From the NCBI GenBank assembly GCA_019694395.1, contig JAIBCC010000002.1, forward strand, positions 30,330-62,329: a stretch of 32,000 nt of DNA. Reading direction: 5' to 3'. The notes beneath the pieces were generated by a model that worked only from the letters and a program-made list of their open reading frames with translations, was not told where the DNA came from and did no database searches. The translations under genes were made by a program, and so were the position numbers. This document shows, in pieces, positions 1 through 32,000 of the stretch (positions are counted from its first letter, which is position 1; each line of letters begins with the position of its first letter). This DNA is from Pyrinomonadaceae bacterium (GTDB lineage: Bacteria; Acidobacteriota; Blastocatellia; Pyrinomonadales; Pyrinomonadaceae).

Positions 1-873
1 ACCGAGGCTTCCCCCGAAAATATGTTGAACGAATTGTTCTTTTGGAGTTTTGGCTAAGGTTCCGGCGTAGCTTTTCGCATTGAAACGCGGTGTTTGATAG
101 AACTCAAACAAATTTCCGTGAAACTCGTTGGTTCCTGATTTTGTAACCAAAGTCACATTTGCGCCGCTGCTTCTGCCTAATTCTGCCGTAAAATTACTGG
201 TTACGATTTGAAATTCCTGAACTGAATCGGGATTAGGTCTCAAAGGCGTAAAATTTGAACCGCCGGCGGTTGATTCATTAATATCAATTCCGTCCAAAGT
301 AAAGTTAAATGCCCGATCACGTGAACCGTGAACATTTACCGCACCGCCCGTGTTTCCACCAAATACCACGCCCGGTTGGAAGTTTAAGAGATCCAATGGA
401 TTTCTACCTCTAACTCCAACAATCGGAATGCTTTCCAAAGTTTTCTGGTCAATGGTGCTGCCCAGGTTACCGGAAGTGCTTGTTTGAACCTGTTCGACGG
501 TTGCCTGAACATTGATTTCCGCCGAAACATCCCCAACTTGCATAACTGCGTTTACAGTTGCCGGTTGGTTAATATTAATTGAGTTTCCTCTTGAAATGAA
601 TTTTTTAAATCCTTGTTTTTCAATGGTTACTTGGTATGTTCCGACTTGCAGCAAATCGAAGGTATATGTTCCGCTTTCACTTGACACCGTGGTCAATGAA
701 ATTTTCGTTCCTTCATTTGTTAGGGTAATTGTAGCCCCGGCGACAATTGCCCCGTTACTGTCCGTCACAACTCCGGTAATACGGGATGTTGTTCCCTGCC
801 CAAATGTAACAAACACAAAGGTTAAAACACAAAGAAACGAAAAAAGCGGAGTTAAAATAGATTTTTTTAGCAT
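1..873 (-). CDS. TonB-dependent receptor, N-terminal part (signal peptide, carboxypeptidase-regulatory-like domain, start of plug); C-terminal part lies beyond the left edge
   Basis: Not in the ORF track because it is truncated by the window edge. The reverse strand is open from ATG 873-871, with GGAG at 883-880. Translation: MLKKSILTPLFSFLCVLTFVFVTFGQGTTSRITGVVTDSNGAIVAGATITLTNEGTKISLTTVSSESGTYTFDLLQVGTYQVTIEKQGFKKF...TLESIPIVGVRGRNPLDLLNFQPGV...VHGSRDRAFNFTLDGIDINE...TLVTKSGTNEFHG. This is the typical CarboxypepD_reg + plug pattern of acidobacterial-type TBDRs. Confidence 0.8.
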   Translation of the reverse strand, partial: MLKKSILTPLFSFLCVLTFVFVTFGQGTTSRITGVVTDSNGAIVAGATITLTNEGTKISLTTVSSESGTYTFDLLQVGTYQVTIEKQGFKKFISRGNSININQPATVNAVMQVGDVSAEINVQATVEQVQTSTSGNLGSTIDQKTLESIPIVGVRGRNPLDLLNFQPGVVFGGNTGGAVNVHGSRDRAFNFTLDGIDINESTAGGSNFTPLRPNPDSVQEFQIVTSNFTAELGRSSGANVTLVTKSGTNEFHGNLFEFYQTPRFNAKSYAGTLAKTPKEQFVQHIFGGSLG

Positions 874-1096
874 CTTTTTCTCCTAAACTAATAAAAATTG
901 TAAAATTGGCTTTTAGCCAAGAAGTATAGCAAGTGTGATTTTACTATTAGCAATTATTATTGATTTCTGAAAATTGTCAATAAATTTCTAACTCAAAAAT
1001 TATTTTTAATCCGATATTTTCGATTATTTTCCAATTTGACTCTTAAACGCTTAAAACGTAATCTTGAGCCTTTGATGGATTGTTTTTGGTGAATAT

Positions 1097-2755
1097 ATGA
1101 AAAGTTTTCGTTTAATTTTTACGCTAGCCCTGATTTTTTGTTTCAAAGTTTATTTAACCACGGAGACAATTGCCCAAACCGGTCCGATTACCCGTGCCGA
1201 AACTCTTCGCGGTTCGATCACTCCCGAACGTGAATGGTGGGATTTACAGCATTATGATTTATCAGTTCAATTTTTCCCGGAAAACCGCACCATTAAAGGC
1301 TCAAACGTGATTTCTTTTAAAACTGTTAAAGCCGGAAATAAAATGCAGATTGATCTGCAAACTCCCCTTAATATGACTAAAATCACTCACGGTTCAGCGG
1401 AATTAAAATTTGAACGCGAAGGCAATGTTTATTGGGTTTATCTGGACAAAGAATTGCCGAAAGGAGTTGATGACAGCATAACTGTTTATTGGGAAGGCAG
1501 ACCGCAAGTTAGTCAAAACCCACCCTGGAGCGGCGGAATTACTTGGGGACGTGATGATTTAGGCGAACATTTTATCACCACAACTTGCCAAGGAATCGGC
1601 GCGAGTATTTGGTGGGCAAATAAAGACCACGGAGCAGATGAACCCGACAAAGGAATGAATATCAACATTACCGTTCCTGAAAATCTGGTTGCAGTTTCCA
1701 ATGGTCGTTTGAAAAAAGTTGACGCAAATATTGCCGATAAAACAAAGACCTATCATTGGCAAGTGACAAATCCAATCAACAATTACGGCGTTAATGCAAA
1801 CATCGGAAATTACGTCCATTGGGAAGAAAAATTCAAAGGTTTAGGCGGCGATTTGGATTTGCAATACTGGACTCTGCCTCATCAAAAAGAAGCAGCGATG
1901 AAACAATTCAAAGAAGTTCCGCGAATGCTCGAAGCCTTTGAGCATTGGTTCGGCAAATATCCCTGGTATGAAGACGGTTACAAACTAGTTACCGTTTCCT
2001 ATGCCGGAATGGAACATCAAAGTTCAGTGACTTACGGAAACTGGTTTCGCAACGGGTATCGCGGGCGCGATGTGAGTTTTACGGGAATCGGCTACAAATT
2101 CGATTTCATCATAGTTCACGAATCCGGTCACGAATGGTTCGGCAACAATATTTCAATGAAAGATGCCGCCGATATGTGGATTCACGAAGGCTTTACAAAT
2201 TATTCGGAAAATCTTTTTGTTGAATACTGGTTCGGCAAAAAAGATGGCGAAGATTACGTCATCGGCAGCCGCAAAAATATCCGCAATGATTCAACCATCA
2301 TCGGCACCTACAACTCCAACCGTGAAGGTTCGGGCGATATGTATTACAAAAGCGGGAATATGCTCCACACCATTCGAAGCATCATCAACAACGATGAAAA
2401 ATGGCGTGCAATTTTGCAGGGCTTAAACAAAGAATTCTGGCATCAAACCGTGACGACTCAACAAGTTGAGAATTATATTTCCCAACAAGCCGGAATTGAT
2501 CTAAGCAAAGTCTTTGACCAATATCTACGCACAACCAAAATTCCTTTGCTTCAATACAAAATTGACGGCGATAAATTAACAGTAAAATATGACAGAGTTG
2601 TTCCAGGTTTTGCGATGCCGATTCGGGCAACTCTTAATGGCAAAGAGGTTATCATCAAACCAACCGAAACCGTTCAAACCATAATGTATCCCGAAGAACT
2701 TAAAACATTTGTAGTAAATCGGAATTTTTATATCGAAACCGAATTGATGAAGTAA
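1097..2755 (+). CDS. secreted M1-family zinc metallopeptidase
   Basis: N-terminal signal peptide (MKSFRLIFTLALIFCFKVYLTTETIAQ). HEXXH-X18-E zinc site (VHESGHEWFGNNISMKDAADMWIHEGFTNY). GxMEN-like exopeptidase motif variant (YAGMEHQ). Confidence 0.85.
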   Translation: MKSFRLIFTLALIFCFKVYLTTETIAQTGPITRAETLRGSITPEREWWDLQHYDLSVQFFPENRTIKGSNVISFKTVKAGNKMQIDLQTPLNMTKITHGSAELKFEREGNVYWVYLDKELPKGVDDSITVYWEGRPQVSQNPPWSGGITWGRDDLGEHFITTTCQGIGASIWWANKDHGADEPDKGMNINITVPENLVAVSNGRLKKVDANIADKTKTYHWQVTNPINNYGVNANIGNYVHWEEKFKGLGGDLDLQYWTLPHQKEAAMKQFKEVPRMLEAFEHWFGKYPWYEDGYKLVTVSYAGMEHQSSVTYGNWFRNGYRGRDVSFTGIGYKFDFIIVHESGHEWFGNNISMKDAADMWIHEGFTNYSENLFVEYWFGKKDGEDYVIGSRKNIRNDSTIIGTYNSNREGSGDMYYKSGNMLHTIRSIINNDEKWRAILQGLNKEFWHQTVTTQQVENYISQQAGIDLSKVFDQYLRTTKIPLLQYKIDGDKLTVKYDRVVPGFAMPIRATLNGKEVIIKPTETVQTIMYPEELKTFVVNRNFYIETELMK

Positions 2756-2892
2756 TTGTAAGGTCAAATACTATTTGACTTGTAAATATCGAAAATATAA
2801 ACTTTAAATTTCAAACGTGGTGAGTTATTGCGACTTGCGACCACGCTAAATAAACCGCTAAACAGCTATGAGTTTTAGTTAAAGTTTGATGG

Positions 2893-2925
2893 AAACTCTG
2901 TGTTGTTTGGCACAGAGTTTTTTTG
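2893..2925 (+). terminator. intrinsic terminator hairpin (aaactctgtg / cacagagttt) followed by a T-run
   Basis: A 10-bp perfect stem pairs 2893-2902 with 2911-2920 around an 8-nt loop. The T-tract runs through 2925. It lies 138 nt after the M1 peptidase stop and 38 nt before the next ATG. Confidence 0.6.
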
Positions 2926-2962
2926 ATTTTGAATCAAAGATAACAAATGGCAAATTTATTTT

Positions 2963-3496
2963 ATGATTTTGTTCATAAACGGTTCATTTGGAGTTGGCAA
3001 AACCACAGTTGGGCGAATTTTGAAAAAACAGATTAAAGGAAGTGTTTTATATAATCCCGAATGGTTTGGTTCTGTCCTAATGCGACTTCCAATTAATTTT
3101 CGTGGAAGTGGAACGGATGATTTTCAAGATTTAGATTTATGGCGAAAATCAGTCGTTTACGGCATTAAACTGTTTCGCTTTTTTGCCCGTGAAACTGTTA
3201 TCGTTCCGATGGCTTTTAGCCGCAAAGATTATTTTGAAGAAATACTGAGGGAAATTAGTCAGTTTGATAATAAAATTAGAATTTTTTGTTTAAAAGCCGG
3301 TTTTGAAATAATTGTGAAACGGCTTCAACATCGCGGCGAAAAAATCGAAGAAAGCGAAAATAACTGGACAATTCGTAAAGCCCGTATTTGCCTAAAGGCA
3401 CATAAAAATGATTTTTTCGGTGAAAGTATTGATACAACTGGGATAAATGCAGGCGAAGTGGCGGCTGAAATTCTAAAAAGAATGAGCAAAACCTAA
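2963..3496 (+). CDS. P-loop NTPase / small-molecule kinase-like protein (AAA_33 / TmrB-like)
   Basis: Walker A motif at the N-terminus (MILFINGSFGVGKTTVG). About 177 aa, the size typical of the family. Only 15 nt upstream of metH, so probably co-transcribed with it. Confidence 0.55.
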   Translation: MILFINGSFGVGKTTVGRILKKQIKGSVLYNPEWFGSVLMRLPINFRGSGTDDFQDLDLWRKSVVYGIKLFRFFARETVIVPMAFSRKDYFEEILREISQFDNKIRIFCLKAGFEIIVKRLQHRGEKIEESENNWTIRKARICLKAHKNDFFGESIDTTGINAGEVAAEILKRMSKT

Positions 3497-3511
3497 ATAA
3501 AATTTAACGAT

Positions 3512-6500
3512 ATGAGCAATAATTTTTTAGATTTATTAAAAGAAAGAGTCATCGTTTTTGACGGTGCGATGGGAAGCAATCTGCAATCCCAGAATTTGAC
3601 GATTGATGATTGGGGCGGTCCGAATTTTGAAAATTGTTCGGAAAATCTGCTTTACACAAAGCCCGAAGCGATTGAAAAAGTCCACACGGGATTTTTGGAA
3701 ATCGGCTGCGATGTGATCGAAACCAACTCTTTCGGCGGCGGCGAAGTCGTTTTGCAGGAATTTGGGATTGCGGATAAAGCGTATGATGTCAATAAATTAG
3801 CCGCGAGTTTTGCCAAAAATCTGGCGAATCAATATTCGACCAAAGCAAAACCGCGTTTCGTTGCAGGCTCAATCGGACCGGGGACGAAATTGCCGACGCT
3901 CGGACATATCACCTACGAAGATTTGAAAAAATCTTACGTTCAGCAAGTTCACGGACTTTATGACGGCGGCGTTGATATGTTCGTCGTCGAAACTTGTCAG
4001 GACATTTTGCAGACCAAAGCCGCACTCGCCGCGATTTTTGATTTTTTCAAAGAAAAACGAGTCAAAATTCCCGTTATTGCTCAGGTGACGATTGAAACTT
4101 TCGGCACGATGCTCAACGGAACGGAAATTTCCGCCGCGTTGACGGCACTCGAACCGTTCCCGATTGACGTAATCGGGATGAACTGCGGAACGGGTCCCGA
4201 TCAAATGACAGAAAACGTCAAATATTTGTGCGAAAACGCTCCGTTCTACGTTTCAGTTTTGCCGAATGCGGGTTTGCCTGAAGTGAAAGACGGACAGCAA
4301 TATTACACCGAATCGCCCGAAGATTTCGCTAAAAAGGTCGAGCATTTCGCCAAAGATTTCGGGGCAAATATCGTCGGCGGCTGCTGCGGAACTTCGTTTG
4401 AACATTTGAAAGCCGCGATTGATCGTGTCAGCCAGCTTTCGCCAAAGGAACGTAACGCCAAATTAGTTCCCTCAGCGGCTTCGATCTATTTCCAACAGCC
4501 TTACACGCAGGACAATTCGTTTTTGATCGTCGGCGAAAGAGTTAATGCTTCAGGCTCGAAAAAAATGCGTGATTTGCTCGAAGCCGAAAATTGGGACGGG
4601 CTGATCGCTTTGGCGAAAGAGCAGGAACGCGAAGGGGCGCACGTTCTGGATGTCAACGTGGATTTCGTCGGACGCGACGGCGTGGCTGATATGAACGAGT
4701 TGGTTTCAAAATTGGTCACCAACGTCAAAATTCCGCTGATGCTCGATTCAACCGAATGGGAAAAGATGGAAGCCGGATTAAAACTCGCGGGCGGAAAATG
4801 TCTTTTGAATTCAACCAATTACGAAGACGGACCGGAAAGATTTTACAAAGTTCTTGAGCTTGCCAAAGAATACGGGGCAGGCATCGTTATCGGTTTGATC
4901 GATGAAGAAGGAATGGCACGGACGGCGGAAAACAAACTAAAAATTGCCAGACGCGCCTACAAAGACGCAACCGCTTTCGGCATTCAGGCACACGATATTT
5001 TCTTTGATCCGCTTGCTTTGCCGATTTCGACCGGAATCGAAGAAGATCGTGCAAACGCGGCTGAAACCGTTGCTTCAATCAAACAAATTCACGAAGAAAT
5101 GCCCGAAGCAAATATAATCTTGGGCGTTTCTAATATTTCTTTCGGACTGAATCCTGCGGCTCGCGTCGTTTTGAACTCAATTTTCCTACACGAATGCGTC
5201 GAAGTTGGTATGAACTCGGCAATCGTTAATGCTTCTAAAATTCTGCCATTGAATCGGTTTAACGAACACGAAATCGAAGTCGCACTTGATTTGATCTACG
5301 ACCGACGCAAATTTGAAGGTGACATTTGCACATACGATCCGCTCGGGGAATTCACGACTTTGTTTGAAGGAAAAACCGCAAAGTCAATGAAGGCAGATAT
5401 TTCCAATCTTCCCATCGAAGAAAAATTGCAAAGACACATCATTGACGGCGAAAAAATTGGTCTTGAAGATACTCTCAAAGCCGCACTCGAAAAATATGAA
5501 CCGCTCGACATTATCAACACCCATCTTCTGGGCGGTATGAAGGTTGTCGGTGACCTTTTCGGTTCGGGACAGATGCAACTTCCCTTCGTTTTGCAATCTG
5601 CTGAGGCGATGAAAACTGCCGTTAAATTCCTCGAACCATTTATGGAAAAGGTTGAAGGCTCAGGCAAAGGTAAGATGATTTTGGCGACGGTCAAAGGCGA
5701 CGTTCACGACATCGGCAAAAATCTGGTTGATATTATTTTGACCAATAACGGCTATGACGTTGTAAATTTGGGAATTAAACAAGGCATTGACGAAATTCTG
5801 CACGCTTATCAGCAACACAAAGGCGATGCGATCGGGATGTCCGGTTTGCTCGTCAAATCAACTCTGATTATGCGTGATAATCTCGAAATTATGAACGAAC
5901 GCGGCATCAATGTTCCGGTAATTTTGGGTGGTGCGGCGTTGAATCGTAAATATGTTGATAACGATTTAGTGCCAATCTACAACGGCAAATTGTTTTATGC
6001 CCGTGATGCTTTTGATGGACTTCACGCGATGGATTCTTTAACTCAGAAGGGTTCAACCACAGAGAACACAGAGTTCACAGAGAAGGCGAAAGCGGTTTCT
6101 GCTGGTTCAGATGAAGTTATCCAAACTGTTGATGATGTTGAGGATTTGGTCGGTGAAGATGCAAAACTCGGGATGAAAGCCGCAACGGTGCATCAGAAAA
6201 AATCGGCTCTTGATTCAACTCATACTACTAAATCCGACGTTAAACCTGCCGAAATTATTCCAGCCGCACCGTTCTACGGCTCAAAAGTTGTGGAAATCAC
6301 CGATTTGAATAAAGTCTTTGAATTCATCAACGAAACTGCCCTTTTCAAAGGTCAATGGCAATACAAACAGGGCAAAAAATCGAAGGAAGAATACGCAGAG
6401 ATTTTGGAAAAAGAGGTTTATCCTAAATTCAAAGCGATCAAAGCACAGGCGATTCGTGAAAAACTGCTCGAAGCAAAATTAGTTTACGGCTACTTCCCTT

Positions 6501-7054
6501 GCCATTCGGAAGGAAACGATTTGATTATTTTGCAGGACGATGAAAAAACCGAAAGATTGCGTTTCACTTTCCCTCGTCAACCTCTTGAACAACGCGGCAG
6601 TAAAAACTTATGTTTAGCCGATTATTTCTCGTCGGATAAAACTGATGTCGTTGCGTTTCAATTAGTTACGATGGGAAGAAAGGCTTCGGAACACGCCGCT
6701 CAGCTTTTCAAATCTGATAATTACACCGATTATCTTTTGTTCCACGGACTTTCGGTTGAATCGGCGGAAGCACTCGCCGAAATGTGGCACAAACGCGTCC
6801 GCGAAGAACTCGGCTTTGCCCAAAATGATGCCAAAGATTTAGCCAAACTTTTCCATCAAGGCTATCAAGGTTCGCGTTACAGCTTCGGTTATCCGGCGTG
6901 TCCGAATCTCGAAGATCAGACAAAACTTTTTGAACTGCTTCAACCCGAAAGAATTGATGTCGAATTATCGGAAGAATTTCAGCTTCATCCCGAACAATCA
7001 ACTTCAGCGATAATCGTCCATCATCCGGAGGCGAAATATTTTAACGTGGAGTAG
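3512..7054 (+). CDS. metH: cobalamin-dependent methionine synthase
   Basis: All four modules are recognisable. Hcy-binding barrel (GGCCGT). Pterin-binding barrel. B12-binding DxHxxG...SxL...GG signature (GDVHDIGKN, MSGLL, ILGGAAL). C-terminal AdoMet reactivation domain (RYSFGYPACPNLEDQ). Confidence 0.95.
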   Translation: MSNNFLDLLKERVIVFDGAMGSNLQSQNLTIDDWGGPNFENCSENLLYTKPEAIEKVHTGFLEIGCDVIETNSFGGGEVVLQEFGIADKAYDVNKLAASFAKNLANQYSTKAKPRFVAGSIGPGTKLPTLGHITYEDLKKSYVQQVHGLYDGGVDMFVVETCQDILQTKAALAAIFDFFKEKRVKIPVIAQVTIETFGTMLNGTEISAALTALEPFPIDVIGMNCGTGPDQMTENVKYLCENAPFYVSVLPNAGLPEVKDGQQYYTESPEDFAKKVEHFAKDFGANIVGGCCGTSFEHLKAAIDRVSQLSPKERNAKLVPSAASIYFQQPYTQDNSFLIVGERVNASGSKKMRDLLEAENWDGLIALAKEQEREGAHVLDVNVDFVGRDGVADMNELVSKLVTNVKIPLMLDSTEWEKMEAGLKLAGGKCLLNSTNYEDGPERFYKVLELAKEYGAGIVIGLIDEEGMARTAENKLKIARRAYKDATAFGIQAHDIFFDPLALPISTGIEEDRANAAETVASIKQIHEEMPEANIILGVSNISFGLNPAARVVLNSIFLHECVEVGMNSAIVNASKILPLNRFNEHEIEVALDLIYDRRKFEGDICTYDPLGEFTTLFEGKTAKSMKADISNLPIEEKLQRHIIDGEKIGLEDTLKAALEKYEPLDIINTHLLGGMKVVGDLFGSGQMQLPFVLQSAEAMKTAVKFLEPFMEKVEGSGKGKMILATVKGDVHDIGKNLVDIILTNNGYDVVNLGIKQGIDEILHAYQQHKGDAIGMSGLLVKSTLIMRDNLEIMNERGINVPVILGGAALNRKYVDNDLVPIYNGKLFYARDAFDGLHAMDSLTQKGSTTENTEFTEKAKAVSAGSDEVIQTVDDVEDLVGEDAKLGMKAATVHQKKSALDSTHTTKSDVKPAEIIPAAPFYGSKVVEITDLNKVFEFINETALFKGQWQYKQGKKSKEEYAEILEKEVYPKFKAIKAQAIREKLLEAKLVYGYFPCHSEGNDLIILQDDEKTERLRFTFPRQPLEQRGSKNLCLADYFSSDKTDVVAFQLVTMGRKASEHAAQLFKSDNYTDYLLFHGLSVESAEALAEMWHKRVREELGFAQNDAKDLAKLFHQGYQGSRYSFGYPACPNLEDQTKLFELLQPERIDVELSEEFQLHPEQSTSAIIVHHPEAKYFNVE

Positions 7055-7057
7055 GAA

Positions 7058-7090
7058 TTAGCCACGAATTAACACGAATTTTCACGAATT
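7058..7090 (-). repeat. copy A of the 33-bp phased-octamer module (ttagcCACGAATTaaCACGAATTttCACGAATT), inverted relative to copies B and C
   Basis: Three CACGAATT octamers at 7063-7070, 7073-7080 and 7083-7090, an exact 10-bp period. The reverse complement matches copy B at 29 of 33 positions. All four mismatches fall in the 2-nt spacers. Confidence 0.9.
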
Positions 7091-7181
7091 ATTTTTTTTT
7101 GTTTTTGCATGATTTAAAGTGTTGTATGCTTGAATAATTTAGACGAATTTTAAAAATCAAGGTTAATTTTAGTATTTAAAA

Positions 7182-7214
7182 AATTCGTGTTAATTCGTGC
7201 AAATTCGTGGCTAA
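7182..7214 (+). repeat. copy B of the 33-bp phased-octamer module (AATTCGTGttAATTCGTGcaAATTCGTGgctaa)
   Basis: Octamers at 7182-7189, 7192-7199 and 7202-7209. The module ends 14 nt before the ATG at 7229. Confidence 0.9.
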
Positions 7215-7228
7215 AACCTCTTAAATTT

Positions 7229-7597
7229 ATGGAAATACTTCACAAAGACCTATCATATAAAATCGTTGGTTTGGCTATGCAAATTCACCGTGAGTTGGGT
7301 TACGGATTCCTCGAAAAGGTTTATGAAAATTCTTTGATGATTTTGTTGCGGGAGAATAAAATTAAAGCCGAGCAGCAAGTTCCGATCAAAGTCAATTTTC
7401 ACGGGCAAATTGTCGGTGATTACATTGCTGATATTGTAGTTGAAGACTCAATAATTTTGGAGCTAAAAGTGATTGATAAAATTACAAAATTCCAAATTGC
7501 TCAAACAATCAATTACTTAAAAGCTACTGATCTTAAACTTGCTCTGTTGATAAATTTCGGCAAAACAAGTCTCGAACACGAAAGAATTGTTTTATAA
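7229..7597 (+). CDS. GxxExxY family protein (PDDEXK_3 / PD-(D/E)XK nuclease-like fold), function unknown
   Basis: MEILHKDLSYKIVGLAMQIHRELGYGFLEKVYENSL...DYIADIVVEDSIILELKV...INYLKATDLKLALLINFG. The GxxExxY motif is GFLEKVY, and the D...ELK core is nuclease-like. I place the start at ATG 7229. The track start at 7187 only adds a translation of repeat copy B (LIRANSWL). Confidence 0.8.
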   Translation: MEILHKDLSYKIVGLAMQIHRELGYGFLEKVYENSLMILLRENKIKAEQQVPIKVNFHGQIVGDYIADIVVEDSIILELKVIDKITKFQIAQTINYLKATDLKLALLINFGKTSLEHERIVL

Positions 7598-7628
7598 TTC
7601 GTGTCAATTCGTGTTAATTTGTGGCTAT
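7596..7628 (+). repeat. copy C of the 33-bp phased-octamer module (AATTCGTGtcAATTCGTGttAATTTGTGgctat)
   Basis: Direct repeat of copy B, 28 of 33 identical. It begins on the stop codon of the GxxExxY gene (TAA 7595-7597). Its 3' end creates a perfect TATAAT at 7626-7631, 12 nt before the next ATG. Confidence 0.9.
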
Positions 7629-7642
7629 AATTCCCTATACTT

Positions 7643-7951
7643 ATGGATATTTACTCAAAAGCAACATTTTTATCTGAATTTCTTCCCAAAAATTTGGGAA
7701 AACATCATCAGAAACACGAATGGATCTTTGCCGAATATTTTGAGCATCCCGAACAACGCGAGGACAAAAAGTCTTATCGGGCTTTTGTTTTTCGTAATAA
7801 ATCGCGGACGGTTTACGGTCTTAAAGAATTTTACAATGACGCGAAAACTGATTTTCGGGCGTTAGCGGCGAAGGTAGTGACGGATGAGAGATTTCGTGAA
7901 AGTTTTATTACGGATGATGAGGATTTACCAAAAATTTGGAAGCGGCATTAA
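7643..7951 (+). CDS. hypothetical protein (102 aa, charged, no recognisable motif)
   Basis: Intact ORF with an ATG start, and 12 nt upstream of the next ORF on the same strand. I recognise no family. Confidence 0.45.
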   Translation: MDIYSKATFLSEFLPKNLGKHHQKHEWIFAEYFEHPEQREDKKSYRAFVFRNKSRTVYGLKEFYNDAKTDFRALAAKVVTDERFRESFITDDEDLPKIWKRH

Positions 7952-7963
7952 GAGCATTCAATT

Positions 7964-9124
7964 ATGAAAGAAGAAATCTCACTCAAAATTGAAAATGAAG
8001 AAATAGTTTTTGCAGATTTAACAAACCGTGTCCAATTAGAAGTTGTTATCGTCTGCAAAAGTGGAAATATATTTTTGTATGATTTGGAAAAACATCAAAA
8101 TCAATTTCTCACTAAATTACCTTTTAATTCAATTCCAAATTTATTGGAAGACTTTAACCCAATGAAAGTTTTGGAAAATCTTTCTCCAACTGAATTAGCT
8201 CAATTACTTGAAAATCAGCCTTCTGAACCTGAAACAATCGAAACCAATAAAGAGAAAAATAAAGATTTCGTTAATAGTTTGTCTTTAAATGCAAAACTTC
8301 ATAGTTTCGACAATTACGTTTGCATTGTTCAGAAAAATGGAACTTCAGGGGTTGTTTTGAATCTCGAAAATCCGAATTATCGGAAAATCTTAACTCGTGG
8401 TGATTATCAGGTCGAGCATTGTCAATTTCCAATTGCATTTTACGAAAAACGTAACCAAACATTTTTAATTCACGGAACCGATTGGAACAGGTTAGACATT
8501 ACTTGTTTGGAAACTGACGACCTTTTAACCCAAAGATTTGTCGATTACGATTCCAACTCAAATTATTTCGATTATTTTCACAGCTCATTGCTTATTTCTC
8601 CTGATTCAAAATATTTTACGAGCAATGGTTGGGTTTGGCATCCTTACGATGTAATAACCGTTTATCCAATTGAGAATTTTTTACAAAAATATGAACTTTC
8701 ACATCTACAATTTGATTTTGAGGATGTTGATGGTTACAACTGGGATAGACCTTTATGTTGGTTTGATAATAAAACTCTCGGGATTGGTTATAACAAAAAA
8801 GAAGCAAATGATGGTAAAGGCGATTTTATGTCTGAAATTATATTTGTTGATATTTTAGAAAAAAAGATTGTAAATCGAATTAACTTCGAGGGTTTCGCAT
8901 TGTCACAATATGGGGCAACCGAAGGCGATTTGTTTTTTGATACTGAAAATAAGCATTTCCTTGGGTTGAATAATAAGAGCGGTCTTCTAATTTCTGATAT
9001 TGACGGTAATGAGCTTTTTCGAGATTCAGCCCTTACCTCTCATAAATATTCGCAACAACATAAACTTTTCTACCAAATAGATACACAAAAAAAAGTTATT
9101 GAATTTGTAAAGAATTTGATATGA
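7964..9124 (+). CDS. hypothetical cytoplasmic protein (386 aa), possibly beta-propeller-like
   Basis: Long intact ORF without a signal peptide. Recurrent strand-like segments (YVCIVQKNGTSGVVLNL, FLIHGTDWNRLDITCL, LLISPDSKYFTSNGWVW, LCWFDNKTLGIGY, LLISDIDGNELF). Very AT-rich: 15 G+C in the first 60 nt. Its stop overlaps the next start (ATGA at 9121-9124). Confidence 0.55.
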   Translation: MKEEISLKIENEEIVFADLTNRVQLEVVIVCKSGNIFLYDLEKHQNQFLTKLPFNSIPNLLEDFNPMKVLENLSPTELAQLLENQPSEPETIETNKEKNKDFVNSLSLNAKLHSFDNYVCIVQKNGTSGVVLNLENPNYRKILTRGDYQVEHCQFPIAFYEKRNQTFLIHGTDWNRLDITCLETDDLLTQRFVDYDSNSNYFDYFHSSLLISPDSKYFTSNGWVWHPYDVITVYPIENFLQKYELSHLQFDFEDVDGYNWDRPLCWFDNKTLGIGYNKKEANDGKGDFMSEIIFVDILEKKIVNRINFEGFALSQYGATEGDLFFDTENKHFLGLNNKSGLLISDIDGNELFRDSALTSHKYSQQHKLFYQIDTQKKVIEFVKNLI

Positions 9125-9573
9125 ACCTATTTAACCCAGCCAAAAGAGAAGAACTTATCGCCCGTCTTAATCGTTTAACGCCCGAATCAAGGGCTTTGTG
9201 GGGCAAAATGAGTGTTGGCGAAATACTTTGTCATTGTTTGGACGGTAATAAAATGGCTCTCGGTGAAATTCCGCCGACGGATAAAAGTAATTTTTTCACC
9301 CGTAGTTTGGTTAAATATTTGGTCGTTTATATTGTGCCGATTCCGAAAGGTGCTCCCGCTCCGCCCGAAATCAATCCGCAAAAAAAAGGCACAAAACCGC
9401 AGGATTTTGAACGCGAACGTCAGCTTTTGATTGAAGACATCAATAATTTTGCCAAATTAACCTCCGATGATTTCAAGGGCAGACATCATATTTTCGGCAA
9501 GCTCACGCCGAACCAATGGGCTAGATTAGGTTATAAACATCTCGACCACCATTTGAAACAATTCGGAGTTTGA
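9121..9573 (+). CDS. DUF1569 / DinB-superfamily protein
   Basis: WGKMSVGEILCHCLD near the N-terminus and the C-terminal ...GYKHLDHHLKQFGV signature typical of DUF1569. Confidence 0.65.
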   Translation: MNLFNPAKREELIARLNRLTPESRALWGKMSVGEILCHCLDGNKMALGEIPPTDKSNFFTRSLVKYLVVYIVPIPKGAPAPPEINPQKKGTKPQDFERERQLLIEDINNFAKLTSDDFKGRHHIFGKLTPNQWARLGYKHLDHHLKQFGV

Positions 9574-9600
9574 GAAAAAAAATAAATTGCCTTGAGACAT

Positions 9601-9643
9601 TTTGCCTCGAATTTACGCGTTACAGTTCGGAGGCAAATTTTTT
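9601..9643 (+). terminator. hairpin plus T6 that contains the Shine-Dalgarno of the downstream gene (terminator / attenuator candidate)
   Basis: tttgcctcgaa (9601-9611) pairs with ttcggaggcaaa (9626-9637), giving 11 bp with one bulged G. TTTTTT follows at 9638-9643 and the ATG is at 9644. The GGAGG at 9629-9633 sits in the 3' arm. Confidence 0.4.
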
Positions 9644-10366
9644 ATGGCAATTAATTCTACTTTTTTACCAAGACCTTCTGACAGAAATCTTTATCTTTTG
9701 GCGGGAATCGCATTTCCCTTGTTGGTCTTGATCGGTTATTTCAAATCCTATTATTTCATTTCTTTTTTTTCCGACGCCCGACCAATCACGAATTCTTTAG
9801 TGCATTTGCACGGAATTGTGATGTCTGCCTGGGTTCTTTATTTTACCGCTCAAATTGCCCTGATTCGCACAAAAAATGTTAAATTACATATGACAATGGG
9901 TTTTGCCGGAATCGGGCTGGCTGCAATTGTTGTAATTGTTGGTTTACTAACTGCTTATGATTCACACGTTGTCCGTCACGTAGCTCCGCCGGGAATCAGC
10001 CCATATAGTTTTCTGGTAATTCCACTTGGTGATTTGTTTTTCTTTGTAACTTTTTTTGCCGGTGCAATTTACTACCGCAAACGTCCGGCTGAACATAAAT
10101 CTTTAATGTTAATGACGGCAATCAATTTTCTGCCGCCGGCAATTTCGAGGATTCCAATTTATCCCGAACAATTTTTTATGCTTTGGTCATTCGGAATTCC
10201 CTGTTTGGCTGCCATCGTTTGCTTAATTTGGCATTCCATCAAATACCGAAAAATCAATAAAGTTTTTGCATTGGCTGTCGTAGCTTATGTAATTTTCCAA
10301 CCTCTAAGAATTATTTTTGGAATGTCTGAAAGCTGGATCAATTTTATGAAAATGATTTTTGGATAA
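9644..10366 (+). CDS. integral membrane protein (about 6-7 TM), family not recognised
   Basis: Hydrophobic helices throughout. I prefer ATG 9644, which has GGAGG 10 nt upstream, over the track's TTG at 9602. Confidence 0.6.
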   Translation: MAINSTFLPRPSDRNLYLLAGIAFPLLVLIGYFKSYYFISFFSDARPITNSLVHLHGIVMSAWVLYFTAQIALIRTKNVKLHMTMGFAGIGLAAIVVIVGLLTAYDSHVVRHVAPPGISPYSFLVIPLGDLFFFVTFFAGAIYYRKRPAEHKSLMLMTAINFLPPAISRIPIYPEQFFMLWSFGIPCLAAIVCLIWHSIKYRKINKVFALAVVAYVIFQPLRIIFGMSESWINFMKMIFG

Positions 10367-10482
10367 TTTTCTCACGGGGATTGGACTGAAATAATTCAAA
10401 CAAAATCTGGTTTCAAATCCCTGTGAATTCCCTCTTCTCGACATTGACCAAATTCTGCAAATCCCCGAAAATCAAATTCTAT

Positions 10483-11738
10483 ATGAACAAACGATTTTCG
10501 GTTTTAATTTTCCTATTTTTATTTGCTGCATCCAATCTTTTTGCCCAAACCGCACAGGTCAAATCCTTTGACCCTAATTACAAAAGAATTTTCAATAATC
10601 CGACGCAGGATAAAAATTTTTATCTTTTAAGTATGATGCAAAATTTGTCCGACGTTCGAAAGACTTTGAACAAAAATAAAGTATTCAAACAATTGGCAAA
10701 TCAACATGCAGACCAATCAAAAATTGCGGTTAACTGCAACAATGTCAAATGTTACGATGATGCCTTTCGATTTACTGATACAGAAATAGAAACAATTGCA
10801 AAAGAACTTGAAAATTCCGCCAAAGAAAATAACTTATCCAAATTAGTTGAAAATCATTTGCGACCGTCCGGAATTTTTATTCGTTATGATTCCAGATCCA
10901 ATACTGAACTTTTAGTTTCCGCCTGGCGTGATGCGGCGAAAGGCGTAAATCATATTCTGGATGTTTTCGGTCTGGGAAGGATGCACTTTATAAGGACATT
11001 GATAATGTCAGTTTCGATGTTAACGGAGTGGAATACCAAAAGATTTTGAAAACAAAAGTAGCCGAAATTAATTTTAAAAAAAATACATTATTCTTTGAGC
11101 CGACACTTTCCTACGCGATGAAGCTTTTGGAAATAAATAAACGCGATGAAGCAGGTCGGCACGAGTTATTAGAAGCAAAGGATAATAAAAAAGCCTTTGA
11201 AAACCTTAAAAATATTAAATGGAATGATTATCCGTATTCGGTGATTTTAGTGCTTGGTTCAGGTCCCGGAAACTCCGGTTTGAGCATTAGCAAGGAAGGA
11301 ATGACACGTTCGGACGAAGCCGTAAAACTCTTTCAAGCCAAGCAAGCTCCGTTAATTATTCTTTCGGGCGGCTATGTTCATCCTGCCCACACACCGTATT
11401 GTGAAGCGGTTGAAATGAAAAAATACATAATGGAAAAATATAAGATTCCTGAGGAAAATATTTTGATCGAACCACACGCCCGACACACAACAACCAACGT
11501 CCGAAACGCCGCCCGAATTATGTTTCGTGACCAAATCCCAACCGAAAAAAAAGGATTGATTACCTCAAGTCAATCCCATATTGATTACGTTGCCGGAGAA
11601 ACTTTCAAAAAAAGATTTATGGATGAAATCGGCTTTGTTCCGATGCAGATTTTCCAAAGAATTTCACCAGTAGCTATTGAATTCATTCCACTTAAAGAAT
11701 CTCTGTTCGTAAATTCAATGGAAACGCTTGACCCATAA
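10483..11738 (+). pseudogene. secreted DUF218 (YdcF/ElyC/SanA-like) protein interrupted by a 1-nt frameshift near 10975-10980
   Basis: Track ORFs 10423-11049 and 11028-11738 overlap in different frames. The downstream frame is already open from 10932 and reads ...KDALYKDIDNVSFDVNGVEYQKIL..., continuing smoothly from ...GVNHILDVFGLG in the upstream frame. The signal peptide MNKRFSVLIFLFLFAASNLFAQ starts at ATG 10483. The DUF218 core is VILVLGSG...LIILSGGYVHP...EPHARHTTTN. Confidence 0.6.
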
Positions 11739-11806
11739 TTTCAATTTCTAATTTAAATAAATATCTTGCTTTCCGATTTGCTATTTGGGAATTTTTTTAT
11801 TATATT

Positions 11807-11824
11807 TGTTTCATTGATGAAACA
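11807..11824. promoter_or_regulatory. 18-bp perfect palindrome TGTTTCAT-TG-ATGAAACA, candidate operator or activator site
   Basis: Arms at 11807-11814 and 11817-11824 are exact reverse complements. The centre lies about 30 bp upstream of a perfect TATAAT (11843-11848) that precedes the seven-gene operon. Confidence 0.3.
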
Positions 11825-11897
11825 TTTTTGCATCTCGCAACGTATAATGTTTCAGAAGGTTTCTACAAATAATAAAAAAACAATAGGAGATAATCAA

Positions 11898-12338
11898 ATG
11901 GCAAAAATTAATCCATATTTGACCTTTAACGGCAATTCGGAAGAGGTTTTCAACTTTTATAAATCAGTTTTCGGTGGCGAATTTGCAACATTTATGCGGT
12001 TCGGAGATATGCCTGCCCAAGATGGTTGCCCCGAAATATCAGATTCCGACAAAGCAAAAATAATGCACGTTGCATTGCCTTTGAGTGATGGTCACGTATT
12101 AATGGCATCTGATGCAATTGGCGAACAGGCAGATTCAGTTGAATCGGGCAATAATATTTCCCTTTCCGTTAGCGCAGACAGCAAGGAAGAAGCAGATAAG
12201 CTTTTCAATGGACTTTCTGATAGCGGAACAGTCACTATGCCGATTTCAGATACTTTCTGGGGTGCTTATTTCGGAATGTGCAAAGACCAATTCGGCATCA
12301 ATTGGATGGTCAATTACGATTATCCGAAAAATGACTAA
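11898..12338 (+). CDS. VOC-superfamily protein (PhnB / 3-demethylubiquinone methyltransferase-like glyoxalase fold)
   Basis: MAKINPYLTFNGNSEEVFNFYKSVFGGEF...MHVALPL...TFWGAYFGMCKDQFGINWMVNY is the classic PhnB-like pattern. AGGAG at 11885-11889 supports ATG 11898. The track's upstream extension from 11766 is non-coding-like. Confidence 0.75.
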   Translation: MAKINPYLTFNGNSEEVFNFYKSVFGGEFATFMRFGDMPAQDGCPEISDSDKAKIMHVALPLSDGHVLMASDAIGEQADSVESGNNISLSVSADSKEEADKLFNGLSDSGTVTMPISDTFWGAYFGMCKDQFGINWMVNYDYPKND

Positions 12339-12359
12339 TTTTACATTCAACCAACGAAT

Positions 12360-12737
12360 ATGAGATCAAGAAAATTACCTATCATTTATTGGCTTATTAC
12401 CATTTTCTTTGCCCTGTTTATGATTTTAGACGGTTTAGCAGGTGTTTTGCGGGTTGAGGGTGGCAAAGAAGCATTAGCCGTTTTAGGCTATCCGGAATAT
12501 TGTTTAACGATTTTGGGGTTGGCTAAATTGTTTGGATCAATCGCAATTCTGCAACCGTCTTTTCGCACTATTAAAGAATGGGCTTACGCCGGTTTTACCT
12601 TCATATTCGTTGGCGGATTTGCTTCACATGCATTCACGGGAGACGGCATTGGAATGCTGTTTCCCCCTTTAATTATGCTTGGAATAATGTTTGTTTCATA
12701 CACTTTATGGAAAAAGATCGAATCTGAAAGATTCTAA
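12360..12737 (+). CDS. DoxX-like (DoxX_2) small membrane protein
   Basis: Four TM helices. GYPEY...GLAKLFGSIAILQP...IKEWAYAGFTF...SH pattern. Confidence 0.65.
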   Translation: MRSRKLPIIYWLITIFFALFMILDGLAGVLRVEGGKEALAVLGYPEYCLTILGLAKLFGSIAILQPSFRTIKEWAYAGFTFIFVGGFASHAFTGDGIGMLFPPLIMLGIMFVSYTLWKKIESERF

Positions 12738-12753
12738 ATAAGGAGAAATTTTT

Positions 12754-13131
12754 ATGAAAATCGCAGTTATAATTGTTCGAGTTTTGATGGGTTTATTATT
12801 TATTTTTGGTTCGGTTACATATTTTCTTAATCTGATCCCAACACCCGAATTATCCGGAAATCTAAAAACCTTTAACGATGGAATAAATGCCTCGGGCTAT
12901 TTAATGACCCTGATAAAATCCACTGAATTAGTTTGTGGGATTGCCTTTGTCACAGGTCGGTTTGTTCCTCTGGCGAGTGTTCTCATTGCTCCTGTAATTG
13001 TTAATATTCTTTTCGTTCACCTTTTTCTTGACAGAACAACTTTACCAATTGCGATTTTTCTGGTTCTGGCAAATATTTTTGTGGCTTTTTCTAATTGGGA
13101 AAAATACGAACCGCTTTTGGAGGCAAAATAG
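12754..13131 (+). CDS. DoxX-family small membrane protein
   Basis: Four TM helices. RVLMGLLFIFGS...ELVCGIAFVTGRFVPLASVLIAPVIVNILFVH pattern. GGAG lies upstream. Confidence 0.6.
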   Translation: MKIAVIIVRVLMGLLFIFGSVTYFLNLIPTPELSGNLKTFNDGINASGYLMTLIKSTELVCGIAFVTGRFVPLASVLIAPVIVNILFVHLFLDRTTLPIAIFLVLANIFVAFSNWEKYEPLLEAK

Positions 13132-13133
13132 TC

Positions 13134-13694
13134 ATGGGTAAATTAAAATTGCAAATGCAGGTTTCAGTTGATAATTTCATCGCCGGACCAAATGGAGAAA
13201 TGGATTGGTTGGTTTGGGATTGGGATGACAATCTGAAAAATTATGTTGCTGCACTCAATGAACCGATTGACCATATAATTTTGGGTCGAAAAATGGCTAA
13301 AGGTTTTATAGATGCCTGGGCAGAAAGGGTAAATGATCCGGAAATGGCTGAATTTGCCCATAAAATGAATGACACCCCAAAAACAGTTTTTTCTAAAACG
13401 CTCGAATCTATTAATGGCAAAAATACTTCTGTTGCAAATGGCGATTTGGTTGATGAGATCGCCAAACTAAAGAACGAAAATCAGGAAATAATTGCCTACG
13501 GCGGCGGGAATTTTGTTTCTTCCTTGATCAAAAACAATTTGATTGATGATTATCATTTATTCGTAAACCCGGTTGCTGTGGGTAAAGGAATGACTATTTT
13601 CGGCAGTTTGGATGAAAAATTAAATCTTAATTTAATTAAAGCAACTGCCTTTGAATGCGGAATTGTAGCTCTGCATTATCAGACGAAAAAATAA
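13134..13694 (+). CDS. dihydrofolate reductase-family protein (RibD C-terminal domain-like)
   Basis: MGKLKLQMQVSVDNFIAGPNGEMDW...ILGRKM...IIAYGGGNFVSSLIKNNLIDDYHLFVNPVAVGKG. GGAGG at 13119-13123 supports ATG 13134 rather than the track start at 13095. Confidence 0.75.
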   Translation: MGKLKLQMQVSVDNFIAGPNGEMDWLVWDWDDNLKNYVAALNEPIDHIILGRKMAKGFIDAWAERVNDPEMAEFAHKMNDTPKTVFSKTLESINGKNTSVANGDLVDEIAKLKNENQEIIAYGGGNFVSSLIKNNLIDDYHLFVNPVAVGKGMTIFGSLDEKLNLNLIKATAFECGIVALHYQTKK

Positions 13695-13706
13695 AGGGAG
13701 TTTTTT

Positions 13707-14063
13707 GTGAAATACAATTCAATCGAAGCATTTGTGCCTTCGGGTAAAGATTTTCAACTTTCTAAACAATTATTTTTGGAACTTGGTTTTAAGATTGTCT
13801 GGGAAGCTGAGGATTACATCGGTTTTGAAAATAACGGCTGTCGTTTTATTTTGCAAAATTATAACGTCAAAGAATTTGCAGAAAATTTTATGATGAGCGT
13901 TAAAGTTGAGAATTTGGACGAATTCTGGAAAACCCTAAATAAATTGGATTTGCCTGAGAAATTCGGTGTCAAACTTCGTGAACCAACCAGCTTTCCTTGG
14001 GGCAAGGAGGTTAATTTAATTGATATTGCGGGAGTTTGCTGGCATTTTTCCGAAAGTAAATAA
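13707..14063 (+). CDS. small glyoxalase/bleomycin-resistance-like (VOC) protein
   Basis: 118-aa ORF with a GTG start and GGGAG 6 nt upstream. Beta-alpha-beta-beta-beta-like pattern (LGFKIVWE...FILQ...MMSVKVENLDEFW). The family assignment is weak. Confidence 0.45.
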   Translation: MKYNSIEAFVPSGKDFQLSKQLFLELGFKIVWEAEDYIGFENNGCRFILQNYNVKEFAENFMMSVKVENLDEFWKTLNKLDLPEKFGVKLREPTSFPWGKEVNLIDIAGVCWHFSESK

Positions 14064-14068
14064 ATACA

Positions 14069-14419
14069 ATGAATCAAAATCAACTGGTAAAAACTGAAGA
14101 AATTGAATGGAAACCTTTAAATGAAGAAGGTGTAAGCGGGGTTTATGTCAAATCCTTGTTGTATGACAAAGAAACTCATCGCTCACCAACAATTCTTTTA
14201 AAATTCGATGCGGGAGCAACTTATCCTTTGCATAATCATCCCGGCGGCGAAGAAATATTTGTTCTGAAAGGCGACATCAAACTTGGTAAAGATGAGTTAA
14301 AAGCAGGCGATTTTCTTTATACTGCGGTCAATAATAAACACCGTGTCAGCACTAAAAATGGATGTATCGTTTTGGTCAAAGTTCCACAGGAAGTCGAAAT
14401 TATCAAATCACGTTTATAG
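14069..14419 (+). CDS. cupin-domain protein
   Basis: Cupin motif 1 (YPLHNHPGGEEIFVLKG) and motif 2-like (GDFLYTAVNNKHRV). Confidence 0.7.
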   Translation: MNQNQLVKTEEIEWKPLNEEGVSGVYVKSLLYDKETHRSPTILLKFDAGATYPLHNHPGGEEIFVLKGDIKLGKDELKAGDFLYTAVNNKHRVSTKNGCIVLVKVPQEVEIIKSRL

Positions 14420-14423
14420 TAAA

Positions 14424-14882
14424 ATGACTGAAAATGTTTGTTTTCAAATAAAAAGACTTACTTCAAATGAAGTTTTCTTAGCCAAAGAACTGGCAAAAAT
14501 GTTTGGGTTTACAGAAGGCTCAAAAAATCAGTTTTTTGCCTCTGAAAATTATGTTCGTCAGATGTTGGAAAAAGAAGATTTTCACGTTATTGTCGCTTTG
14601 GAAAATAACAAATTGATCGGTGGTTTAACTGCTTATGAAATGAAAATGTTCAAGCGGGAAACCACCGAAATGTTTTTGTATGAAATTGAAGTTGCCGAAA
14701 ATTACAGGCAAAAAGGGGTGGGCAAAGGCTTAATTGAATTTTTAAAGGAAATTTGCACTACCAAAGGAATTGTTGAAATGTTTGTCGGCACAGAAAAAGA
14801 TAATTTTCCTGCCAAAAAATTATATTCAGCAACCGGAGGAATGGCAGATGAAAATTCAGTTTGGTTTAATTACGAATTTTGA
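14424..14882 (+). CDS. GNAT N-acetyltransferase, AAC(3)-I-like
   Basis: The acetyl-CoA motif A is YRQKGVGKGLIEFL. The overall pattern (IKRLTSNEV...LTAYEMKMFKRETTEMFLYEIEVAENYRQKG...) parallels my recollection of AAC(3)-I sequences. The start is ATG 14424; the track's 14343 start overlaps the cupin gene. Confidence 0.7.
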   Translation: MTENVCFQIKRLTSNEVFLAKELAKMFGFTEGSKNQFFASENYVRQMLEKEDFHVIVALENNKLIGGLTAYEMKMFKRETTEMFLYEIEVAENYRQKGVGKGLIEFLKEICTTKGIVEMFVGTEKDNFPAKKLYSATGGMADENSVWFNYEF

Positions 14883-14969
14883 TTAGAATAAAAAAGTTAT
14901 GTTTACAAAAGAAAAAGCCCGTAGATTTGCCTGGTTTTGTTTAGGGATCGTTTTTTCGCTTAGTGTCCT

Positions 14970-15377
14970 TTATTTTTTCAAATTTTGGCTTTTTGCTGAT
15001 TGATTTTGATTTTCCTTTATCAAATCCTTACCGAATCCCCAACGAAATTTAGTATGAAATATAGGACTCCCCAAACCTCTAACCGCTGTCCACATCATTA
15101 TTGCTAAAACCGAATGTTTAAATCCGCCTTTACTTTTGACGCATTGATATAATCTTCTGTCCGAACGCCAACGCGCCATCCAACTTCCGCCGTTAAAATA
15201 ATCCAAATCGTGTTCCACACAACAATCCCCGTAAATTCCATCCGGGAAATGTGTGCAGCCGTCCGATTTAAATCCTTCGGGAAAGGGACGCTGAGTAATT
15301 GGTGTAACTTGCGTTTGAGCCTTTGTTTCTATCGAAAAAACCAGAATGATAAAAAAGGTGATAAATGCAATTTTCAT
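14970..15377 (-). CDS. secreted phospholipase A2-like protein
   Basis: Signal peptide MKIAFITFFIILVFSIETKAQ. DGCTHFPDGIYGDCCVEHDLDYFNG carries the CCxxHDxxY catalytic His-Asp signature of secreted PLA2s and a C..PD element as in prokaryotic PLA2. A later conserved Cys is present (LYQCV). Confidence 0.5.
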   Translation of the reverse strand: MKIAFITFFIILVFSIETKAQTQVTPITQRPFPEGFKSDGCTHFPDGIYGDCCVEHDLDYFNGGSWMARWRSDRRLYQCVKSKGGFKHSVLAIMMWTAVRGLGSPIFHTKFRWGFGKDLIKENQNQSAKSQNLKK

Positions 15378-15482
15378 AAATAAATACTAAAGGATATGTT
15401 ACTCTTTTTCTCAAGATAATCAATATTTTCAGTTAAAATCACCTCATTAGCCTATCAAAATTTTTCGTTGTAGAATTCCTGT

Positions 15483-16610
15483 ATGAGTAAAAAAATCTTT
15501 ATTGCTGGCTCGGGCGGAATTGGTGAAGCCGCCGCTTTATTACTTCGTGAATGGTGTGAATTTGAAACCGAAATCTTTTTAGGCGATATATCCGAAAAAA
15601 GTTTACAAAAAGCCCAAAATTTTGTGGTTGAAAATTCCCAAAAAACTTCAAAGGTCGAAACAGTTTTGATGACCGATGAAATAAATGACTCAATGAAATC
15701 GGCTTTTTCTGGCTGTGACGTTTTGCTCGATTGTTCGCCGGGCGGACAAGCACCAAAAATGGCTCAATTTGCCAAAGAATTTAAAATGCACTACGCAAAT
15801 TTGACCGAATATGTCGCTGAAACCGACAAAATCATGCAATTGGCAAAAGATGCCGATACCGGATTTGTTCTGCAGACGGGTTTGGCTCCCGGTTTTATCA
15901 ATGTTTTGGCAATGTCTTTATATAAAAAGTTTGTTGAAAAATACGAAAACGAAACCGTGGAAAGAATCGGAATGAAAGTTGGAGCATTAACCGCTCACGC
16001 TCATCAACCTCATTTTTACGGGTTTACCTGGTCACCTATCGGAGTGGCGACCGAATATGTTAAGAATTCCAGAGTTATACGCAACTACAAAATTACTGAA
16101 AGACCGGCACTTTCTTCTCGTGAAACCATTGTTATCGGTGCCAGAACTTATGAAGCTGATTTGACTTCCGGCGGCGCGGCTGACCTTCCCGATTTCTTTG
16201 TCGGAAAAGCTAAAGCCCTTGATTATAAAACTTTGCGTTACGTTGGTCATTACGATTGGGTTGAATCTGTCATTAGAAAACTTCCTAAGGATGGGAATTT
16301 GCCGAACAAACTTCAAGACAAAATGCTCGAAGCAATTCCATCAGTTGAAGATGATTTGGTGTTGGTGCATTCTTCGGTGGATGGTTTTGACAGTAACGGA
16401 CGGCGCAGAATGATCGAAAAAGCATTTTATGTTCATCCATTAGAAATTAACGGAAAAGTTTTAAGAGCAATTCAAACAACAACCGCAACACCGCTTTTGG
16501 AATCAGCTATGATGCTTTTAACCGGGAATTACAAAGGTGTAGTTTTGCAAAGCCGGATCGAACCTAACAAATTTATGAAAGGCAATTTTGTCAGTCGGGT
16601 TTACCAATAA
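15483..16610 (+). CDS. saccharopine dehydrogenase-family NAD(P)-binding oxidoreductase
   Basis: N-terminal Rossmann motif (IFIAGSGGIGEAAA). GLAPGFINVLA segment typical of the Sacchrp_dh family. Confidence 0.65.
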   Translation: MSKKIFIAGSGGIGEAAALLLREWCEFETEIFLGDISEKSLQKAQNFVVENSQKTSKVETVLMTDEINDSMKSAFSGCDVLLDCSPGGQAPKMAQFAKEFKMHYANLTEYVAETDKIMQLAKDADTGFVLQTGLAPGFINVLAMSLYKKFVEKYENETVERIGMKVGALTAHAHQPHFYGFTWSPIGVATEYVKNSRVIRNYKITERPALSSRETIVIGARTYEADLTSGGAADLPDFFVGKAKALDYKTLRYVGHYDWVESVIRKLPKDGNLPNKLQDKMLEAIPSVEDDLVLVHSSVDGFDSNGRRRMIEKAFYVHPLEINGKVLRAIQTTTATPLLESAMMLLTGNYKGVVLQSRIEPNKFMKGNFVSRVYQ

Positions 16611-16613
16611 ACA

Positions 16614-16663
16614 ATCGGTCAATTTCGGTCAAATTGACGAGCCAATCAGTCTTTTTGACCGAT
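16614..16663. repeat. cluster of four TCGGTCAA/TTGACCGA half-sites (two direct, two inverted)
   Basis: ATCGGTCAA at 16614-16622. TTCGGTCAA at 16624-16632. ttgacga at 16634-16640. TTGACCGAT at 16655-16663, the exact reverse complement of the first. The cluster lies between the saccharopine dehydrogenase-family gene stop and the GGDEF gene. Confidence 0.45.
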
Positions 16664-16796
16664 AAAAATTTATTGATTTATTTTAATTAAATCTGTAAAT
16701 GTTTAGTTAAATTAAACTTACCCTAACCCCTTTTTTTTGGCACGAATATTGATTTAATAAAAGTCCCCCCTTCCCTGCCTCCAATTTAAACTATAT

Positions 16797-18083
16797 TTGT
16801 GTCTAATTATGATTTCCTTATCATTCTTTAATATCTTTGTTTCTAAAATTCGTTTCACGGGAACACAAAATGAAAGCCTTGAACGAATTGAATTCTTAAC
16901 CGCCATTGATAATTTTAGATTATCAAGTCTTCCCTATTTTCTTGGAGTTTCGGTTTTTACCGCTCTTAACCATAATGCCGGAAATCTAAAACTGGAATTA
17001 TTCTGGCTATTCACTTCATTCATTGTAAGGTCACTTTTTCAATTCTTTTACCGTCGGATTCAACAATCCCTGTTGAATGAGAATTCTGATTTTGCTCTAT
17101 TAAAATTGATCATTCAGACATCAGCAATTTTATATGGAATTTTTTGGGGCTCAACAATTTTCTTTTTTCATCCTGCAATTGAACAATTTAATTTCAACTC
17201 CTTCTTAATTTTAGTGGTTTGCTTAATTGCAGTAATTTCAAACTACGGCTTAATTTGTCTTCCCCGCTCCGATCTATTTTTGTTGTTTGCTATCGCGGTG
17301 GGAATTACCTCAATATCCCCGGCTTTGACTTATGACCTTAATAACTCATATTTGGCTGCTCTTGGATTTACAATTTTTATTTCTGTTCAAACCTTCTATT
17401 CCATCAGGCTAAAAGGCAAATTCGACGAACAAATTTTGTTAAAAATGCAAAACCAGGAATTGGTCAACTCATTGGAAGAAAATCGAGCCAAAATGAACCA
17501 AAATATTAAAGTTCTGGAGGATTTATCACTTCACGATGATTTGACTCAACTTCCAAACCGCCGTTTTTTAATGAACAAATTTTTAAACTCCAGGCTGGAA
17601 TCCGAAGATGAAACCGAATTTAGTTTAATGATTTTGGATTTGGACAATTTCAAAACCATAAATGACAGATTCGGACATCTGGTCGGGGACAAAGTTTTGA
17701 TCAAAGTTGCAGCTATTTTGAAGAATTCCATTCGCGGAACAGATTGTGCGGCACGGGTTGGCGGCGAAGAATTTGTAATTTTTTTGCCAAATTCCAAACA
17801 AAATGAAGCTCTGTTGGTGGCGGAAAGAATTCGTCAAACCATTCAAAATCAAATATTTTTAGATACCAAAAACCAGCCTTTTCAAATAACAACTTCAATT
17901 GGCTTAGCAGAATCAGTTATAAATTCCGATTTAACAAATGTTTTTCAAAAAGCAGATACAGCACTTTATGAAGCCAAACAGGAAGGTAAAAACAGGATCA
18001 AAATTGCAACTGAAACGGATTTTGATTTTTCACTGAATCAATCAATTGCATCCCTTTCGGAAATTAACAAATTTCTAAATTAA
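16797..18083 (+). CDS. membrane-anchored diguanylate cyclase (multi-TM N-terminal domain, coiled coil, GGDEF domain)
   Basis: Active site GGEEF with an RxxD I-site five residues upstream (RGTDCAARVGGEEF). The guanine-specifying KTINDRFGHLVGD segment is canonical. The start is uncertain: TTG 16797 or ATG 16809. Confidence 0.85.
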   Translation: MCLIMISLSFFNIFVSKIRFTGTQNESLERIEFLTAIDNFRLSSLPYFLGVSVFTALNHNAGNLKLELFWLFTSFIVRSLFQFFYRRIQQSLLNENSDFALLKLIIQTSAILYGIFWGSTIFFFHPAIEQFNFNSFLILVVCLIAVISNYGLICLPRSDLFLLFAIAVGITSISPALTYDLNNSYLAALGFTIFISVQTFYSIRLKGKFDEQILLKMQNQELVNSLEENRAKMNQNIKVLEDLSLHDDLTQLPNRRFLMNKFLNSRLESEDETEFSLMILDLDNFKTINDRFGHLVGDKVLIKVAAILKNSIRGTDCAARVGGEEFVIFLPNSKQNEALLVAERIRQTIQNQIFLDTKNQPFQITTSIGLAESVINSDLTNVFQKADTALYEAKQEGKNRIKIATETDFDFSLNQSIASLSEINKFLN

Positions 18084-18136
18084 TATTGAGATGTTCTGAA
18101 ATCTTCTTTTTAATGCCATAATGTCCGGTAGAAAAT

Positions 18137-18778
18137 ATGAAAATTGTTTGCCTTTCCGATACGCACAATTGTAACGAAAATATTGAAGTTCCCGATGGAG
18201 ACATTTTACTTCACGCGGGCGATGCAACTGTGCGCGGAACTATTTTTGAAATCAACCAGTTTGCAAATTGGTTTACTTCACTTCCACATAAACATAAAAT
18301 TTTTGTTGCCGGAAATCACGATTGGCTCTTTGAAAATGATAATGCTTTGGCACGAATGTTAATCAGCCAAGTTTCCTATTTACAAGATTCTTTTATTGAA
18401 ATTGAGGGCTTAAAAATTTATGGAAGTCCCTGGCAGCCAAGATTCTACGATTGGGCTTTTAATCTAAATCGAGGTGCGGAATTGGCGGAAAAATGGAAAC
18501 AGATTCCGCTTAATACGGATATTTTAATTACACATGGTCCGCCAAATGGAATTTTAGATGAGGTTCCCCGAAAATATTCGATTGAAAATACCGGTTGCGA
18601 AGAATTGCGAAAACGGGTGGAAACCCTGGCAGAATTCGGTAATCTAAAACTTCATCTTTTTGGACACATTCATTGCGGTTATGGTCAAATGGAAAAATTT
18701 GGAGTTAAATTTGTTAATGCTTCAAATTGTGATGAAGAATATAATCCCACCCAACCCCCGATTATTGTTGAGATTTGA
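18137..18778 (+). CDS. calcineurin-like metallophosphoesterase
   Basis: Motifs DTH (LSDTHN), GD (HAGD), GNHD, and GH...H (FGHIHCG). Confidence 0.8.
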   Translation: MKIVCLSDTHNCNENIEVPDGDILLHAGDATVRGTIFEINQFANWFTSLPHKHKIFVAGNHDWLFENDNALARMLISQVSYLQDSFIEIEGLKIYGSPWQPRFYDWAFNLNRGAELAEKWKQIPLNTDILITHGPPNGILDEVPRKYSIENTGCEELRKRVETLAEFGNLKLHLFGHIHCGYGQMEKFGVKFVNASNCDEEYNPTQPPIIVEI

Positions 18779-18783
18779 TTTTT

Positions 18784-19215
18784 TTATTCAATAATTTGAA
18801 AATCGTCAGCCCGATCTAAATTAATCAAAATAGTTTTCAATTTTTCCGGTGGAGCTATTAATTTTCTTTCCCTCAAATCAAGCCAACCGACCAAACTCGA
18901 AACTGTTGCGGAGATTTTTTCATTATTTTTATAGAAAATGTTTCGGATTTTCCAAAAACGATTGTCAGTTGAAAAACCCGCAATTAACAATTTAACTGTA
19001 AATTGTTCTAATAAATGGACTTCTTTGAAATATTCAATTTCATCTTTCAAAACTACAGGACCAAAATTTTGTTTTCTAAATTCGGACATGGGAAACCCGT
19101 TCGCCTCAAAATAGAGCATTCTCGTAGTCGCCGAAAAGTCTAAATATGCCGTGTTTCTTAAATGAGCGTTAAAATCCATATCGCCCCAACCGGCTTGAAA
19201 AGTTTGTGAAAACAT
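18784..19215 (-). CDS. hotdog-fold acyl-CoA thioesterase (4HBT/YbgC-like)
   Basis: N-terminal GDMDFNAHLRNTAYLDF, a DxNxHxxNxxY-type catalytic motif. About 140 aa. Confidence 0.65.
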   Translation of the reverse strand: MFSQTFQAGWGDMDFNAHLRNTAYLDFSATTRMLYFEANGFPMSEFRKQNFGPVVLKDEIEYFKEVHLLEQFTVKLLIAGFSTDNRFWKIRNIFYKNNEKISATVSSLVGWLDLRERKLIAPPEKLKTILINLDRADDFQIIE

Positions 19216-19337
19216 AATTTGAAATTATTCACCAAATTTAGCTCTATTAGCAAAAATAAATCATATATTCTTAAAATAAATTACCCCAAATTTTAATTTT
19301 AAATTCCAATGCGTTAAAATTCATTCTTTGCAAATAA

Positions 19338-20210
19338 ATGGACGAAAACCGTAATCAACAAATAGATTTAAAATCGCACACTGCCTTAGTGCCGACTAAA
19401 GAGGAAATTTCAGTTCTTTCCTTAACTGAAAAAATCGGCTTTAAACTCACCCATCGAATGAATCAGGGAATTTGGAAAAAATTCTGGACATTTTGCCAAC
19501 GCCATATCGGTTCACTTTGGATAAAAATTTCGACTTACAATTTAATGAATGTTTTCGGAATCGAAGTTATCAACAAATCAAACTTTAATCGCCCCCTTTT
19601 GCTGGTAGCAAATCATCGCTCATTTTTCGATATGTATGTTGTTTCCTCAGTAATGTTCCGCCAAACGAGACATCCGATGACACTCTTCTTTCCGGTCCGT
19701 GCCAAATTTTTTTACGATAATTTGATTGGTTGGTTCGTCAATTTAGTAATGGGTTGGTGGTCAATGTATCCGCCTTTTTTTCGTGAAGCAAAGGAAGCCA
19801 AAAAACGCGAGTTTGATAAGTTTTCCCTGCGCCGTTTAACCCAAATTTGTTCAGTTGGTTATGGTCACGTGATCGGATTTCACCCCGAAGGAAAACGAAA
19901 TTTAAATGAAAGTCCATATGATTTTTTGCCCGCTCAACCGGGAGTCGGCGCAGTCATTATGAAAGCCAAACCGCAAGTAATCCCAGTATTCATTGCCGGA
20001 TTAGGAAATGATCTGCCAAAACAGATTTTGGGAAATTGGACAGGTGGTGAAAAAGTTCGGATTTGGTTCGGTGAACCGGTGGAGCTTTCTGCCTTTTATG
20101 AAAAAGGTGATCGGTTACGCACACATAAAGAAATTGCTGACTTCCTGATGACTAAAATTGGTGAATTGGGTGAAAAGGACAAGGAATTTATGGCAAAAAA
20201 CATTAAATGA
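19338..20210 (+). CDS. lysophospholipid (1-acyl-glycerol-3-phosphate-type) acyltransferase, PlsC family
   Basis: HX4D motif (ANHRSFFD) and the FHPEGKR motif III. Confidence 0.75.
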   Translation: MDENRNQQIDLKSHTALVPTKEEISVLSLTEKIGFKLTHRMNQGIWKKFWTFCQRHIGSLWIKISTYNLMNVFGIEVINKSNFNRPLLLVANHRSFFDMYVVSSVMFRQTRHPMTLFFPVRAKFFYDNLIGWFVNLVMGWWSMYPPFFREAKEAKKREFDKFSLRRLTQICSVGYGHVIGFHPEGKRNLNESPYDFLPAQPGVGAVIMKAKPQVIPVFIAGLGNDLPKQILGNWTGGEKVRIWFGEPVELSAFYEKGDRLRTHKEIADFLMTKIGELGEKDKEFMAKNIK

Positions 20211-20395
20211 ACCTCTAAAAACCCATTCTTTTGCTTTCCAATTTCAAGGAAGTCTTGTTAATAAATAGTTAATTCTACTTATTTCAAAAGTAAAATCTGT
20301 AGTCATAAATTTTAAATACCTTGAATTGTATAGAAATTCTGCCATAATACGCTTAGAACTCCGCAATAATTTTTTGTTGTGTCGTTCCTAACATT

Positions 20396-22051
20396 ATGAA
20401 ACTTTTGAAAATTAACTTCTTTTTCGTTTTCCTTTTTATTTCTGTAATTAACATTTTTGGTCAAACACCTCGGGTTCGCACTTTTGATGCTCAACATTAC
20501 ATAATTCGTTCAAGTTTTGACCGCAAAAACAAAATTTTCTATGGTGATGTAACCGTTCAGGTCAAACCTTTGACCGATAATTTCAACAAATTGGTTTTAG
20601 ATTCGGTTGGAATGAAATTTCAATCAGTGACTCTCGAACCAACCGGAACAACTCTTGATTACAAACAAACTGCTGATAAAGTTACCGTTATATTGGATAA
20701 ATCTTTTTCACAAAATGATTTAGTTTCGGTGAGATTCAAATATTCCTCGCAAACTCCTAAAAAAGGCGTTTATTTTGTTGATGAAGAAAAGGCAGATGGA
20801 AAAGTTTTACATTCGTCTCAGGTTTGGACGCAAGGCGAAGCAGAAGAAGCCCGTTATTGGTTTCCCAGCTATGATTTCCCGGATGATAAGGCGACAACCG
20901 AACAATATATAACAATTCCAAATGATGAAGTTGCAATTGCTAATGGCGAACTTTTGGAAAAAACCGAAAACTCTGATGGAACAACCACTTTCCATTACAA
21001 AATGCCCGTTGTTCATTCCGTTTATTTAACTTCTTTTGTAGTTGGAAAATACGTCAAAGTTGAAGGAAAATACAAAAATATTCCACTCGGCTATTATGTT
21101 TATCCGGGTAAGGAAAATATAGTTGAAAAAGCCTATGGCAAAACCCCCGATATGATGCGGGTTTACGAAGAATTAACCGGAATTGATTTTCCATACAATA
21201 AATATGACCAAACGATTGTTGCCCGTTTTAATTTCGGCGGAATGGAAAACATTACGGCAACCACAATGGCTGATACCGAAATTATGTTTGGATTGTTCAG
21301 CCCGGATATTGCGGTGGATCTTGTGTCACACGAACTTGCACATTCCTGGTTCGGTGATCTGGTCACAACCAAGGATTGGTCTAACCTTTGGTTGAATGAA
21401 GGATTTGCAACTTTTATGGAAGCTGCCTATCGTGAAAAATCTAATGGGCGAGCCGATTACTTACGAAAAGTCCGCGAAGATGCAGCACAATATATGGCGG
21501 AGGATTCTTATTCCAATTCAAGACATCCCCTCATGCGTCCGAATCCACCCACCGATGACTCGCTTTTTGATACTACGACCTATCAAAAAGGCGGTGCAGT
21601 TATACATACACTGAGAGAAGAAGTTGGAACTGAAAACTTTTGGAAAGCAATTAACATTTACCTGAATCGTCACAAATTTGACAATGTAGTCACGGAAGAT
21701 TTGAAAAGGGCAATGCAAGAAGTTTCTGGTAAAGACCTTTCCTGGTTTTTCGATCAATGGGTTTATAAAGCTGGATTTCCTAAATTAATAATCACTCAGG
21801 TTTACAATCAAACTAAAAAACGACTGACTCTCAATATTACCCAGTCCCAAAAGATAGATTCAATTACTCCGTCAGCTTTTATTTTGCCAATGGAGTTGGA
21901 AATTCAGACCGCAAAAGGAACTAAAACTGAAAAAATTCAAATTAATAAACGTAGTCAAACTATCAATTTACAGGTTGATTCTAAACCAGTTAAAGTAATT
22001 TTCGATAAGGATGAAAAGATACCGTTAAAGAATTTGAGAGTTATTAAATAA
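20396..22051 (+). CDS. secreted M1-family aminopeptidase
   Basis: Signal peptide MKLLKINFFFVFLFISVINIFGQ. GGMEN exopeptidase motif. HELAHSWFGD...WLNEGFATF zinc site. Confidence 0.85.
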   Translation: MKLLKINFFFVFLFISVINIFGQTPRVRTFDAQHYIIRSSFDRKNKIFYGDVTVQVKPLTDNFNKLVLDSVGMKFQSVTLEPTGTTLDYKQTADKVTVILDKSFSQNDLVSVRFKYSSQTPKKGVYFVDEEKADGKVLHSSQVWTQGEAEEARYWFPSYDFPDDKATTEQYITIPNDEVAIANGELLEKTENSDGTTTFHYKMPVVHSVYLTSFVVGKYVKVEGKYKNIPLGYYVYPGKENIVEKAYGKTPDMMRVYEELTGIDFPYNKYDQTIVARFNFGGMENITATTMADTEIMFGLFSPDIAVDLVSHELAHSWFGDLVTTKDWSNLWLNEGFATFMEAAYREKSNGRADYLRKVREDAAQYMAEDSYSNSRHPLMRPNPPTDDSLFDTTTYQKGGAVIHTLREEVGTENFWKAINIYLNRHKFDNVVTEDLKRAMQEVSGKDLSWFFDQWVYKAGFPKLIITQVYNQTKKRLTLNITQSQKIDSITPSAFILPMELEIQTAKGTKTEKIQINKRSQTINLQVDSKPVKVIFDKDEKIPLKNLRVIK

Positions 22052-22070
22052 GAGTTTTAACCTAAACAAC

Positions 22071-22105
22071 AAAAGTTCCGCTACACATTGCAGCGGAACT
22101 TTTTC
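22071..22105. terminator. bidirectional intrinsic terminator
   Basis: A 9-bp perfect stem pairs agttccgct (22074-22082) with agcggaact (22092-22100). An A-run lies 5' and a T-run 3', so a U-tract follows the hairpin on either strand. It sits 20 nt after the M1 peptidase stop. Confidence 0.7.
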
Positions 22106-22341
22106 TTTGAGACGACAAGAAACGTTGAAAAATACAAGGGCGCAAAGCAACACGCGGGTCGCGCCAAAAACGGCAGAACTTTATGTGTCCTTCTTCACCA
22201 TAGCCTACGAGGTTAGCTGTCGGGCTAGGAAAGAAGAAGTTTCCCGCGTTTCTCAACGCTACGCCCCTGTTTAGTAAAACTAAACTTTGGTTCCCCCGTG
22301 CTGCGCTTTAATAGGCACAACTTCGGCGACAACTTTTCAAC
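22106..22341 (-). ncRNA. candidate structured non-coding RNA of unknown class (possibly 6S-like rod, or a structured 3' UTR of the ctaB operon)
   Basis: About 50% G+C by hand count, against AT-rich intergenic DNA elsewhere. Long-range helices read on the minus strand: 22341-22332 with 22133-22124 (10 bp), and 22306-22294 with 22158-22142 (13 bp with bulges). Internal hairpins: 22285-22269; 22239-22233 with 22196-22190; 22227-22223 with 22205-22201. G-U pairs in the two long helices would be C-A mismatches on the plus strand. No credible ORF. Confidence 0.45.
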
Positions 22342-22347
22342 AAATGA

Positions 22348-22376
22348 ACTATAACAAATTTTTTTTGATAAATTAA
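22348..22376 (-). promoter_or_regulatory. candidate extended -10 promoter for the ncRNA (TTAATT, 17-nt spacer, TGtTATAGT)
   Basis: The minus strand reads ttaatt (22376-22371), then a 17-nt spacer ending in tgt, then tatagt (22353-22348). The predicted TSS near 22341 coincides with the first base of the outermost helix. Confidence 0.35.
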
Positions 22377-22382
22377 TGAAAA

Positions 22383-22829
22383 TTATCGGCTCGGATAAAG
22401 TTGGTAAAGTAGCAAATAAACAACAACTCCAGTCACTGAAACATATAGCCAAACGGGAAAAACCACCCTTGCAAATTTTTTGTGAATCTCAAATTGTCCT
22501 TTCAAAGCTTTGTAAAAAATAAAAGGAATGGCAGGTGCCACTACTGCGGCTAAAATGGTATGAGTGGCTAAAATCGTAAAATAAATCGGTCGTATGATGC
22601 CTTCGCCTGTAAATTTGGTAGGACCTAATCCGAAGTAATAAGTGCGGATTGAATGATGAATTAAATAACAGAAAAGAAATATAGATGATGACACAACCGC
22701 CGACACCATACAAACCCGATGTTTTTGGATTTCTTTATTTTTAATAAAGTAAAATCCAAATATTAAAAGAACTCCGCTAAAAGCGTTTAATGTAGCGTTA
22801 AGATGCGGAAAGATTTCTAAAAGTTGCAC
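22383..22829 (-). CDS. DUF420 membrane protein (CtaM-like cytochrome oxidase accessory factor)
   Basis: Four TM helices. HLNATLNAFSGVLL...HRVCM...LIHH pattern typical of DUF420. GTG start. Located directly downstream of the cox subunit III-like gene. Confidence 0.75.
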   Translation of the reverse strand: MQLLEIFPHLNATLNAFSGVLLIFGFYFIKNKEIQKHRVCMVSAVVSSSIFLFCYLIHHSIRTYYFGLGPTKFTGEGIIRPIYFTILATHTILAAVVAPAIPFIFYKALKGQFEIHKKFARVVFPVWLYVSVTGVVVYLLLYQLYPSR

Positions 22830-22847
22830 TATCCAAACCCCTTGTTC

Positions 22848-23576
22848 CTATTTATAAAAACCTAATAATAAAAATAAAATGCCCCACAAGATACCCATAA
22901 AATGCCAATACCAACCCACTACTTTAGCAAACCATTGGCGTTTTAGGAGCTCTTCGTCCTCCAAAGTCACATTTTGGGTTTTCAGAACAATATAAACCAA
23001 TGAAATAATTCCCCCGAAAACGTGAAATGCGTGTATTGAAGTTAAAATATAAAAAAGTCCGGCAAATGAATTCCCGGTGGCGTAATAGCCCAGATTTACC
23101 AAATTAAACCAGGCTAAAACCTGTGATGCAATAAAAACCGCCCCAACTACAGCCGTAATCAAAAACCATTTTCGGGCTTTGATTTGATTTCCCTGAAACA
23201 GACTTTTTTTTGCCAACTCGTAATCAATACTGCTGACAATAATTAGACCCGTGCTGATCCAAAGTTGGAAAGGTAAACTAAATGGTCGCCATTCGAGAGC
23301 CTGATTTGTCGCCAAAACAATGTAGGTGCCGATCAAGGCGCCAAAAGTCATTAATACAACCAACAGAATTAATCCCATTCCAACCCGATATTTATCAGGC
23401 TTAAAGGATTCAATATCCTCATTTTTTTCATCGGAACGGTCATCTCCGCCACCGCCGCCACCACCGCGTTTGCCGTTATTTGAACCATTTCCTCCGCTTA
23501 ACTTTTGCGGAGGTCGTTTTTTCTTTTTGTTTGGTTCAGATTCTAATTCTTCGACTGTTCCGACTTTTAATTCCAT
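22848..23576 (-). CDS. heme-copper oxidase subunit III-like protein with a charged, Gly-rich N-terminal extension of about 60 aa
   Basis: C-terminal HAFHVFGG...WYWHFMGILWGILFLLL matches the subunit III signature. The N-terminus reads KKKKRPPQKLSGGNGSNNGKRGGGGGGGDDRSDEKNED. The ATG directly abuts the ctaB stop (TAGATG). Confidence 0.8.
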   Translation of the reverse strand: MELKVGTVEELESEPNKKKKRPPQKLSGGNGSNNGKRGGGGGGGDDRSDEKNEDIESFKPDKYRVGMGLILLVVLMTFGALIGTYIVLATNQALEWRPFSLPFQLWISTGLIIVSSIDYELAKKSLFQGNQIKARKWFLITAVVGAVFIASQVLAWFNLVNLGYYATGNSFAGLFYILTSIHAFHVFGGIISLVYIVLKTQNVTLEDEELLKRQWFAKVVGWYWHFMGILWGILFLLLGFYK

Positions 23577-24476
23577 CTAATGATTAACGACCATCAAACC
23601 AAAAATTAAAGGCAAATAAAGCACCGACACCAACAATAATCTTCTGGCAGATTTTTCTGTTTTCGAGCGGGCTGTTTTAATACTTTCCCACAAAAACCAC
23701 AGTCCTAAAATCGTTGCTCCAATCAAATAAGTTATTCCGGTTAAGCCGACAAAAAATGGAGCTAAACTAATTGGCAGCAACATTATCGAAAAAACAACAA
23801 TTTGCCGTGCCGTCATTTTGCCCGACGGTTCAACTACGGGCAGCATAAGGATTCCCGCCTTTTTATATTGCTCACGATACATCCACGCAATCGCCAAAAA
23901 ATGCGGAAACTGCCACAAAAAAAGTAATGCAAACAAAGCTAATGCTGGCACGGAAATTTCATTAGCCGCAGATGTCCAACCCATCAGCGGAGGCATTGCT
24001 CCGGGAATTGCACCAATTGCAGTTGATGCAGAAGTTCTGGTCTTTAAAGGTGTATAAAGCAAAACATAACCAACCACTACACTAACACCAAGTCCCGCAG
24101 TTAAAGGGTTTACAAAAAAGAAAAGATATACTTCCGCCAATAAAGTAACCACCAACCCAAAGATCAACGCTTCATTAGAGGTTACTTTTGCCATTGGCAA
24201 AGGTCTTTTGGCGGTTCGCTCCATTAATCCATCAATATTTCTCTCGATAAATTGATTTAATGTAGCAACTCCAAAAGCAAGTAATGTAATGCCCAACATC
24301 GAATTAACAAATAGCCAGACATCAAAAGTTTGCTTTATTCCAAGATAAAATCCAGCCGCTGCTGTCAAAACCAGCATAAAAGCAATTCGCGGTTTGGTCA
24401 GTTCAAGATAGGCGGAGGCTTTTTCTTTCAAACTTAAATCTCCAGATTGTTGTAATTCGGTTACTATGTTTTCCAT
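23577..24476 (-). CDS. ctaB: protoheme IX farnesyltransferase (heme O synthase)
   Basis: UbiA-family pattern with nine TM helices. NQFIERNIDGLMERTAKRPLP carries the Asp-rich motif. The context is a cox gene. Confidence 0.9.
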   Translation of the reverse strand: MENIVTELQQSGDLSLKEKASAYLELTKPRIAFMLVLTAAAGFYLGIKQTFDVWLFVNSMLGITLLAFGVATLNQFIERNIDGLMERTAKRPLPMAKVTSNEALIFGLVVTLLAEVYLFFFVNPLTAGLGVSVVVGYVLLYTPLKTRTSASTAIGAIPGAMPPLMGWTSAANEISVPALALFALLFLWQFPHFLAIAWMYREQYKKAGILMLPVVEPSGKMTARQIVVFSIMLLPISLAPFFVGLTGITYLIGATILGLWFLWESIKTARSKTEKSARRLLLVSVLYLPLIFGLMVVNH

Positions 24477-24584
24477 TGCTTATTATTTGGCAAAGAATAG
24501 AATAACTTGCTCAATTAAATTTTCCAAACTCCCACGATTAACTAAAACTACTTTTTTTTAAAAGAAAAACTTATTTTGTGACAG

Positions 24585-24613
24585 ATGACACAGAAGTTTT
24601 GCTAAGATATGAT
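24585..24613 (+). promoter_or_regulatory. candidate sigma70-type promoter for resB-ccsA-TPR (ATGACA, 17-nt spacer, TATGAT)
   Basis: The -35-like element is at 24585-24590 and the -10-like element at 24608-24613. The start codon is at 24637. Confidence 0.35.
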
Positions 24614-24636
24614 GTATTCATTGAGTTTTTTTTTAA

Positions 24637-26142
24637 ATGAAAGAGACAACACAGGTCAAAGAGGCTCCGGTTAAGCCCAAACCCCATTCAAAACCGATTG
24701 TAAACCGAATTCTGGATTTTCTCAGTTCGGTTCGTTTCGGCGTTGTTTTACTTATTGTTTTGGTCATTCTTTCAATGATCGGAATGCTGGTCGTGCAGCA
24801 AAATGTCAATGGATTTGATGCCTTTTTTACTTCATTAACCCCGGCTGAAAAATTAGTTTTCGGAACTTTAGGCTTCTTTGATATTTACCACAGCTGGTAT
24901 TTCAATCTAATTTTATTGGTTCTTTCTCTTAATATTGTCTTAGCCTCAATTGACCGATTTCCAACTGCCTGGAAATTTATCGCCGACCCTAAAACAGAAG
25001 TCACAAAGGCTTGGCTTTTACATCAAAAACAAAACGCCGTTGTAACAATTTCCGACTCAAACATTACCGAACAAGTGGTTGGGATTTTCAAAAAATACGG
25101 TTATGGAACAAAAGTTACCGAAAAAAACGGACGAATTCATATTTTTGGTGAAAGCGGAAGATTTAATCGGTTAGGTGCTTACATCGTCCACGTTGCCCTT
25201 TTAATGCTTTTCCTGGGTCATTTTGTTGCGCTTCAAACAGGTTTTGATGCCGATGTTCAGCTTAAACCTACCCAAACAACGAATGCCATTGAGCTAATCC
25301 AATTCAATTTGGATAAACAGGAGCGTTTTGCAGCTCAACTTCCCTTTACAATTACTTGCACTGATATTCAGCAAACTTTAATTGATCCAAAAGGTGCAAT
25401 TGACATCAGCAATACGATGGATTGGCGCACACAGATCAAAATTGATGATCCGCAATATGGAACGACCATTGCCGATGTTAGCTTGAATAGACCATTTACT
25501 TACAGAGGCTACAGATTTTTTCAGGCATCTGCCATTACACTAGGAATGGCTAGAAGTATGACGATTGAGATGACTCCTGCCAATGGCGGCGAAACAATAA
25601 AAGTAAATTTGGCACGGGACGGCGAAGCATCTTTACCAGATGGAACTAAAATTGTTTACGATAATTTTTGGTCGGATTTTGTAGCCGGACAACCGGAATC
25701 AAGCAGTAATGAATACAAAAATCCGGCTGTAAAATTAAAAGTTACCCCGCCCAACGGACAAACAGTTGATGCCTACGCTTTCTTTGCCAAATTGCCAGAT
25801 AATGCACCGATTGCCCAACCTAAAGCAGGTTATAAATTCCATCTGGCAGAATTTGAAAAATCACCCTCTGCACACGTTTTATCAATCAAATACGATCCGT
25901 TCAGCGGACATTTTATCGCCTGGTATTTAGGCGGATTCGGACTTATTTTTGCATTGATTTTTGTTTTCTTTATTTCACATCAGCGAGTTTGGGCTTTAGT
26001 TGATGGAGAAAGTGTTACATTGGGCGGAAATGCCAACCGCAATCATTTAGCCTTTAACGATAAATTTAACAAAATCGTAAATGATTTAAGTGGAGATAGT
26101 TATGTCGCAAGTATTAACAGCCAATCAAATTCGGGAAATTAA
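24637..26142 (+). CDS. resB: cytochrome c biogenesis protein ResB/Ccs1 (system II)
   Basis: N-terminal SSVRFGVVLLIVLVILSMIG TM helix and conserved layout: large soluble domain and a C-terminal TM helix. Followed by ccsA. Confidence 0.85.
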   Translation: MKETTQVKEAPVKPKPHSKPIVNRILDFLSSVRFGVVLLIVLVILSMIGMLVVQQNVNGFDAFFTSLTPAEKLVFGTLGFFDIYHSWYFNLILLVLSLNIVLASIDRFPTAWKFIADPKTEVTKAWLLHQKQNAVVTISDSNITEQVVGIFKKYGYGTKVTEKNGRIHIFGESGRFNRLGAYIVHVALLMLFLGHFVALQTGFDADVQLKPTQTTNAIELIQFNLDKQERFAAQLPFTITCTDIQQTLIDPKGAIDISNTMDWRTQIKIDDPQYGTTIADVSLNRPFTYRGYRFFQASAITLGMARSMTIEMTPANGGETIKVNLARDGEASLPDGTKIVYDNFWSDFVAGQPESSSNEYKNPAVKLKVTPPNGQTVDAYAFFAKLPDNAPIAQPKAGYKFHLAEFEKSPSAHVLSIKYDPFSGHFIAWYLGGFGLIFALIFVFFISHQRVWALVDGESVTLGGNANRNHLAFNDKFNKIVNDLSGDSYVASINSQSNSGN

Positions 26143-27712
26143 AACAAATTCAAGGTGGACGGCATTTTTGCCTGCCATTGCCGCTGTCGTTGGTGCCCTG
26201 ATAATGATGTGGGGAAAACACCAAATGGGTGCAAACTACATTTCTGATGGTGCTTTGATGATGTTGGCTCTGGCTTGTTATTTACTCGCCGCCTTGTTCC
26301 AACTGACCAATCTTTATGCACCATCCGAAATGGCGCAAAAGATAGGTTATTGGGGAGCAACACTTGGAGTTTTCTTCAATTTATCAAGTTGGTTTGTGCG
26401 TTGGGTGGCTGCCTATGATCTGGAAATTGCCAAATTGCACGAAAGCGGAAATATGATAACACCCTGGTTTTTCCGCTATGTTCCCTTTGCCAATTTATAT
26501 GATTTAAGTCTTGCTTTCGCCTTTGGCGCGGGGTTTGCCACGATTTTGATCGGTAATCGAAAAGAGTTTCAGATTTTAAGTGCATTTTCACTTCCTTTAG
26601 CCTCATTAATTTTAGTTCTTGCCAGATTTATTGGTGGAGAATTTATTGATTTGCCGCCGGTTTTGGATTCTTATTGGCGACCGATACACGTCGGTGTGGC
26701 TTCGCTGAGTTATGGTGTAACTTTAGTTTGTTTTGCGATTGCGGTAATTTATTTGCTCAAAGATAAGGTCAAAGTAGAATCAATGGCAATTTGGGCTTCA
26801 ATTTTTGCAATTGCCGTTTTTGCTACTATCAGCAAGTTTTCGGTTTTTACCGAGGGTGTTTACCGATCAGGATTGTTTTATCCAAGCACTCCCAAACCCG
26901 TTAATGCTTTTTTCAGAATTGATCTGCCCTATGTAGGTTTGTTTTTAGTCATCGCCGGTATCTTAAGTTTAGGAACAGTTGTCAGTTTTTTAATGTATCT
27001 TTATCAAAATAATGAAGCAGCACGCAAAATCGGACATATTGCCTTAAAACTTTCATTGATTGCGCAAATTTTGGCTGTTGTGTTCTGGGTTTCAGGAGTA
27101 AAAGCAAATACTTCCAATATTGATGTTAAATTAAATCAACAACTTGCAGCGAACCCAAGCCAGTTTATTACGGTAGGAAAAGAAATCGCCTCTAAACAAG
27201 GAATGTCGGCGCAGGAGCTTTCGCAAATTACAACTTCTCAATTTGAACAAGCAGGAAGACAATTTTTACAGGAACGCGGCTCGAAAATGTATTTGAGTTT
27301 CGGCACTAATCCGGTTGAATTTTCGGGAGTTTTGTCCGCCCTTGCCGGAATTTTCTTTGTTATTTTATTTAGTTTCAGGACTGATTATTTAAGAGAAAAA
27401 CTGCCAAGTTTAGAACGTTTGGACAGTTTGATGTATAAAACTGCCAGTTTAGCTTTTGCGGGGTTGGCAATGCTTTTGATTACCGGAGCGATCTGGGCAA
27501 ACGAATCCTGGGGAAGACCCTGGGGATTTGATTCAAAGGAAACCGGAGCTTTGATTGCCTGGCTTACTTACGCAGCATTCCTACATACACGAATTTCTCG
27601 CGGTTGGACGGGACGTAGTTCGGCTTATTTTGCAATTATTGGATTTTTATTAGTAATTTTCACCTATTTAGGAGTCAGTTACCTGCTTCCGGGATTGCAT
27701 AGCTACGCATAA
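26102..27712 (+). CDS. ccsA: cytochrome c biogenesis heme-handling protein CcsA/ResC (system II), long form
   Basis: Trp-rich WWD-type motif (WANESWGRPWGFDSKETGALIAWL) with flanking conserved His residues (RPIHVG, FLHTRI). I prefer ATG 26102, with GGAG 6 nt upstream. It overlaps the resB end by 41 nt. Confidence 0.85.
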   Translation: MSQVLTANQIREIKTNSRWTAFLPAIAAVVGALIMMWGKHQMGANYISDGALMMLALACYLLAALFQLTNLYAPSEMAQKIGYWGATLGVFFNLSSWFVRWVAAYDLEIAKLHESGNMITPWFFRYVPFANLYDLSLAFAFGAGFATILIGNRKEFQILSAFSLPLASLILVLARFIGGEFIDLPPVLDSYWRPIHVGVASLSYGVTLVCFAIAVIYLLKDKVKVESMAIWASIFAIAVFATISKFSVFTEGVYRSGLFYPSTPKPVNAFFRIDLPYVGLFLVIAGILSLGTVVSFLMYLYQNNEAARKIGHIALKLSLIAQILAVVFWVSGVKANTSNIDVKLNQQLAANPSQFITVGKEIASKQGMSAQELSQITTSQFEQAGRQFLQERGSKMYLSFGTNPVEFSGVLSALAGIFFVILFSFRTDYLREKLPSLERLDSLMYKTASLAFAGLAMLLITGAIWANESWGRPWGFDSKETGALIAWLTYAAFLHTRISRGWTGRSSAYFAIIGFLLVIFTYLGVSYLLPGLHSYA

Positions 27713-27721
27713 AAAAAGACT

Positions 27722-28396
27722 ATGAATAAAGAAAACATTTTATTTGGAATTATTGGTTTGTTAGCAGGTTTAATCATTGGTTTTATTGCTACTAACAGTA
27801 TCAATCGCGGAACCGTCAATAGTCCGGTAATTCAACCAAACATGGGACAACAAAATCAGCCCGGCGCCATGCCTAATCAATCAGGACAAACTGCCGCAAT
27901 GCCTGCTGTTGCCGAGGCAATCGATAAGGCTGATAAAAACCCGAACGATGTTGATTCACAAATGAAAGCCGGAGAAATGTTTGCCCGAATCAATAATTTT
28001 GAAAAAGCAATTCCCTATTTTGAAAAAGCTGCTCAACTCAAACCAAATGATTTTCAAATTTTAGTTATTTTGGGTAATACAAATTTTGATGCCCGAAAAT
28101 GGGAAGAAGCGCAAAAATGGTATGAAAAAGCCCTAGCCATTAAAAAGGATGATATCTCAGTGCGAACGGATTTAGGAATTACTTTTGTCGAACGCGACAA
28201 ACCAGATTATGACCGAGCAATCAAAGAGTTTCAAACTTCATTAACTATTGATCCGAAACATGAGCCAACACTTTATAATTTAGCGTTGGCGCAATTTAAG
28301 AAAGGCGATGTTCAGGCAGCTCAGGCAACTAAAGCAAAACTAACTTCCAACCCAGAGTTAGCGAAAAAACTGGAAGCTGCTCTTTCTTCAAACTAA
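27722..28396 (+). CDS. membrane-anchored TPR-repeat protein
   Basis: N-terminal TM helix (ILFGIIGLLAGLIIGFIA), a Q/P-rich linker, then about 4 TPR units (AIPYFEKAAQLKPND..., AQKWYEKALAIKKDD..., AIKEFQTSLTIDPKH...). Starts 9 nt after ccsA. Confidence 0.75.
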   Translation: MNKENILFGIIGLLAGLIIGFIATNSINRGTVNSPVIQPNMGQQNQPGAMPNQSGQTAAMPAVAEAIDKADKNPNDVDSQMKAGEMFARINNFEKAIPYFEKAAQLKPNDFQILVILGNTNFDARKWEEAQKWYEKALAIKKDDISVRTDLGITFVERDKPDYDRAIKEFQTSLTIDPKHEPTLYNLALAQFKKGDVQAAQATKAKLTSNPELAKKLEAALSSN

Positions 28397-28788
28397 TCCT
28401 TTTTCGGGTTGATCAAGGCTAATCTTTTAACTACGTTACCCTTTTCAAGATGTTCTTCGATAATTTCGGGAACATCTTTTTCTTTGACCTGGGCATACCA
28501 AACCCCTTCCGGATAAACCAAAACAGCTGCACCGATTGAACAAAATCCGACCGAACTACAATCCGTCAAAATTACTGAACCGTTTGGATTTCTGCCTTTT
28601 GATTCTTTGCCGTAACGAAGTCCTTTTGCCTCCAATTGTTCCTCAAATGCCTTTTTAACCTCTGCACTTCCTACTGCCGAACATGATTTTCCACTGCAAA
28701 CAAATACGTGGTGTTTCATTGGGGCTTTTGTAACAGGTGCGAGTTTTACAAGTTGTTCACGGTCTTCGATAAATTTTGGTTCACTCAT
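28393..28788 (-). CDS. thioredoxin-like [2Fe-2S] ferredoxin
   Basis: Cys pattern HVFVCSGKSCS...LTDCSSVGFCSIGAAVLVYPEGVWY is typical of 2Fe-2S thioredoxin-like ferredoxins. Its stop overlaps the stop of the convergent TPR gene. Confidence 0.7.
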   Translation of the reverse strand: MSEPKFIEDREQLVKLAPVTKAPMKHHVFVCSGKSCSAVGSAEVKKAFEEQLEAKGLRYGKESKGRNPNGSVILTDCSSVGFCSIGAAVLVYPEGVWYAQVKEKDVPEIIEEHLEKGNVVKRLALINPKKD

Positions 28789-28901
28789 TATGTATAAAAA
28801 AATTCATTTTATAAAACGAAACAAATTTGTGCAAAACTTTTTGCCTCATAAATTTCAAAGAGATTCATAAATGTTGTATAGTTAAGATTTGGAATTAACG
28901 A

Positions 28902-30551
28902 ATGGCTAGCGGCATTATCATTCACATTGAAGTCGGAAAGGAAAAACGCACTGAACTTTTTTCAGAAGAAAGACTTCGCATTGGCTCTGATGAATCCTGT
29001 GACCTTCAAATTCGTTCAAATAAAATTGAAGCGACCGGAGTTTGGCTTGAAATTGTTCGAGAAAATGCTGAATATCGAATCATTGAGATAAATAAGGATT
29101 TAGAATTTATCTTTAATGAAAAACCCTTGCGCCGTTTTAAGGCAATTGCTGACGGGGATGTAATTACCCTGCCAAACTATGCAATAACCTTTTCGTTTTT
29201 CGCCCTAGCGCCACAATCCTCTTTAATTACAACGAATAGGGAACAACGATACGTTGCTCAGTTTATATCGGAAGCAGCCATCGAAGCCGGCACTTCGGGA
29301 AAACCGGACGAAGCAAAAGCATTTCTTAGGGAATTTGTTCGTGAGCTCTCACGGGAGATCAGTTGGACGACCAAACTAATTATGCTGACCTTAACCGTTG
29401 GTTTTCTAAGCGGCTTGTTCTATTTAGGTTACGGATTTTATAAGGAATTAAAGCAAAGCCGCGAACAAGTTCAGCAGCAAAATGAGGAGATCAAAAATTT
29501 AAAGGATCAGATCACCCAAACGAACGAAAAAATCGGGAATTTGGATAAAACCAACAAAGATATAATTAAAACCGTGTCACTTGCACCAAATTTACGCGTG
29601 CAATACGGTAACGGAGTTTGTTTGATTGTCGGAAGTTACGATTTGGTTGATAAACGTAATGGCAAAACTTTGCGTTATCCGGAGCCGGTTGTTTCAAATG
29701 ACCCATACGAGCCTGCCCCGACTATTAACGAAGAAGGTTTTACTCAACCGCCGCCAGCTACGGGATTGACTACAGAAGGCAATGGGACTCCAGTTGAATA
29801 TGATTTTGTCGGGACCGGTTTTCACGTCGGGAATGGATTTGTGCTGACTAATCGTCATGTTCTGCAGCCCTGGAGTGAGGACGATATGGTCAAACAGTTG
29901 ATAAAACAATCCAATGGGCGAGCCCGAATCAAAAAGTTGGTGGTTTATTTTCCGAATTTTCCTCAATCTTTTCCAATAAAAGTTCAGCAAACTGATACAC
30001 GTGAAGATTTAGGAATTGCCACGATTGATCCGACTTTGGTTTCACCAGATATACCCGTTTTACCGCTTGATACCAGCACTGATTCGGTTGCAATTGGAAA
30101 AACCGTAGTCACAATGGGTTATCCAAACGGACCGGACAGAATTTTGGCAATGCTGGATGATGCTGAAATAAAATCAATTAGCACTCGTTTCGGCAATTCC
30201 AAACAATCTTTAATTGCTTATTTAGCCCAGGCGAAAAAAATCACTCCTCTGACTACTCCGGGTGCAATTACCGATTTAGATTCACGCCGCATTGTTCATG
30301 ATGCCAAAACTGCCGAAGGTGGTTCCGGAGCACCATTGTTTGGTCAATCCGGAAAGGTAATCGGAGTTAATTTTGGCGTATTTACTGAAAATACCGCAGC
30401 AAATATGGCAATTCCAATCAAATTCGCAATTGATTTATTGAAACGCTCGGGGTGGAAATCACCTGAAGAATCCGAGTTGGAAAAAAATGCCCAAACTCAA
30501 ACTGCCAGTGTTGAAACTAATCAACCTCAGGCAGATAATAAACCGCAATAG
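28902..30551 (+). CDS. FHA domain, TM helix, coiled coil and trypsin-like serine protease fusion protein
   Basis: N-terminal FHA pattern (LRIGSDESCDLQI...ITLPNYAITF). TM helix LIMLTLTVGFLSGLFYLGYGF. Coiled coil QSREQVQQQNEEIKNLKDQITQTNEKIGNL. S1 catalytic triad context: GTGFHVGNGFVLTNRHV, REDLGIATI, GGSGAPLF. Confidence 0.8.
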   Translation: MASGIIIHIEVGKEKRTELFSEERLRIGSDESCDLQIRSNKIEATGVWLEIVRENAEYRIIEINKDLEFIFNEKPLRRFKAIADGDVITLPNYAITFSFFALAPQSSLITTNREQRYVAQFISEAAIEAGTSGKPDEAKAFLREFVRELSREISWTTKLIMLTLTVGFLSGLFYLGYGFYKELKQSREQVQQQNEEIKNLKDQITQTNEKIGNLDKTNKDIIKTVSLAPNLRVQYGNGVCLIVGSYDLVDKRNGKTLRYPEPVVSNDPYEPAPTINEEGFTQPPPATGLTTEGNGTPVEYDFVGTGFHVGNGFVLTNRHVLQPWSEDDMVKQLIKQSNGRARIKKLVVYFPNFPQSFPIKVQQTDTREDLGIATIDPTLVSPDIPVLPLDTSTDSVAIGKTVVTMGYPNGPDRILAMLDDAEIKSISTRFGNSKQSLIAYLAQAKKITPLTTPGAITDLDSRRIVHDAKTAEGGSGAPLFGQSGKVIGVNFGVFTENTAANMAIPIKFAIDLLKRSGWKSPEESELEKNAQTQTASVETNQPQADNKPQ

Positions 30552-30554
30552 AAG

Positions 30555-31703
30555 ATGGATAGTCTAGTTTTTTCAAATATGTTGCACCGTCCGGCACGAA
30601 CAATTGTGAGCGTGTTGGGAATTGCACTGGGTGTATTGTTAATTGTTTTTACGGTTGGACTTGCCAGCGGAAGTCTGCGTGATAAAGGCAAACGTGAAGC
30701 AAATGTGGGTGCGGAAATCTTTTTTCGCCCGTCCGGTTCCATCGGTCAAAGCGGTTCTGATTCCTTTCGTTTATCAGGAACAACTGTGGATGAATTGAAA
30801 AAAATTGAGGGAGTCAGAATGGCAGTTCCGGTGGGGCAAACATCGGTTAATTCTGATACCGGAATCGGCAGCCGCTTAATTGACGGCATAAATTTTGATG
30901 AATATTCACAAATTTCGGGACTAGAAATAGTTGAGGGTCGTGCATTCCAGCCTGGAACCGATGAGGCAATTATTGACCGTGCTTATCAAAGAGAAAAATC
31001 TCTGAAAATCGGGGACAAGACCCAGCTTTGGGATAGAGATTTTACTGTTGTTGGAGTTTATGAACCGGCTGGCGGCGCACGAATCAAAATTCCACTTTTG
31101 ACAATGCAAAAAGCCGTAATTGGAGAAGATAGTGCTCCATCCAGTTTAAATCGGGTTTCAACGATCCTAGTTCAAATCCAAAAAGAAGATGGAATGACTG
31201 AAGATCAAATTAAGGAAAGAACTGAAAAAGTCGCCGCCAATATTGCTAAGGTATTTCCTGACAATCAATTGATCCGCGCGGCAGATATGGAAGAATTATA
31301 TTTGAATTCGTTCCCTGCCTTTGAAATTTTTCGCAAAGTTATCATCGGAGTTGCATCCGTTATCAGCGCACTAGTTATTTTATTGACAATGTATACAACA
31401 GTTACCGAACGCACAAGACAGATCGGAATTTTGAAATCTTTAGGAATGTCAAACGGAAAAATCGCCTGGACAATTACACAGGAGGCAATTTTAATCAGTG
31501 CTTTGGGGATTGCCACAGGATTAATTTTAACAGTAGTTGCCAAACTTTTGCTGATGAGATTTTCTTCCTCGCAAGTCGAACTGAATGAATGGGTTATTGC
31601 CATCACAACAATTGTCGGTATTGTGGGCGGGGCGTTGGGCGCACTTTATCCCGCTTATCGGGCGGCAAGACTTGACGCAGTTGAAGCCTTAAGTTATGAA
31701 TAA
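30555..31703 (+). CDS. FtsX/MacB-type ABC transporter permease (no ATPase gene adjacent)
   Basis: N-terminal RPARTIVSVLGIALGVLLIV TM helix, a periplasmic domain, then three C-terminal TM helices with the RTRQIGILKSLGMS and YPAYRAARLDAVEAL motifs. Starts 3 nt after the protease stop. Confidence 0.85.
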   Translation: MDSLVFSNMLHRPARTIVSVLGIALGVLLIVFTVGLASGSLRDKGKREANVGAEIFFRPSGSIGQSGSDSFRLSGTTVDELKKIEGVRMAVPVGQTSVNSDTGIGSRLIDGINFDEYSQISGLEIVEGRAFQPGTDEAIIDRAYQREKSLKIGDKTQLWDRDFTVVGVYEPAGGARIKIPLLTMQKAVIGEDSAPSSLNRVSTILVQIQKEDGMTEDQIKERTEKVAANIAKVFPDNQLIRAADMEELYLNSFPAFEIFRKVIIGVASVISALVILLTMYTTVTERTRQIGILKSLGMSNGKIAWTITQEAILISALGIATGLILTVVAKLLLMRFSSSQVELNEWVIAITTIVGIVGGALGALYPAYRAARLDAVEALSYE

Positions 31704-31709
31704 GTCCAG

Positions 31710-32000
31710 ATGACAGAAAAGATTAGAGCTAAAAGAAATCGCACTTTAACCATTTCGGAAGAAGAGCGATTCTTTTTTGCCCAAAAATTATTTAAGCCTT
31801 CGCCAAATCAACGACTGCACCAAACTGACTTTCTCAATCAAACAGTATGCGCTAATCTCTTTGAAGTTATTGATTATCTGCCAAAACAATTTGCGGATTT
31901 AATTTTAATTGATCCTCCATATAATCTTTCTAAAAACTTTAACGGATTTAAGTTCAAATCGTCTGACAATGAATCATATTTGGAATATTTGCGCTCTTGG
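31710..32000 (+). CDS. DNA methyltransferase (N4/N6 MTase family, beta-class order), N-terminal 97 codons; continues past the right edge
   Basis: Not in the ORF track because it is truncated. ATG 31710 opens MTEKIRAKRNRTLTISEEERFF...FADLILIDPPYNLSKNFNG...SYLEYLRSW. DPPYN is catalytic motif IV near the N-terminus. It begins 6 nt after the FtsX stop. Confidence 0.75.
   Translation, partial: MTEKIRAKRNRTLTISEEERFFFAQKLFKPSPNQRLHQTDFLNQTVCANLFEVIDYLPKQFADLILIDPPYNLSKNFNGFKFKSSDNESYLEYLRSW

Follow-up and report, generated by a model that had tools for sequence, protein, structure and literature searches.

The window, which is the whole stretch of 32,000 nucleotides analyzed here, carries a compact block at positions 7058–7628 (plus strand), directly downstream of the methionine synthase gene metH (3512–7054, plus strand; TIGR02082, E = 0). 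In this block, three 33-nucleotide modules bracket a 122-amino-acid PDDEXK_3/TIGR04256 gene. Module A (7058–7090, minus strand; ttagcCACGAATTaaCACGAATTttCACGAATT) is separated by 3 nucleotides from the metH stop codon (7052–7054) and is an inverted, minus-type array, in which TTAGC is followed by three CACGAATT units at a 10-nucleotide phase. Module B (7182–7214, plus strand; AATTCGTGttAATTCGTGcaAATTCGTGgctaa) is a plus-type array of three AATTCGTG units followed by GCTAA. A and B form a palindrome, the loop of which (7091–7181) is an AT-rich spacer of 91 nucleotides with one degenerate unit, GACGAATT, at 7142. Module B ends 14 nucleotides before the ATG of the GxxExxY gene at 7229 and is translated as MLIRANSWLK in a mechanical open reading frame from 7187. 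The GxxExxY gene itself (7229–7597, plus strand) has profile matches and encodes a minimal PD-(D/E)XK nuclease core. Two nucleotides of its TAA stop codon (7595–7597) are shared with module C (7596–7628, plus strand; AATTCGTGtcAATTCGTGttAATTTGTGgctat), a plus-type array of AATTCGTG, AATTCGTG and AATTTGTG followed by GCTAT. The next open reading frame (7643–7951, plus strand; 102 amino acids, without Pfam match) begins 14 nucleotides past the end of module C and is a neighbor of the element, not a part of it. Between metH and the 102-amino-acid frame, the whole block, from module A through the loop, module B and the gene to module C, behaves as a single unit that is either present or absent.

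The coordinates at which the earlier note had placed the three modules around the gene are correct, and shuffled sequences never reproduce the arrangement. The octamer AATTCGTG occurs 10 times in the 32-kb window, where 2.4 occurrences are expected, and the triple-octamer pattern occurs 3 times, compared with 0.00 in 100 shuffles; within the window these modules are confined to the 7058–7628 locus. Modules A and B are complementary at 29 of 33 positions across the 91-nucleotide spacer, as had been reported, and the match between A and the complement of C is 91% along a stretch of 34 nucleotides. Both stems fold far better than shuffled sequences (z approximately −6). The direct repeat formed by B and C reaches 55 nucleotides at 78% identity, ATGGAnAT included. 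Chance or slippage as the origin of the modules is ruled out, since 0 of 100 shuffles match and at least 119 loci share the word. The layout at the metH locus, where a full A/B palindrome precedes the gene and a third array follows it, is atypical.

The 122-amino-acid protein matches PF13366 (E = 7×10⁻³⁸; 130 bits, cut-off 22) and TIGR04256 (E = 9×10⁻⁴⁰; 135.6 bits, cut-off 35). Among homologues from different phyla that are 37–68% identical, G26, E29, Y32, D68, E78 and K80 are invariant, which make up the motifs G26xxE29xxY32, D68 and E78-x-K80, and Q92 and Y96 are also conserved. The AF2 model (pLDDT 94.6) has the topology H-H-E-E-E-H-E-E, in keeping with the alpha-beta-beta-beta-alpha-beta core of the superfamily. 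Its Foldseek matches include Cas4 SSO0001 (E = 3×10⁻⁴), lambda-exonuclease-like and RecB-type nucleases, AddB/AdnA, MGME1 and Hjc, and PDB 3r3p, of a homing-endonuclease fold class, appears at rank 41. The PD-(D/E)XK-like fold proposed in the earlier note is therefore supported by the profiles, the model and the structural matches: the modeled fold is confidently nuclease-like with the catalytic D...ExK intact, and nuclease activity is predicted. Tandem-fused double-domain forms of GxxExxY exist, which suggests that the protein may work as a dimer. The family comprises 13,176 representatives at 50% identity (E ≤ 0.001), reportedly with many paralogues per genome. A sequence search detected no related solved structure for it, and a literature search returned essentially nothing on the family and no biochemical data. 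PADLOC gave 0 matches at the locus, and identity as a defence system was dismissed on this ground.

The whole block is also found in the orthologous loci L120–L123, in which the protein is 93% identical. Between orthologous loci the octamers are near-invariant (1–2 of 72 positions changed) and the 2-nucleotide spacers vary (3–5 of 12 positions changed), so that the pattern first noticed among the copies in the window extends to other genomes. The 91-nucleotide loop is unalignable between these loci, with the flanking octamers intact. Module C is kept in L120–L123, including the T variant of its unit 3. The TATAAT that the earlier note had seen at 7626–7631 is present, at a distance of 11 and not 12 nucleotides from the ATG at 7643, but it is not kept in the orthologous loci, which have GGCTAAAAAT and GGCTAATTTT instead; this lack of conservation counts against a promoter or 5′-UTR role. 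Where the 102-amino-acid frame is found in other contexts (L204, L208 and L210), module C is absent upstream of it. The GxxExxY gene has co-diverged with metH, and between the window and an ortholog it shows 27 synonymous and 8 non-synonymous codon differences, similar to metH. As far as can be judged from these sequence comparisons, the element at the metH locus is an old one that has been passed on vertically and is kept by purifying selection. The empty sites that the earlier note hoped to find downstream of metH do exist: in the more distant relatives L206/L207, the 164 nucleotides between metH and the homologue of the 102-amino-acid frame contain neither a module nor a GxxExxY gene. No homology was found between the intergenic region of L206 and the loop of the window. 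At L206 the arrays are missing along with the gene, so at the metH locus the gene was not inserted into an array that was already there.

The association between arrays and gene is not limited to metH loci. We compared 74 metagenomic GxxExxY genes with 164 control genes, counting phased CRCNRAN-type arrays at most 70 nucleotides from a gene end. Arrays are present at one end or more in 69 of the 74 GxxExxY genes (93%) and in 19 of the 164 controls (12%; P = 8×10⁻³⁶, Fisher's exact test), and at both ends in 54 (73%) and 2 (1%), respectively. The association is also seen in cultured isolates from four phyla (Bacteroidota twice). In distant members of the family the repeats are translated into the N-termini of the proteins, and sequence of the module B type is read through in the homologues P0006, P0011 and P0049. 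The generality that the earlier note had guessed at from repeat-like N-termini thus proves to be real. Arrays reach or contain the start codon (CACGAATG), and in half of the loci the downstream array starts 0–13 nucleotides from the stop codon. The upstream gene is co-oriented with the GxxExxY gene in 57 of 60 loci, and GxxExxY genes often lie inside operons, such as fabD-fabG and hppD-hmgA; another site lies after radA. An octamer identical to that of the window flanks GxxExxY proteins just 37–68% identical to each other. Protein similarity tracks the class of unit, a correlation for which the GC content or the phylogeny of the hosts may be responsible. A single array can contain different unit variants, so recognition would be degenerate. 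The spacing of the units is 9–10 nucleotides and is not strictly helical.

It is also evident that framing by flanking repeats, which the earlier note described for the window, is common at GxxExxY genes, although the direct form is not. The commonest geometry is inverted, (CACGAAT)n-gene-(ATTCGTG)n, with a strict minus-gene-plus order in 31 of 74 loci, whereas the direct (+,+) framing seen with modules B and C is found in a minority of 4. This bears on the possibility that the block is an autoregulated cassette framed by the B/C direct repeats, which would be excised or integrated by B–C recombination and the product of which would repress a promoter at B. Such a cassette would account for the length of the B/C repeat, for significant direct-repeat flanks in 28 of 75 loci and for locus L079, where palindrome, gene, palindrome and gene follow each other in series. 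Against it stand the rarity of the (+,+) form and the nature of the direct-repeat flanks, which are mostly a complete palindrome on each side. No integrase or recombinase gene was found among the five neighboring open reading frames scanned, and no promoter-like site was found on the plus strand from module A to the ATG, a sigma-70-like one at B included. Furthermore, the outer ends of the arrays are mostly GGCTAA, GGCAAA or GGACA, with GGTTAAA in some only, and are mostly unlike the attC core GTTRRRY. We consider this arrangement very improbable. An identity of the arrays with integron attC sites was likewise rejected, as the core motifs RYYYAAC and GTTRRRY fit few copies.

Most arrays have no GxxExxY gene. 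At least 119 loci, from about 18 phyla, contain the exact triple octamer. Most of them are intergenic palindromes that lack the gene and lie beside ordinary genes of normal length, and in the 8-kb genome pieces around the loci the GxxExxY gene is present in just 7 of 119. The earlier note had called the cassette self-contained and had named scatter of the arrays independently of the gene as evidence to the contrary; such scatter is what we see, in many phyla. Since the arrays occur mostly without the gene, the cassette is not self-contained and has the appearance of a copy, within a dispersed family of repeats, that carries the gene. Multi-copy repeats with sharp boundaries are found in Chloroflexia and Spyradosoma MAGs, and several MAGs have many copies, with 9 or more loci in Chloroflexia and 7 or more in Desantisbacteria. 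The polarity of the arms is fixed, TTAGC-(CACGAAT)n ... (ATTCGTG)n-GCTAA, in 66 cases against 5 (P = 1×10⁻¹⁴), which is expected for the ends of a directional element, unlike a mere hairpin. About 44% of modules are solo, without an inverted partner. We found no GxxExxY remnants in the gene-less loops, and the notion that the gene-less palindromes are decayed GxxExxY elements was dismissed for this reason. We also dismissed a role of the arrays as a promoter or 5′-UTR element of the downstream gene, as a module and the gene at its GG end share a strand in 56 cases and lie on opposite strands in 49. In some genomes, HicAB and MNT/HEPN toxin-antitoxin pairs are bracketed by equivalent arrays, and the arrays may therefore be generic boundaries.

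This distribution raises the possibility that the arrays are host cis-elements, such as sites of another conserved DNA-binding protein or generic REP-like sequences, and that GxxExxY is a selfish, homing-endonuclease-like passenger with a preference for landing in them or beside them, without the nuclease recognizing them. The abundance of arrays beside ordinary genes with no GxxExxY gene nearby would be accounted for, as would the likewise bracketed accessory genes, the solo modules and the position of GxxExxY between conserved neighbors, which resembles that of free-standing homing endonuclease genes. It is difficult, however, to obtain a 93% association, with arrays abutting start and stop codons, from target preference alone, and the empty metH site of L206 lacks the arrays as well as the gene. 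Moreover, no candidate for the host factor is known. We regard such a passenger as possible, if rather doubtful.

No promoter was recognized for the GxxExxY gene itself, so its transcription presumably continues from metH. The arms could then act in the RNA, where the upstream and downstream arrays would pair into a long, interrupted stem around the open reading frame. This stem would block the start codon, like the fold-back inhibition of IS10, be cut by RNase III, like 23S rRNA intervening sequences, or both, thereby limiting a toxic nuclease and insulating the operon. The strongly favored A/B and A/C stems, the lack of a promoter, the co-orientation of the upstream gene and the arrays at the start codon and close to the stop codon are all in line with action in the RNA. 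Nevertheless, only 39% of spacer positions between hairpin arms are complementary, and G·U-compatible arm mismatches show no excess in the sense orientation (43 compared with 41 antisense). An RNA stem was rejected on the absence of wobble asymmetry and on the non-complementary spacers. Folding does not need the 66:5 polarity, a stem needs complementarity only and yet one word is kept across phyla, and the solo arrays have nothing to pair with in an inverted partner. At the locus, no terminator-like site was found, U-tract included, and an intrinsic terminator was dismissed; in Rfam 15 no family matched, the few similarities to miRNA and snoRNA models being below threshold and due to chance. 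The earlier suggestion that A and B form a terminator or an RNase III site in read-through RNA is thus not upheld, and action of the arms at the RNA level in general seems unlikely.

We have observed no sign of recent mobility. Among 38 palindromes, none has a direct repeat of 3 nucleotides or more outside the arms that would represent a target-site duplication. Each exact protein sequence examined has one genomic context; P0040 and P0036, for each of which 24 contigs were read, have a single context each, hppD-hmgA, and near-identical gene-bearing copies at different sites were not found for these two. A phage origin was rejected, with only 1 GxxExxY locus and 9 module matches in 2.9 million viral contigs. 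Plasmid-borne mobility was also rejected: the gene is found on 8 of 72,556 plasmids, all non-mobilizable by PLSDB typing, and most of the 8 are large secondary replicons. Involvement of a RAYT was dismissed, as the sole Y1_Tnp gene nearby (in L224) has its own unrelated hairpins.

Our preferred reading, to which we assign a probability of roughly 0.4, is that the block at 7058–7628 belongs to a family of intergenic repeats, widespread and so far undescribed, as a copy that carries the gene, and that a nuclease would be paired in this family with cognate phased arrays of putative binding sites. The arms are arrays of two to four CRCNRAN units (here CACGAATT), 9–10 nucleotides apart with free spacer bases between them, and the units would serve as recognition sites at the DNA level without the arms forming a continuous stem. 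Our inference is that these sites are recognized by the GxxExxY nuclease itself. In the form of a dimer or multimer, it would bind cooperatively to the phased units in the two arms and cut at or near the array boundary. The relation between enzyme and repeat would be like that of a RAYT transposase to REP/REPIN sequences or of an insertion sequence to its miniature derivatives, with an enzyme of another type than RAYT, a Cas4/RecB-like PD-(D/E)XK protein. The protein would have mobilized the repeats in the past or would still do so, and the gene-less palindromes would be non-autonomous copies. The gene lacks its own promoter, lies just 3′ of a co-oriented host gene, often in an operon, and would be expressed by read-through.

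A broader proposal is offered tentatively and may well not hold: GxxExxY proteins could serve as the enzymes for a novel class of minimal elements, either mobile or domesticated, that would be very widespread and about 450 bp long. In these elements a 120-amino-acid Cas4/RecB-like nuclease would lie between terminal arrays of phased putative 8-nucleotide binding sites, and their non-autonomous palindromes would occupy intergenic regions in about 18 bacterial phyla. These would be the PD-(D/E)XK counterpart of REPIN-RAYT. If so, a function would be at hand for a family whose clusters at 50% identity exceed 13,000. The near-universal embedding of the examined members in arrays, together with the palindromes shared across phyla, gives the first concrete idea of the substrate of the protein. 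If the relation between nuclease and repeat is true, it could also yield a compact sequence-directed nuclease. The elements lie within essential operons (fabD-fabG and the metH operon) and leave these operons undisrupted. The repeat class has been missed or mistranslated by annotation, as seen in the N-termini IRANSWLK, HEQTRKNTN and NADIADA.

Several known systems share part of this anatomy. Like integron cassettes with attC sites, the elements are compact, promoter-less, co-oriented open reading frames between imperfect palindromes, toxin-antitoxin cassettes included; unlike them, GxxExxY cassettes occur one at a time, dispersed among housekeeping operons, with no adjacent integrase or attI, and their arms are sequence-conserved arrays of units in which the GTTRRRY core is not general. 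The intervening sequences of 23S rRNA also have an open reading frame of about 120 amino acids within a long terminal stem and a sporadic distribution, and their open reading frame family is abundant in phyla with the present elements. However, the GxxExxY element lies outside rRNA, the protein of the intervening sequences is a PF05635 four-helix bundle, and the arrays described here have no signal of RNA-level pairing, in contrast to stems that are cleaved by RNase III. Free-standing homing endonucleases such as I-Ssp6803I and I-Bth0305I are similar in the position of a small nuclease gene, squeezed in between two conserved host genes of its own orientation, in their patchy presence among relatives and in the PD-(D/E)XK fold class (PDB 3r3p), but their genes have neither bracketing repeat arrays nor hundreds of gene-less copies of their flanks.

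Similarly, IS200/IS605 elements and other IS/MITE systems have an enzyme of about 120–140 amino acids, a size of about 0.45–0.7 kb, hairpin-capable ends without target-site duplication, an intergenic location just 3′ of genes and short non-autonomous derivatives. The GxxExxY element differs from them in having no HUH or DDE domain and in that no multiple identical copies were found, and its arrays are symmetric terminal inverted repeats, whereas IS200/IS605 ends are asymmetric. REP/REPIN-RAYT systems (PMC3116915, PMC3337134) share short extragenic palindromic repeats, here dispersed in many copies at least in several MAGs, a small enzyme gene flanked by inverted repeats, gene-less doublets that far outnumber the gene, largely vertical inheritance under purifying selection and the absence of target-site duplications. 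Their arms are single REPs of 20–40 nucleotides and lineage-specific, whereas the arms here consist of phased 7–8-nucleotide units and the word is found in about 18 phyla. The reportedly numerous paralogues of the GxxExxY family in each genome are a further difference. Their enzyme is an HUH/Y1 transposase and the present one a PD-(D/E)XK protein, hence the GxxExxY element is an analogue of REPIN-RAYT and not a member; if its nuclease-repeat relation is true, the REPIN/RAYT concept would gain a second enzyme class and new phyla.

It is evident on re-reading the window that three 33-nt modules lie exactly where the earlier note had placed them and with the pattern it described. Module A (7058-7090) is inverted, reads ttagc(CACGAATTnn)x3 and starts 3 nt past the metH stop codon; in B (7182-7214) and in C (7596-7628), (AATTCGTGnn)x3 precedes GCTA(A/T). 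B stops 14 nt short of the ATG at 7229, and C overlaps the stop codon of the GxxExxY gene. The window has 10 occurrences of AATTCGTG, where 2.4 are expected, and three of the phased triple octamer, where 100 shuffles gave none. Complementarity reaches 29/33 between A and B and 91% over 34 nt between A and C, and the direct repeat of B and C extends to 55 nt. The metH gene (3512-7054) itself contains an in-frame tandem repeat (CACAGAGnn)x3 of 9-nt period (6056-6082), which encodes TTENTEFTE in the stretch that links the B12-binding domain to the activation domain. This repeat has three units in the window, about two in the orthologue on contig L206 and one in that on L121, and the GxxExxY gene of Bacteroides finegoldii is likewise flanked by CACAGAG units. 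For the linker repeat no inverted partner was seen, so it may be coincidental slippage.

The enclosed ORF matches PDDEXK_3/TIGR04256 ("GxxExxY"), in agreement with the PD-(D/E)XK-like family to which it had been assigned. Homologues from different phyla share invariant G26xxE29xxY32, D68, E78xK80, Q92 and Y96; the AlphaFold model is confident (pLDDT 94.6), and among solved structures the closest in fold are Cas4 SSO0001, lambda-exonuclease-like enzymes, the AddB/AdnA nuclease domains, MGME1 and Hjc. Sequence search detected no PDB relative, defence-system models gave no match to the protein, and a literature search found nothing on its function. At 50% identity the family counts 13,176 representatives (E ≤ 0.001), double-domain fusions among them. 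Two database homologues (P0151 and P0153) and about 20 other matches of 250-277 amino acids carry two GxxExxY domains in tandem, and could represent pseudo-dimers or fused neighbouring genes.

Seen from the gene, the association with arrays is nearly obligatory. Eighty metagenomic loci encode relatives 46-70% identical to the query, 74 of them with enough flank on both sides. With an array taken as at least two CRCNRAN units, phased at 8-11 nt and no more than 70 nt from a gene end, 69 of the 74 GxxExxY genes have an array at an end and 54 have arrays at both, compared with 19 and 2 of 164 other genes in the same loci (P about 1e-35, Fisher's exact test). The dominant layout (31/74) is a minus-type array (oriented like (CACGAAT)n), the gene and a plus-type array (oriented like (ATTCGTG)n), and therefore the gene fills the loop of a palindrome. 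The self-contained cassette framed by direct repeats, as proposed earlier, corresponds to the plus/plus layout of the window, a rare form (4/74) of this broader phenomenon. In half of the loci the downstream array starts no more than 13 nt past the stop codon, and, with starts called crudely, the start codon of 5/48 loci comes from the last unit upstream, CACGAATG. Unit variants around GxxExxY genes (CACGAAT, CACGAAM, CACGGAT, CACAGAT, CGCAGAT, CACAGAG and CGCGAAG) are the same in both arms and can be mixed within one array; most arrays have two or three units, repeating every 10 nt (77%) or every 9 nt (21%). Array bracketing is also found in cultured isolates, namely B. finegoldii (after radA), Sphingomonas (fabD-fabG), a Fusobacteria strain, Treponema and Prevotella nigrescens. 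In line with the earlier note's remark on mis-annotated N-termini of GxxExxY proteins in other phyla, over-extended N-termini of distant members contain translated repeats, which may already be known to TIGR04256 curators. The same arrays also enclose other small accessory genes: a Desulfovermiculus MAG (L079, 4392-6184) has the order palindrome, HicAB, palindrome, GxxExxY, palindrome, and a Prolixibacteraceae MAG (L088, 2087-2914) has an MNT/HEPN pair between minus and plus arrays. An AbiU2-like HEPN protein is encoded downstream of the GxxExxY gene in L144 and L148.

The upstream neighbour is co-oriented with GxxExxY at 57 of 60 loci, against 76% of other adjacent gene pairs (P = 9e-5), at a median gap of ~55 nt. 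The gene and its arrays repeatedly separate conserved operon partners. In Sphingomonas parapaucimobilis YK209 (L237, 490-2654) these are fabD and fabG (fatty-acid synthesis operon), and in Acidobacteriota (L221 and L229) hppD and hmgA (tyrosine catabolism operon), with gaps of only 2-48 nt. Since, in addition, no sigma-70-like promoter is present on the coding strand between A and the ATG in the window, we infer that the gene is expressed by read-through. Each GxxExxY protein sequence examined was always in one genomic context, and there is therefore no sign of recent transposition. In L224, a Y1_Tnp (IS200/RAYT-like) gene (2903-3640) is inserted in the 5′ end of hmgA beside the GxxExxY cassette; the insertion duplicated the hmgA start, and the gene has its own GGGCTAC-type hairpins, unrelated to the octamer arrays. 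The operon trailed by the GxxExxY gene in the window is probably SAM-regulated, because an Rfam SAM_alpha (SAM-II type) riboswitch match (2807-2882, plus strand; 40 bits vs gathering score 36) precedes a 177-aa P-loop kinase-like ORF and metH. SAM_alpha is nominally alphaproteobacterial, and the host here is an acidobacterium. A c-di-AMP riboswitch (ydaO/yuaA type, 67 bits) lies at 22187-22338 (minus strand).

The GxxExxY protein of the window is 100% identical to one from a Pyrinomonadaceae (Acidobacteriota) MAG, and four contigs from related organisms keep the order metH then GxxExxY with 93% protein identity. The earlier remark that differences between copies fall almost entirely in the 2-nt spacers has a parallel among these contigs: A, B and C keep all nine octamers almost unchanged (differences at 1-2 of 72 positions). 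Of the 12 spacer bases, 3-5 differ, and the 91-nt loop between A and B is unalignable. Codon differences in GxxExxY are 27 synonymous to 8 non-synonymous, a ratio similar to that in metH (74 to 21). These comparisons indicate that the cassette at the metH site is old, vertically inherited and under purifying selection, and that the octamers themselves are constrained. In a more distant relative (L206/L207), metH is followed after 164 nt by a homologue of the 102-aa ORF (7643-7951 in the window), with neither the GxxExxY gene nor any module between them, and no module lies upstream of this ORF in its other contexts. Judged from these alignments, 7058-7628 behaves as a single presence/absence unit.

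An exact scan for the triple octamer, with one genome per species, returned at least 119 loci, in taxa that include Planctomycetota, Verrucomicrobiota, Bacteroidota, Chloroflexota, Acidobacteriota, Nitrospirota, Nitrospinota, Desulfobacterota, Cloacimonadota, Desantisbacteria, Ignavibacteria/Chlorobi, Calditrichota, Armatimonadota, Hydrogenedentota, Spirochaetota, some Firmicutes and some Proteobacteria. Only 7 loci among the matches listed have a GxxExxY ORF, so the modules are not private to the gene. Among the same matches, 114 of 128 modules are intergenic, the adjoining genes are of ordinary length and in either orientation, and for 56% of modules an inverted partner lies no more than 220 nt upstream, compared with only 4% for the opposite polarity. 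Modules are thus typically one arm of a palindrome, whose outer ends are TTAGC-C...G-GCTAA or near variants. In single MAGs the palindromes recur in multiple copies, sharply bounded and with conserved loops. No target-site duplications were found. Arrays so often devoid of the gene could be independent host elements serving as landing sites, a reading that we consider somewhat doubtful in view of the near-obligatory embedding of the gene.

Lineage-specific composite repeats containing arrays were observed in a Candidatus Spyradosoma MAG (L053, L067, L070) and in Chloroflexia MAGs (L006, L036, L045, L047, L060, L064, L074, L109). One is ~330 bp long with terminal inverted repeats CGGTTGCCAATACCG and holds arrays of CACGGAA as well as of AATTCGTG; the second is a ~130-bp palindrome with outer arms GACTCTACTGCAAAAAGG / CCTTTTTGCAGTAGAGTC. 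In a Desantisbacteria MAG (L009, L014, L043, L061, L117), a second phased repeat, (GTTTACARA)n with a 9-10-nt period, lies directly upstream of AATTCGTG arrays. Very long arrays of at least seven units (L030, 1-130; L068, 4650-4772; L076, 3057-3446) show unit drift along their length, e.g., AATTCGTGCC to GGTTCGTGCC to AGTTCGTGCC, which suggests expansion by slippage or unequal exchange. In a Chlorobium MAG (L032, 3746-4307), a minus/plus array pair encloses 506 nt in which neither a convincing ORF nor a remnant of GxxExxY (tblastn E 0.1) is seen.

Alternatively, the arms could form an RNA fold-back or RNase III device, and the A/B and A/C stems are each thermodynamically far better than shuffles. 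Arm-to-arm complementarity is 93% at octamer positions (partly by construction) vs 39% at spacer positions. Mismatches of the G·U type show no bias on the sense strand (43 vs 41), and no terminator signature was found, which speaks against the A/B stem as the terminator once suggested; we regard the RNA device as unlikely. Together with the constrained units and free spacers, the fixed polarity, the recurrence of one word across phyla and the large fraction of solo arrays, these results favour recognition of the unit sequence at the level of DNA over a role as a stem alone.

The observation in the earlier note is thus confirmed and its interpretation supported in part, and the finding is larger than the locus: an association across phyla, apparently undescribed so far, that links the GxxExxY nuclease family to palindromic repeats of phased units. 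We favor a cognate nuclease-repeat system, at a probability of roughly 40%, with putative binding, cleavage and mobility. Such a system would differ from REP/RAYT in enzyme class, from IS elements in target-site duplications and from integrons in attC cores, the defining features of each, which are lacking here. That the gene for a catalytically intact nuclease is almost always embedded in the arrays, with gene-less copies in large excess, finds its closest parallel in REPIN/RAYT (PMC3116915, PMC3337134) and in IS/MITE pairs.

Follow-up and report, generated by a model that had tools for sequence, protein, structure and literature searches.

A conserved c-di-AMP-class riboswitch aptamer without a downstream gene at the end of the ctaB-coxIII-DUF420 operon in Acidobacteriota

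The M1 peptidase-DUF420 intergenic region

In the 32,000-nt stretch of DNA analysed here (the window), a gene for an M1-family aminopeptidase and a gene of the DUF420 (CtaM) family converge on a gap of 331 bp. The DUF420 gene closes an operon of ctaB (haem O synthase), a coxIII-like gene and DUF420; resB and ccsA, two cytochrome c biogenesis genes, lie on the other side of this operon. The genes and the elements identified in the gap are the following, in positions of the window.

20396..22051, plus strand: M1-family aminopeptidase gene (Pfam PF01433 and PF17900), convergent, ending 20 nt beyond T2
22071..22104, minus strand: intrinsic terminator T2 (A-tract, 14-15-bp stem, U-tract), bidirectional, ending the M1 peptidase gene too
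22105..22123, minus strand: conserved 3′ module, GUUUCUUGUCGUCUCAAAG in the clade of the window and consensus cAAGCAGACAUCCgGUCUUCUCAAAG elsewhere
22124..22133, minus strand: 3′ strand of the closing helix H0, AUUUUUCAAC, in which TTCAAC is nearly invariant
22139..22165, minus strand: T1-like hairpin (GGCGCG, 15-nt loop, UGCGCC), candidate ligand-controlled terminator or structural element
22187..22338, minus strand: c-di-AMP (ydaO-class) riboswitch aptamer, Rfam RF00379, model positions 1-134 of 134
22190..22196, minus strand: 3′ strand of the pseudoknot, aptamer tail GAAGAAG, candidate switching segment, also complementary to a downstream GCUUC
22233..22239, minus strand: 5′ strand of the pseudoknot, aptamer loop CUUCUUC, complementary to the tail GAAGAAG
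22332..22341, minus strand: invariant 5′ leader GUUGAAAAGU, probable 5′ end of the transcript and 5′ strand of H0
22348..22376, minus strand: predicted RNA promoter, with a weak -35-like TTAATT (22376-22371), a 17-nt spacer and the extended -10 TGtTATAGT (22356-22348)
22383..22829, minus strand: DUF420 (CtaM family) gene (Pfam PF04238, E 3e-40), last gene of the ctaB, coxIII, DUF420 operon

The G+C content is 0.47-0.48 over positions 22100-22324, compared with 0.25-0.29 in the neighbouring intergenic region at 20150-20450 and about 0.35-0.40 in the coding DNA of the window. This agrees with an earlier model-made reading of the window, based on its letters and ORFs (the sequence-only reading), in which a gap of about 50% G+C was set against AT-rich intergenic regions. 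The absence of a credible ORF, noted there as well, was confirmed. The ORFs of 64, 42, 55 and 75 aa present in the gap had no Pfam matches where tested, and in the relatives described below the spacing between the aptamer and the 3′ module is distributed evenly over the three reading frames (39/40/59), which indicates that the region is non-coding. A small ORF in the 3′ domain was rejected in the same way, since ORFs that cross the module change frame among the loci and those tested also lacked a Pfam match.

The minus strand of the gap folds with an energy of -104 kcal/mol (z = -5.5), which none of 200 shuffled sequences equalled, while the plus strand reaches -80.6 kcal/mol (z = -2.4). The minus strand, from which the sequence-only reading had also read its RNA, is therefore favoured as the RNA strand. 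We conclude that the gap is occupied by a structured non-coding RNA of about 271 nt on the minus strand, from 22341 to 22071. In the window, its 5′ end is located 41 nt from the DUF420 stop codon.

Identity and fold of the aptamer

An Rfam scan of the whole window matched this RNA to the c-di-AMP riboswitch family RF00379 with 67 bits, against a gathering score of 38, and with E-values of 1e-13 on the whole window and 2e-15 on the sub-region. The core motifs ACGGGGGAACC, GGGGCG.AGC and CCCGnCAGCUAACCUCG are all present in the alignment of the window to the family. The 5′ two-thirds of the RNA is a bona fide aptamer of the ydaO class, for which binding of c-di-AMP is predicted; crystal structures of the class contain two c-di-AMP molecules per RNA. 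The sequence-only reading had proposed a novel structured RNA and had accepted that a confident Rfam match would leave the RNA call in place and remove its novelty. As the match is confident and covers the full length of the model, the RNA is retained and the novelty of the fold is lost. Its loose likening of the fold to a 6S-like rod with an open centre has to be given up, as the interior is filled by the multi-helix fold of the aptamer, and the 6S models remained unmatched even at E <= 1 in an Rfam scan of 21950-22500. The region matched neither tmRNA nor any other Rfam family, except for two chance matches below threshold, both of them on the terminator.

For comparative analysis we took one genome per species and examined the surroundings of peptidase homologues, 80 loci in total, which all belong to Acidobacteriota of the Pyrinomonadaceae/Blastocatellia group; the relatives are all metagenome-assembled genomes. 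In 52 of the 80 loci, the corresponding strand carries the signature motifs of the aptamer. Among these 52 homologues, CGGGGGA.CC, GGGGCG and CCCG.CAGCTAAC..CG.AGG are invariant or nearly so, in agreement with the RF00379 consensus. With helices derived from Rfam, 92% of the cells of the aptamer helices and T2 are paired in the 52-sequence alignment, and 304 cells show double changes compared with 103 in shuffles, a value of 304 being reached in none of 500. Sliding the helix partners lowers pairing to 43-56%. Most of the covariation is carried by terminator T2 and two aptamer hairpins; double changes were found in 6 of 6 pairs of the P2-like hairpin and in 4 of 4 pairs of the next one. The long-range GCGGGG/CCUCGU helix is paired in 99.7% of cells. 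The pseudoknot between loop and tail is paired in 94%, but its changes are mostly one-sided and its register differs between clades, being CUUCUUC/GAAGAAG in one and AUCUUUC/AAAGAAG in the other.

The internal hairpins described from the sequence are present. A second long helix and an alternative, mutually exclusive pairing had also been described; both reflect real complementarity in the window as well as in the three relatives closest to it, but they are not conserved beyond this clade and they employ aptamer strands whose native partners covary. They are not part of the core fold and could at best represent alternatives of the apo state.

Promoter, leader and closing helix

The extended -10 element recognized by the sequence-only reading is conserved in the relatives. 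It consists of TG at 22356-22355 and TATAGT at 22353-22348 in the window, and its last base lies 6 nt before G22341. The corresponding pattern in the 52 loci is TTG (middle T in 92%), 17 variable nucleotides and TGnTAnnnT, located 6-7 nt upstream of GTTGAAAA. Based on this pattern, the RNA is predicted to have a conserved sigma-70-type promoter of its own, and the 5′ end is likewise predicted. A general scan of the window for promoters left it unflagged because the -35 element is weak in the window.

The leader of the unit, GUUGAAAA, is 14 nt long and invariant. In the 52-sequence alignment it reads GUUGAAAAGUUGAUC, with GTTGA invariant and GTTGAAAA nearly invariant; both the RNAalifold consensus for the 52 sequences and seven of seven single-sequence folds pair it with UUUUCAAC. 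In the window this pairing is the 10-bp helix H0 (22341-22332 with 22133-22124), which the sequence-only reading had taken to join the ends of the RNA and which is part of the minimum-energy fold. H0 is paired in 91% of cells among the 52 homologues and shows no covariation because both of its strands are invariant; in two loci the 3′ strand reads UUCGAC, and the pair is kept as U-G. The covariation that was to be sought in relatives downstream of DUF420 is thus found for the aptamer helices and T2 and not for H0.

Conservation and genomic context

In all 52 loci, the aptamer is found just downstream of DUF420, the last gene of ctaB, coxIII-like and DUF420. The aligned unit has a constant order: promoter, leader, aptamer, a short hairpin that varies, the conserved GCGCGAUUUUGUGUGUGCUUCGCGC, a tract rich in pyrimidines with UUUCAAC at its end, the module cAAGCAGACAUCCgGUCUUCUCAAAG, an A-rich run and T2. 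An independent scan of metagenomes with the 18-mer GACATCCRGTCTTCTCAA returned 120 contigs. In about 100 of them the aptamer lies 95-119 nt upstream of the module, and DUF420, coxIII and ctaB are found upstream wherever the sequence is long enough; the complete unit recurs in about 95 metagenome contigs. The unit is conserved from its predicted promoter to its terminator in more than 100 sequences from soil Acidobacteria.

On the downstream side, in 85 of 109 loci the nearest long ORF beyond T2 is encoded by the opposite strand, and fewer than 300 nt separate T2 from the end of a convergent M1 peptidase gene in 73 of 131. The window itself has no ORF in the segment from the aptamer to T2, and its next gene is convergent. 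Inserted genes, which encode a secreted FG-GAP repeat protein (530-810 aa, in 7 loci), an SRAP protein or small HTH-like proteins, sit past T2, and the RNA remains with DUF420. With a next gene that is mostly convergent and a neighbour that is variable, no downstream ORF is left for the RNA to regulate, and its architecture is that of a stand-alone element. The usual placement of this aptamer, in the 5′ UTR of a controlled gene for K+ or osmolyte transport or for the cell wall, was not found here. The missing downstream gene is a trait of how the aptamer is used and not of the aptamer itself, so that membership of RF00379 stands.

On the upstream side, the DUF420 stop codon precedes the RNA by a median of 54 nt, a gap that the promoter fills. 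A terminator-like hairpin between DUF420 and the RNA was predicted in 1 of the 52 loci and in none of the other 51, so that transcription of the cta operon would continue across the aptamer and end at T1 or T2. Having its own promoter and no terminator after DUF420, the RNA is predicted to be made in two ways, as a small RNA transcribed from that promoter and as the 3′-terminal part of the cta operon mRNA. This fits the alternative offered by the sequence-only reading, a structured 3′ UTR or 3′-derived sRNA of the ctaB/coxIII/DUF420 operon, given the linkage to DUF420 and the terminator-free gap.

The same observations could be explained by a pure 3′-UTR element acting in cis, in which the riboswitch sets the 3′ end of the cta mRNA at T1 or T2 and hence its stability or processing, the internal promoter being secondary. 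The strict linkage to the DUF420 stop codon and the terminator-free gap argue for it, as do the insertions, always past T2, and the lineages in which DUF420 is arranged otherwise: where DUF420 is followed by another co-directional gene, no c-di-AMP aptamer was found at the locus. Nevertheless, a conserved -35 and extended -10 with fixed spacing in nearly all loci point to independent transcription, and the tight linkage may simply reflect a 54-nt gap that is filled by the promoter and offers no neutral site for insertion. Additionally, we know of no bacterial riboswitch that controls a gene upstream of itself, which also weighs against this explanation. We consider it unlikely; if it were true, the assembly of haem-copper oxidase would be coupled to c-di-AMP.

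The 3′ domain and its terminators

A conserved domain of about 110 nt follows the aptamer, and in the window about 115 nt lie between the aptamer and T2. The T1-like hairpin of this domain is directly followed by the U-rich CUUGUAUUUUU (22138-22128), and a terminator scan gave overlapping terminator-like sites at 22164-22152 and 22155-22140. Within the clade of the window the hairpin shows a compensatory change, from GGCGCG..UGCGCC to GGUGCA..UGCAUC in one close relative (L204). Over the 52 loci, T1 is paired in 79% of cells with a covariation not above that of shuffles, and its U-tract is poor in most clades.

The 3′ module is nearly invariant in the 52 genome loci, which were chosen via a protein and not via the sequence of the module. 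In the metagenomes it occurs only behind this aptamer, apart from 14 isolated matches to the 18-mer. A free-standing use of the module was considered and rejected, since these 14 aptamer-less matches have no flanking similarity and are attributed to chance. The clade of the window has a shortened and altered module, with GUCGUCUC in place of GUCUUCUC. This form is shared unchanged by the closest relatives (L201, L204 and L205), whose peptidases are 70-81% identical to that of the window. In the same clade, the pairing of the aptamer core with GCUUUGC contains a U-U mismatch. The altered module and this mismatch indicate that the proposed pairings are not uniformly kept.

Several pairings between the aptamer and the 3′ domain are frequent in the homologue alignment. 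The tail GAAG can pair with GCUUC in 94% of cells and the core GCGAAGC with GCUUCGC in 88.5%, compared with 33-57% in slid registers; a small hairpin, Ha, is paired in 68%. For H0, T1, Ha, tail:GCUUC and core:GCUUCGC, no covariation above that of shuffled controls was found. For most sequences, a hairpin around UUUCAAC is predicted, but its positions are not homologous and its 8.7 pairs exceed the 5.6 of shuffles only modestly. An unbiased stack scan of an alignment of 139 sequences was swamped by pseudo-helices of G-rich and U-rich segments. As the pairings are conserved but do not covary above shuffles, the 3′ domain appears to be kept mainly as sequence, and the switching scheme proposed below is to be read accordingly as a proposal.

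T2 shows the strongest covariation of the alignment, with two-sided changes in 10 of 13 pairs and 98% of cells paired. It is found in every homologue whatever gene comes next, as a long, GC-rich, perfect stem with a tail of 5-8 U. The sequence-only reading had placed a bidirectional terminator at 22071-22105, and 15 pairs were found at 22103-22071. Regulation of T2 itself was rejected, since G/A variation in the GCGGGG strand of the aptamer is uncorrelated with C/U variation in the 5′ arm of T2. The module, the A-rich tract, the strong hairpin and the U tail together resemble the business end of a trans-acting sRNA.

The properties of T2 bear on a conventional riboswitch acting in cis, in which read-through of T2 controls a co-directional FG-GAP gene or, in the window, produces a transcript antisense to the M1 peptidase gene. 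Such a gene is indeed co-directional, 60-430 nt downstream, in 9 loci, and riboswitch-controlled antisense RNAs are known from Listeria, where an AdoCbl riboswitch acts with AspocR. However, T2 is strong in every homologue, the loci with an FG-GAP gene included, and no covariation was found between its arms and any aptamer segment that might serve as antiterminator. Moreover, the downstream neighbour varies, and among the 80 loci the aptamer is absent where the peptidase is not adjacent to the cta operon. Control by read-through is therefore very improbable in our judgement.

With no downstream ORF, the RNA might also be an evolutionary relic, left without the gene that it once regulated and retained by inertia, or a sponge that buffers free c-di-AMP, a role that two binding sites per aptamer would suit. 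For a relic, decay would be expected. Instead, aptamer, promoter, leader, module and terminator are kept with compensatory changes across a set of over 50 species in which the identity of the flanking peptidase is no higher than 49-64%, so that purifying selection is already seen. A sponge would leave the near-invariant 3′ module and the invariant 5′ leader unexplained. Relic or sponge is the least probable of the explanations that we considered.

Proposed mechanism

We interpret the RNA, with a probability of roughly 0.6, as a c-di-AMP-responsive riboregulator, that is, a riboswitch-containing sRNA or 3′-UTR element of the cta operon. For ligand binding, the switching helices, the choice between T1 and T2 and the target, we infer the following scheme. 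Binding of c-di-AMP would lock the aptamer core (GGGGCGAAGC) and the tail of the pseudoknot (GAAGAAG) in the aptamer fold, which would leave GCUUCGCGC free to form the T1 hairpin beside the U-rich tract. The 5′ leader would close on UUUUCAAC, giving a compact RNA that is possibly ended early at T1. When the ligand is absent, the GCUUCGCGC segment could pair with the core or the tail of the aptamer, and the RNA would be completed to T2. This full-length RNA would carry or expose the near-invariant module (..GACAUCCGGUCUUCUCAAAG, the A-rich tract, the T2 hairpin and the U tail), which would act in trans on a target or affect how stable the cta mRNA is at its 3′ end.

Among candidate targets, the start regions of ctaB, coxIII, DUF420, resB, ccsA and the M1 peptidase gene are not enriched in complementarity to the module (mean z of -0.4 to +0.4), and a search for exact 11-mer complements of the module returned only trivial self-matches on the opposite strand.

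More tentatively, this may be the first stand-alone riboregulator that senses c-di-AMP and that is also the 3′ UTR of a haem-O-synthase/coxIII/CtaM operon. In this extended form of the riboregulator interpretation, the ligand would decide whether a 3′ effector module is made or exposed, and a messenger of osmotic and envelope state would be wired to the assembly of the respiratory chain or to a regulon controlled in trans.

Comparison with known systems

Riboswitches are almost always taken to be leaders of the gene that follows, and annotation pipelines would label the present RNA an ordinary c-di-AMP switch. Its aptamer is already known, and what remains new is its architecture and context. 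Our searches of the literature for an sRNA with a stand-alone or orphan c-di-AMP riboswitch, and for ydaO in Acidobacteria, gave no relevant results; a self-contained, gene-less architecture of this kind, placed at the tail of an operon and carrying a conserved 3′ domain that resembles an effector, has apparently not been described before.

The RNA shares with canonical c-di-AMP riboswitches the aptamer, matched over its full length, the core motifs, the covarying helices and the loop-tail pseudoknot. Canonical members, such as the ydaO(kimA) leader of Bacillus subtilis and the kdpFABC leader of B. thuringiensis (PMC6488665), are located in the 5′ UTR of genes for transporters, osmoprotection or the cell wall and have a single terminator or a sequestered Shine-Dalgarno sequence. 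In contrast, the RNA described here lies behind an operon with no downstream ORF, and it has a 14-nt leader, a 3′ domain of about 110 nt and a second, constitutive terminator.

A closer parallel in architecture is EutX/Rli55, an sRNA of Enterococcus and Listeria that contains an AdoCbl riboswitch. Ligand-stabilised termination shortens EutX/Rli55, which otherwise sequesters EutV (PMC5821096). Like EutX/Rli55, the present RNA has, as predicted, a promoter and a terminator of its own and is not the leader of an ORF. Both combine this promoter with an aptamer, a candidate early terminator, a conserved 3′ extension and a final terminator, and in both the genome location is independent of a downstream ORF (PMC5821096). 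Unlike EutX/Rli55, the RNA belongs to another ligand class, its 3′ extension has no ANTAR-type dual hairpin and it is also the 3′ UTR of an operon; the short and long isoforms of EutX/Rli55 are ligand-dependent, whereas those of the present RNA are predicted. SreA and SreB of Listeria and the dual sRNA/SAM-I riboswitch of Desulfovibrio (bioRxiv 10.1101/803072) likewise use a riboswitch transcript as a regulator. However, they are still leaders of genes, their role in trans being second, and the RNA described here has no cis gene. If it acts in trans or on the upstream mRNA, a nucleotide second messenger would be added to the ligands of controlled sRNAs, a very short list to which EutX/Rli55 belongs.

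A different parallel concerns the position of the RNA. Type I 3′-UTR-derived sRNAs of enterobacteria, such as DapZ and MicL, have a promoter near the end of a coding sequence and share their terminator with the mRNA. The RNA of the window is arranged in the same way, directly after a coding sequence, with an internal promoter and the operon terminator. The likeness extends to the promoter within or just after the coding sequence and to the A-rich stretch, the strong hairpin and the U tail. To our knowledge, none of the known Type I sRNAs contains a ligand-binding aptamer.

More than 100 homologues keep the complete unit, though most of their genomes have nothing co-directional after it. If our interpretation is correct, a riboswitch would here stand, as it rarely does, at the 3′ end of a bacterial operon, and the RNA would offer a first way into c-di-AMP signalling in Acidobacteria. 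As the RNA is short, binding, termination and target capture are directly testable.

c-di-AMP and the respiratory chain

DUF420 is the family of the oxidase assembly factor CtaM, which is required for the function of aa3-type oxidases (PMC4958251). In Staphylococcus aureus, suppressors of dacA have been found in ctaA, qoxB and hemB, and anaerobiosis also bypasses the requirement for c-di-AMP (PMC5836111). Taken together, the bypass through ctaA, qoxB and hemB in S. aureus and the membership of DUF420 in the CtaM family make a functional link between c-di-AMP and the assembly of the respiratory chain plausible, by analogy, in these bacteria as well. This link also speaks for the 3′-UTR element acting in cis on the cta mRNA. 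The tight linkage of the RNA to genes for haem-copper oxidase assembly echoes the genetics of c-di-AMP and aerobic respiration in S. aureus.

Terminator shared with the convergent peptidase gene

The RNA ends at the intrinsic terminator T2 (positions 22071-22104 of the window), in which an A-tract on one side is matched by a U-tract on the other. T2 lies 20 nt beyond the stop codon of the convergent M1-family aminopeptidase gene; thus, a single hairpin would terminate both convergent transcription units. Rfam also returned weak, sub-threshold matches to ohsC and SR1 at 22071-22104, and these only pick up the terminator itself.

In seven genome loci and two metagenome loci, T2 and the peptidase gene are separated by an inserted gene for a secreted protein, which combines seven FG-GAP_2 repeats with a Cohesin or CarboxypepD_reg domain. 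The inserted gene starts roughly 60-300 nt 3' of T2.

FG-GAP_2 protein genes in relatives' loci (locus:coordinates)
L010:9861-12281, RNA's strand
L023:6546-8984, RNA's strand
L030:9654-11780, RNA's strand
L032:4484-6760, RNA's strand
L034:9615-11378, RNA's strand
L050:9724-11328, RNA's strand
L056:9614-11998, RNA's strand

Conservation of the RNA, and a possible anti-aptamer pairing

The DUF420 protein encoded upstream of the RNA occurs in two very different forms, with 32-39% and 50-67% identity to the window's protein, which separate L001, L002, L006, L009, L012, L015, L017, L021, L026, L068, L072 and L080 from the remaining loci. Both forms are trailed by the same RNA, which indicates that the RNA is more conserved than the DUF420 protein. 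In one homologue (L071:8637-8957), the aptamer is longer by an insertion of approximately 30 nt in its variable hairpin P3, and the rest of the RNA is unaltered.

The loop of T1, the terminator-like hairpin 3' of the aptamer, reads CCCGCGUG (22158-22151) only in the clade of the window, i.e., in the window, L201, L204 and L205. This loop is complementary to the aptamer strand CACGGGG (22300-22294), the second helix of the sequence-only reading, and also to ACGCGGG (22249-22243), its alternative pairing. Other clades have UUUUGUGUGUGC at this position in place of CCCGCGUG, a difference suggesting that pairing against the aptamer may have arisen anew, and differently, among clades.

Other features of the window

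Elsewhere, Rfam matched a SAM-II riboswitch with a marginal score, and the two genes that follow make sense as the context of a SAM riboswitch.

2807-2882 (+), SAM-II (SAM_alpha, RF00521) riboswitch, 40 bits (gathering score 36)
2963-3496, unannotated 177-aa ORF, downstream of the SAM-II match
3512-7054, MetH, B12-dependent methionine synthase, 1180 aa, directly after the ORF

The window also encodes a second M1-family peptidase (1097-2755, +), a distant paralogue 23% identical to that adjoining the RNA, and a GGDEF diguanylate cyclase (16797-18083, +), 4 kb from the c-di-AMP RNA.
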